From Clostridiales bacterium Firm_18 (GTDB lineage: Bacteria; Bacillota; Clostridia; Monoglobales; Firm-18), in the NCBI GenBank assembly GCA_001604215.1, contig LVAX01000092.1:72985-136984 (forward strand): DNA of 64,000 nucleotides, read 5' to 3'. Each line of letters starts with the position of its first letter. The stretch's first letter is position 1. The notes beneath the pieces are model-generated. The model was not told where the DNA came from and did not search any database. It was given only the letters and a program-made list of their open reading frames with translations. Positions 1 through 64,000 of this stretch are shown in pieces. The position numbers were made by a program, and so were the translations under genes.

Positions 1-1133
1 CAATAACAATGGTTTACGATGATGAAGGTTTTTTAGTGCCGGGAATTAATACTTCGAAATGTGTAAAATGTAATCAGTGTGTAAATGTTTGTCCTGCAAA
101 CAGTTTTACATCAAAAAATGACAATATTATAAGCAGTTATGCTTGTTGGAGCAACGATACTGAAAGCCGCATATCAAGTTCATCTGGGGGAATTTTTTCT
201 GTTTTGGCATCGTGGATATTTCAAAACAATGGTGTTGTTTATGGTGCTGCTTTTGATGAAAGCTTTCATGTTAAGCATGGTCGCGCAGAAAACATGAATG
301 AGCTTGAATTATTAAAGAAATCAAAATATATTCAAAGTGAAATGATATCGGTATATCCGATGATTAAAAAAGATTGTGAACAAGGGAAATTAGTGCTATT
401 TGTAGGCACTCCATGTCAGGTTTCTGCTCTTTATAATTATTTAGGATACGATTACGAAAAGCTATATACATGCGACTTAATATGTCACGGAGTCGGTTCG
501 ACCGGTTATTTTGTTGATTGTCTTGGTTATTTGCAGAAAAATTTTAAGTCCAAAGTAACCGAAGTGGTTTTTAGAGAAAAATCAAAAGGCTATAACAAGC
601 CACATTTAATAATCAGGTTTGAGAATGGTAGAATGTATAAACAATTCTTGTATTACAGCATATTTGGCCATTCCTTTACCAAATCTTTTTCTGTTCGCAA
701 ATCATGCATAGAATGCAAGTATGCTACTGTTCCCCGATTTGGAAACTTTACTTTAGGGGATTATAGTGGCAAGGTTTATGTAAATTTTAATTTCAATGAA
801 ATAAAACGAGGAATATCTACTTTATTGATAAATAATATGAAAGCACAATTAGTTTTTGAAGAAATTAGTGATAAAATATTCGCAAAAAAGGTTGATGTTG
901 ATTACATAATTACCACTTCAAATAGATTAAAAGGCATATCCCTTAAAACACTGGAAGAAAGAGATGAGTTTTTTGCTGAATATAAATCATTAGATGTAAA
1001 AGAAATAATCCAAAAATATGATATGCCAAGCAGAGAAGAAATAAGAAATTTCAAATATAGCGGTAAATGGAATGGTAGTGTCCTTCAGCTTATACATAAA
1101 ATCGTTTACAGAGTAAAAAGACATATTAGTTGA
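1..1133 (+). CDS. Coenzyme F420 hydrogenase/dehydrogenase beta-subunit-like Fe-S protein (5' partial)
   Basis: The frame is open to the window edge. A ferredoxin motif CVKCNQCVNVCP is followed by an FrhB-like C-terminal region. The gene sits at the end of a polysaccharide locus. Confidence 0.6.
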   Translation, partial: ITMVYDDEGFLVPGINTSKCVKCNQCVNVCPANSFTSKNDNIISSYACWSNDTESRISSSSGGIFSVLASWIFQNNGVVYGAAFDESFHVKHGRAENMNELELLKKSKYIQSEMISVYPMIKKDCEQGKLVLFVGTPCQVSALYNYLGYDYEKLYTCDLICHGVGSTGYFVDCLGYLQKNFKSKVTEVVFREKSKGYNKPHLIIRFENGRMYKQFLYYSIFGHSFTKSFSVRKSCIECKYATVPRFGNFTLGDYSGKVYVNFNFNEIKRGISTLLINNMKAQLVFEEISDKIFAKKVDVDYIITTSNRLKGISLKTLEERDEFFAEYKSLDVKEIIQKYDMPSREEIRNFKYSGKWNGSVLQLIHKIVYRVKRHIS

Positions 1134-1167
1134 TTGAAAATATGAAAAAGATACGGGGGGAATAATA

Positions 1168-2193
1168 TTGTTTAATAACAAGGTTTTATTAATAACAGGA
1201 GGAACAGGCTCTTTCGGAAATATTGTATTGGAGCGATTTGCCAACACCGATATAAAAGAAATACGCATTTTTTCAAGAGATGAGAAAAAGCAGGACGATA
1301 TGAGAAGGCATTATCAAAATGATAAAATCAAATATTATATTGGCGATGTGCGTGACCTGTCCAGCTTGAGAAATGCAATGCATAATGTTGATTATGTGTT
1401 TCATGCAGCAGCTTTAAAACAAGTACCATCCTGTGAATTTTTCCCTATTGAAGCGGTTAAAACAAATGTACTCGGTACAGACAACTTACTTAATGCCGCA
1501 ATTGAAGCCAATGTTAAAAAAGTGGTTTGCTTGTCAACAGATAAAGCGGCTTATCCCGTAAACGCAATGGGCATGTCAAAAGCGTTAATGGAAAAAACAT
1601 TTATTGCCAAATCCAGAACTGTTTCACCGGAAAAAACGCTTATTTGCGGAACAAGATACGGAAATGTCATGTGCTCACGCGGCTCCGTAATACCGCTTTT
1701 TATCGAACAGATTAAATCTGGAAAACCTCTTACCGTTACAGACCCTAAAATGACAAGGTTTATTATGAGCCTTGACGAAGCGGTTGAGCTTGTCGTTTAT
1801 GCATTTGAAAATGCCGAAAGCGGCGACATAATGGTTCAAAAAGCCCCATCATCCTATATCGGTGATTTGGCTTTGGCACTTAAAGAATTATTCCATGCCG
1901 ATAATAAAATCGAAGTTATCGGAACGCGGCACGGAGAAAAAATGTATGAAGTTCTTCTTACAAAGGAGGAGGCAGCAAAGGCCGTGGACTTAGGGAACTT
2001 TTTCAGAATACCTGCAGATAATCGGGATTTGAGCTATGAAAAATATCTTGAAAAAGGTTCGTATAAGATTACTTCTACCGAGGAATACAATTCCAACAAT
2101 ACTAAAATACTAAGTGTTGATGAGATTAAACATAAGTTATTACAGCTTGACGAAATAAAGAAGGAACTATCAAATTGGAGGAAAAGGAATTGA
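1168..2193 (+). CDS. capE: UDP-N-acetylglucosamine 4,6-dehydratase/5-epimerase, CapE/FnlA/WbjB type
   Basis: The N-terminus MFNNKVLLITGGTGSFGN and the 341-aa length are typical of CapE/FnlA. TTG start with a GGGGGGA SD upstream. Confidence 0.8.
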   Translation: MFNNKVLLITGGTGSFGNIVLERFANTDIKEIRIFSRDEKKQDDMRRHYQNDKIKYYIGDVRDLSSLRNAMHNVDYVFHAAALKQVPSCEFFPIEAVKTNVLGTDNLLNAAIEANVKKVVCLSTDKAAYPVNAMGMSKALMEKTFIAKSRTVSPEKTLICGTRYGNVMCSRGSVIPLFIEQIKSGKPLTVTDPKMTRFIMSLDEAVELVVYAFENAESGDIMVQKAPSSYIGDLALALKELFHADNKIEVIGTRHGEKMYEVLLTKEEAAKAVDLGNFFRIPADNRDLSYEKYLEKGSYKITSTEEYNSNNTKILSVDEIKHKLLQLDEIKKELSNWRKRN

Positions 2194-3302
2194 AAGTTTT
2201 AATAACAGGTGCCAACGGATTTATTGGCAAGCATTTGGTTTTGGGATTAAAAAACCTCAATTCGATAGAAATACTATCGTTTGATATTAATACACAGAAA
2301 AGCCTTTTAGATACCTATGCTTCAAAATGTGATTTTGTTTTTCATCTTGCAGGTGCAAACCGTCCCAAAGAGGAAGCGGAATTTATGAAAGTAAACTATG
2401 GCCTCACAGCAACTCTTTTGGGGCTGCTGAAAAAGCATAGAAATACCTGCCCTGTGATGGTTTCATCCTCAATTCAGGCAAGGCTTGACAACTCGTACGG
2501 AAAAAGCAAAAAGGCGGGGGAAGACTTAATGCTTGAATATGCGAAGGAAACGGGAGCAAAGGTTTTAATATACCAGTTCCCCAACGTTTTCGGGAAATGG
2601 TGCAAGCCAAATTACAACAGCGTTGTGGCAACATTTTGCCATAATATCGCAAATGATTTGCCTATAACAGTGAACGATTCGAATGCAATGCTAAGCCTTG
2701 TTTATATAGATGATGTGATTAGCGAGTTATTAAATGCGCTTAAAGGCAATCCAACTCAGGAGAACAGTTTTTTCTGCGGTATTAAACCGGTATATGAAAT
2801 TAAGCTCGGGGAAATAGTCGATTTACTGTATTCCTTCAAAGAAAGCAGAAACGACCTCACTGTTCCGAACATGGAGGATGCATTTACTAAAAAACTGTAT
2901 GCGACTTACCTAAGCTACTTGCCTGTGAATGGTTTTTCGTATCCTTTGAAAATGAATGTCGACAGCAGAGGCTCTTTTACGGAATTTATAAAAACGCCGG
3001 AGCGAGGGCAATTTTCTATAAACATATCAAAGCCGGGAATCGTCAAAGGCAATCATTGGCATCATACAAAGAACGAAAAATTTCTTGTGGTTAGCGGCAG
3101 GGGAGTTATTCGTTTCAGGAGGATTGACAGCAATGAGGTTTTAGAGTATTATGTAAGTGGGGATAGGCTTGAAGTTGTTGATATTCCTCCGGGTTATACC
3201 CACAATATAGAAAACCTTGGGGATTCCGATATGGTAACGGTTATGTGGGCTAATGAGCCGTTTAATCCGGAAAATACAGATACGTATGGGGAACCTGTGT
3301 GA
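2190..3302 (+). CDS. capF: CapF/FnlB-type bifunctional reductase/epimerase (SDR N-domain plus C-terminal cupin)
   Basis: KVLITGANGFIGKHL Rossmann motif and a C-terminal cupin-like region (GNHWHHTK...GYTHNIEN). The TTG at 2190 is preferred because a GGAGG lies 8 nt upstream; the ORF track starts at 2175. Overlaps the capE stop. Confidence 0.75.
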   Translation: MKVLITGANGFIGKHLVLGLKNLNSIEILSFDINTQKSLLDTYASKCDFVFHLAGANRPKEEAEFMKVNYGLTATLLGLLKKHRNTCPVMVSSSIQARLDNSYGKSKKAGEDLMLEYAKETGAKVLIYQFPNVFGKWCKPNYNSVVATFCHNIANDLPITVNDSNAMLSLVYIDDVISELLNALKGNPTQENSFFCGIKPVYEIKLGEIVDLLYSFKESRNDLTVPNMEDAFTKKLYATYLSYLPVNGFSYPLKMNVDSRGSFTEFIKTPERGQFSINISKPGIVKGNHWHHTKNEKFLVVSGRGVIRFRRIDSNEVLEYYVSGDRLEVVDIPPGYTHNIENLGDSDMVTVMWANEPFNPENTDTYGEPV

Positions 3303-3352
3303 GGGTTTATGCACAATAGCTCTAAAATTTTTTTTGGGGGGGTGATATGTGA

Positions 3353-4618
3353 ATGACGCAGGATTTTACCGATATGATATACTTGTTATCCTGTGGCGCT
3401 TTAGGTATTTGTCCTCAATTAGATCATGATATTAATTTTGATAAGATATACAGATTGGCTTGCGAACAGAACGTATGGGATATTGTTTTTTTAGCTGTCA
3501 AAAAAATGTATGAAAGCGGAAAGTTGAGCATTACTCCGGAATTATTCTCTAATTTGAAAGGACAGACAATTGCTGCGGTTCTAGCAAATACAAATCGGCT
3601 ATATTTAATTCATCAGCTGACAGATTCTTTTTTGCAAAAAGGAATAAGGTATTGCATATTAAAAGGCGAGACATTGTCTTACCTATACAATGATCATAAT
3701 TGCAGAATATCTAGCGATACGGATATTTTTATAAATAAAACTGATAAAGAGACCGCTATTGATGTATTGGAGCAACATGGCTATGTTGTAAAGCCGTTAA
3801 ACACAATATCAAACCAAATACATGCAATTCACCCGATAGCCGGTTTTATTGAGGTGCACCTTGCTTTATACAATGAAATTTCTGCTGATGTATGGTTTGA
3901 TAATAAAATATTAATTACGGAAGATTATAGATTAATTAAATGCGATGATGGAAAAGAAATCTTTGCTCTCGGAATAAATGACGGGTTAGTATTCTTAGCT
4001 TTGCATTATATTAAGCATTTTCTTTCACGCGGTGTTGGCATCAGACAGCTTATGGATTTGCTCCTGTATGTCAGAAAATACAAAAAAGATATCGATTGGG
4101 AAAGGTTTAACCAATTATTAGAACACTTAAACTATAAAAAGTTTTTTGATAATTCCATCGGTATCGGTGTTAAATATTTAAATATCAAAGAAGAAGATAT
4201 GCCTGAATATAGGAGAGATGACAGTATTATTGGAAGACTGCTCAGCGATATTGAAAGCGGTGGTGTTTTCGGGGGGAATGAGGATTCACGAATCGGATTT
4301 TCCTATAATTATACAAAAGAAAGATTCCACAGGTTTAAAAATGAAGATTACGATGTATATGTAAAAAAATGGTGGCGACCGAATGTTATTAAAGCAATAT
4401 TCCCAAGCGTGCGCAGCATTGCGGTTAAATTTCCGTATGTTAAAAAGACACCCCTTTTATACCCCGTCGCATGGATTCACAGGGCGATAAAACTGTTGAC
4501 GGGAATTATAAAAAAAGAAAAGTCCGTATACAAATATATAAATCCCCAAAAAGCTGTTGAAAACAACGAAACAATAAAAAAACGCATGGAGTTAATCCGT
4601 GAGCTTGATATGATATAA
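3353..4618 (+). CDS. Uncharacterised nucleotidyltransferase family protein (NTP_transf_5-like)
   Basis: 421 aa with overall resemblance to the uncharacterised nucleotidyltransferase family often found at the ends of EPS loci. G-rich SD upstream of the ATG. Confidence 0.45.
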   Translation: MTQDFTDMIYLLSCGALGICPQLDHDINFDKIYRLACEQNVWDIVFLAVKKMYESGKLSITPELFSNLKGQTIAAVLANTNRLYLIHQLTDSFLQKGIRYCILKGETLSYLYNDHNCRISSDTDIFINKTDKETAIDVLEQHGYVVKPLNTISNQIHAIHPIAGFIEVHLALYNEISADVWFDNKILITEDYRLIKCDDGKEIFALGINDGLVFLALHYIKHFLSRGVGIRQLMDLLLYVRKYKKDIDWERFNQLLEHLNYKKFFDNSIGIGVKYLNIKEEDMPEYRRDDSIIGRLLSDIESGGVFGGNEDSRIGFSYNYTKERFHRFKNEDYDVYVKKWWRPNVIKAIFPSVRSIAVKFPYVKKTPLLYPVAWIHRAIKLLTGIIKKEKSVYKYINPQKAVENNETIKKRMELIRELDMI

Positions 4619-4735
4619 TAAATACAACTAATGTTGAAAAGCCTACCGGCTTTATCTTCCGATGTATTTATTGAATCGGTGTGAAGCAAGCCGATTGGCG
4701 GCTTGCACTTATGATATAATAGCATAATAAAAAAT

Positions 4736-4764
4736 TTGACAAAAACCATAAAGGTGGATATAAT
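4736..4764 (+). promoter_or_regulatory. Consensus sigma-A promoter for the GGDEF gene
   Basis: TTGACA (4736-4741), a 17-nt spacer, then TATAAT (4759-4764). About 30 nt upstream of the GTG start. Confidence 0.7.
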
Positions 4765-4796
4765 TAAATCAGAGAAATAAAAAGAAGGTTTACGCT

Positions 4797-5861
4797 GTGA
4801 ATTTTCTGTTGAGGGTCCTTACGAATAACCAAAGATTTTCGGCAGGTCATCCTGAATATAGGCGTGCCTATTTGCTGAATGTTGTGCTTGTCGGCATGTT
4901 CTGCACTTGTTTGATTTTTTCGGTGCTAAACTTATTTTTCACGGGGCAGACCGGGATTGTTATTCTGGAGCTTGGCGGGGCGGTATTTTCCCTTGTTATT
5001 TTTTTGTATTTCCATAAGACCGATAAAGTTAAATCCGCCACGTTATTTACGGTATTGCTGTTTACGGCGGTGCTGCTTGGGTTTATTACCCTTTCGCAAA
5101 ACTGCCATAATTCTCTTTTTTGGGTTAGCATATACCCGCCCATTGTGTATTTTATGCTTGGGAAAAAGAAAGGGCCTATACTAATGGGCTTGTTCTTGGC
5201 GTATCTTGTTTTGTTTTTCCTGCTGAACCGGATGCGCTGGGAGCCGGCGGGGTTTGATGTCGGCTATGTTATAAACGTATTAAGCTCTACGCTGGCGCTG
5301 ATGTGTGCAATTGCATATTTCGAACACAGCAGGGCGGAGTCGGCCAGGGTGCTTGAGAAAAAGAACGAAGAGCTTGAGCGGCTTACCGTAACCGATTATT
5401 TAACTGGCCTGTATAACAGGATTAAGTTGGATTCGGTGCTCAGCAAAGAGATTAATAAATCTATGTTCACTACATATACGTTTTCGCTCATTATGGCGGA
5501 TTTGGACTATTTTAAGCAAATCAACGACGAATACGGCCACGTTGTTGGCGACCGGGTTTTGTCCGATGTTGCCAATATTTTAAAAAACAACTGCAGGGAA
5601 AAGGATATTATCGGAAGATGGGGCGGGGAGGAATTTTTGATAATCTGCCCGGACACCGATATACAAGAGGCGCAAAGCCTGTCCGAAAGGCTGCTGGAAG
5701 AAGTAGCAAAATATGAATACAAGAACGGCAAGCATATGACGATAAGCTTCGGCGTTACCCAGTGCAGGAAGGGCGATACCTTTGATTCGGTTATAAAACG
5801 TGCTGATATTGCTATGTACAATGCAAAAGCCGGGGGACGGTGCCGGGTGGAAACTATATAA
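4797..5861 (+). CDS. Membrane-anchored diguanylate cyclase (GGDEF domain)
   Basis: Hydrophobic multi-TM N-terminal half. The C-terminal half has LTGLYNR, DLDYFKQINDEYGH and an RWGGEEF active-site motif. Confidence 0.85.
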   Translation: MNFLLRVLTNNQRFSAGHPEYRRAYLLNVVLVGMFCTCLIFSVLNLFFTGQTGIVILELGGAVFSLVIFLYFHKTDKVKSATLFTVLLFTAVLLGFITLSQNCHNSLFWVSIYPPIVYFMLGKKKGPILMGLFLAYLVLFFLLNRMRWEPAGFDVGYVINVLSSTLALMCAIAYFEHSRAESARVLEKKNEELERLTVTDYLTGLYNRIKLDSVLSKEINKSMFTTYTFSLIMADLDYFKQINDEYGHVVGDRVLSDVANILKNNCREKDIIGRWGGEEFLIICPDTDIQEAQSLSERLLEEVAKYEYKNGKHMTISFGVTQCRKGDTFDSVIKRADIAMYNAKAGGRCRVETI

Positions 5862-5864
5862 AAA

Positions 5865-5898
5865 AGGACGTATCCGATTTGGTGATGCGTCCTTTTTT
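5865..5898 (+). terminator. Rho-independent terminator of the GGDEF gene
   Basis: AGGACG...CGTCCT stem flanked by an A-run and followed by TTTTTT. Confidence 0.6.
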
Positions 5899-5902
5899 AA
5901 CA

Positions 5903-6023
5903 TATAGGAAATTGCGCAAAATCGCGCAATTTCACGCTCCGGCGGAATAAATCCGCCTACGCTTACGCTCACGCGGCGAGATGATGCGTTCCGGAAAGCG
6001 CTACGCGCCGGAACGCTTTATTT
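5903..6023 (+). repeat. Structured intergenic repeat, copy 1 of 4
   Basis: TATAGGAAATTGCGCAAAATCGCGCAATTTC...GGCGGAATAAATCCGCC...GCGTTCCGGAAAGCGCTACGCGCCGGAACGCTTTATTT. Three hairpins: 5910-5931, 5941-5957 and 5986-6016. Confidence 0.9.
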
Positions 6024-6036
6024 AGGTGTGCAGCTA

Positions 6037-6870
6037 TTAAAGATAAAAATGATGGTTCCCGACTGTTGTGTAATGCTGCCTGTCGGTTGTTATCCATGAG
6101 CTTGCCGCGGTTACGGGGTTTAAAAAGAACAGGCTTTCGCCAACGATATTTTCCCCCTGCAGGCAGTATTTTGCCGCGACAAGGCTGTCAAAGGACGGAG
6201 TTTGGTATATTCGTCCGTTTATTACCGGTTCAAACTGCACTCCGAACTTTGTATCAAAAATTACTTCATACACGGTGTCGGGGTAAAGGTCGCTTTTTAC
6301 CCTGTTGAGCACCACGTCGCCTACTCCGATTTTTCCGTTCATCGGCTCGCCTTCGGCTTCGGCGTCTATAATCCTGCCGAGCCAGTAAATGTTCTCGTTA
6401 CTATAGCCTCTGTCATATACCGAGCCCGGATTTACGCTTATGTCCGGTTTTTCAATCAATACGTTAAGATGCTCCCCGTCCCAGCTTACGCCGGCGCCGA
6501 AGCATTCCGAAACAAAACGCACCGGCACAAAGGTTCTGTCGCCTACAAGCCGCACACCGTTTGGTATTTGGATGCTTTGCCCGTTGATGAGGGCATAGTT
6601 TTTACCGACCGGCATAATTATTTCGGTATCCCCCTTGCGGACAACGGCGGTGTCGTTTTGCCCGTCCCATACAACCTCGTCCGCCCTAAGCGCTTCGCTT
6701 ACGAACCGGATGGGGACATAAGTTGTTCCCGATATTAAAAACGGCCTTACGTCGCTTTTGATATATCTGCCGTTCACCGCAATATCTATCGGCACGTTCA
6801 TGTATACTCCGGCGTATGAGGTTGTGGCCATGCCGAGCATGAACAATACAATGCATATAACCTTTTTCAT
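6037..6870 (-). CDS. SleB-family cell wall hydrolase with N-terminal copper-amine-oxidase-like stalk domain
   Basis: Signal peptide MKKVICIVLFMLGMATTSYA. Stalk-like repeats (TYVPIRFVSEAL...VVWDG) and a C-terminal hydrolase region (VGDVVLNRV...FFLNP). The start at M20 has a GGAAGGAGG SD. Confidence 0.7.
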   Translation of the reverse strand: MKKVICIVLFMLGMATTSYAGVYMNVPIDIAVNGRYIKSDVRPFLISGTTYVPIRFVSEALRADEVVWDGQNDTAVVRKGDTEIIMPVGKNYALINGQSIQIPNGVRLVGDRTFVPVRFVSECFGAGVSWDGEHLNVLIEKPDISVNPGSVYDRGYSNENIYWLGRIIDAEAEGEPMNGKIGVGDVVLNRVKSDLYPDTVYEVIFDTKFGVQFEPVINGRIYQTPSFDSLVAAKYCLQGENIVGESLFFLNPVTAASSWITTDRQHYTTVGNHHFYL

Positions 6871-6991
6871 TTCGCATTCCTCCTTCCACCGCCCTATTAT
6901 ACATACCGTGGAAGGGAAAAGCAACACTGAATATATAGCAAGCCCGGCAAAAACCGGAAGCGGCGGAAAAAGTACCGCTGCGAAACTTGTT

Positions 6992-7720
6992 TTACCAGGC
7001 GTTTTTGGTTGCTGCTTTAAAGGCGCGGGTTATAAATTCAACCGTTTGTTCCACTTCGTACAATAACAGCTTTTCGCCCTTATCCTTGCCAGCCAGTGAC
7101 GGTTTGCCCCAAACGCCCGTATTGCTCAGCTTTAAGATAGAGGAATAGTTTAAAAAGCTGCGCGGGACGTCCGGTAAAAAGTCATTTTTCAGCATATCGT
7201 CCTTTTTGACGTACTGCTCTTTTAAGTAAAGCATGACAGAGGTTTCGATTTCTCCGGCGTGTACGTCGTCGGCGCACTCCGTCAGGCCGCTTTTGCCTGC
7301 GTCGGAAAAAAGCTCGCGGTGCACGACCGTCAGGTTATCGTTGTTGGCGTTCAGCTCACGCACAACGGGGCCGACAACAAAAAGCCCGCCGTGGCCGAGC
7401 AGCAGGGCTATTTGCTCAAAGCCCTGGTTTTTCAGGCTTAGCACAATATCCTCTATTATGTGGTAAAGGGTGACGGGGCGCAGCCATACCGCCGTGAATT
7501 TTCCGGCGCATTTGTGCTCGTAGCATGTCCCTATCGGTATTACGGGCAAAACAAAAGCATTCATTCTTTCGCCCACGCTGCGCGCCACCGCCTCTGCAAT
7601 TATACAGTCGGTGCCTATGGGCAGGTGGGAGGAGTGCTGTTCCACGCTCCCCAAAGGGATAATGGCTGTTTTAATGCCGCTTTTGTTTATCTCTTCAACG
7701 GTAGATGTGTAGTCAAACAT
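6992..7720 (-). CDS. Creatininase-family amidohydrolase
   Basis: IIPLGSVEQHSSHLPIGTD and GHGG motifs typical of the creatinine amidohydrolase family. The internal start MFDYT has a GGAGG SD. Confidence 0.7.
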   Translation of the reverse strand: MFDYTSTVEEINKSGIKTAIIPLGSVEQHSSHLPIGTDCIIAEAVARSVGERMNAFVLPVIPIGTCYEHKCAGKFTAVWLRPVTLYHIIEDIVLSLKNQGFEQIALLLGHGGLFVVGPVVRELNANNDNLTVVHRELFSDAGKSGLTECADDVHAGEIETSVMLYLKEQYVKKDDMLKNDFLPDVPRSFLNYSSILKLSNTGVWGKPSLAGKDKGEKLLLYEVEQTVEFITRAFKAATKNAW

Positions 7721-7816
7721 ATATTTCGCCTCCAATTGTGCCGCAAGGGACGCACGGGGCAAAAACCTGCCCCCCTTGTCCCTTGCGGAAGAATCCGGTG
7801 CATTAATAATATTTTA

Positions 7817-8902
7817 TCATAAATTAATGTAATCTTCAAACGGAACCCCTAATTTTTCGCCTATCATTTTAAGCTCGGATATTGTCTTTTCGTTTGCGGG
7901 GATTCCGGTTTTCTGCTTTTGCATGGCGGATTCCAATTCTTTTTCGCCGTGCGTGTATATGCGGTCACAGCCGTCCGCCTTCGGGCTTTCGCGCAGCTCT
8001 TTTAAAAGGGTGGACATCCGGTTCTTTATTTCTTTTTTGTCACCGAATATGCCGTAGTCGATAGCCCACATGCAAAAAGAGGTATCCGCGTTCCCGCTGT
8101 TTTTCACATGGGGGGAGGTGGTGCCGCCGGAGAATACGGAGGTAAACAGCTCGACAATAATGCCCAGGCCGTATCCCTTGTGTGAGCCGGTTTCTTCGCT
8201 GCAGCCGCCCAGAGGGAAAATCCCGCCCCCTAATTTGCCGATTATGTTTTTCAATACCCTGTCGGCGTCGGAGCAGTCCTGCCCGTTTTCGTCCGCAGCC
8301 CAGCCGGATGGAAGAGGAGCCTCTTTTTTTCTGTAAACCTCAAGCTTGCCCCTTGTAACAACGGTGGTTGCGGCATCGTACCAAAAGTCCACGGGGTCGG
8401 CGGGCATGCAAACGGCAATCGGGCTTGTGCCGAGCATTGCTTTTTTGCCGTAGGTGGGTATGGCGATTGCTTCGGTATTGGTCATGCTTATGCCTATCAT
8501 ATCGGCGTTTGCCGCCATTTTTGTGTAGTACCCCGCAATGCCGTAATGGTTAGAGCCTCTTACGCATACCATGCCCACACCGTGGTTTTTTGCCATTTCT
8601 ATTGCCATGTTCATGCCCTTTTTCGCCACAACCTGGCCCATTGATTTCGGCGCGTCAATCACTGCCGAAATAGGTGTCCGGAAGATAATATCAGACTTTG
8701 CGTCCGGTATTATGGAGCCTTCCTCAATAGCAAGGTGGTAGCGTATCAGGCGCTGGATGCCGTGGGATTCTATGCCGTACAAATCCGCGGTAAGCAGAAC
8801 GTCGGTGATGTCCGCGCTTTCCTCTTTGGTGTATCCTCTTTTTATAAATATATTTTCGCAGAAATTTCTTACACTTTCTACATCTAAGTTTGTATAAGCC
8901 AT
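7817..8902 (-). CDS. Ldh family 2 oxidoreductase (malate/L-lactate/ureidoglycolate dehydrogenase type)
   Basis: DLYGIESHGIQRL and SNHYGIAGYY signatures of the Ldh_2 family. 361 aa. Confidence 0.8.
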   Translation of the reverse strand: MAYTNLDVESVRNFCENIFIKRGYTKEESADITDVLLTADLYGIESHGIQRLIRYHLAIEEGSIIPDAKSDIIFRTPISAVIDAPKSMGQVVAKKGMNMAIEMAKNHGVGMVCVRGSNHYGIAGYYTKMAANADMIGISMTNTEAIAIPTYGKKAMLGTSPIAVCMPADPVDFWYDAATTVVTRGKLEVYRKKEAPLPSGWAADENGQDCSDADRVLKNIIGKLGGGIFPLGGCSEETGSHKGYGLGIIVELFTSVFSGGTTSPHVKNSGNADTSFCMWAIDYGIFGDKKEIKNRMSTLLKELRESPKADGCDRIYTHGEKELESAMQKQKTGIPANEKTISELKMIGEKLGVPFEDYINL

Positions 8903-8938
8903 TTATAAAGCCCCCTTTTCATTATACTGGGTATAATT

Positions 8939-11587
8939 TTATACCTTTTCGCCCGTGCAAACCATTTCGATGTTTTTGTTCGGGCATCTGTTAAAGCACA
9001 TGCCGCATGCAACACATTCGTCTTTGTTGATTGAAAGCGTATCAGGCTCCGAAATAAACGGGGCAAAGTCGCAGCAAATGGTTTTGCAAAGCTGGCAGCC
9101 CTCGCCGCAGCCGCAGTTTAGGCAGCGTAAAGCTTCCGCCTTTGCTTCCTGCTCGGTCATCGGGCGTGTGTATGTATTAAAGTCGTATTTTCTTTCGCAT
9201 GCCGAGCGGGTTTGCGTGTCTATGCCCGTTTCTTCGTCCTTAAAGTATCCTGCACGGCGCAGAACGCTGTCCGGATCCACGCATACGGTGTCTTTTGTAT
9301 ATTCAAGAGTTGCCTTTGTGCCCCGCACATATTTGTCCATGGAAACGGCGGCTCTTTTGCCCATTGAGATAGCCGTTATTATGTTCGACACCTTTACGGC
9401 GTCGCCGCCCGCGAATACTCCGGGGATTGATGTGGCGCATGTGTTTTCCTCAACCGATATCAGGCCGTTTTCCTGTGCTATGCCGGCAATGCTTTTTTCT
9501 TCAACCCTTTGGCCGGTTGCGTATATGACGGTGTCGCAGGGCAGGTGAAAATCGGCGCCCGATACCTTTTCGGGCCTGCGCCGCAGGTCGCAGCCTTTTT
9601 CGCCCAATACCTGGTTGCACATATTAATGGCAACTACTTTGTTGTTTTCGGCTACTATCGAATAGGGAGCCACAAGATACATGATTTTGACACCTTCCGC
9701 CTCGGCTTCGGCGATTTCCTCCGCAGAAGCAAGCATTTCGTCTTTTGTGCGGCGGTATGCGATAAATACCTCTTCTGCGCCAAGACGGACCGCCGTCCGC
9801 GCCGCGTCGACCGCGGTAAAGCCGCCGCCGATTACTACGACTCGTTTGCCGATATCAATGCTTTCGCCGTCGTACACCGATTTTAAAAGATTAACGGCGT
9901 CAATAACCCCTTCGGCGTTTTCGCCGCCGATGGAAAGCTTGTTGCCCTCCTGCGCCCCGATGCCTATGAAAATAGCGTCATAGCCTTCGGATTTCAGGCT
10001 TTCGGCCGTGATGTCCTTGCCGAAGCATACTCCGGTTTTAAATGTTACCCCAAGCTTTTTCAGTGTTTCGATTTCTTCTTCGATAACGCTGTCTTCAAGA
10101 CGGAATTTGGGCAGGCCGTACCGCAGCATGCCGCCGAGCTTAGGTTCTCTTTCGAATACCGTTACCGCATAGCCTGCCCGGCATAAATGAGCCGCACAGG
10201 TAAGCCCTGCGGGGCCTGAGCCGATAACGGCCGCACGGTAACCGTTTTCGGGCGCTTTGTCAAGCGACGGTTCCCAGCCTTTTGACTTGCCGTATTCTAA
10301 AACGAAACGTTTTATATCCCGGATTTGCACCGGCCTTCCGGTTATTCCGCGTGTGCATGCTTCTTCGCATGGGTGGCTGCATACAAGTCCGCACACCCTT
10401 TGAAGGGGGTCTTTTGAGGTTATCAGGTCGAATGCGTCACGGTATTCGCCTTTGGCGACTTTTTGTATGTATGCCTGCGCCGGCACGTGGTGCGGGCAGG
10501 AATCCTTGCACGGGGCGGATAAATTCGGCTCGATGATTTTTGCGTAACCGCCGAAAAGCGTAACCTCGGTTGCGGTTTTTACCTGTGGTACGATAATCCC
10601 GCGTATTTGTGACAAATCGGTGTAACCGTGTTTGTCCATGTATTCCTTCATGCCGGAAATCATGGGCCGTACAATATCGTATCCGCTGATTAGCGTTTCG
10701 GCACACACGCCCAAAAGGTTTGCGCCGCACATTACCATTTCGACGGCGTCCTTCCAGTTTGTTATGCCGCCTGCCTGCATGATGGCGGGTTCCATGCCGT
10801 TTACCTTTCTTATCTCGTATGTATCGCGCTGGGCAAGCGGCTTTAGCCATGGTCCGCAATGGCAGCTCATGCTTATTTCTTCCTGCAGGTGGTAATATGC
10901 CTTTCCGGGGTTGTCCAAATCGATGGGCGGTATGGCCATGCGGTTTGATGTTCCGCCTACCGCGTCCGCACCCGCCGCGTAAAGCGATTTTGCAACCTGT
11001 GCTATTTTTCCGCCCTCCGGCGTCAGCTTGACAAAAAGCGGGATTGAAATGTTTTTCTTTATTTCCCTTACTATTTCCGCAACGGCGTCGCCCTGCTGGC
11101 CGAGGCTTGCTCCCGTTTTTTTCGTGCTTGCGCTGTTGGAGCCGCTTGTAAGCTCAAGGTTGTAGCTCATGTTGGGGCAGCACATGTTAAGCTCGATTAT
11201 ATCCGCGCCGACTTCTTCGAATTTCTTTGCCATGCGAACCCAGCCCTCAACGCCGTCATCGCCGGCGTAGGTTATGTTGGCAAAAAGTATGAGGTCGGTC
11301 AAAACCTTTTTTGCGTCCTCAACAAGCTTTAAGCCTTCTGTAAAGGTTAAACGCTTTTCAGTTGTGAATGCCAATGCGTTCCGGTCGTTAAACATTGCAT
11401 ACCGCGGCTTGCGGTTAATGTAAGGCGCAGGGTCGATTGTAAGCTTGATGCTTGCCGCCGCCCAGCCGGTTTCTTCTATCCTTTTAAGCTGGCGTACCGA
11501 TTTTGTTGTAGGGCCGGATGCCACATAAAAAGGGTTTTTGAAGGTGATTCCCCCGACTTCTACGGGTATTATGATATCCTTTGCCAT
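8939..11587 (-). CDS. Fused DPD/DHODH-like FMN barrel, GltD/PreT-like NAD(P)H-FAD module and C-terminal 4Fe-4S ferredoxin
   Basis: N-terminal GGITFKNPFYVASGP and ELNMCCPN (DHODH/DPD barrel). Central CSHPCEEACTRG, AVIGSGPAGLTCA and VVVIGGGFTAVD (GltD-like). C-terminal CVACGMCFNRCP. Confidence 0.75.
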   Translation of the reverse strand: MAKDIIIPVEVGGITFKNPFYVASGPTTKSVRQLKRIEETGWAAASIKLTIDPAPYINRKPRYAMFNDRNALAFTTEKRLTFTEGLKLVEDAKKVLTDLILFANITYAGDDGVEGWVRMAKKFEEVGADIIELNMCCPNMSYNLELTSGSNSASTKKTGASLGQQGDAVAEIVREIKKNISIPLFVKLTPEGGKIAQVAKSLYAAGADAVGGTSNRMAIPPIDLDNPGKAYYHLQEEISMSCHCGPWLKPLAQRDTYEIRKVNGMEPAIMQAGGITNWKDAVEMVMCGANLLGVCAETLISGYDIVRPMISGMKEYMDKHGYTDLSQIRGIIVPQVKTATEVTLFGGYAKIIEPNLSAPCKDSCPHHVPAQAYIQKVAKGEYRDAFDLITSKDPLQRVCGLVCSHPCEEACTRGITGRPVQIRDIKRFVLEYGKSKGWEPSLDKAPENGYRAAVIGSGPAGLTCAAHLCRAGYAVTVFEREPKLGGMLRYGLPKFRLEDSVIEEEIETLKKLGVTFKTGVCFGKDITAESLKSEGYDAIFIGIGAQEGNKLSIGGENAEGVIDAVNLLKSVYDGESIDIGKRVVVIGGGFTAVDAARTAVRLGAEEVFIAYRRTKDEMLASAEEIAEAEAEGVKIMYLVAPYSIVAENNKVVAINMCNQVLGEKGCDLRRRPEKVSGADFHLPCDTVIYATGQRVEEKSIAGIAQENGLISVEENTCATSIPGVFAGGDAVKVSNIITAISMGKRAAVSMDKYVRGTKATLEYTKDTVCVDPDSVLRRAGYFKDEETGIDTQTRSACERKYDFNTYTRPMTEQEAKAEALRCLNCGCGEGCQLCKTICCDFAPFISEPDTLSINKDECVACGMCFNRCPNKNIEMVCTGEKV

Positions 11588-12660
11588 TATTTAGCCTCCA
11601 ATCCGTTATTTATAATTTTTATCCCTTCACGGGCAGATTTGTAAATTAAGTTGATTACTTTAAGCGTTTCGTATCCGTCAATGCCGCGAAGCCCCACATC
11701 GGCATCCTTTTGGTTTGCTATGCAGTCAAGAAAATGCCCGATTTCGGAGACATAGCCCAAATTATACTTTTCGTCAACCGCCGGATTTGCCCAACCTGTG
11801 GTTACCTCGGCCTTTTCCACGGTATAGTCAAAGCCGGGGATGCTGAAGCCTTTAAGTGCGCTGCTGAAGGTAAGGTCGGTGTGCAGACAGCCTTTTGTCC
11901 CGTAAAAATCAATAACATCCTCCATGCCTCCGCTTGTAACGTAATTTGCTTCAAGCACCGCCGTTGTTCCGTCTTCAAACCGCATCAGCGCGCCTGCCCA
12001 GTCCTCGCCCTCCATACCGCGGTGGATAAGGTTGTTCTCGCCACCGCCCGATGTAAGCGCGACAAGCTCTTTCCATTTGTTATTCTTTAGGGCAAGCATA
12101 AACCCTACCGGGTGTACGCCTAAATGCACCATGCAGCCGCCTCCGCAATATTTGATTTTTTGCGCAAACGGGCTGTGTGAGCCGCAGTGGCACTCGCGCG
12201 CGCGTACGAAAGTCAAATCCCCGATGGCGCCGCTGTCGATTATTTCTCTTGCTTTGCGCAGTGCGGGGCTGCCGAGCCAGTCCTCGGCGTAGTAAACGCG
12301 TCTGCCGTATTTTTCGGCTGTGTTGATTATGTCATAAGCGTCTTCAACCGTTGTCGCAAGAGGCTTTTCGCATATTACGTCACGGCCTTGGGAAAGCGCG
12401 GTCACCGCCGCGTCATGGTGAAGGAAATTCGGAAGGCATATATCTACAACGTCGCAATCCGTTTCCATAATTGCTTTTTTATAATCGTCAAATGCTTTGA
12501 AGTCGGTAAAGCCGTATGTATTTGCAAGCTTTTCAATTCTGTCCGCCGCTTTGTCGGCAATCGCGACGATTTTTGCTTTGTCCCTCATGCGTGAATATGC
12601 GTCGGCGTGAAGGTCGGCGGCAAACGCCGCTCCGGTAAGCAGTATCTTTATTTGCTTCAT
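11587..12660 (-). CDS. Gfo/Idh/MocA family oxidoreductase
   Basis: N-terminal Rossmann fold (ILLTGAAFAADLHADAY) and an EKPLA motif. Its stop overlaps the next start (TAATG). Confidence 0.85.
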   Translation of the reverse strand: MKQIKILLTGAAFAADLHADAYSRMRDKAKIVAIADKAADRIEKLANTYGFTDFKAFDDYKKAIMETDCDVVDICLPNFLHHDAAVTALSQGRDVICEKPLATTVEDAYDIINTAEKYGRRVYYAEDWLGSPALRKAREIIDSGAIGDLTFVRARECHCGSHSPFAQKIKYCGGGCMVHLGVHPVGFMLALKNNKWKELVALTSGGGENNLIHRGMEGEDWAGALMRFEDGTTAVLEANYVTSGGMEDVIDFYGTKGCLHTDLTFSSALKGFSIPGFDYTVEKAEVTTGWANPAVDEKYNLGYVSEIGHFLDCIANQKDADVGLRGIDGYETLKVINLIYKSAREGIKIINNGLEAK

Positions 12661-12673
12661 GACGTTATCTCCT

Positions 12674-13444
12674 TTACCCTTTTAATATTTCTTTTGCGCT
12701 GTCTTTGTCGAGGTACAGCGATGCGTTTTTATGCCTGCGCAAAATGCTTGCGGGACATGCTTCGCTGACGGGCCCGTTTATTGTGTTATAGACAGCGTTT
12801 GCCTTTGTGGCGGCAGGTACCGCGACGATTGCGGCGGGAACACTCATTATAGCGCTCATGGTGAGGGTTACCGCTTTTTTGGGAACCTCGTCTATTGTGG
12901 GGAAGCAACCGTCGTTAACCTGCTGCTGGCGGCATACCTCGTCAAGCCGGACTATTTTTACCGTTTCCGGGTCGCTGAAATCTGCAACCGGCGGGTCGTT
13001 AAACGCAAGGTGGCCGTTTTCGCCGATACCGAGCATTATAATGTCCGGAGGGTATTTCTTAAGCAGCTTTGTGTAATTTTCGCATATTTCCTCCGGCGAT
13101 GTGCCCTGGTCCGCAATAAGATGTACCTCTTTAAAGCTAACACGGTCAAAAATAGCGCGGCGCAGGAAATTGCCGAAGCCCGCCGGTGCGTCCGCAGCAA
13201 GGCCTATGTATTCGTCCATATGGAAAGCGCGAATACGGCTCCAGTCAATATCGTACGTTAAAAGCCCTTCAAGTGTTTCGTTTTGGGACGGGGCGGCCGC
13301 AAAGACAATGTTTGCCTCGCCCTTTTCGCTTATCACTTTGTTTATTTTTTCGGCCGCATCCCCGGCCGCGGCGGCACCGAGCTGTGCTCTGGTGTCGTAA
13401 ACATATACTTTAAGATTATCTGCTTCAAACTGTTTTAATGGCAT
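12674..13444 (-). CDS. Glucosamine-6-phosphate deaminase/isomerase family protein (NagB-like)
   Basis: HMDEYIGL and GIGENGHLAFNDP motifs. Start at MPLKQ with an AGAGGG SD. Confidence 0.75.
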   Translation of the reverse strand: MPLKQFEADNLKVYVYDTRAQLGAAAAGDAAEKINKVISEKGEANIVFAAAPSQNETLEGLLTYDIDWSRIRAFHMDEYIGLAADAPAGFGNFLRRAIFDRVSFKEVHLIADQGTSPEEICENYTKLLKKYPPDIIMLGIGENGHLAFNDPPVADFSDPETVKIVRLDEVCRQQQVNDGCFPTIDEVPKKAVTLTMSAIMSVPAAIVAVPAATKANAVYNTINGPVSEACPASILRRHKNASLYLDKDSAKEILKG

Positions 13445-13714
13445 AATACAACCCTCTTTCATTAAAAAGTAACCAAATGGTTCAGTTTATATTTTCAATA
13501 TAGCACACCGGGGTAATTTTGTCAATATTTTTTTTAGGCATAAGGGGGCTGAGTGCATATTGGTTAGGTTTTTTATGCATGATTATAAGAGAGTCAATTC
13601 CATATTAATAAATTAAAGTCTTGACATTTGAAAAATTTTATGTATAGAATATGTATAGCAAAAAAAGCTTCAAAAAATTATAAAAAATATATTTACGAAA
13701 GGATTTGATGTCAC

Positions 13715-14527
13715 ATGGTAAGTTTTGATGTATCGGGAAAGGTTGCTGTCATTACGGGAGGGGCCGGTATATTGTGTTCCGTTATGGCAAAGGAGCTTGC
13801 GGAGTTTGGCGTTAAAATCGCGCTGCTCGACATAGACGAGAAAAAAGCAAGCGAAATTGCCGCCGAAATAAACGAAAAAGGCGGGGAGGCAATAGGCGTC
13901 GGCGTTGATGTGCTGGATATGGACAGTATAAACAAAGCAAAAGACATTGTAATGGACCGTTTCGGCAAGGTTGATATTTTAATAAACGGAGCGGGCGGGA
14001 ATAAAGCCGCGGCAACAACCGGGCCTTCATTATCCTTCTTTGACATTCCGCAGGACGCTTTGCAATGGGTTGTAAATTTGAACCTGCTCGGTACCATTTA
14101 TGTCACACAGGTTTTCGGAAAGGTTATGGTTGATCAAAACAATGGTTCGGTAATAAATATTTCATCCATGTCCGCCTACACGCCGCTTACAAATACCATA
14201 GCATACAGCGCGGCAAAGGCGGCTATTTCGAATTTTACCCAGTGGATGAGCGTACATTTTGCCCAGGAATATTCCCCGAATATCAGGGTTAACGCAATTG
14301 CGCCCGGCTTTTTGCATACCACTCAAAACCACTTCCTGTTGGTTGACGAAAAAGACAACCCCACGCCCAGGGGCAAGAAAATAATTGCCGGAACGCCTAT
14401 GGGACGTTACGGAAAGCCCGAAGAGCTGGTGGGAGCGATTGTTTACCTGTGCTCGGATGCGGCATCCTTTGTAACCGGCTCGATAATACCCATAGACGGA
14501 GGATATAACGCATATTCCGGAGTATGA
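13715..14527 (+). CDS. SDR family oxidoreductase
   Basis: TGGAGILC cofactor motif and YSAAKAA catalytic motif. Confidence 0.85.
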   Translation: MVSFDVSGKVAVITGGAGILCSVMAKELAEFGVKIALLDIDEKKASEIAAEINEKGGEAIGVGVDVLDMDSINKAKDIVMDRFGKVDILINGAGGNKAAATTGPSLSFFDIPQDALQWVVNLNLLGTIYVTQVFGKVMVDQNNGSVINISSMSAYTPLTNTIAYSAAKAAISNFTQWMSVHFAQEYSPNIRVNAIAPGFLHTTQNHFLLVDEKDNPTPRGKKIIAGTPMGRYGKPEELVGAIVYLCSDAASFVTGSIIPIDGGYNAYSGV

Positions 14528-15141
14528 TAATGAAAAAATCGGAGATTACAAAACAAAAGATATTGGAAGCGGCAATAGAGGAGTTCTCGCTAAAAGGGCT
14601 GTACGGGGCAAGGGTTAATGTAATAGCCCAGAAGTCGGGTATGAACAAAAGGCTTATTTACGAGCATTTCGGCAGCAAGGAAGGACTTTACTCGGCTGTG
14701 CTGACCATTGTATACGAGCGCCTGGCAAAGCGTGAGCAGGAGGTAATATCAAAAAAGGCGTCGTATGCGGACGCCATAAAAAACATTATAGCCATGTATT
14801 TTAATTTCTTTTACGAAAACCCGTACTTTATAAGGATGGTTATGTGGGAGAATTTGAACGACGCGGCTTTTATCAGCAAGTCCCAGGCCAGTGTCCTTAA
14901 AGAAAACGCGCTTGATTTTGCGCGCGATGTTTTAATACGCGGCAAACAGGAGGGCGTGTTCAAGGATACGATAGATGCGGACGAGGTTGTAATGTCCATT
15001 AACATGTTTACGTTTTCATATTACAGTAATATTCATACGCTAACCCATATTTTGCACAGGGATTTTGACAGCCGCGAGGCTATGGAAAAAAGGTGCGCAC
15101 ATGTCACCTCGATGATAATGGAGTATATTTTAAAGGATTAA
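14524..15141 (+). CDS. TetR/AcrR family transcriptional regulator
   Basis: N-terminal HTH (KQKILEAAIEEFSLKGLYGARVNVIAQKSGMNKRLIYEHFGSKEGLY). ATGA overlap with the SDR gene. Confidence 0.85.
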   Translation: MIMKKSEITKQKILEAAIEEFSLKGLYGARVNVIAQKSGMNKRLIYEHFGSKEGLYSAVLTIVYERLAKREQEVISKKASYADAIKNIIAMYFNFFYENPYFIRMVMWENLNDAAFISKSQASVLKENALDFARDVLIRGKQEGVFKDTIDADEVVMSINMFTFSYYSNIHTLTHILHRDFDSREAMEKRCAHVTSMIMEYILKD

Positions 15142-16265
15142 TGCTGAATGGTTTTAAGCAGTGCGGCGGCTTGTTTTAATTTTTCGGGGACAGGTATTGA
15201 CTGGGGGCATTTTTTAGCGCACTCGCCGCATTGTATGCAGCTTTGCGGGTCTCCTTCAGCCTCGCTGAGCAGCTTTGCAAATTCTTCTTTTGCATATTGC
15301 GTCAGGCCGTAAACTTTATGGAAGTTGTACAGCAAAAAAATCTTTGAAATTTGAATACCCATCGGGCAGGGCTGGCAATAGTCGCAGCCCGTGCAGTAAA
15401 GCCGGGATAATTCTTTTATTTGTTCCAGTGTATCGCTGATTTTTTTCCATTCCTCGCTTGAGAGTTCTTCGTTGCAGCGTGCGGCTGTTTCGACGTTTTC
15501 ATCCACCATTGCTTTGGAGGTCATTCCGGATAATGCGCAGCTTACGTTTTTATTTCCCAAGACAAACCGCAGCGCAATTTCCGGGGTGTCCTTTGCATTG
15601 GGGAGCAGTTTTTTTAAAGTATCCGACGGGGCGGCAAGGCGGCCGCCTGCGACAGGCCCCATTACAATAACGCCAAGCCCTTTGCTGCGGGCGTATTCAA
15701 TGGCGTCTTCGTTGCTCCGGTCCAAAAGGTTATACTGGCACAAAACCGTCTCAAAGGCGCCGGTGTCGATTATCTTTTTCATTATTTCGGGCTTGTCGTG
15801 GAAGGAAAAGCATTTGTGCGCAATCAGCCCTTTTTGCTTTGCCTTTTCCATGTTTTCAAGCACGTTAAGCTTTAAAACTTTGTTTTCAAAGCTTCCGTTA
15901 TCCAGCGAATGAAGATGGAAAAAATCTATGCAGTCCACATCAAGCCTTCTAAGCTGCTCTTCTAAGTAATACCAGAAATCATCCTCCCGCTCCACATTCC
16001 ACATTGGCACTTTGGTGGATACCTTAACCTTATCCTTATACCCTTTAATTGCTTTTCCGACTATGTATTGATTGTTTTCATGGCTGTAGGGCCATGCCGT
16101 GTCGATATAGTTTATGCCTTTTTTGAAGGCATGGTGTATGATGTCGATACATTCGTCTTCATCCATGTACCATTTGCCCTCTTTTTCATATTCCGGCAGG
16201 CGCATTGCGCCAAGGCCAAGGGCCGATATGTTAAATCCCGTGTTTCCTAACTTCCTGTAAATCAT
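15138..16265 (-). CDS. Aldo/keto reductase with C-terminal 4Fe-4S cluster domain
   Basis: MIYRKLGNTGFNISALGLGAMRL AKR N-terminus. C-terminal CTGCDYCQPCP and CIQCGECAKKCP. Confidence 0.8.
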   Translation of the reverse strand: MIYRKLGNTGFNISALGLGAMRLPEYEKEGKWYMDEDECIDIIHHAFKKGINYIDTAWPYSHENNQYIVGKAIKGYKDKVKVSTKVPMWNVEREDDFWYYLEEQLRRLDVDCIDFFHLHSLDNGSFENKVLKLNVLENMEKAKQKGLIAHKCFSFHDKPEIMKKIIDTGAFETVLCQYNLLDRSNEDAIEYARSKGLGVIVMGPVAGGRLAAPSDTLKKLLPNAKDTPEIALRFVLGNKNVSCALSGMTSKAMVDENVETAARCNEELSSEEWKKISDTLEQIKELSRLYCTGCDYCQPCPMGIQISKIFLLYNFHKVYGLTQYAKEEFAKLLSEAEGDPQSCIQCGECAKKCPQSIPVPEKLKQAAALLKTIQH

Positions 16266-16831
16266 ACGATATCTCCTCCGGTAATTTGTTTGCCTGCTTT
16301 TTGCATAGTTTGCGTGAGAAGATAAAAGGCCTCTTCGGGCGAATCAATTTTTTCCACGAGCCGCTCCATGGGACAGATATCCGTTTGCGGCCTGTTTAGT
16401 ATGTTGTCGGTTTCGGTGCCGAATTTGTATTTGATTTTGTGTTGTTTCAATACCTGCTCGGCCGGCTTGCTCATTATACGGCCGTAAACGCCCTCGGCCC
16501 GGCCCAGTACGCACAGCAGTGCGGCCGCTTTGCCGATTGTTTTATCCGCCAGTATTGCCCCCTTCATTAAATCAACCGAGCACAGCAGGGGATATACGCC
16601 TTTTTCATGGGATTTATATATTACGGTATCGTTTTTTATGATAAGACATGAGCATTGCTGCCTATGTAATTCGTCCGCTGCTTTTTTTAACTTATAGGAA
16701 ATTGCGCAAAATCCGCGCAATTTCGCGCTGCCGCGGAATGAATCCGCCTTCGCTTTCCTTCGCGGGGCGAGATGAGGCGTTCCGGAAAGTGTTACGAGCC
16801 GGAATGCTTTTTTATTTGTTTTGCAAGACAT
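16262..16831 (-). CDS. DUF1893 (TM1506-like) protein, N-terminus uncertain
   Basis: The core ILADKTIGKAAALL...CPMERL resembles the TM1506 family. The only SD-supported start (AAAGGAG, 8 nt, then the ATG at 16831) lies upstream of repeat copy 2, which would then be translated. Confidence 0.55.
   Translation of the reverse strand: MSCKTNKKAFRLVTLSGTPHLAPRRKAKADSFRGSAKLRGFCAISYKLKKAADELHRQQCSCLIIKNDTVIYKSHEKGVYPLLCSVDLMKGAILADKTIGKAAALLCVLGRAEGVYGRIMSKPAEQVLKQHKIKYKFGTETDNILNRPQTDICPMERLVEKIDSPEEAFYLLTQTMQKAGKQITGGDIV
16693..16817 (+). repeat. Structured intergenic repeat, copy 2 of 4
   Basis: Aligns end to end with copies 1, 3 and 4. It lies between two minus-strand genes, antisense to them. 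Confidence 0.9.
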
Positions 16832-17315
16832 GGTGTTTGCTCCTTTCACATGCTGTTACAATAAACGGTACTGCTGCAATCTGAATAAGCATGCCGGCAA
16901 ACCCGTTGACAAGCTGGGCTGATGCAAATGTCAAAAATGCGGGATTTGACAGGGCAAATAAAAACAGTACCGCTTTCCCCGAAATCAATGCCGTGACAAG
17001 CCTTAAATATCTGCTTTTAAATTTATATATTCCCAAAAACAGCCCGTATGCTCCGAATTCAACCGCAAGGCACGGCATGTTGGGAAAGAATGGTGGCATT
17101 CCTGTTGCAAAAGTGCTTATTATAGGTGTGGTTATTCCGACAACGGCCGAGTAGGGCGGGCTTAAAAAATATCCTGCAAGCAATACGGGAAGCTGCATGG
17201 GCAAAAGCTTCGATCCAAAACCGACAAAGTGAAACGCAATCGGCAATACAACGCCTATTGCAACAAACAGGCTCGCTGATAACAAGTGTTTAATATTAAC
17301 ATTATAATTTTTCAT
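16812..17315 (-). CDS. ECF-transporter S-component-like membrane protein
   Basis: 167 aa with about 5-6 TM segments. The LPMQLPVLLAGYFLSPP...GMPPFFP...AVEFGAYG pattern is typical of ECF substrate-capture subunits. No EcfA/T genes are nearby. Confidence 0.55.
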   Translation of the reverse strand: MKNYNVNIKHLLSASLFVAIGVVLPIAFHFVGFGSKLLPMQLPVLLAGYFLSPPYSAVVGITTPIISTFATGMPPFFPNMPCLAVEFGAYGLFLGIYKFKSRYLRLVTALISGKAVLFLFALSNPAFLTFASAQLVNGFAGMLIQIAAVPFIVTACERSKHHVLQNK

Positions 17316-17442
17316 TTTTAATTATGCCTGGGAATAAGTACCGGCAACCCTCCTGTTTTGAATATAGAGTCACATTCATAATTATATAACAATTATAAGC
17401 GTTAGGCAACAATTTTATTTTGAGTTATAAAAAGTCAAAAGC

Positions 17443-17471
17443 TTGACTTATTTTTTATTTACTGCTAAAAT
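17443..17471 (+). promoter_or_regulatory. Sigma-A-type promoter upstream of the MATE gene
   Basis: TTGACT, a 17-nt spacer, then TAAAAT. Confidence 0.5.
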
Positions 17472-17518
17472 TAGTTCGTTGCTTTTTTATATAATGTTGA
17501 AAGGTTAATGGTTTTATT

Positions 17519-18874
17519 ATGAAAAATGATTTGACAACGGGAAATGTAGCAAAAACTCTTATCACTTTTACCGTTCCGCTGCTTCTTGCCAACCTGCTGC
17601 AGGCATTTTACGCGGTTGCGGATTTAATCATAGTAGGGCTTTTTTCAGGGGCTCATTCCATCAGTGCCGTTTCGACAAGCGGACAGTTTACACATGTTAT
17701 AACAATGCTGCTTACTGGATTCACAATGGGTGCAACGGTTATGGTGGCCCAGTACGAGGGTGCAAAGCAGCATGAGCAGCAGCACAAGACTATCGGCAAT
17801 GTTATAATACTTTCTGTGGCAGTTTCGTTAATAATTACAATTGTTACCCTGTTGACGGGCAAGCTGGTGCTGGATGCCCTTAATACCCCGCCGGAGGCTT
17901 ATTCCGAGGCGTATGAGTATTACATGATATGTATGAGCGGAATTATTTTTATTATGGGTTATAACTCGATAAGCAGCATATTGCGTGGGAAAGGGGATTC
18001 CAAAACGCCTCTTGTTATGGTGTTAATTGCGGCTTGCTTAAATGTTGTTTTGGATTTGCTGCTCGTGGGATATTTTAAAATGGGCGCGGCCGGCGCCGCA
18101 TATGCAACGGTGGCGGCACAGGCGGTAAGCATGTTTGCATCTTTGATTATTATAATAAAAAGAAAAATGTTTAAGGGCTTTACCGTTAAGGATATACGGC
18201 TTGACGGCGAAAAAATAAAAAGGCTTTTAAAAATAGGCATGCCTATGTCGGTTCAGCAGACAATAGTGTCGATTTCATTTTTGTTTTTAACGTCGATTAT
18301 CAATTCTTTCGGGGTAATCCAGTCCGCGGCCGCGGGAATCGCCGGGAAAATAAACGGGTTTGCCATTTTACCCGCCGCCGCAATGATGGTTGCGGTTTCG
18401 GCCATGAGCGGGCAAAACCTCGGTGCCGGGCAGCCCGATAGAGCGAAGCGGACTATGTCAACCGGAATAAAAATTATTATGCCGATAATAGCAGTAATAT
18501 TTGTTATAATTTTCACGTTTGCACACTCGTTTATAAGGATATTTACCGATGAGGCCGCGGTTATAGAAACCGGCGTAACGTTTTTGCGCATTTGCAGCGG
18601 GGAATATTTGATTTTATCGGTAGTTTTTTGCCAGAACGGCCTGCTTACCGGTGCGGGGCGCACAACCCTTACATTGATAAGCTCAGTTGTCAGCTCAATA
18701 CTGCTTAGAATACCGCTTGCGGCAATACTGTCAAGGCTTATGGGCTTTAGCGGGGTTGCGCTTGCAATTACATTGTCGCCCATTGCTTCGCTGATTTTCG
18801 GCGCCTTTTTCATTCATTCGGGATACTGGAAAAAGTCTTTGGAATTAGGCGGTTTAGGAACCGAAGAGCTCTAA
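17519..18874 (+). CDS. MATE family efflux transporter
   Basis: 451 aa, 12-TM pattern, N-terminal GNVAKTLITFTVPLLLANLLQ typical of MATE proteins. Confidence 0.85.
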   Translation: MKNDLTTGNVAKTLITFTVPLLLANLLQAFYAVADLIIVGLFSGAHSISAVSTSGQFTHVITMLLTGFTMGATVMVAQYEGAKQHEQQHKTIGNVIILSVAVSLIITIVTLLTGKLVLDALNTPPEAYSEAYEYYMICMSGIIFIMGYNSISSILRGKGDSKTPLVMVLIAACLNVVLDLLLVGYFKMGAAGAAYATVAAQAVSMFASLIIIIKRKMFKGFTVKDIRLDGEKIKRLLKIGMPMSVQQTIVSISFLFLTSIINSFGVIQSAAAGIAGKINGFAILPAAAMMVAVSAMSGQNLGAGQPDRAKRTMSTGIKIIMPIIAVIFVIIFTFAHSFIRIFTDEAAVIETGVTFLRICSGEYLILSVVFCQNGLLTGAGRTTLTLISSVVSSILLRIPLAAILSRLMGFSGVALAITLSPIASLIFGAFFIHSGYWKKSLELGGLGTEEL

Positions 18875-19516
18875 AAGCCTGAATTTTATTTTAACCGGGA
18901 TGCAATCGGACGGCGAAGTGATTATGTTGTATTCATCCTCCGTAAGAACGTTTTTTAATTTTTGACGGCTTTCTTCGGGCAGCTCTGCCGTATATGCGCC
19001 GGTAAAGCAAAGCTGCGGGTACAGCACGCACCACCAGTTTTCGCCTTCACCCGCGCCTATTATTATGCGAAGTGCATCGTAATTGCCTGCCGGCAGTTTT
19101 GCGCCTTCATATTGCTTGGTCGGGAAATTAAAATTACCCAGCTCGGCGGTTACGCGATACCGGGCACCGTGCAGGATAAGTTCTTCCTGAGCCGCTTGTG
19201 CTATGCTGTCAAGTTCGTTTTGTATTATTTGTTTGGTTTCACCGGTGGTTTGGGCATTTTTAAGCTTTTCTTCAAGGTGTTTTAAAACCGCGTTCCTTAC
19301 ACTTAGTTTAAGCTGTTGGTCTTCCGGGCTGTTGCTGTTTGCTATCACATGCAAACGGACACAGCTTTTTTCAATATCTGCCTTGACGGATGAGATATAC
19401 TGCATTATCATGCCTGTTAATACAAGCCCGATAATTAAGGATAAGCAAAGCCTGCTTTTGTTTCGGCAAAAGCATGCCTTGCCGGGACAGAAGTATTTTT
19501 TAAAAATAAAGATCAT
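18854..19516 (-). CDS. spoIIR: Stage II sporulation protein R
   Basis: RLHVIANSNSPEDQQLKLSVRNAVL signature after an N-terminal membrane anchor. Confidence 0.8.
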   Translation of the reverse strand: MIFIFKKYFCPGKACFCRNKSRLCLSLIIGLVLTGMIMQYISSVKADIEKSCVRLHVIANSNSPEDQQLKLSVRNAVLKHLEEKLKNAQTTGETKQIIQNELDSIAQAAQEELILHGARYRVTAELGNFNFPTKQYEGAKLPAGNYDALRIIIGAGEGENWWCVLYPQLCFTGAYTAELPEESRQKLKNVLTEDEYNIITSPSDCIPVKIKFRLLELFGS

Positions 19517-19574
19517 TCCTTTAACCTATTATTTATCTTTATAAAAATTATTGACACCGAATATATAATTTATA

Positions 19575-19624
19575 CAAAAAAAGGCTCCCGCACTTTGATT
19601 TTTAAACCATTGTGCGGGAGGCCT
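19575..19624 (-). terminator. Rho-independent terminator after the G5/3D gene
   Basis: On the minus strand, a GGCCTCCCGCAC...GTGCGGGAGCC stem is followed by TTTTTTT. Confidence 0.7.
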
Positions 19625-19645
19625 TAAACTTTTTGTTTTTAAACT

Positions 19646-20683
19646 TTATTCTAAAATGTAAACCTTTGCCGGACGTCTGCCGAAACGAATTGCCTCGTCG
19701 TACGATTCCATATACAAATCCACTTTGTTTCCCTTGATGGAGCCTCCGGTATCTGCGGCAATTGCTTTGCCGTATGTCCATGAACCGTCAGGGGCTTCTA
19801 TATACAGGCGTGTCCCCAGAGGAATAACCTTTGGGTCAACCGCCACCGCCCCGACTTGCGACATCATGCCGGTTGCGGTCCGCCCCCTTATGCAGTATGC
19901 CGATGCGCTGCATGTTATTACGCCTTTGTACCGGAGCTCACCGCCCCTGGATGCAAGTGTACCGCTGTTATAGGCAATTGCGGCTTTTGCCGCCGGAGCG
20001 CCGTATTCGATGACCTTATCAATGCATTTTGTTATTATACTTTGCTCCAAAACGTTTCTTGAAACTTCCCTGTTGTTTTCATAGCATACCTTGTAGGTTT
20101 TTTGCATTAGCCCTTCCTTGCCTTCGCGTGCTACCCTCGTTTCACCCTCTTTAAGGTGTGTGGAAGGTTTTTTAATTACCTTGAAAGGAAGAACTTCTTG
20201 TGTTGTAATTATTTCTTCTTTTGAATGGATTATCCGAAGGTCCATGCCTTCGAAAATTTTTGTGTCAGGCGAAACGTTTAGTATCGTACCCTGACCTGTT
20301 TCAATTCCCAAACTGTGCAAAAGTTCTCCGGCTGTTTTTTTAGCGGTCAGTATCAATTCATACTCGTCACCGTTGGTGACATTAACATATACCGCCCTGC
20401 TGATGATAATCTGCATTCCGTCGAAAACCCTGTCGTCCGGTGAGCAATTCATTTCGTCGAAGCTGTCTAAAACAACATTCTTTTCCTGCAGCAGTTGTGA
20501 TACCGTTGATTTGTAAGTGATAATTTCTTCATTATACCCGTTGTCGTCCGTTATGCTCACCTGTTTTGACATTGCATAAACCAAACCCTTTATCGATGTA
20601 GCGCCAATCATCAAAGCGAATATTGCTATGACGATAAGGCGCATGGTAGGGTGAGGTTTTGCTGCTTTGTCGAACAAATGCAT
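19646..20683 (-). CDS. DUF348/G5/3D-domain cell-wall protein (YabE-like)
   Basis: N-terminal TM segment, a G5-like middle region and a C-terminal 3D domain (VAVDPKVIPLGTRLYIE...ADTGGSIKGNKVDLY). The start at MHLFDK has a GGAGG SD. Confidence 0.7.
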   Translation of the reverse strand: MHLFDKAAKPHPTMRLIVIAIFALMIGATSIKGLVYAMSKQVSITDDNGYNEEIITYKSTVSQLLQEKNVVLDSFDEMNCSPDDRVFDGMQIIISRAVYVNVTNGDEYELILTAKKTAGELLHSLGIETGQGTILNVSPDTKIFEGMDLRIIHSKEEIITTQEVLPFKVIKKPSTHLKEGETRVAREGKEGLMQKTYKVCYENNREVSRNVLEQSIITKCIDKVIEYGAPAAKAAIAYNSGTLASRGGELRYKGVITCSASAYCIRGRTATGMMSQVGAVAVDPKVIPLGTRLYIEAPDGSWTYGKAIAADTGGSIKGNKVDLYMESYDEAIRFGRRPAKVYILE

Positions 20684-20870
20684 ATCTACCTCCTGATTGT
20701 TCGGAGGAGGGGACAATATTCATTTTTAAAATTGCAGCCCTTCTCCTTTATTACCGCACATAATATATTATATGCGTTTTTTTTAATTTATGGGAATTTG
20801 CCGAAATTGTGTTATTATGCTTCGTTATTTTAAATTATATACAAATAAAATCAAAATTATGCAACAAAAA

Positions 20871-21263
20871 TTATCTCTTTGAGAACTGGGGAGCACGACG
20901 GGCTGCTTTGAGACCGTATTTTTTACGTTCCTTCATTCTCGGGTCACGGGTTAATAGACCCTTGGCTTTCAGCAGCGGGCGGTATCCTTCGTCCGCTTCC
21001 AAAAGTGCACGTGCGATTCCAAGACGTATTGCGCCTGCCTGGCCGGTAACGCCTCCGCCGGTAACTGTTGCAATAACATCGAATTTACCGGTTGTTTGTG
21101 TTGCCTCAAAAGGCTGGCGGGTGATAAGCTTAAGTGTTTCAAGCCCAAAATAATCGTCAATGTCTCTTTTGTTTATTGTTATATTTCCGGTGCCTTTTAC
21201 CAAGCGCACTCTTGCTATCGATTTTTTACGCCTGCCGGTGCCGTAATATGATACTTGTGCCAT
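20871..21263 (-). CDS. rpsI: 30S ribosomal protein S9
   Basis: [14 protein letters not shown]...[16 protein letters not shown]. Confidence 0.95.
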
Positions 21264-21286
21264 TTATTATATCACCTTTCCTTTGT

Positions 21287-21724
21287 TTATTTGATTTCGC
21301 GATCCCAAACAACCGGCTTTTGAGCCTGATGATTGTGCTGATCATTTTTATAAATCCGAAGCTTTCTTAAGGCCGCTCTGCCCAATGAATTATGGGGAAG
21401 CATTCCCCAGACCGCAAGCTCCATGGCCTTGTTGGAGCGGGTTGCCATAAGATTGCGGTATTTAACCGCTTTTAATCCTCCCGGGTATCCGGAGTGCCTG
21501 TACCATGTTTTTTGATCCAGCTTGTTCCCTGTTAAAACAGCTTTGTCGGTATTGATAATGATGACGAAATCACCGCAATCGGTATTAGGGGTGAAGGTGG
21601 GTTTGTGCTTACCCCTTAATATGGTAGCGGCAGCTGCTGCTACCCTACCGAGCGGCTTTCCGGCAGCATCTATAATATACCATTTTCTTTCAAGCTCTTT
21701 TGCCTTTGCCATAAAAGTGCTCAT
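21287..21724 (-). CDS. rplM: 50S ribosomal protein L13
   Basis: [17 protein letters not shown]...KHKPTFTP. Confidence 0.95.
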
Positions 21725-21764
21725 TGAATCTCATTCCTTTCAATTATGCATATTAACCTTACAC

Positions 21765-21793
21765 ATTTTAATATAAATTGCCGGTAATGTCAA
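21765..21793 (-). promoter_or_regulatory. Sigma-A promoter of rplM-rpsI
   Basis: On the minus strand: TTGACA, a 17-nt spacer, then TAAAAT. Confidence 0.65.
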
Positions 21794-21912
21794 GAACTTT
21801 TTTTCAAATTTTTAATTTGCTTTTTTCTTTCTCTTGTTTTCTCGATATTTCGCGTTAATACTCTTTATTTCTAAGTTATCAATTTATTATTTGATATGTT
21901 ATAATTGGACGT

Positions 21913-22629
21913 ATGAAAAAAGTAGCCGGCGCCGCAAGGCGTGCGATAATTGATTATAATATGATACAAAAGGGCGATTGCATAGCGGTAGGCGTATCCG
22001 GCGGAAAGGACAGCCTGACGCTTCTTACGGTTTTGGCTTCGCTGAGAAGGTATATTCCCGAGAGCTTTACCTTAAAGGCAATTACCGTTGAAATGGGATT
22101 TGACGGGGTATCTGCCGAAAACATTGCCGGGTATTGCAAAAAGCTCGGTGTTGAATATATTACGGAGAAAACCGGTATAGCGAGGGTGCTTTTTGACATC
22201 AGGAAGGAAAAGAACCCTTGTTCTCTTTGCGCTAATTTAAGAAGAGGAGCGCTCAATAATATAGCGGCGGCAAACGGGTGCAACAAGGTTGCGCTCGGCC
22301 ATCATTTGGACGATGTGATAGAAACCTTCTTTTTATCTTTGTTTTATGAGGCAAGAATAAGCTGTTTTTCGCCTGTTACCTACCTTGACAGAAAAGGCAT
22401 TACCGTAATCCGCCCGCTGATTTACGCAAATGAGAAGGATATACGTTCCTTTGCAAAGCGCTTTGCCCTGCCCGTCCTGCACAATCCTTGCCCCAAAGAC
22501 GGCAATTCGAAAAGGGAATACATCAAGCAGCTGCTTTTGCGGCTTGAAAAGGAAAACCCGGATGTTCGCCAAAGGATTTTCAGGGCGGTAAAAACAAAAT
22601 TGCTGGATGCCGGTAAGGATTGCGTATAG
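21913..22629 (+). CDS. PP-loop ATPase, TtcA-like tRNA thiolation protein
   Basis: SGGKDS PP-loop, CSLCANLRRG and a LGHHLDD motif. Confidence 0.65.
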   Translation: MKKVAGAARRAIIDYNMIQKGDCIAVGVSGGKDSLTLLTVLASLRRYIPESFTLKAITVEMGFDGVSAENIAGYCKKLGVEYITEKTGIARVLFDIRKEKNPCSLCANLRRGALNNIAAANGCNKVALGHHLDDVIETFFLSLFYEARISCFSPVTYLDRKGITVIRPLIYANEKDIRSFAKRFALPVLHNPCPKDGNSKREYIKQLLLRLEKENPDVRQRIFRAVKTKLLDAGKDCV

Positions 22630-22671
22630 AAACTTTAAAACCGAAATTTAATTATGCTTAAAGGAGAAGAT

Positions 22672-23475
22672 ATGGCAAAAAAATATGACGGCTATATGCT
22701 TTGTACCGATATGGACGGGACACTTCTTAATACGGACCATGAAATATCAAAGGAAAATGCAGAGGCAATAAAGCACTTTATCCGCGAGGGCGGCATTTTT
22801 ACAGTGGCTACGGGCAGGATTCCCCCTGCCGTTATACCGTTTTTTACCGACTTTGCCCCCAACGCTCCGATTGTTACCCACAACGGGGCGGCCGTTTATG
22901 ACGTCGAAAGCGGCGAATATCTTTTTAACATATCTTTAGATGACGGTGCCGCCGATGTTCTTGAATATATTGAAAAACAATTTGATTTTGTCGGTTTTGA
23001 GGTTTATGACAAAAGTAAATTATATGCCTATCGGCCGAACGAAAGCATTAATTGGCATGTTGGGATAGAGAATCTGAAAGTGGAGATTAAAAATTATAAG
23101 GATGTACCCTGTCCGTGGACAAAGGCAATGTTTGTCCAGCAAAAGGACAAAACGGATATAGTCCGAAGCAGTTTGCTAAAGTCGCGATACCGGGATAAAT
23201 ACAGCTTCATACAAAGCAGCGGTATATTTTTGGAAGTTTTGTCCAAGGAGGCGTCAAAAGGTAATGCGCTGATTAAAATGCGGGAGCATTTAAACAGGAA
23301 AATACATACCGTTATATGTGCCGGAGATAACGAGAACGACATATCCCTGCTTCGCGCGGCGGATGTTTCTTATGCGGTTGGAAACGCCATTGAAGACTTA
23401 AAAAAAGAGGCGGATAACATAACGGTTACGAACAATGAGCATGCAATCGCGAAAATAATACGGGACATAACATAA
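22672..23475 (+). CDS. Cof-type HAD-IIB family hydrolase
   Basis: LCTDMDGTLL motif I and GDNENDISLL motif IV. AAAGGAG SD before the ATG at 22672. Confidence 0.8.
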   Translation: MAKKYDGYMLCTDMDGTLLNTDHEISKENAEAIKHFIREGGIFTVATGRIPPAVIPFFTDFAPNAPIVTHNGAAVYDVESGEYLFNISLDDGAADVLEYIEKQFDFVGFEVYDKSKLYAYRPNESINWHVGIENLKVEIKNYKDVPCPWTKAMFVQQKDKTDIVRSSLLKSRYRDKYSFIQSSGIFLEVLSKEASKGNALIKMREHLNRKIHTVICAGDNENDISLLRAADVSYAVGNAIEDLKKEADNITVTNNEHAIAKIIRDIT

Positions 23476-23624
23476 ATTGCATATTCGTAAAAAACTTTCC
23501 GTTTACCAAAACTTGTGCTTTACTTTCACGCCACTTTTTGGTAGAATAAATGTGAAAACGCGCATGATAAATAACGCTGTTTAAATTATTGCCGGCAGTA
23601 ACTTCGGCAAAGTGGGGGGGTACT

Positions 23625-24497
23625 ATGAAAATAACAAAAGCCATTATACCCGCTGCGGGTCTTGGAACACGGTTTTTACCCGCCACCAAGGCGCAGCCCA
23701 AAGAGATGCTTCCTATTGTGGATAAGCCGACCATTCAGTATATTATTGAAGAGGCTGTTGCTTCCGGTATAGAGGATATAATAATAGTTACCGGAAGAAG
23801 CAAGCGGGCCATTGAGGACCATTTCGACAAATCGTACGAATTGGAAATCGAGCTTGAGCGCAGTAATAAAACCGAGCTTTTAAAGCTTGTGCAGGACATT
23901 TCAAATATGGTTAACATTCATTATATAAGGCAAAAAGAACCAAGAGGGCTCGGGCATGCGATTTTGTGTGCGAAGTCATTTGTAGGGAACCAGCCGTTCG
24001 CTGTTTTGCTGGGTGATGATATTGTGGACTCGAAGCCTCCGTGCCTTGAACAAATGATTGATGTATTTAATCTTTACAATACTTCGATACTGGGTGTCCA
24101 GCATGTGCCGAAAAACGAAGTGGATAAATACGGTATAGTTGATTACGAGCCGGAGGATAACCGTATATATAAAGTAAACGATTTGGTTGAAAAGCCGAAA
24201 ACAGAAAATGCACCCAGTGATGTTGCAATTCTCGGAAGATACATAATAACCCCCACCATCTTTGAAATCCTGGAAAAAACCGAGCCGGGCGCCCAGGGGG
24301 AAATACAGCTTACCGATGCGCTTAAAATGCTGTGCAGGGTAGAGCCGATGTATGCGTATGAGTTTACGGGAAAAAGATATGACGTAGGCCACAAATTAGG
24401 ATTTTTGGAGGCTACGGTGGAATTTGCCCTTAAGCGAGACGATCTGAGGGATGATTTTCTTGAATATTTGGAAAAGATAATTAAAAAGGAGAGATAA
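23625..24497 (+). CDS. galU: UTP--glucose-1-phosphate uridylyltransferase
   Basis: [31 protein letters not shown]. Confidence 0.9.
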
Positions 24498-24505
24498 TAT
24501 TACGT

Positions 24506-25207
24506 ATGCCTAAATATAAAAGGGTAATTATCAAAATAAGCGGCGAAGCCTTATCGGGAAAAAAAGGGTTCGGAATCGACAGCGATACCGTTGCGGCGAT
24601 TTCCGACCAAATTAAAATATGCTCCGATATAGGCGTACAAATAGGCATCGTTTGCGGCGGAGGCAATTTTTGGCGCGGGAGGACCGGGATAAATATGGAC
24701 AGGACACGTGCCGACCACATGGGTATGCTTGCAACTGTTATAAATGCCCTTGCATTCCAGGACGCGCTGGAGCACAGGGGAGTGCCCACAAGGGTTCAGA
24801 CAGCGATTGAAATGCGTTCTATTGCCGAGCCGTATATCAGAGGGAAGGCACTTAGGCATATGGAGAAAGGCAGGGTGGTGGTATTTGCATGCGGAACGGG
24901 AAATCCTTATTTCACAACCGATACCGCAGCGGCCCTTAGAGCTGCGGAAATGGATGCGGATGTCATTTTGCTTGCCAAAAAGGTGGACGGCGTATATGAC
25001 AGCGATCCGAACCAGAATTCGCAGGCGGTTAAATTTGAATATATAAATTATCTTGATGTGCTCAATAAAGGCCTGGGTGTTATGGATTCAACGGCAACTT
25101 CGCTGTGTATGGACAACAGGATACCCATTTTGGTCTTCGGTATAGAACAGCCTGAAAACATTACAAAGGCTATAAGAGGAGAAAATATCGGAACACTGGT
25201 AAAATAA
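24506..25207 (+). CDS. pyrH: UMP kinase
   Basis: [13 protein letters not shown]...GGGNFWRG. Confidence 0.95.
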
Positions 25208-25224
25208 GAGGAGGTAAAGACGAT

Positions 25225-25770
25225 ATGCTTGAAGATTTTGAAAGAAAAATGGACAAATCTATTTCGATTTACACAAAAGACATTGCGACAATACGTGCCG
25301 GAAGGGCAAACCCCGCAATATTGGAAAAAGTAATGGTCGAGTATTACGGGACTCCCACACCGATATCACAGATTGGAAACATCTCGGTGCCCGAGCCCCA
25401 TATGCTTGTCATACAGCCATGGGATGCGGGGATTATATCCGAGATTGAAAAGGCAATCAATAAATCGGATATAGGAATTAATCCTCAAAATGACGGAAAA
25501 GTTATTCGTCTTATTTTCCCCACGCCCACAGAAGAGCGAAGACGTGAGCTGGTTAAGGGTCTGAATAAAAAAGCGGAAGAGGCTAAAGTCCATATCCGTT
25601 CAATAAGACGTGAGGCAATTGATTTTGTTAAAAAACAAAAGAAAGACGGAGAAATAACTGAAGACGATTTAAAGGACCTGGAAAACGATATTCAAAAGCT
25701 TACGGATTCAAAAATAAAGGAAATAGAAGAAATTACCCAAAAGAAGGAAAAGGAAATATTGGAAGTGTAA
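25225..25770 (+). CDS. frr: Ribosome recycling factor
   Basis: IRAGRANPAILEKV...PTEERRRELVK. Confidence 0.95.
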   Translation: MLEDFERKMDKSISIYTKDIATIRAGRANPAILEKVMVEYYGTPTPISQIGNISVPEPHMLVIQPWDAGIISEIEKAINKSDIGINPQNDGKVIRLIFPTPTEERRRELVKGLNKKAEEAKVHIRSIRREAIDFVKKQKKDGEITEDDLKDLENDIQKLTDSKIKEIEEITQKKEKEILEV

Positions 25771-25847
25771 CGGCAAGCCGCCGGTTATGGTCTTAAGTGA
25801 GGTAAATTTGCAGCGTTAGTGACCGAAAACTTAAAGGAAGTGCTTCT

Positions 25848-26573
25848 ATGGGCTTTTGGAGCAGGGAAAAAACCAATATAGACTATACAAAACTTCCGCG
25901 TCACATAGGGGTTATAATGGACGGTAACGGGAGATGGGCAAAAAAGCGCGGCCTGCCAAGAAGTATGGGGCATCGTTATGGTGCGCAGACCCTTAAAAAA
26001 ATAACTCTTTTTTGTGATGAACTGGGAATTGAGGTTTTAACGGTATATGCTTTTTCCACCGAAAACTGGAAGCGGCCCAAAAGCGAAGTGGATAATCTTA
26101 TGTCTTTGTTGATGGAGTATTTGTCTAATGCGGAGCAGGAGCTTGGCGGCAAAAACGTTGTAATAAAAATTATCGGGGATTTGTCTTCGTTTTCGGACGA
26201 AATACGGGAACAAATCAATAAAACAGAAAAACTGACGGAAAAAAACACCGGCATGGTCCTTAACATAGCTTTAAATTACGGCGGGAGAGATGAAATTGTA
26301 AATGCGGTAAGGGCAATAGTCAAAAGCGGTATTCCGGCCGACAGCGTCAATGAAGATACCGTTGATAAATATCTTTATACCGCTGGAAATCCCCCCGTCG
26401 ACCTTATAATAAGGCCGAGCGGTGAGTGCAGGCTGTCAAACTTTTTGCTTTGGCAATGCGCCTATTCCGAGCTTTGGTTTTCAAATGTTCTTTGGCCTGA
26501 TTTTGATAAAAAACATATGCTTCGTGCTATAGCGGATTATCAAAACAGGAACAGGCGGTACGGGGGAGTATGA
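25848..26573 (+). CDS. uppS: Isoprenyl transferase (undecaprenyl-diphosphate synthase)
   Basis: HIGVIMDGNGRWA...FSTENWKRP...RLSNFLLWQ. Confidence 0.95.
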   Translation: MGFWSREKTNIDYTKLPRHIGVIMDGNGRWAKKRGLPRSMGHRYGAQTLKKITLFCDELGIEVLTVYAFSTENWKRPKSEVDNLMSLLMEYLSNAEQELGGKNVVIKIIGDLSSFSDEIREQINKTEKLTEKNTGMVLNIALNYGGRDEIVNAVRAIVKSGIPADSVNEDTVDKYLYTAGNPPVDLIIRPSGECRLSNFLLWQCAYSELWFSNVLWPDFDKKHMLRAIADYQNRNRRYGGV

Positions 26574-26574
26574 C

Positions 26575-27384
26575 ATGAAAGAGCGACTAATTTCGGGGCT
26601 TATCGGTGCGGCGGTGCTTGTGGCCGTATTGCTTTCCGATACCATTATTTTAAATATCGGTATGGCGGTGATAAGCTTTATGGCTTTACATGAGATGTAT
26701 GAAGCCGTCGGCCTGGCGAAATACCTGCCGCTAAAAATACTCGGGCTTGCCGCGTCCTTTGCGTTTACTTTTGCATATTCGTTTGATAATAAAATATTAA
26801 TGCCGGTAATATTCTTTTACATACTGGCGCTTTTTGCTTTATACATGAAGAAAAACAGCAAATTAGAACTGCAGGATATATCCAAAATGTTTTTCCTGAC
26901 AATTTTCATATGCTTTTTTATGGTACATATTGTTTTCATAAGAAGGCTTTATTTGGGGAAGTATCTTATTTGGACGGTTTTTATAGGCGCTTTTTTAACC
27001 GATACCTTTGCATATTTGGCGGGCAGGTTTTTCGGCAGGCATAAGCTTTGCCCGCGCCTTAGCCCCAAAAAAACAATTGAAGGAAGTATAGGAGGCTTAA
27101 TCGGAAGCTGCGCGGGCATGCTGGTGTACGGTGTGATAGTGCGCTTTTTCTGCAATATAGGAGTAAACTTTTTTTATATGCTTGTTTTGGGGATTGCCAG
27201 CTCCGCCGTGGCACAGTTCGGAGATTTGGCCGCTTCCCGCATAAAGCGGCAGTACGGTATAAAAGATTACGGAAATATAATGCCGGGACACGGCGGTGTT
27301 ATGGACAGGTTTGACAGCGTAATATTTACCGCTCCCGCCGTTTATCTGATGGTATCCAATATCCCGGTATTTTTTAATTTATAA
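26575..27384 (+). CDS. cdsA: Phosphatidate cytidylyltransferase
   Basis: Multi-TM protein with the C-terminal SRIKRQYGIKDYGNIMPGHGGVMDRFDS signature. Confidence 0.9.
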   Translation: MKERLISGLIGAAVLVAVLLSDTIILNIGMAVISFMALHEMYEAVGLAKYLPLKILGLAASFAFTFAYSFDNKILMPVIFFYILALFALYMKKNSKLELQDISKMFFLTIFICFFMVHIVFIRRLYLGKYLIWTVFIGAFLTDTFAYLAGRFFGRHKLCPRLSPKKTIEGSIGGLIGSCAGMLVYGVIVRFFCNIGVNFFYMLVLGIASSAVAQFGDLAASRIKRQYGIKDYGNIMPGHGGVMDRFDSVIFTAPAVYLMVSNIPVFFNL

Positions 27385-27402
27385 AACTGGAAAGGTATGC
27401 AA

Positions 27403-28587
27403 ATGAAAAATATATCTATTCTCGGAAGCACCGGTTCCGTCGGAACACAAGCGCTTGAAGTAATCGACTGTCTTGATGATGTACGGGTTGCCGGGCTTTC
27501 TTCTAACACCGATATACACCTTCTTGAAAAACAAATAAGAAAATACAAGCCGCCCGTTGCGGCGGTAGCAGATGAGAAATCAGCCCTTGCACTGAAGATT
27601 TCGGTTGCCGATACCCCGACAAAAGTGGTGGGCGGCGCAGCGGGCCTGTGCGAGGTTGCCGCCGCGCCGGAGGCCGATTTTGTATTAACCGCAATCGTGG
27701 GTATCGCGGGGCTTATCCCCACATTAACGGCAATTGAAAACAACAAAAATATATTGCTTGCCAATAAAGAAACCCTTGTTACGGCAGGCGACATTGTAAT
27801 GGGTGCCGCCCGCGCCCGAAACGTAATAATTATCCCCGTCGACAGCGAGCACAGCGCGGTCTTTCAGTGTCTGCAAGGCGGCGATAGGGACATAAAAAGA
27901 ATAATACTGACCGCTTCGGGCGGCTCGTTTTATGGCAAAAAGAGAAAGGATTTAGAAAGTGTCACCGTAGTGCAGGCGCTTTCACATCCCAATTGGGATA
28001 TGGGCAAAAAGGTTACAATAGACAGTTCAACTCTTATCAATAAAGGGCTTGAAGTTATCGAAGCACATCACCTTTTTGGTATCGACTATGACAGGATTGA
28101 CGTTGTAATCCAGCGTGAGAGCATAATCCATTCCATGGTGGAATTTGAAGACAACAGCATATTGGCGCAGATGGGCTGGCCTGACATGAAACTGCCGATT
28201 CATTATGCCATCTGTTATCCTGAGCGAAAAAAATCGCCGGCGCGGCAAATGGATTTTTCCAGGCTTTCTTCAATTTCGTTTTCGCCGCCCGATGTTGAGA
28301 CTTTCCGGCTTTTGCCCCTTGCAATTTCCGCGGGCAAACGGGGTGCAACGGCGCCGGTTGTGCTAAATGCCGCAAACGAAGCCGCGGTTGAGCTGTTTTT
28401 AAAAGGCAGGATATCTTTTCTTGATATTGAACGCATAGTGGAAAAATGTTTAAACGCCCACACTATAATACCAACCCCGTCTATCGGCGATATTATAGAG
28501 ACAGACAGGCAGATTAAGGAGGAAATAATGTATGATAACGGCAATATCCGCAATAATAGTATTTCTGCTTCTGATACTGGTTCATGA
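27403..28587 (+). CDS. dxr: 1-deoxy-D-xylulose 5-phosphate reductoisomerase
   Basis: ILGSTGSVGTQAL...LANKE...DSEHSA. The 3' end overlaps the rseP start by 56 nt. Confidence 0.9.
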   Translation: MKNISILGSTGSVGTQALEVIDCLDDVRVAGLSSNTDIHLLEKQIRKYKPPVAAVADEKSALALKISVADTPTKVVGGAAGLCEVAAAPEADFVLTAIVGIAGLIPTLTAIENNKNILLANKETLVTAGDIVMGAARARNVIIIPVDSEHSAVFQCLQGGDRDIKRIILTASGGSFYGKKRKDLESVTVVQALSHPNWDMGKKVTIDSSTLINKGLEVIEAHHLFGIDYDRIDVVIQRESIIHSMVEFEDNSILAQMGWPDMKLPIHYAICYPERKKSPARQMDFSRLSSISFSPPDVETFRLLPLAISAGKRGATAPVVLNAANEAAVELFLKGRISFLDIERIVEKCLNAHTIIPTPSIGDIIETDRQIKEEIMYDNGNIRNNSISASDTGS

Positions 28588-29542
28588 GTTCGGCCATTTT
28601 TTATCTGCAAAAGCAGCGGACATAAAGGTTTTGGAATTTGCAATCGGGATGGGGCCCACAATATTTAAAAAACAGCGCGGCGAAACGGTTTATTCTATTC
28701 GGGCTTTGCCTATAGGCGGTTTTTGCAAAATGGAGGGCGAAGACGAGGACAGCCAGGATGAAAGGGCATTCGGCAACAAAGGCATTTGGCAAAGGTTTTT
28801 TGTGCTTGTTGCAGGGGCATTTATGAATATACTTACCGGATTTATAATTTTCGTGGTACTGATGAATACGCAGCAGCAGGTATATGTTCCAATCGTAAAT
28901 ACCGTTATCGAAGGTTCGCCCGCGGAGCAGGCAGGGTTAATGCCGGGCGACAAAATAACAAGCATAAACGGTACTATAATACACATTCAAAACGATTTTG
29001 CCTTTGAGATGTCAAGGTACACGGGCGGGGAAATAGCGGTCGGATATATAAGGGGGGGCACAAAAGGCATTGCAAGCCTAACCCCCATGAAGGGCGAAGA
29101 CGGACGCTTTCTTATCGGCATTACAAATTCTGTAAAGGATTTATTCTTTACATCTCGGATAACCAACTCGTATTACATGACACTCTTTACTTCCAAGGTA
29201 GTAATAATTTCACTCGGTGATTTGATAACCGGCAGGTACAGCTTCAAGGAAATGTCCGGGCCTGTCGGGATTGTACAGCATATAGGAGAGGCGGCAAAAA
29301 CCGGCATATTGGATTTGCTCAGCCTTACGGCGCTGATTACCATCAATTTGGGAGTTTTTAATTTGCTGCCCGTTCCCGCGCTCGACGGCGGGAGGCTGCT
29401 GTTTTTACTGGTTGAAGCGGTACGCCGGAAAAAGCTTCCTCCCGAAAAGGAAGGGCTTGTTCACTTTGTCGGCTTTGCTCTTTTGATACTTCTTATGATA
29501 CTGGCAACAACAAACGACATTGGAAAGATTTTTGGAGGATAG
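28532..29542 (+). CDS. rseP: RIP site-2 metalloprotease
   Basis: HEFGHF zinc motif in TM1, a PDZ-like middle region and NLLPVPALDGG. Confidence 0.9.
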   Translation: MITAISAIIVFLLLILVHEFGHFLSAKAADIKVLEFAIGMGPTIFKKQRGETVYSIRALPIGGFCKMEGEDEDSQDERAFGNKGIWQRFFVLVAGAFMNILTGFIIFVVLMNTQQQVYVPIVNTVIEGSPAEQAGLMPGDKITSINGTIIHIQNDFAFEMSRYTGGEIAVGYIRGGTKGIASLTPMKGEDGRFLIGITNSVKDLFFTSRITNSYYMTLFTSKVVIISLGDLITGRYSFKEMSGPVGIVQHIGEAAKTGILDLLSLTALITINLGVFNLLPVPALDGGRLLFLLVEAVRRKKLPPEKEGLVHFVGFALLILLMILATTNDIGKIFGG

Positions 29543-29543
29543 A

Positions 29544-30590
29544 ATGTATAAAAGGGAAGATACAAAGCCGGTATATGTTTCCGGAGTGAAAATAGGCGGC
29601 GGCAATGTTACCGTTCAAAGCATGTGCAGCACCAAAACAACCGACATAGATAAAACCCTGGCGCAGATAAATTCTCTTGCGGCAGCAGGCTGCGACATAG
29701 TACGGCTTGCGGTGGACAGCCATGCCGCGGCGCAGGCGTTTGCCGAAATCAGAAAGAATACGGATGTTCCGCTGGTTGCGGATATACATTTTGATTACAC
29801 GCTTGCCGTAAAATGCGCTCAGAGCGGTGCGGACAAAATCCGTATAAATCCGGGGAATATCGGTGACAAGGAAAATATAAGGCAAGTCGTATCCGCATGC
29901 AAGGAAAGGAAAATACCGATTAGAATAGGCGTTAACATGGGCTCTGTTGAAAAGGAAGCGGAAAGAAGGTACGGCAGAACCCCCCGGGCGATGGTTGAAA
30001 GCGCAGCTTATCATATCCGGCTGCTGGGTGAGTTTGATTTTGACGATATTGTTGTTTCCCTCAAAGCGTCGGATGTTGTAAAAACGGTGGAAGCATACCG
30101 CTTATTTAGCAGCTTGTATCCCTATCCTCTTCATTTGGGGATAACCGAGGCGGGCACCGAATATTCGGGCATTATAAAGTCGGCGACGGGCATAGGGGCA
30201 TTGCTGCTTGACGGAATCGGCGACACCGTCAGGGTATCGCTGACGGCGGACCCGCTGGCCGAGGTGCGTGCGGCAAGGGAAATATTGAAAGCGACCGGGC
30301 TTTTAAAAACAGGTATTGAGTTTATATCATGCCCCACCTGCGGGAGATGCAAAATAGATCTTATTAACCTGGCAAAAAAGGTTGAGGCTGCTCTTTGCGG
30401 CGTGGATAAAAACATAAAGGTTGCAATTATGGGCTGCGCGGTAAACGGGCCGGGCGAAGCAAGGGATGCGGATATCGGTATTGCCGGCGGCAGCGGCTGC
30501 GCCGTTTTGTTTAAAAAAGGAGCAATATTGCGGAAAATTAAAGAATGTGAAATAGCAGAGACATTGATAAAAGAAATAGGAGACATGTAA
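29544..30590 (+). CDS. ispG: 4-hydroxy-3-methylbut-2-enyl-diphosphate synthase
   Basis: VQSMCSTKT...RINPGNIG...CPTCGRC. Confidence 0.9.
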   Translation: MYKREDTKPVYVSGVKIGGGNVTVQSMCSTKTTDIDKTLAQINSLAAAGCDIVRLAVDSHAAAQAFAEIRKNTDVPLVADIHFDYTLAVKCAQSGADKIRINPGNIGDKENIRQVVSACKERKIPIRIGVNMGSVEKEAERRYGRTPRAMVESAAYHIRLLGEFDFDDIVVSLKASDVVKTVEAYRLFSSLYPYPLHLGITEAGTEYSGIIKSATGIGALLLDGIGDTVRVSLTADPLAEVRAAREILKATGLLKTGIEFISCPTCGRCKIDLINLAKKVEAALCGVDKNIKVAIMGCAVNGPGEARDADIGIAGGSGCAVLFKKGAILRKIKECEIAETLIKEIGDM

Positions 30591-30593
30591 AAA

Positions 30594-33500
30594 ATGGGAA
30601 TGAGCTTGGCTGATTTTTTTTCGAGAACAGACAGCACCATGCTGCGGGACGCACAGGTTGTTGACGTCAGTGCACATAAAGAAAAAAGAGAAATTAACGT
30701 AACCGCAAGATTTGATAAGCTTGCGGCTTTTTCGGATATAAAGGGTATGCAAAGCCAAATATCCTCAGACTACGCATTAAATAAGGTAATAATCAACCCA
30801 CGGTATCCCAAAGAGCTTTTCGGTCCGGACTTTTTGGGCAATCTTACGGAATACATATCGGAGAAGCATCCGGTGGTCATGAGTGTGCTTGCGGGAGCCT
30901 GCGCGGATTATACCGACGGAATATTTACCGTTACACTTCAAAACAACGGGATTGAGACATTGTCCGAAATCGGCTTTGCCAAAATTGCAAGCCGTATAAT
31001 AAAAGAGCAGTTCGGGACGGATGTTAAGGTTGAAATAAAGGTTCAATCGGAAACCTTTGAGGAATACGAAAGAAAAAAGGAAGAAAAGGTTAAAAAAATC
31101 GAAAGTACAAAGACGGAGAAACCGAAGGATGAAAACCCCGTTGTTTTCGGGAAGGAAATAAAAAGCGGGAATTTTGATAAAATAAGCCGGATTAATGAGA
31201 CAAGCGGTAATGTGCTGCTGCAAGGGGAATTGTTCAAAAAGGATATAGACGCGAGGGAAACGCGAAACGGCAAATATATAGTCACCTTTGATATAACAGA
31301 TTACGAGGGAAGCATAACGTGTAAACTGTTCGGAATAGAAAAAAAGGATTATTTAAGGCTCTTTGAGCGTCTGAAAAAAGGTGTGAATGTTGCCGTAAGG
31401 GGAGAGGCACAGTATGATAAATATGCCCGTGAGGTTTTGGTCCTTGCGAAAGATATAAATATTGTAAGCAAGAAAACGCGCTGTGACAATGCCCCAAAAA
31501 AGCGCGTTGAGTTGCATTTGCATACAAAAATGAGCTTTATGGATGCTATGTCCGACGTTACGGAAATCGTAAAAAAAGCTCAGGAATGGGGGCATAAGGC
31601 AATTGCAATAACGGACCACGGGGTGGTACAGGCATTTCCCGACTCTGTCAAAGGTATCGGGGATGACTTTAAGGTAATATTCGGAGTGGAAGCTTATCTT
31701 ATAGATTTGGGCAGGCCGATTGCCTTTAATACAAACGGCCAGTCCGCATCAGACAATGTTGTGATTTTCGATATCGAAACGACCGGGTTTAGCCCCGAAA
31801 AAGACAGGATAATAGAAATAGGGGCGGTTAAAATCAAAAACGGTCAAATAGCCGACCGTTTCAGTTCTTTTGTAAACCCTCAAATGCCGATATCCGATAA
31901 AATATCCAGGCTCACCGGCATAACCGACGATATGGTGTCCGGTGCCCCGGTCATAGAAACGGTGCTTGAACAGTTTGTTGATTTTTGCGGCGATGCGGTT
32001 TTGGTTGCCCATAACGCCGCCTTTGACATGGGTTTTATAAAGGCTAACGCAAAAAGGCAGGGTATGGATTTTTCGCCCGCATATATTGATACGGTTGAAA
32101 TGGCAAGGGGGGCGCTTCCCGAGCTTGAAAGCCATAAGCTAAATGTTGTTGCCCAGGCGTTGGGAGTAAGCCTGCAGGGCCATCACAGGGCGGTTAACGA
32201 TGCGGAGGCAACGGCGCAGATTTATTTAAAGCTTGCCGGCCTTGCAAAGGTTAAAAGCGTGGACGAGCTTAACGAGGCGTTTGAAAAAGAAGGCTCTTTT
32301 AAAGAAAAGAAGTATTATCACGCCGTAATAATCGCGAAAAATAAAAAGGGGCTTAAAAATCTTTATAAAATAATTACGGCATCCCATTTAAACTATTTTT
32401 ATAAAAAGCCGTGCGTACCGAAATCTTTGTATTTTCGGCACATGGAAGGCCTAATAATAGGCACGGCGTGCGAGCAGGGAGAACTGTACCAGGCAATTTT
32501 AAGCGGCGCTTCTTCAAAGCAGCTGGGTAAAATAGTCAGGATGTATGATTATCTTGAAATACAGCCCCTGGGCAACAACGAGTTTTTAATAAGGGACGGT
32601 GTTGTCAAGAGCAGGGACGAATTGATTGAAATAAACAAAAAAATAATTGAACTCGGGGATTATTACAAAAAGCCTGTTGTTGCAACCTGTGACGTGCACT
32701 TTCTTGACCCGCACGACAGCATATACAGGGCAATACTAATGGCAGGACAGGGCTATAGCGAACCGGATTTGCAGCCCCCTCTTTATTTGCGTACGACAGA
32801 GGAAATGCTTGCCGAGTTTGATTACCTGCCCCCCGGGAAGGCATATGAAATCGTTGTGGAAAATACCAATAAAATTGCCGATATGTGCGAAAAAATGAAG
32901 CCGGTTCCCGACGGGACATTTCCTCCGGTCATGGGCAACTCCAAGGAAGAAATAATAAATATGTGCAGGGAAAAAGCGTTTCGCATATACGGGAACCCGC
33001 TTCCGGAAATTGTTGAAAGCAGGATGAATAAAGAGCTTGCGGCGATAAATAAATACGGCTTTTCCGTTATGTATCTTATTGCGCAGCGGCTGGTTAGAAA
33101 AAGCAATGACGACGGTTATTCGGTAGGCTCAAGGGGCTCGGTCGGCTCGTCCTTTGTTGCATTTTTATGCGATATTACCGAGGTTAATGCCTTGCCGCCC
33201 CATTATGTATGCGGCAGCTGCAAGTACAGTGAATTTATTACGGACGGCAGCGTAGGCTCCGGCATCGACATGCAGGATAAGGATTGCCCCAAATGCGGCA
33301 AAAAGCTGCAAAGAGACGGGCATGATATCCCGTTTGAAACCTTTCTCGGCTTTGAGGGGGATAAGGAGCCGGATATAGATTTGAATTTTTCCGGAGAATA
33401 TCAGGCGACGGCACACAAATATACGGAGGAGCTGTTCGGCAAGGGCAATGTTTTCAGGGCGGGAACCATAAGTACGCTTGCCGATAAGATGGCGTACGGG

Positions 33501-34796
33501 TATGTAAAAAAGTACCTGGAGGAAAGGGGCAAAACCGCGACAAATGCCGAAGTCAACCGTCTTGTGGAGGGCTGCAGCGGGGTTAAAAAAACCACCGGAC
33601 AGCATCCGGGCGGCGTAATTATTTTGCCGAAAGGGTTTGACATTCATGATTTTTGTCCTATCCAGCATCCCGCCGACGACCGCAGCAAGGGAGTAATTAC
33701 TACTCATTTTGATTACCATTCCATCAGCGGGCGCCTTTTGAAGCTTGATATATTGGGGCATGATGATCCCACAATGATAAAAATGCTTGAAGATTTGACG
33801 GGGATTGACTCAAAAACCATTCCGCTTGACGATGAGGAAACAATGTCGCTTTTTACTTCCACTAAGGCTTTGGGGGTAACACCCGAAGAAATAGGCTCAC
33901 AGGTCGGAACTTTCGGGATACCCGAGCTTGGGACAAGGTTCGTGCGGCAGATGCTGGAGGAAACAAAGCCTGCAACCTTTTCCGAACTGGTGCGGATTTC
34001 GGGCCTTTCCCACGGCACCGATGTCTGGACAAACAATGCCCAGGAGCTTATTAAAAACAATATTGCCACGCTGCGCGAGGCAATATGTACCCGTGACGAT
34101 ATAATGACATTTCTTATATACAAGGGACTGCCGTCGAAAAACGCTTTCGATATTATGGAGCGAGTCCGAAAGGGCAAAGGCCTTACCGATTCGGACGAAG
34201 AGCTTATGAAGAAATATAATATACCCGATTGGTATATCGCCTCGTGCAACAAGATAAAATACATGTTCCCGAAGGCGCATGCGGTTGCATATATAACAAG
34301 CGCGCTTCGGATTGCGTGGTATAAGGTTCACAAGCCCCTTGAATTTTATCTTGCGTATTTTACGGTGCGTGCGGATGAATTTGATGCGGAGATTATGTGC
34401 GATGCCGAAACTGCCAAAAAGAAAAAACGCGAGCTTGAGGGCCTGCAGGGGACGGAATTGTCCCCAAAGGATAAAAATGTCTTAACAATACTTGAAATAG
34501 TAAACGAAATGTATGCAAGGGGTATAAAATTTGTTCCGGTGGATATACATAAATCACATGCCAAGCGTTTTTTGGACTCCGGCGGCTGCATACTGCCCCC
34601 GCTTTGCGCCATTGCCGGCCTGGGCGGCTCGGTTGCCGATACCATTGTGGAGGCAAGGGAAAAGACGCCCTTTGATTCGATGGAGGATTTGCGAAGCAGG
34701 ACGAGCATAAGCAAAACGGTGGTGGATCTGATGAAAAAACAAGGCTGCTTGGGTGATATGCCCGAAAGCAATCAAATAAGCTTTTTTAATTTATAG
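30594..34796 (+). CDS. polC: DNA polymerase III PolC-type
   Basis: 1400 aa with a PHP domain, the exonuclease motif VIFDIETTG and a C-terminal NQISFF tail. The TAG stop lies inside repeat copy 3. Confidence 0.95.
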   Translation: MGMSLADFFSRTDSTMLRDAQVVDVSAHKEKREINVTARFDKLAAFSDIKGMQSQISSDYALNKVIINPRYPKELFGPDFLGNLTEYISEKHPVVMSVLAGACADYTDGIFTVTLQNNGIETLSEIGFAKIASRIIKEQFGTDVKVEIKVQSETFEEYERKKEEKVKKIESTKTEKPKDENPVVFGKEIKSGNFDKISRINETSGNVLLQGELFKKDIDARETRNGKYIVTFDITDYEGSITCKLFGIEKKDYLRLFERLKKGVNVAVRGEAQYDKYAREVLVLAKDINIVSKKTRCDNAPKKRVELHLHTKMSFMDAMSDVTEIVKKAQEWGHKAIAITDHGVVQAFPDSVKGIGDDFKVIFGVEAYLIDLGRPIAFNTNGQSASDNVVIFDIETTGFSPEKDRIIEIGAVKIKNGQIADRFSSFVNPQMPISDKISRLTGITDDMVSGAPVIETVLEQFVDFCGDAVLVAHNAAFDMGFIKANAKRQGMDFSPAYIDTVEMARGALPELESHKLNVVAQALGVSLQGHHRAVNDAEATAQIYLKLAGLAKVKSVDELNEAFEKEGSFKEKKYYHAVIIAKNKKGLKNLYKIITASHLNYFYKKPCVPKSLYFRHMEGLIIGTACEQGELYQAILSGASSKQLGKIVRMYDYLEIQPLGNNEFLIRDGVVKSRDELIEINKKIIELGDYYKKPVVATCDVHFLDPHDSIYRAILMAGQGYSEPDLQPPLYLRTTEEMLAEFDYLPPGKAYEIVVENTNKIADMCEKMKPVPDGTFPPVMGNSKEEIINMCREKAFRIYGNPLPEIVESRMNKELAAINKYGFSVMYLIAQRLVRKSNDDGYSVGSRGSVGSSFVAFLCDITEVNALPPHYVCGSCKYSEFITDGSVGSGIDMQDKDCPKCGKKLQRDGHDIPFETFLGFEGDKEPDIDLNFSGEYQATAHKYTEELFGKGNVFRAGTISTLADKMAYGYVKKYLEERGKTATNAEVNRLVEGCSGVKKTTGQHPGGVIILPKGFDIHDFCPIQHPADDRSKGVITTHFDYHSISGRLLKLDILGHDDPTMIKMLEDLTGIDSKTIPLDDEETMSLFTSTKALGVTPEEIGSQVGTFGIPELGTRFVRQMLEETKPATFSELVRISGLSHGTDVWTNNAQELIKNNIATLREAICTRDDIMTFLIYKGLPSKNAFDIMERVRKGKGLTDSDEELMKKYNIPDWYIASCNKIKYMFPKAHAVAYITSALRIAWYKVHKPLEFYLAYFTVRADEFDAEIMCDAETAKKKKRELEGLQGTELSPKDKNVLTILEIVNEMYARGIKFVPVDIHKSHAKRFLDSGGCILPPLCAIAGLGGSVADTIVEAREKTPFDSMEDLRSRTSISKTVVDLMKKQGCLGDMPESNQISFFNL

Positions 34797-34913
34797 GAAA
34801 TTGCGCAAAATCCGTGCAATTTCACGCTCCGGCGGAATGAATCCGCCTACGCTTACGCTCGCGCGGCGAGCGGTAGCGTTCGGGAAAGCGCTACGCGCCC
34901 GAACGCTTAATTT
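34792..34913 (+). repeat. Structured intergenic repeat, copy 3 of 4
   Basis: Full-length copy with a compensatory C-G to G-C swap in hairpin 3 and a G-U in hairpin 1. Confidence 0.9.
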
Positions 34914-34940
34914 GGCATATAGGGCCAAGTTCTATATGCC
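34914..34940 (+). other. Additional 9-bp hairpin immediately after repeat copy 3
   Basis: GGCATATAG (34914-34922) pairs with CTATATGCC (34932-34940). The weak T tail TTAATCCTT follows. Confidence 0.35.
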
Positions 34941-34964
34941 TTAATCCTTAGGAGTGAACGGTGG

Positions 34965-35540
34965 ATGCTTTCGGTAAAAGAAGTTATTGTTGTTGAGGGG
35001 AAATACGATAAGATGCAGCTTTCCCGGACCGTTGACGCGCTTATAATAACAACGGACGGCTTTGGTTTGTATAAAGACAAGCAAAAGATTGACCTGCTGC
35101 GGCGGCTTTCCAGGGAGCGGGGCATAATAATTTTGACCGATTCGGACAGCGCGGGTTTCAGAATAAGAAATTACCTTCGCCAATGCCTCGGCGAGGCTTG
35201 TATCAAGCATGCATATATACCCGAAATAAGCGGCAGGGAAAAGCGTAAGGCAAAGGCGGGACGGGAGGGCCTGATAGGCGTTGAGGGGGTAGACGGCGAA
35301 ACAATAAAAAAAGCGCTTATACAAGCGAACGCAACCTGCGGCGACAAATCAAAGCCGGCGTTAACAAAAACCCGTTTTTTCGAGGACGGCTTTGCCGGCG
35401 TGCCGGGCAGCGCCGAAAGAAGACGAATGCTTGCAAAAAAGATTGGACTCCCTGAAAAGATTTCGGCAAACGCCATGATTGATTTTATAAACCGGATTTA
35501 CACTTTTGAAGAATACCTTAGGTTAATTGAGGAGCTGTAA
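34965..35540 (+). CDS. Toprim-domain protein (RNase M5-like / DUF4093)
   Basis: EVIVVEGKYD...GIIILTDSDSAGFRIRNYL resembles the RNase M5 Toprim core. Confidence 0.6.
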   Translation: MLSVKEVIVVEGKYDKMQLSRTVDALIITTDGFGLYKDKQKIDLLRRLSRERGIIILTDSDSAGFRIRNYLRQCLGEACIKHAYIPEISGREKRKAKAGREGLIGVEGVDGETIKKALIQANATCGDKSKPALTKTRFFEDGFAGVPGSAERRRMLAKKIGLPEKISANAMIDFINRIYTFEEYLRLIEEL

Positions 35541-35544
35541 AAAA

Positions 35545-36945
35545 ATGAAGATTACAATTATTCAAAACGGCATAAAAACACAAAAAAACGTTGCGGCAGG
35601 CACTTTACTCATCGAAGCGCTCGGCGGCAGGGTGGAAGCCTCTTGCGGGGGCAAGGGAAGGTGCGGCAAATGCAAGGTAATCGTTGACGGGCAGACGGTG
35701 CTGGCTTGCCTGACCCCGGTTGACAGGGACATGGAGGTTATCCTGCCGGATGATTACCGCGCAAAAATATTAACGGAGGGCATAACCCGGGATGTCACGC
35801 CCGACGGCGAGCCGGGACTGGGTGTAGCGGTTGATGTGGGGACTACAACAATTGCGGCAAGGCTTATACGGCTTGAAGACGGCGCGGTGCTGAAAACAGT
35901 TTCGCAGCTTAACAGGCAAAAACAATTCGGCAGTGATGTAATTTCAAGGATAGAAAAGGGAACTCCCCCTTTGCACGAATGTATAATAAAACAGCTTAAT
36001 GATATTATTTCGGAGCTTAAAGGCAAAAATGAAATAAAGCGGCTTGTATTTGCCGGGAATACGGCAATGATGCATTTTGTCCAGGGCTTTAGCGTTGATA
36101 CGCTGGCGGTTGCCCCGTACAAGCCTTACAATATTGAAATGATTACATACGATGCGGCCGATTTAGGCCTTGACGGCAATTTCGAAGCCATAGCGGCCCC
36201 GTGCATTGCAGGATATGTCGGCGCCGATACGGTATGCGCAATTTTAGCGTGCCAAATGGATATGGGGCAGGAGACAAGCCTGCTTGTGGATATCGGCACA
36301 AACGGCGAAATCGTGTTAAAGCACGAAGAAAATCTGCTGTGCTGCTCCGCCGCGGCCGGGCCGGCTTTTGAGGGCGCACACATTAAACACGGGACGGGCA
36401 GTATTGAAGGTGCGATTAACAAGGTGGTTATTAAAAACGGAATTCACACGGAAACAATCGGCGGCAAAGAACCGATTGGGATTTGCGGAAGCGGTATAAT
36501 TGATGCAACGGCCGAGATGCTAAAGAATGACATTATAGACGAGTCGGGATTTCTGGAACATGATTTTAAAATCGCACCGGGCATATACATAACCCAAAGC
36601 GATATAAGGGAAATACAGCTTGCGAAATCCGCAATCCGCGCCGGTATTGAAACGCTGCTAAGTGAAAACGGGGCTGCAAGCGCCGATATAAAATATGCGT
36701 ATCTGGCAGGAGGCCTGGGAAACTGCGCCGATGTTGAAAATGCGGCGTATATAGGGCTTATGCCGGCGGAATTAAAAGACAAGGCAATCGCAAGCGGCAA
36801 TGCGGCCCTCGGCGGCTTGTCGGGCCTGCTTGTGAGCCGCCGCCTGAGGGATAAAGCAAAAGAAATCGCACACTCAGTAAAGCATGTGGATTTGGCGGCA
36901 AACGCCTTTTTTCAAAACAGCTTTATATCAAACATCTCGTTCTAA
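35545..36945 (+). CDS. 2Fe-2S ferredoxin plus ASKHA-fold (DUF4445, RACo-like) protein
   Basis: N-terminal CGGKGRCGKCKV plant-type ferredoxin motif. The body resembles corrinoid-activation (RACo/DUF4445) proteins (DVGTTTIA...DIGTNGEI). Confidence 0.6.
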   Translation: MKITIIQNGIKTQKNVAAGTLLIEALGGRVEASCGGKGRCGKCKVIVDGQTVLACLTPVDRDMEVILPDDYRAKILTEGITRDVTPDGEPGLGVAVDVGTTTIAARLIRLEDGAVLKTVSQLNRQKQFGSDVISRIEKGTPPLHECIIKQLNDIISELKGKNEIKRLVFAGNTAMMHFVQGFSVDTLAVAPYKPYNIEMITYDAADLGLDGNFEAIAAPCIAGYVGADTVCAILACQMDMGQETSLLVDIGTNGEIVLKHEENLLCCSAAAGPAFEGAHIKHGTGSIEGAINKVVIKNGIHTETIGGKEPIGICGSGIIDATAEMLKNDIIDESGFLEHDFKIAPGIYITQSDIREIQLAKSAIRAGIETLLSENGAASADIKYAYLAGGLGNCADVENAAYIGLMPAELKDKAIASGNAALGGLSGLLVSRRLRDKAKEIAHSVKHVDLAANAFFQNSFISNISF

Positions 36946-37338
36946 TACACTGCAGTTGCCCTTAAACACCGAGCCTTCGTCAACAATCAGGCTGTATGCG
37001 GTGTGCTCGCCGCTGACGCTGGCGGTTCTTTTGACGCAAAGCATTCCTTTGGCGTTTATGTTGCCGTTTACCGTGCCTGCAATGATAATGTTGTCGGCGA
37101 AAATATTGCCGTTTATCCGGCCGCTCGTGCCGACAATCAAATCCCCTTCTATTTTAACTTCGCCGTTAACGGTGCCGTCCGCCTTGCAGTTTCCGTCAGC
37201 CGTAATATCGCCGTCTATTACGGTTTTTTTGCCGATTAAGGTGTCTATTTTCAATATTTCCGGATTAACATTGAATTTTTTGGGTATCAACCCTTTGATT
37301 TTTTCTAAAAAACTCAAATCATCATCTCCTTTTATCAT
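36928..37338 (-). CDS. Bactofilin-family polymer-forming cytoskeletal protein
   Basis: Repetitive beta-helix pattern (IDGDITADGNCKADGTVNGEVKIEGDLIVG...GTVNGNINA). Confidence 0.75.
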   Translation of the reverse strand: MIKGDDDLSFLEKIKGLIPKKFNVNPEILKIDTLIGKKTVIDGDITADGNCKADGTVNGEVKIEGDLIVGTSGRINGNIFADNIIIAGTVNGNINAKGMLCVKRTASVSGEHTAYSLIVDEGSVFKGNCSVLERDV

Positions 37339-37387
37339 GATATATTCGATATAAACTGAAAAAATCCTGCAATTTTTATAAAAATGC

Positions 37388-37416
37388 TTGCTTTTTATTG
37401 TTAATTAGGATATAAT
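37388..37416 (+). promoter_or_regulatory. Sigma-A promoter of the rimP-nusA-infB operon
   Basis: TTGCTT, a 17-nt spacer, then TATAAT. Confidence 0.6.
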
Positions 37417-37431
37417 ATGATTAATGTTTTC

Positions 37432-37459
37432 AAAGAGTGGGCTCAATTTCCCACTCTTT
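37432..37459 (+). promoter_or_regulatory. Leader hairpin (possible attenuator) upstream of rimP
   Basis: Perfect 10-bp stem AAAGAGTGGG / CCCACTCTTT with an 8-nt loop, followed by the T-rich CGTATATTATT. Confidence 0.4.
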
Positions 37460-37488
37460 CGTATATTATTCGGAGGTTATGTCCTGAT

Positions 37489-37944
37489 ATGACTTATTCA
37501 AAAACGGAAAAATATGCGCTTAAAATATCGGAGGAAGCAGCAAAAGCGCATGGCTACGAGATTTACGACGTTGAATATGTAAAGGAAGGGCCCCATTGGT
37601 TTTTGCGGGTTTTTATTGACAGGGAATCCGGCGTCAGCCTTGACGACTGTGAAATTATCAGCAATATGATAAGTGCTCGCCTTGACAAGGACGATTTTAT
37701 CAAGGGGAGTTATTTCCTTGAGGTGTCTTCCCCCGGACTGGAGCGTATGCTGCGCAGCAGCAGCCACTTTGAAAAAGCAATAGGCAAAAGGATTGCCGTT
37801 GCTAAAAAGGACGGAAAAACCATAAACGGAATTTTAACAGCAAGCTCAGACAGCGACATTACGCTTGACGAAAATATAATAATAAGTAAAAACATGATTA
37901 AAAAAGCAAATATCCTGTTTGATTTTATGAGTGAGGAGAGATAG
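37489..37944 (+). CDS. rimP: Ribosome maturation factor RimP
   Basis: GYEIYDVEYVKEGPHWFLRVFID...LEVSSPGLERML. The start at M25 has a GGAGG SD. Confidence 0.9.
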   Translation: MTYSKTEKYALKISEEAAKAHGYEIYDVEYVKEGPHWFLRVFIDRESGVSLDDCEIISNMISARLDKDDFIKGSYFLEVSSPGLERMLRSSSHFEKAIGKRIAVAKKDGKTINGILTASSDSDITLDENIIISKNMIKKANILFDFMSEER

Positions 37945-37950
37945 ATAAAA

Positions 37951-39003
37951 ATGAACGAAGATTTTTTAATGTTGCTTGAAGAATTTGAAAGGGAAAAGGG
38001 AATTAGCAGGGATGTTCTGATAGAGGCGCTGGAGACTGCTCTTGTATCCGCTTATAAAAGGAACTACGGCTCCGCTAACACGGTAAGGGTTGAAATAAAC
38101 AAGCAAACCGGCAACATGGATGTTTTTATCCAGAAAACGGTTGTCGACAAGGTGGAGGACCCTTCGACGCAGATAGCGGTTAAGGATGCAAAAAAGATAA
38201 ATCCCGTTTATCAATCCGGCGATATTGTCGAGGAAAAGGCAGTGCCGCAAACTTTCGGGAGAATAGCCGCTCAAACCGCCCGCCAGGTGGTAACCCAGCG
38301 TATTCGCGAGGCGGAAAGGGGCATGATATATAATGAGTATGCAAATAAGGAGAACGACATCATAACGGGAATAGTCCAGCGTGTTGATAAAAAGAACGTT
38401 ATGATAGATATCGGAAAAACAGAGATAATTCTTTCTCCGCAGGAGCAGGTTCCGACGGAGCAGTATAAAAGGGGCCAAAGACTTAAGCTTTATGTAGTCG
38501 AGGTCCAAAACACCACCAAGGGACCGAATATCCTTCTTTCGCGTACGCATCCCGGATTGGTAAAAAGGCTTTTTGAGCTTGAGGTGCCGGAAATACAAAA
38601 CGGAACGGTTGAAATAAAAAGTATTGCGCGTGAGGCGGGCTCAAGAACAAAAATTGCGGTGGCCTCAAACGATTCAAACGTAGACCCGATCGGCGCCTGT
38701 GTCGGGCATAAAGGCACGAGGGTTCAAAGAATCGTTGAAGAACTTATGGGTGAAAAACTGGATATTATAAAATATAGCGACAATATCGTCGAATATGTTG
38801 CGGCGGCACTTGCTCCCGCAAAGGTTATAAAAGCAACGGCAAACGAAAAGGAAAAGGCATGCACGGTGGTTGTGCCCGGACACCAGCTTTCGCTGGCAAT
38901 CGGCAAGGAAGGGCAGAATGCCCGTCTTGCCGCAAAGCTGACGGGTTGTAAAATAGATATTCTGAAAAGCGAAGGTGAAGAGGTTTTGCCTGATGAAGCA
39001 TAG
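37951..39003 (+). CDS. nusA: Transcription termination/antitermination factor NusA
   Basis: S1 and KH domain signatures (GDIVEEKA..., [24 protein letters not shown]). Confidence 0.95.
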
Positions 39004-39274
39004 GGTATATGATAGCAGCGGCAAAAGGATTTGCATCAGAATGTGTGTCTCATGCAGGGAAAACAAGCCGAAAAGCGAGCTTATCCGGATTGTAAAATCG
39101 CCTGACGGAGTTGTTGCGATAGACGAAAAGAGCGCTCTGGCAGGCAGGGGTGCCTATGTATGCAAAAGCAGGGAGTGTATTGAAAAGAGCAGAAAAAACA
39201 GGGGGATTGAGCGAGGGATAAAGGCTCAGGTACCCAAAGAAATATACGAGGTGTTATTAAATTTTGAAGCATGA
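38993..39274 (+). CDS. rnpM: YlxR/RnpM family (DUF448) RNA-binding protein
   Basis: [19 protein letters not shown]...GRGAYVC. The choice of start is uncertain (38975 or 38993). Confidence 0.8.
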
Positions 39275-39581
39275 CGGATTCCATAATATGATAGGTCTTG
39301 CCCGGAGGGCCGGAAAAGCGGTGATTGGAAGCGGATGTGCAGAAAATGCCGTGCGCGGAGGGAAGGCCAAGCTTGTCATACTGGCGGAGGATGCCGCGGA
39401 AGGTACCGTAAAGCGCTTGACGGACAAATGCAAAACATACGACGTTTTGCTGATTATTAAAGGAAGCAAGCAGTCAATCGGGCAAATAACGGGCAGGCAG
39501 CAAACCGCGGCAGTTGCGGTTACTGACATCAATTTCGCGAACGAATTAAAGCGTTTGTGTGAGGATACGGGGGTATATTAA
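39264..39581 (+). CDS. ylxQ: L7Ae/L30e-family ribosome-associated protein
   Basis: [13 protein letters not shown]...[14 protein letters not shown] start, or alternatively the ATG at 39288. Confidence 0.75.
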
Positions 39582-41818
39582 TGATAAAAATTAAAGTACA
39601 TGAGGTTGCCAAGGCACTTGATTTAAAAAGTGCCGATGTGGTAAGTGTGTTGAAAAGCTTTGGGGGCAGGCCGAGGACGTACAACAGTTCGCTTGAATCG
39701 AACGAGCTTGATATAATATTTGATTATTTTACTCAAAAGTATCAAGTTGAGCAGTTTGATTTTATTCTTGAAAAAATGAAGGAGCAGCCAAAGAAAGAGG
39801 AAAAGCAGCCTGAAATTGACGAGTCTATAATTGAAGAGCTTAACACTCCGATAAAAAAACAGGCACGTTATGTGGATACCAGATCATCGAGCGTTGATCT
39901 GGAAAAGTTCGATACCGAAAAAATCGAAGAACTTGTGCCTGATATTATTGATGATGCGGAAACCAAAAAGCAAAAAATAAAGAAGAGCCAGCCAAGGGCA
40001 AAGCAGGAAAAGCATATACCGACTCACGAGCAAAAGCAGAGCCGGGAAAAGAAAGTGAAAAAAGAACCTGTAGTTGTGCAGATACCCGAAGAAATATCGG
40101 TCGGTGATTTGGCGGCGAAATTGGACCAGCCAGCTGCCGAGATTGTCAAACGTCTTATTATGCTCGGCGTGATGGCGTCCGTGTCACAAACGATTGATTT
40201 TGACACCGCTTCGGTAGTTGCGCAGGATTTTAACGTTTTACTTGAAAAAGAGGTAATTGTAACCGAAGAAGAACTGCTTATTAACGATGTTGAAGATACT
40301 CCGGACCAGCTTGAACCCCGTGCACCGGTTGTTGTTGTTATGGGGCATGTTGACCACGGAAAAACCAAACTTGTGGACTATATAAGAAAAACAAACGTAA
40401 TTGCAACGGAGGCCGGCGGTATAACACAGCATATCGGGGCATACAGGGTTAAGGTAAACAACCGTGAAATAACCTTCCTTGACACCCCCGGGCACGAGGC
40501 GTTTACGGCAATGAGGGCACGGGGTGCGCAGGTGACCGATATTGCGATACTTGTTATCGCCGCTGACGACGGAGTCATGCCGCAGACGGTTGAGGCCATC
40601 AACCATGCAAAAGCGGCGGGGGTAGCCATAATAGTTGCAATAAATAAAATCGACAAAGAAGAGGCAAACCCGGAAAATGTCAAGCAGCAGATTACCGAAT
40701 ACGGTCTGGTGCCCGAAGAGTGGGGCGGCGATACAATTTGCGTGCCCATATCCGCTCTGCAGGGTAAAAACATAGATACACTTCTGGAGATGGTTTTGCT
40801 TGTTGCGGATATGAAGGAGCTTAAAGCAAATCCGAACCGTCCGGCAAAGGGCGCGGTTATAGAATCGCGGCTTGATAAAAACAGAGGGCCGGTTGCAACG
40901 TTGTTGGTGCAGAACGGAACGCTCAATGTCGGCGACGTTTTGTTTGCGGGCACATCTGTGGGGAAAGTGCGTGCCATGATAGATGATAAGGGAAAGCGAA
41001 TAAAGAAAGCGGGGCCGAGCGTGCCGGTGGAAGTAATCGGCATAAGCGAGGCGCCGGAAGCCGGCGAGCTGTTTTATGTTGTCGGCGATGAGAAAAAGGC
41101 CCGCGCAGTGGTTGAAAGCAGAAAAGAAAGGGAAAAGGAAAAACAAAGCCAATCGATACAAAATATTGTAACTCTCGAATCGCTGTTTGAGCAGATAAAG
41201 CAAGGCCAGATTAAATCTTTGAATATTATTGTCAAAGCGGATGTTCAAGGGTCCGTTGAAGCAGTTTGCCAGTCCCTTGAAAAGCTGTCCAACGATGAGG
41301 TGCGGGTAAACATTATCCATAGCGGAGTCGGAGGAATAACCGAATCGGATATTATGCTTGCTTCCGCTTCAAATGCAATTATTATCGGATTTAACGTACG
41401 GCCGGATGCGGCAATAACCGAATCGGCAAAAATGAAAAAAGTGGAAATAAGGACATACAGGATAATTTATCAGGCAATTGAAGAAATCGAAGCGGCAATG
41501 AAGGGAATGTTAGAGCCGACTTACAGGGAAAATGTTACCGGTCACGCGGAGGTTCGCCAGACTTTCAAGGTTTCGGGAGTCGGGACAATTGCGGGATGTT
41601 ATGTGTCGGACGGCAAAATAGCCCGCAACAATGAGATTCGGATAATGCGCGACAGTGTTGTTATACACGAAGGCAGGTTAAGCTCGCTTAAAAGATTCAA
41701 AGATGATGCAAAAGAAGTTGCGGCCGGCTTTGAGTGCGGCATAGTTATAGAGAAATTCAATGACATTAAGGAGGGTGATGTAATAGAAAGCTTTGTAATG
41801 GAAGAGGTTCCGAGATAA
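39581..41818 (+). CDS. infB: Translation initiation factor IF-2
   Basis: [18 protein letters not shown] and NKID GTPase motifs. Confidence 0.95.
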
Positions 41819-41838
41819 AGCAGGAAAGGAAGATACAA

Positions 41839-42198
41839 ATGGGCGTAAACAGGATAAACCGAATTAACGAGGAGGTAAAAAAAGAAATAAGCGCTGTAAT
41901 AAGAGAGCTTAAAGACCCTCGAATTGCCGACATGACAAGCGTGGTCAAGGTCGACGTAACAAAGGATATGAAATGGTGTAAAATATATGTCAGTGTTTTA
42001 GGCAGCGATGAAGAACAAAATTCCACCTTAATGGGACTGAAAAGTGCCGCCGGATTTGTGCGTAAAGAAATCGGAAGCAGGCTTGGGCTTCGTTACACTC
42101 CGGAAGTTGTTTTTATTCTGGACCACTCGATTGAGCACGGCGCTCATATTAATGAAATCTTAGGCAAAATCAAAAAAAATGGAGATAACAATGCTTAA
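41839..42198 (+). CDS. rbfA: Ribosome-binding factor A
   Basis: RINEEVKKEISAVI...DPRI...TSVKVDVTKDMKWCKIYVS. Confidence 0.9.
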   Translation: MGVNRINRINEEVKKEISAVIRELKDPRIADMTSVVKVDVTKDMKWCKIYVSVLGSDEEQNSTLMGLKSAAGFVRKEIGSRLGLRYTPEVVFILDHSIEHGAHINEILGKIKKNGDNNA

Positions 42199-43129
42199 AA
42201 AAATTGCCGATGTAATAAAAAAAGCAAAAAACGTAATAATACTTCCGCATAAAAGCGCAGACGGAGACTGTTTGGGGTCGGCGTTTGCGCTGCGGCTTAT
42301 ATTGGAGCAAACAGGCAAAAATGCCTCGGTAATTTTAGAAGAGGAAAATCCGAAGCTGTGCGGCATTTTATTCGGGACGCAGCCACAGGCGTTAAACGGA
42401 TTCGATATGGCAATAGCGGTTGACTGCGGGGATATTGAGCGTTTGGGAAACCGCCGGGAGATATTTAACAGTTGCCCGGTAACGGTAAACATTGACCATC
42501 ATGGCACAAATGACGGCTTTGCCCGTTATAATTACGTTGACAGTAATTCTGCCGCAACGGGGCAGATAATATATGAGCTTATGGAATTTCTGGGAGCAGT
42601 CCTTACCCTTGAAATCGCAAACAACTTATATGTTGCCATTTCAAGCGATACGGGCTGCTTTGCATACAGCAACACAACCGCCAAAACCCACAATATAGCG
42701 GCAAAACTGCTTGAGACGGGCATTAACCATTCGGAAATAAACGAAGAATTGTTCGGAAAAAATTCAATGGCAAAAATTATGCTCATGCGGGATGCGCTGA
42801 ATTCCTTTGAAACATATGACGACGGCAAAATTGCGGTTGTAAGTATTACACGCGAGCAGATAAAAACGTCCGGGGCAGCGGAGGAGGATACGGGCGGCCT
42901 CATTAACCTTCCCCGAAGCCTTGAAACGGCTATGGTTGCCATATGCCTTAAAGAGTCATTGGAAGATGATTTTGTTAAAGTGGGGTTTCGCTCCAATTCG
43001 GTTGATGTATCCGAAATAGCAAAAAGCCTTGGCGGCGGAGGGCATGTCAGGGCAAGCGGGTGCAATATCAAGGGCAGTATTGAATCTGTAAAAAAAGCCG
43101 TCCTAAAAGCGACGAGAAAAGTCTTATGA
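42191..43129 (+). CDS. nrnA: DHH-family phosphoesterase (NrnA-type oligoribonuclease/pAp phosphatase)
   Basis: HKSADGDCLGS, NIDHH and GGGGH motifs. Confidence 0.8.
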   Translation: MLKKIADVIKKAKNVIILPHKSADGDCLGSAFALRLILEQTGKNASVILEEENPKLCGILFGTQPQALNGFDMAIAVDCGDIERLGNRREIFNSCPVTVNIDHHGTNDGFARYNYVDSNSAATGQIIYELMEFLGAVLTLEIANNLYVAISSDTGCFAYSNTTAKTHNIAAKLLETGINHSEINEELFGKNSMAKIMLMRDALNSFETYDDGKIAVVSITREQIKTSGAAEEDTGGLINLPRSLETAMVAICLKESLEDDFVKVGFRSNSVDVSEIAKSLGGGGHVRASGCNIKGSIESVKKAVLKATRKVL

Positions 43130-43977
43130 ACGGGATAATAAATATATACAAGGATGCGGGGATGACTTCCCACGATGTTGTAAACAAAATAAGGCGTATT
43201 GCAGGGATAAAGAAAGTAGGGCATACCGGAACCCTCGATCCGGATGCGAAAGGGGTATTGCCGGTCTGTATAGGCAAGGCGACAAGGGTTTGTGATATGC
43301 TCACTTCTTCGGATAAGCGATACACCGCCCTTTTAAGGCTGGGCATAACAACCGACACACAGGATATCGGGGGGAAGGTACTGGTCAGCCGCACCGTAGA
43401 TGTGACGGACGAGCGTATAAGTGAAGTAATCGGCGCTTTTAAGGGTGATATATTCCAAATACCGCCGATGTATTCGGCAATAAAAGTCAAGGGCAAAAAG
43501 CTGTACGAATATGCACGCGAAGGCGTTGAAATCAAAAGGCCGCCCCGAAAAGTAACCATATATGAAATCAATATGCTTGCGAGGGAAGGAAACGATATCA
43601 GGCTTGATATAAAATGCTCCAAAGGCACATATATAAGGACGCTGTGCCACGACATCGGGGAGCGGCTCGGTTGCGGAGGCTGTATGGCGGACCTTATACG
43701 CACCCAAACCTCCGTTTTTACCCTTGAAAATGCGCAAAGGCTTGAAACAATCGAAAAATTCGGGATAGAAAAATATTTAATACCGGTTGACGAATTGTTT
43801 GATTATGAAAAAGTAACGGTTTCGGGCGATAAAGAAAAAATGATATTAAACGGCGCAAGTGTATATGTGGGCGCGGACGAAGGCAAATACTATCGGGTAT
43901 ATGGAAGTGACGGTAGATTTTTATGTATATCAAAAGGATTGCAAGGGAAACTGAAATTAGTGAAAAGTTTTTATTAG
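43126..43977 (+). CDS. truB: tRNA pseudouridine(55) synthase
   Basis: GHTGTLDPDAKGVLPVCIG...YIRTL. Confidence 0.95.
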   Translation: MNGIINIYKDAGMTSHDVVNKIRRIAGIKKVGHTGTLDPDAKGVLPVCIGKATRVCDMLTSSDKRYTALLRLGITTDTQDIGGKVLVSRTVDVTDERISEVIGAFKGDIFQIPPMYSAIKVKGKKLYEYAREGVEIKRPPRKVTIYEINMLAREGNDIRLDIKCSKGTYIRTLCHDIGERLGCGGCMADLIRTQTSVFTLENAQRLETIEKFGIEKYLIPVDELFDYEKVTVSGDKEKMILNGASVYVGADEGKYYRVYGSDGRFLCISKGLQGKLKLVKSFY

Positions 43978-44831
43978 AAAAAGGCTGCTCTGTTGCGCTC
44001 GGTAACTTTGACGGTTTTCATAAAGGGCATATTTCACTTGTGAGGAAGGCTGTTTCATATGCAAGGAGCAACAATTCAAAGGCATGTGTGTTTACCTTCA
44101 CCTCCAATATAAGCGGATCCCAATATATAACGTCAAACGAGCAAAGAGGGCGCATACTGAAAGAAGAGGGCATTGACTCATTTATAATGTGCAATTTCTC
44201 CGCAGAGTTCAAACGCCTTGAGCCGGAGGAGTTTTTTGACAAATACATAAAGAAAATTCGCCCCGGGCTGGTTGTTGCAGGATTTAATTACCGGTTCGGG
44301 CATAATGCCGCGGGGGATGCCACGCTCCTTGAAAAGCTGTGTGATGCAAGCGGGATTGAATTTGCGGTTTTGCCCCCTGTTATTTATAAAGGAAAACCAA
44401 TAAGCAGCACAAGAATACGAAGTTGTATTGAAGCGGGAGAATTAAATGATGCGAAAAACATGCTCGGCAGGGAATTCTCCGTTAGGAGAAAGGTTGTGGC
44501 AGGGGACGGCATCGGCAAAATACTCGGCTTTCCCACAGCAAATTTAACGGTTGATAAACAGCAGGTTATGCCACCTGTCGGCGTTTATGCATCTAAAACA
44601 TATATCGACTCTATGCAGATGCCTTCAATTACTAATTTCGGCGGCAAACCTACTATCAAAGACGGGGCTGAGCTGATTGAAACCCACATTATAGGTTTTG
44701 AAGGCAACTTATACGGCAAAACGATTGAAGTTGCATTTTTGGAAAAAATGCGTGATATAAAGCTGTTTGCTTCAAAGGAAGAACTTAGCAGGCAGCTTGT
44801 TTCCGATATAAATCTGCGCAAAAAGCTATGA
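43923..44831 (+). CDS. ribF: Bifunctional riboflavin kinase/FAD synthetase
   Basis: ALGNFDGFHKGH...GFPTANL...ETHI. Confidence 0.9.
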   Translation: MYIKRIARETEISEKFLLEKGCSVALGNFDGFHKGHISLVRKAVSYARSNNSKACVFTFTSNISGSQYITSNEQRGRILKEEGIDSFIMCNFSAEFKRLEPEEFFDKYIKKIRPGLVVAGFNYRFGHNAAGDATLLEKLCDASGIEFAVLPPVIYKGKPISSTRIRSCIEAGELNDAKNMLGREFSVRRKVVAGDGIGKILGFPTANLTVDKQQVMPPVGVYASKTYIDSMQMPSITNFGGKPTIKDGAELIETHIIGFEGNLYGKTIEVAFLEKMRDIKLFASKEELSRQLVSDINLRKKL

Positions 44832-44848
44832 AAGGCAGGGTGTAAGGT

Positions 44849-45862
44849 ATGATTGTAGTTTTAAAAAAAGGCGCTACAAAAAAACAAATTGAAGATGTTG
44901 AAAAAAGGCTTATTGAACTGGGCTTTAAAACACATCCGATTTATGGGGATGTCAAAACGGTAATAGGTGCAATAGGCGATAAAAGAAATATAAATAAGAA
45001 TAAAATACTTTTAATGGACGGCGTTGAGGAGATTATTCCGATAATGCTGCCGTATAAGCTTGCCGGGAAGGAGCTTTATAAAGAGGCGTCGGTTATTGAT
45101 GTGGACGGTGTTAAGATAGGAGGAGAGCAGCTTGTTGTAATGGCGGGCCCATGCGCGATTGAAGGGGAAAAAGAATTTATAAGCGTGGCAAAAAAGGTTA
45201 AACAGTCAGGGGCAAGCATCCTGCGAGGCGGAGCTTACAAGCCCCGTTCGTCGCCGTATTCGTTTCAAGGGCTTGAGCTTGAAGGCCTGAAAATTATGGC
45301 GGCGGCAAAGAAGGAAACGGGGTTAAAGCTTGTAACGGAGGTAGTAGATACGCGCGATGTGGAAACGGTGGATAAATACGTTGATATGCTTCAAATCGGA
45401 GCGCGGAACATGCAAAACTTCCGGCTGCTTAAAGAGGTGGGTAGCGGCAGCAAACCCGTGCTGCTAAAACGCGGGCTTGCCGCAACAATAACCGAATGGC
45501 TTATGGCAGCGGAGTATATAATAAATGAGGGGAACGAAAAGGTAATATTGTGTGAGCGGGGAATAAGGACATATGAAACGGCAACCCGCAACACAATGGA
45601 CATTAGTGCAATACCTGTTGTCAAAAACACTTCCCATCTTCCGATTATAGCGGATCCGAGCCATGCCACAGGTCACGCAAAATATGTTCCTCAAATGGCA
45701 AACGCGGCCATAGCCGCAGGGGCGGACGGGCTGATAATTGAGGTGCATGAGGACCCGCCAAATGCCATGAGTGACGGTGAACAGTCCCTTAGGCCGAATG
45801 AATTCGGTGACCTTATGAAACAGCTGTCTAAGATAGCTAAGGCGGTTGGGAGGTTTTTATGA
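44849..45862 (+). CDS. aroF: 3-deoxy-7-phosphoheptulonate (DAHP) synthase, type I-beta with N-terminal regulatory domain
   Basis: GPCAIE...KPRSSPYSFQGL...GARNMQN...DPSH. Confidence 0.85.
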   Translation: MIVVLKKGATKKQIEDVEKRLIELGFKTHPIYGDVKTVIGAIGDKRNINKNKILLMDGVEEIIPIMLPYKLAGKELYKEASVIDVDGVKIGGEQLVVMAGPCAIEGEKEFISVAKKVKQSGASILRGGAYKPRSSPYSFQGLELEGLKIMAAAKKETGLKLVTEVVDTRDVETVDKYVDMLQIGARNMQNFRLLKEVGSGSKPVLLKRGLAATITEWLMAAEYIINEGNEKVILCERGIRTYETATRNTMDISAIPVVKNTSHLPIIADPSHATGHAKYVPQMANAAIAAGADGLIIEVHEDPPNAMSDGEQSLRPNEFGDLMKQLSKIAKAVGRFL

Positions 45863-46668
45863 AAATAGGATATTTGGGCCCCGAGGGTACCTTTTCACAG
45901 CTTGCCGCAAAGAAATATGCTTCCGGCGCCGACGTCCTGGTGCAGTACCCGTCGATAGCCGAGCTTGCCATAGCGGCAAATAATAACCATGTTGATGCCG
46001 CGGTTTTGCCGATAGAAAACTCATTGGAGGGCGGGGTCAATACCACCCTGGATTTTCTTGCTTTTGACTGCGATTTAATAATTTGCGCCGAAATATTGCT
46101 TAAAATCAGTCAAAGTATTTTATCCAATTCCGAAACCGTTACCAAGATTTACTCCCATCCCCAGCCGATCGGCCAATGCGGGCGTTACATATCACAGAAT
46201 TACGGCAGCGTATCAATTGTGTTTACCGCAAGCACGGCACAGGCGGCACAACTTGCGGCAAAGGAGGAGGGTGCGGCCGCAATCGGCAGCGATGCGCTTG
46301 CGGATATTTACGGTCTGAAGGTTGTTGCAAGAGGGATTGAAGATGTCCGCACAAATACCACCCGGTTTGTGGTTGTCCGGAAAAACGCTGCGCCTGCTCG
46401 GGGCGCGGACAAAACATCGATTGTATTCAGCGTATCGGACAAACCGGGGGCGCTTTATAAAATGCTGTCCATTTTTGATATTTTCGAAATTAATATGGTT
46501 AAAATCGAATCCCGACCGGCAAAAACCGCACTGGGGGCATATGTATTTTTTGTCGACATAAACGGCTCGGTTGAAGATGAACGTGTCTGTAAGGCGCTTG
46601 AGCTGATAAAATACAAATCAACATTTTTTAAGAATTTAGGAAGTTACAAGGAGGATAAAAATGGCTGA
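45859..46668 (+). CDS. pheA: Prephenate dehydratase
   Basis: NTTRFVVV and ESRP(A) ACT-domain motifs. Confidence 0.9.
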   Translation: MKIGYLGPEGTFSQLAAKKYASGADVLVQYPSIAELAIAANNNHVDAAVLPIENSLEGGVNTTLDFLAFDCDLIICAEILLKISQSILSNSETVTKIYSHPQPIGQCGRYISQNYGSVSIVFTASTAQAAQLAAKEEGAAAIGSDALADIYGLKVVARGIEDVRTNTTRFVVVRKNAAPARGADKTSIVFSVSDKPGALYKMLSIFDIFEINMVKIESRPAKTALGAYVFFVDINGSVEDERVCKALELIKYKSTFFKNLGSYKEDKNG

Positions 46669-47626
46669 ACTAAGATGGAATCCGCTTATTAAAGATTGGG
46701 TGATGATAGCTTCACACCGACAGGGCAGGCCTCAAATGCCGAAGGACTGGTGCCCTTTTTGCCCGGGCAGCGGTAAAGTGCCCGACAGCTTTGACGTTTT
46801 GAAGTATGATAATGATTTCCCGGCTTTATCGCAAAACCCGCCCGTTCCGGACGATGTTGCAAACGATTTTTTTAAAACCGCCGAATCATACGGCAAGTGT
46901 GAGGTAATATTGTATTCTTCGGATCATACGGTTACCCTGCCTCAGCTTCCGGCTTTCCATATACGAAAAATAGTCGATCTTTGGACACAGCGCTTTGTTG
47001 AGCTTTCAAAAGATGAAAAGATAAAATACATCTTTATATTTGAAAACAGGGGTGAGGTTGTCGGTGTGACAATGCCTCATCCTCACGGTCAGATTTATGG
47101 ATATTCGTTTATACCGAAAAGGATTGAAACAGAGCTGCTTTCTTGCGGCGAGCACTATAAGAAAACTGGAAAATGCCTTATTTGTGATTTGACAAAAGAA
47201 GAGACAGCCGAGAAAAAAAGAATTATAACTGAGAATGAGCATTTTATAGTATACCTGCCCTTTTTTAACGAGTACCCGTACGGCACATATGTTGTAAGCA
47301 AGAGCCATAAGCAAAACATTGCCGAGCTGAGCGACGGTGAAAAAGATTCGCTTGCTCAGATACTGCGTGATATTACCGGGGCGTATGATTGCCTTTTTGA
47401 CAAGCAGTTCCCTTATATGATGTGCATGTATCAAAATCCGGTAAACAGCGAAGATGTAAAAGAATTTTACCATTTCAGGATAGTGTTTTACCCGCCGCTG
47501 CGTGCCGCAAACAATCAAAAATTCAACGCTTCAAGCGAAACGGGAGCCTGGGCGCATTGCAACCCCACCGCACCCGAGGAAAAGGCCGAAGAACTAAGGC
47601 AGGCATTGAAAAAATTCAAGTCATGA
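46661..47626 (+). CDS. galT: Galactose-1-phosphate uridylyltransferase
   Basis: CPFCPG zinc motif and HPHGQIY active site. Confidence 0.85.
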   Translation: MAELRWNPLIKDWVMIASHRQGRPQMPKDWCPFCPGSGKVPDSFDVLKYDNDFPALSQNPPVPDDVANDFFKTAESYGKCEVILYSSDHTVTLPQLPAFHIRKIVDLWTQRFVELSKDEKIKYIFIFENRGEVVGVTMPHPHGQIYGYSFIPKRIETELLSCGEHYKKTGKCLICDLTKEETAEKKRIITENEHFIVYLPFFNEYPYGTYVVSKSHKQNIAELSDGEKDSLAQILRDITGAYDCLFDKQFPYMMCMYQNPVNSEDVKEFYHFRIVFYPPLRAANNQKFNASSETGAWAHCNPTAPEEKAEELRQALKKFKS

Positions 47627-47650
47627 GGAAATACCCCATTTTTTAAAATT

Positions 47651-47772
47651 TATTGGAAATTGCGCAAAATTCGCGCAATTTCAACGCTTCGGCGGAGTGA
47701 ATCCGCCTACGCTTTCCCTCGCGGGGCGCAATGTTGCGTTCCGGAAAGCGCTACGCGCCGGAACGCTTTATT
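47651..47772 (+). repeat. Structured intergenic repeat, copy 4 of 4
   Basis: TATTGGAAATTGCGCAAAATTCGCGCAATTTC...GCGTTCCGGAAAGCGCTACGCGCCGGAACGCTTTATT. Confidence 0.9.
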
Positions 47773-47807
47773 AAAAATACTGTTTTCTTGTAAGGAGGCT
47801 ATTGCAA

Positions 47808-48329
47808 ATGAGTTTTTTAGAGCTTGCTAAAAAGAGGTACTCTGCAAGGAGTTACCTTGAAAAACCGGTGGAGCGGGAAAAGCTTGATATAATTTTAGAG
47901 GCGGGCCGTGTAGCCCCGACAGCCTGCAATAACCAACCGCAGCGGATACTGGTTGTTAATTCTAAAGAAGGCCTTGAGAAAATTAGTAAAAGCTATAAAA
48001 GCTTTGGCGCGCCCCTTGCGCTGGTAGTATGCGTTGACCATAACAATACATGGAAAAGGGCGTATGACGGCAAGAACTCCGCGGATATAGATGCGTCCAT
48101 TGTTTGCGACCACATGATGCTTTGTGCCGCGGATATAGGTTTGGACAGCGTATGGGTATGCGCTTTTAATCCGGAGGTACTGAGAAAAGAGTTTAATATA
48201 CCGGACCATATCGAACCGGTTAATATTTTGTTTGTCGGTTATGCCAAAGGAGAGCCTAAATCACCGAAGCGGCACGACAGTATGAGAAAGCCGGTCGGCA
48301 GCAGCGTTTTTTACGAAAAATTTGAATAG
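47808..48329 (+). CDS. Nitroreductase family protein
   Basis: RYSARSY...APTACNNQP signature. Confidence 0.8.
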   Translation: MSFLELAKKRYSARSYLEKPVEREKLDIILEAGRVAPTACNNQPQRILVVNSKEGLEKISKSYKSFGAPLALVVCVDHNNTWKRAYDGKNSADIDASIVCDHMMLCAADIGLDSVWVCAFNPEVLRKEFNIPDHIEPVNILFVGYAKGEPKSPKRHDSMRKPVGSSVFYEKFE

Positions 48330-48372
48330 GCATAAGAGAGCCGAACTCTCTTGTGCCTAAGGCGGGGGAAAA

Positions 48373-48930
48373 ATGACGGTTTATATCGGACAGGGTATTG
48401 GCATTATCGGGCTGTTGTTTGCAGTAATTTCATTTCAGAAAAACTCCAGTAAAGGCATACTGTTGTTTCAGATATTGGCAAGTACGGCATTTATATTGCA
48501 TTTTCTGCTGATTGGCGCTTATACAGGTTCTGCTTTGAATTTTATCGGGGTTGTAAGGAACCTTTTGTTTTATTATATAGGCAGCAGACGGAGGAACAAA
48601 TCGGAAAACCATGCGAATAAAAAGCTTTGGCTTTACCTGTTTATTGTAATATATATTATTGCGGGAAGTTTAACATATAAGAATTTTTATAGTATTTTCC
48701 CGATTGTCGGAACAATATTTTCAACTGTTTCCCTTTGGATAAAAAATCCGAAATATATAAGGCTTGTTATGCTGCCGAGTTCACCTTGCTGGATGATTTA
48801 TAATTTTGTCAATATGTCGATTGCGGGAGTTATGACCGAGCTTTTTGTTATGTCATCGTTGATTGTTGCGATGCTTAGATTTGACCTTTTTCAAGCCCCG
48901 AAAGGCAAGTCTTCATGCGGGATACAGTAA
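48373..48930 (+). CDS. YgjV-family inner membrane protein
   Basis: 185 aa with about 5 TM segments. General resemblance to YgjV-type proteins only. Confidence 0.45.
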   Translation: MTVYIGQGIGIIGLLFAVISFQKNSSKGILLFQILASTAFILHFLLIGAYTGSALNFIGVVRNLLFYYIGSRRRNKSENHANKKLWLYLFIVIYIIAGSLTYKNFYSIFPIVGTIFSTVSLWIKNPKYIRLVMLPSSPCWMIYNFVNMSIAGVMTELFVMSSLIVAMLRFDLFQAPKGKSSCGIQ

Positions 48931-49014
48931 ATTTATCAGAAATATTAGGTCTATGCGGAACTTTTTTATGCTTTCATACGTCTTATGTATAAAATAAGGT
49001 TGAGGAGGAACATT

Positions 49015-64000: not shown

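Follow-up and report, generated by a model that had tools for sequence, protein, structure and literature searches.

The window, a 64-kb stretch of DNA analysed here as a whole, contains four copies of a short, hairpin-rich element which, from comparison of its copies, we read as members of a lineage-specific, non-coding and non-autonomous mobile DNA repeat family with an oriented, T-tract-targeted insertion; we put the probability of this reading at roughly 80%. Insertions at gene ends, arrays, internally deleted variants, contigs that break off inside the element and its absence in relatives all speak for mobile DNA. We class the element as a new family within a known kind, the small bacterial interspersed mobile repeats. 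T-tract and terminator targeting is unusually clear for this kind of repeat: here a small repeat would choose its target, the position 3′ of a T-tract, with single-base resolution and regenerate this target itself. This T-tract targeting and target regeneration explain why the element is associated with terminators and why it forms tandem arrays.

All four copies lie on the + strand of the window and are 80-99% identical, and mean column identity across the conserved unit is 83% in an alignment of the four regions with their flanks. The 16-nt core of the first hairpin (H1) has four exact matches, all on the + strand, and for a 31-nt pattern of the last hairpin (H3) the number of matches expected by chance is zero. 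Thirteen distinct copies were used to build a covariance model (R1), with which the window copies score 146-161 bits (E 1e-46 to 1e-51); a scan of both strands of the 64 kb with this model, filters off, returned no further credible copy. Alignment and covariance-model scan thus confirm the four near-identical plus-strand copies announced by the sequence-only reading and place them where it had put them, except that the conserved unit starts ~4-10 nt further left, at AAYTTATAGG (Table 1).

Table 1. Element copies, their hairpins, their insertion sites and associated genes in the window
Feature	Position	Strand	Remarks
Copy 1	5899-6023	+	158.8 bits; between convergent genes
Copy 1 left end	5899-5908	+	AACATATAGG
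Copy 1 H1	5908-5933	+	
Copy 1 H2	5941-5957	+	
Copy 1 middle hairpin	5960-5978	+	
Copy 1 H3	5986-6016	+	
Copy 1 tail	6017-6023	+	TTTATTT
Copy 2	16689-16816	+	146.2 bits; antisense, within 5′ end of a - strand gene
Copy 2 H1	16698-16724	+	
Copy 2 H2	16732-16748	+	
Copy 2 middle hairpin	16751-16769	+	
Copy 2 H3	16777-16807	+	
Copy 2 tail		+	TTTTTTATT
Copy 3	34788-34913	+	161.4 bits; polC 3′ end
Copy 3 H1	34797-34823		G-T wobble
Copy 3 H2	34831-34847		
Copy 3 middle hairpin	34850-34868		
Copy 3 H3	34876-34906		GGG/CCC variant
Copy 4	47645-47772	+	157.6 bits; galT on one side, nitroreductase gene on the other
Copy 4 H1	47656-47682		
Copy 4 H2	47691-47707		
Copy 4 middle hairpin	47710-47728		
Copy 4 H3	47736-47766		
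Copy 4 tail			TTTATT
GGDEF gene	4797-5861		upstream of the host hairpin
Host hairpin	5866-5892	+	GGACGTATC...GATGCGTCC; RNA fold -14.0 kcal/mol; ends directly at the T-run
T6 tract, target of copy 1	5893-5898	+	with the host hairpin, an intrinsic-terminator-like site
T7 tract 5′ of copy 2	16682-16688	+	A-run in DUF1893 codons 7-8 (KK) on the - strand
T6 tract 5′ of copy 3	34782-34787	+	two Phe codons, conserved PolC C-terminus
T6 tract 5′ of copy 4	47639-47644	+	13 nt past galT stop
DUF1893/TM1506 gene	16262-16832	-	RBS GAAAGGAG; ATG 16832-16830

The unit, of ~120-128 nt and about 50% GC, is laid out as 5′-AAYTTATAGG, H1, H2, a middle hairpin, H3 and CGC-T(2-6)-ATT-3′; AAYTTATAGG-H1 makes up its left end and H3-CGCTTTATT its right end, H1 being set in by 9 nt on the left and H3 by 0-9 nt on the right. 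H1 has 10 bp (GAAATTGCGC / GCGCAATTTC, loop of 6-7 nt), and H2 pairs GGCGGA with TCCGCC around a loop of 5 nt, with a C-C mismatch at its base in copy 2. H3, whose 5′ arm GCGTTCCGG is unrelated in sequence to the GAAATTGCGC of H1, is closed by CCGGAACGC after a loop of 13 nt; its 9-bp stem counts six G-C pairs and is followed directly by TTTATT(T). H1, H2, H3 and the T-rich tail were all part of the initial three-hairpin description and hold, but the hairpins number four. Indeed, the segment between H2 and H3, which had been reported to come in two variants, does exist in two forms (CGC..CGC-TCGC-GCG-GCG versus CGC..CCC-TCGC-GGG-GCG) and is itself the fourth hairpin, the two forms differing by a compensated G-C/C-G swap.

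H3 with its T-rich tail looks like an intrinsic terminator. A simple terminator scan left it uncalled, since its loop of 13 nt exceeds the limit of 8 set in the scan. The 4-6 nt 5′ of H3 differ between copies, and in a subfamily of five loci (L009, L014, L016, L020 and L113a) the 5′ arm of H3 is replaced by GCGCTTTTGG, resulting in a different, perfect small hairpin, GCGCTTT/AAAGCGC. Element segments are found in mosaic combinations. Indels shift the reading frames from one copy to another, so that the element cannot be a gene.

The element belongs to an uncultured member of the Clostridia that forms spores. The window (~44% GC) encodes PolC, SpoIIGA, sigma-E/G-like factors, SpoIIR, a SleB-like enzyme and an SLH protein, and also holds the usual polC-rimP-nusA-infB-truB-ribF neighbourhood. 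The 400 C-terminal residues of PolC share at most 79% identity with any species-representative genome, the closest relatives being uncultured metagenome-assembled genomes labelled ‘Eubacteriales’, ‘Bacillota’ or ‘Clostridiales’, and the genes of the window recur on many short metagenome contigs. The exact H1 pattern occurs on 17 JGI metagenome contigs, 16 of which carry the element. Contigs from the same organism provided ~19 additional copies, and 18 distinct full-length copies were assembled into an alignment (A6) in which pairwise identity ranges from 80 to 99% (mean 88%).

Outside this organism, the exact 26-nt H1 pattern has no match in 185,579 species-representative genomes, a set that does not include the host's own genome, nor in viral contigs; blastn gave no match in plasmids and phages, and a covariance-model scan of the polC regions of the 80 closest genomes detected no copy. 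One weak match (L040, E 0.017) turned out to be a bidirectional terminator with an H1-like hairpin, near which a 30-nt stretch resembles the left end of the element; neither resemblance is significant. Among conspecific contigs no empty site was found at the nucleotide level, which counts against the mobile-repeat reading: all public contigs with the flanking genes hold the element and give no sign of recent movement, and copy 4 is identical in the six public contigs (6/6) that carry this galT.

Two internally deleted variants were recovered, one reduced to H1 and H2 (L007) and one in which H1 is fused to the 3′ half of H3 (L008). Six contigs break off inside the element (L009, L012, L016, L020, L108 and L109), as a multi-copy repeat causes in short-read assembly. 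Another contig, L003, jumps within H3 from the copy 4 locus to the L019 locus and is an assembly chimera or a recombinant.

The left junctions carry the main evidence on target choice. Of 18 independent left junctions, 17 have a run of 4-9 T directly before the 5′ end of the element. In most of them the T-run is directly followed by A or AA and then by YTTATAGGAAATTGCGC (YTTATAGG), while a few extra bases separate T-run and element in L014 and L016. Judging from these junctions, the orientation of insertion is fixed and the element lands directly 3′ of an oligo-T tract. In eight junctions, or ten with a tolerance of 3 nt, the T-run is where a stable GC hairpin of the host ends, and the combination of hairpin and T-run identifies these sites as intrinsic terminators; the case of copy 1, downstream of a GGDEF gene, is detailed in Table 1.

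Arrays obey the same rule. They comprise two copies in L011 and L111 and three in L113, always head-to-tail and in the same orientation throughout, with T4-9(A/AA) 5′ of every member. At the array junction (...GAACGC-TTTTTT-AACTTATAGG...) the next copy follows right after the T-tract of the H3 of the previous one. The 3′ end of the element thus recreates its own target, hence the tandem arrays.

Most of the T-tracts used are T-tails of intrinsic terminators, and the majority of copies are therefore found directly downstream of a gene with the same orientation: this is the case for 12 of the 17 scorable copies, five others being antisense to flanking genes (copy 2, L010/L015, L021, L023 and L111). 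The + orientation shared by the four window copies is accounted for in the same way, because insertion occurs 3′ of T-runs, terminator T-runs are on the coding strand and most genes of the window are on the + strand. Within the window, GC skew at third codon positions is positive for both + and - strand genes from 4.8 to 55 kb, the + strand averaging ~+0.09, and all four copies are on this G-rich, leading-sequence strand. Metagenome contigs give no consistent sign of a replication-strand bias, skew being positive in 5 of 14 contigs oriented by the element, with a mean of ~0. The sequence-only reading had named a plain DNA repeat, with copies in random orientation and non-compensatory mutations, as the outcome that would refute it. 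The traits of a mobile repeat found here come near to this outcome, with one difference: orientation is not random but fixed relative to the T-tract.

T-tracts inside genes are hit as well, as two insertions show. PolC proteins of 10 relatives end with ...(T/S)(F/L)(F/L)*, encoded by ACNTTTTTT-TAR/TGA (ACN-TTT-TTT-TAR/TGA). In the window polC, the element follows AGC-TTT-TTT, the native stop is lost and the C-terminus FF* has become FFNL*, the present stop TAG (34794-34796) being located inside copy 3. As PolC of the relatives ends FF* on TTTTTT, the T-run belongs to host DNA. On the opposite strand, a DUF1893/TM1506 gene with a good RBS has received copy 2 in frame, as 126 nt inserted behind codon 8: eight native codons, ending in Lys-Lys (an A-run, hence a T-run on the + strand, so that the T-tract rule applies here too), are followed by 42 element codons without any stop and at once by the Pfam domain (PF08973, residues 57-182 of the 195-aa ORF).

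According to the mobile-repeat reading, landing behind a terminator would be harmless to the upstream gene, whose terminator signal would then be replaced by H3 and its T-tract. This T-tract could in turn serve as the next target and give rise to arrays. We suppose that the element is moved in trans, by an enzyme whose gene lies in another part of the genome.

The alternative that survives best, although we judge it unlikely, is that the element is a multi-copy structured small RNA, or a terminator or RNA-stability module, selected in the plus sense, its dispersal being secondary. The conservation of the hairpins is certainly strong. In the 18 copies, standard pairs fill 98.7% of pair cells; shuffles reach 95.8%, and sliding the partners lowers the share to 32-54%. 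Changes on both sides are seen in three pairs: a middle-hairpin pair (G-C/C-G, 6:12), an H3 pair (C-G/G-C, 6:9) and, in one copy, an H3 pair going from G-C to A-U. Variable columns are less frequent in stems (20/68) than among unpaired positions (31/50; Fisher p = 6.5e-4), and therefore the hairpins are constrained. The compensated C-G to G-C change in H3 of copy 3 and the G-T wobbles in H3 of copy 2 and H1 of copy 3, on which the claim of selection on a plus-sense RNA had been built, are all present. This alternative is also favoured by G-T cells outnumbering A-C cells on the + strand, by the terminator-like aspect of H3 and its U-rich tail, by the frequent location downstream of a co-oriented gene (12/17), and by a fold z-score better on the + than on the - strand.

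Conserved and compensated hairpins are thus established, but the step from them to selection on plus-sense RNA does not stand. On the + strand, 15 G-T cells are found for 5 A-C cells, with A-C counter-examples in L014, L015, L111b and L113a; the cells reduce to ~10 versus 5 independent events, an asymmetry which is not significant (one-sided binomial p = 0.15). Unpaired columns display no transition bias (8 vs 8). Moreover, an excess of G-T would fit equally well a hairpin formed in single-stranded DNA of the top strand. Fold z-scores are -5.2 for RNA and -4.9 for DNA of the + strand and -3.5 for RNA of the - strand, and both strands, whether RNA or DNA, fold far better than shuffles. Processes acting on DNA, namely quasipalindrome template switching or exchange among copies, can produce compensated arm changes as well. 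The CG/GC variant of H3 occurs on three different element backgrounds, which suggests that it has spread by inter-copy exchange or templated arm correction and not by repeated selection on RNA. Such strong hairpin conservation could nevertheless reflect a host function instead of the needs of transposition.

Other features fit RNA genes poorly: five copies are antisense to flanking genes, one copy is translated within a protein of the opposite strand, arrays of two to three copies and internally deleted copies occur, no conserved promoter is found and the orthologous site of relatives is empty. The sequence-only reading could assign the element to no RNA family, and Rfam agrees, at its gathering threshold as well as permissively. 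With Rfam 15 at gathering threshold, the whole window yields a tRNA-Arg only; at E<=10, the best match of copy 4 reaches 18.5 bits (RmaA, whose gathering score is 57), and the IS605-orfB and omega-RNA families do not match the element. Nothing here demonstrates a new RNA gene, and we see in the element no evidence for a new class of regulatory RNA.

Returning to the mobile repeat, the two ends of the element inform on the type of enzyme that could mobilise it. The alignment A6 reveals no terminal inverted repeats, since AAYTTATAGG... at one end and ...GAACGCTTTATT at the other are not reverse complements, and the flanks of 18 loci contain no copy-specific direct repeats beyond a generic T/A-richness. 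The right end is either TTTTTT or TTTATT; it varies with the element subfamily, as defined by the spacer 5′ of H3, and not with the locus, and therefore it is a part of the element and not a target duplication. Similarly, most copies have YTTAT in front of AGGAAATT and about half have TTTAT behind H3, both as invariant family features and not as locus-specific duplications. The T-richness of both junctions leaves the boundaries open by up to ~3 nt, so that a few T may have been duplicated.

The lack of inverted repeats and of duplication, the polar insertion at a fixed oligonucleotide and the hairpins near both ends designate an HUH-type enzyme as candidate. That the mobilising enzyme would be a single-strand transposase of this type (IS200/IS605-like or IS91-like) is the likeliest option among enzyme kinds but a tentative proposal, with the odds somewhat against it. 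An IS605 that inserts at TTTAA has been documented (PMC11043419), and PATEs are miniature elements derived from IS200/IS605 (PMC3119063). With these systems the element shares the absence of terminal inverted repeats and target duplication, hairpins near both ends and polar insertion 3′ of a fixed short target, 4-5 nt in IS200/IS605 and a T-tract here. On the other hand, several observations count against the IS200/IS605 option in particular. Left-end and right-end hairpins are normally alike in this family, where one TnpA binds both, whereas H1 and H3 are dissimilar; the bases 5′ of H3 are variable, without a conserved ‘guide’ sequence; and no replication-strand bias was detected in the contigs. 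Against the mobile-repeat reading as a whole, no autonomous partner was found: the 64-kb window encodes no transposase, and no cognate tnpA/tnpB element was found in it or beside any fetched copy. The only transposase gene beside metagenome copies is an IS4-type DDE gene located 1.4 kb from the L011 array, rejected as partner since its flanks and ends share nothing with the element. If found, the mobilising enzyme could add a T-tract-specific member to the repertoire of single-strand transposases.

A bolder reading, which we consider improbable, would see here an undescribed mode of mobility: homing to terminator T-tracts in one polarity, free of inverted repeats and target duplication and with a replacement terminator carried along, by an enzyme class new to such elements (a novel HUH enzyme or an RNA-mediated system). 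Related ‘terminator-hopping’ families would then exist in other uncultured Clostridia, the weak L040 resemblance included.

Three further explanations appear far less probable. In a retro-mobile scheme, a - strand transcript ending in an A-run would be reverse-transcribed in trans, by the enzyme of a group II intron or another reverse transcriptase, from a nicked T-tract as primer, like a SINE/LINE at TTTT/AA. Read on the - strand, every copy does end with ...CCTATAARTT followed by A5-9 of variable length, the T(n)/AA insertion site resembles a priming site, and group IIC introns home to terminator hairpins. However, the target duplications typical of target-primed insertion are absent from the flanks, no reverse transcriptase is encoded in the window and no bacterial precedent is known. 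The 5′-truncated copies expected in the - reading are also missing, the truncated variants L007 and L008 keeping the H1 end.

Equally hard to sustain is an REP/BIME- or REPIN-type element mobilised by a RAYT. GC-rich extragenic palindromes, mosaic composition, arrays and location near gene 3′ ends would suit it, and RAYTs are HUH enzymes (PMC3333891, PMC3337134), as proposed here. Yet an REP is a single palindrome of 20-40 nt with a conserved GTAG/CGTC-type tag and a REPIN an inverted doublet of the same palindrome, whereas the present unit of 125 nt has four different hairpins in a fixed order, forms arrays that are head-to-tail and not inverted, and has no RAYT-like gene in its window. Finally, a classical MITE derived from a DDE insertion sequence, moved via terminal inverted repeats with target-site duplication, would agree with the small size, the many dispersed non-coding intergenic copies, the absence from relatives and the DDE gene near the L011 array, but is largely refuted by ends that are not inverted repeats, by the lack of any copy-specific direct repeat (the T-rich right end following the subfamily), by a polarity to the T-tract unexpected for a symmetric element and by the dissimilar flanks of that transposase gene.

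As a mobile repeat of this kind, the element has several counterparts. The closest in kind are bcr1, SPRITE and the IS200/IS605-derived miniature elements considered above. The first of these, bcr1, one of the group A ‘Bacillus cereus repeats’, is a ~155-bp non-coding, interspersed and lineage-restricted repeat of Firmicutes that behaves as a mobile element, with TTTAT flanks, predicted stem-loops maintained by compensatory changes and no identified transposase (PMC3184786, PMC6542083). In the element, YTTAT similarly lies just within the left end and TTTAT comes behind H3. Compared by description only, the two differ in host (Clostridia versus Bacilli) and in fold, four hairpins in a row versus a two-arm cruciform; furthermore, the TTTAT-like motifs do not behave here as a copy-specific duplication, and the precise abutment to T-tracts and terminators is a feature we did not find reported for bcr1. 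The pneumococcal SPRITE is a repeat of ~105 nt with a predicted RNA stem and a U-rich tract, enriched near gene 3′ ends and between convergent genes; it has AAAA/TTTT ends, no established target duplication and no insertion-sequence partner (PMC3049150). The element resembles it as a terminator-like Firmicute repeat for which no such partner was found. SPRITE has 28% GC and a single 18-bp duplex, compared with ~50% GC and four hairpins here; the element further differs in its head-to-tail arrays and in having a defined T-tract junction at only one of its sides.

More distant systems share single aspects with it. Group IIC introns insert in one orientation just downstream of intrinsic-terminator hairpins, possibly in tandem. 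Oriented terminator-associated sites and tandem copies are common to both, but the element, of 125 nt, has no ribozyme domains, no GUGYG...AY ends and no reverse transcriptase. Rickettsia palindromic elements insert in frame into protein-coding genes without destroying them. They are palindromic repeats of ~100-150 nt (PMC3184786), and the 42 residues added by copy 2 to the DUF1893 protein, together with the two added by copy 3 to PolC, recall their behaviour. Unlike them, the element is mostly intergenic and associated with terminators, and both phylum and sequence are unrelated.

For annotation, the element should be masked as a repeat in this lineage. It breaks short-read assemblies, makes chimeric contigs and yields false or altered gene calls, as for the 42 residues added to the DUF1893 protein and the changed C-terminus of PolC. 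Such calls have entered public data. When protein libraries were searched with six-frame translations of the element, a first search returned only the DUF1893 fusion, recorded there as a protein (P0001, P0002). An exhaustive search gave, besides five unrelated tandem repeats that were discarded (P0004, P0006-P0009), two more array loci (P0003, P0005).

In the window, the element has modified two host proteins, at 34794-34796 in PolC and within 16689-16832 in the predicted DUF1893/TM1506 protein. Where PolC of relatives has the conserved end FF*, the C-terminus encoded in the window reads FFNL*. In the DUF1893/TM1506 protein, conceptual translation predicts a 42-residue insertion after residue 8, which would be encoded by the element itself.

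Element copies also coincide with places where contigs join or diverge. In L003, a contig of ERZ3460576, the galT locus is fused to a DUF4432 locus, and comparison of this junction with the fetched locus L019 and with window 47736-47772 places the switch point within H3. The junction is either the product of a real recombination between two element copies or an assembly chimera formed through the repeat at 3x coverage. Two further loci, L010 and L015, which come from two metagenomes, agree in their left flank, which lies upstream of rpsP on the opposite strand, but differ in element subfamily and in right flank. This difference could reflect a strain-level rearrangement or replacement at an element copy, or it could be an assembly artefact.

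A mosaic repeat other than the element is found just after the polC 3′ end in L040, a locus of the MAG Bacillota bacterium UR.bin39. Its far end, read on the minus strand as CTTTTTT-ATGTGATAGGAAATTACGCCAAAAT, is similar to the left junction of the element, and near it lies a perfect 28-nt palindrome, T8-GAAACTCAGGAATTACGCCA/TGGCGTAATTCCTGAGTTTC-A8, with an H1-like hairpin. The mosaic repeat may represent a family distantly related to the element, but statistically the match is weak (E 0.02-0.9). Another lookalike lies in an ENA ERZ4903189 contig from another organism (L114, 5054-5606), where GC-rich units of 105 nt are repeated in tandem. Gene callers annotate this array as a ‘protein’ of 310 aa (P0006), whose repeat peptide is weakly similar (E 5e-5) to the translated element. 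Since the covariance model built from 13 element copies gives only a weak match on this array (E 0.008), the two are probably unrelated. In the locus L011, an IS4-type transposase gene lies about 1.4 kb from a two-copy element array, with a glycosyltransferase gene in between; comparison of the flanks of this transposase gene with the element revealed no similarity.

Both ends of the window are of low GC content. Directly after tRNA-Arg(CCT), GC drops to 37-38%, all genes switch to the minus strand and the third-position GC skew is reversed (55017-64000). This stretch looks like an island acquired horizontally at the tRNA gene; no integrase was recognised in the window. The left end (1-4000, GC 36%) encodes polysaccharide-biosynthesis enzymes and is probably a variable surface-polysaccharide locus.

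Features at the window ends and in two fetched loci
Feature	Sequence	Position	Strand	Remark
Polysacc_synt_2	window	within 1-4000		
Epimerase-type protein	window	within 1-4000		
F420-hydrogenase-beta-like Fe-S protein	window	within 1-4000		
tRNA-Arg(CCT)	window	55017-55093		
Rifampin ADP-ribosyltransferase (Arr)	window	55174-55587	-	
HTH regulator	window	within 55017-64000	-	
BlaI/MecI-type repressor	window	59039-59407	-	adjoins DUF4825 protein
DUF4825 protein	window		-	adjoins BlaI/MecI-type repressor
HNH protein	window	within 55017-64000	-	
Type I restriction R subunit	window	61645-63879	-	
IS4-type DDE transposase gene	L011	746-2026	+	Pfam DDE_Tnp_1, E 6e-13
Mosaic repeat	L040	7139-7409		
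Mosaic repeat, second copy	L040	2413-2462
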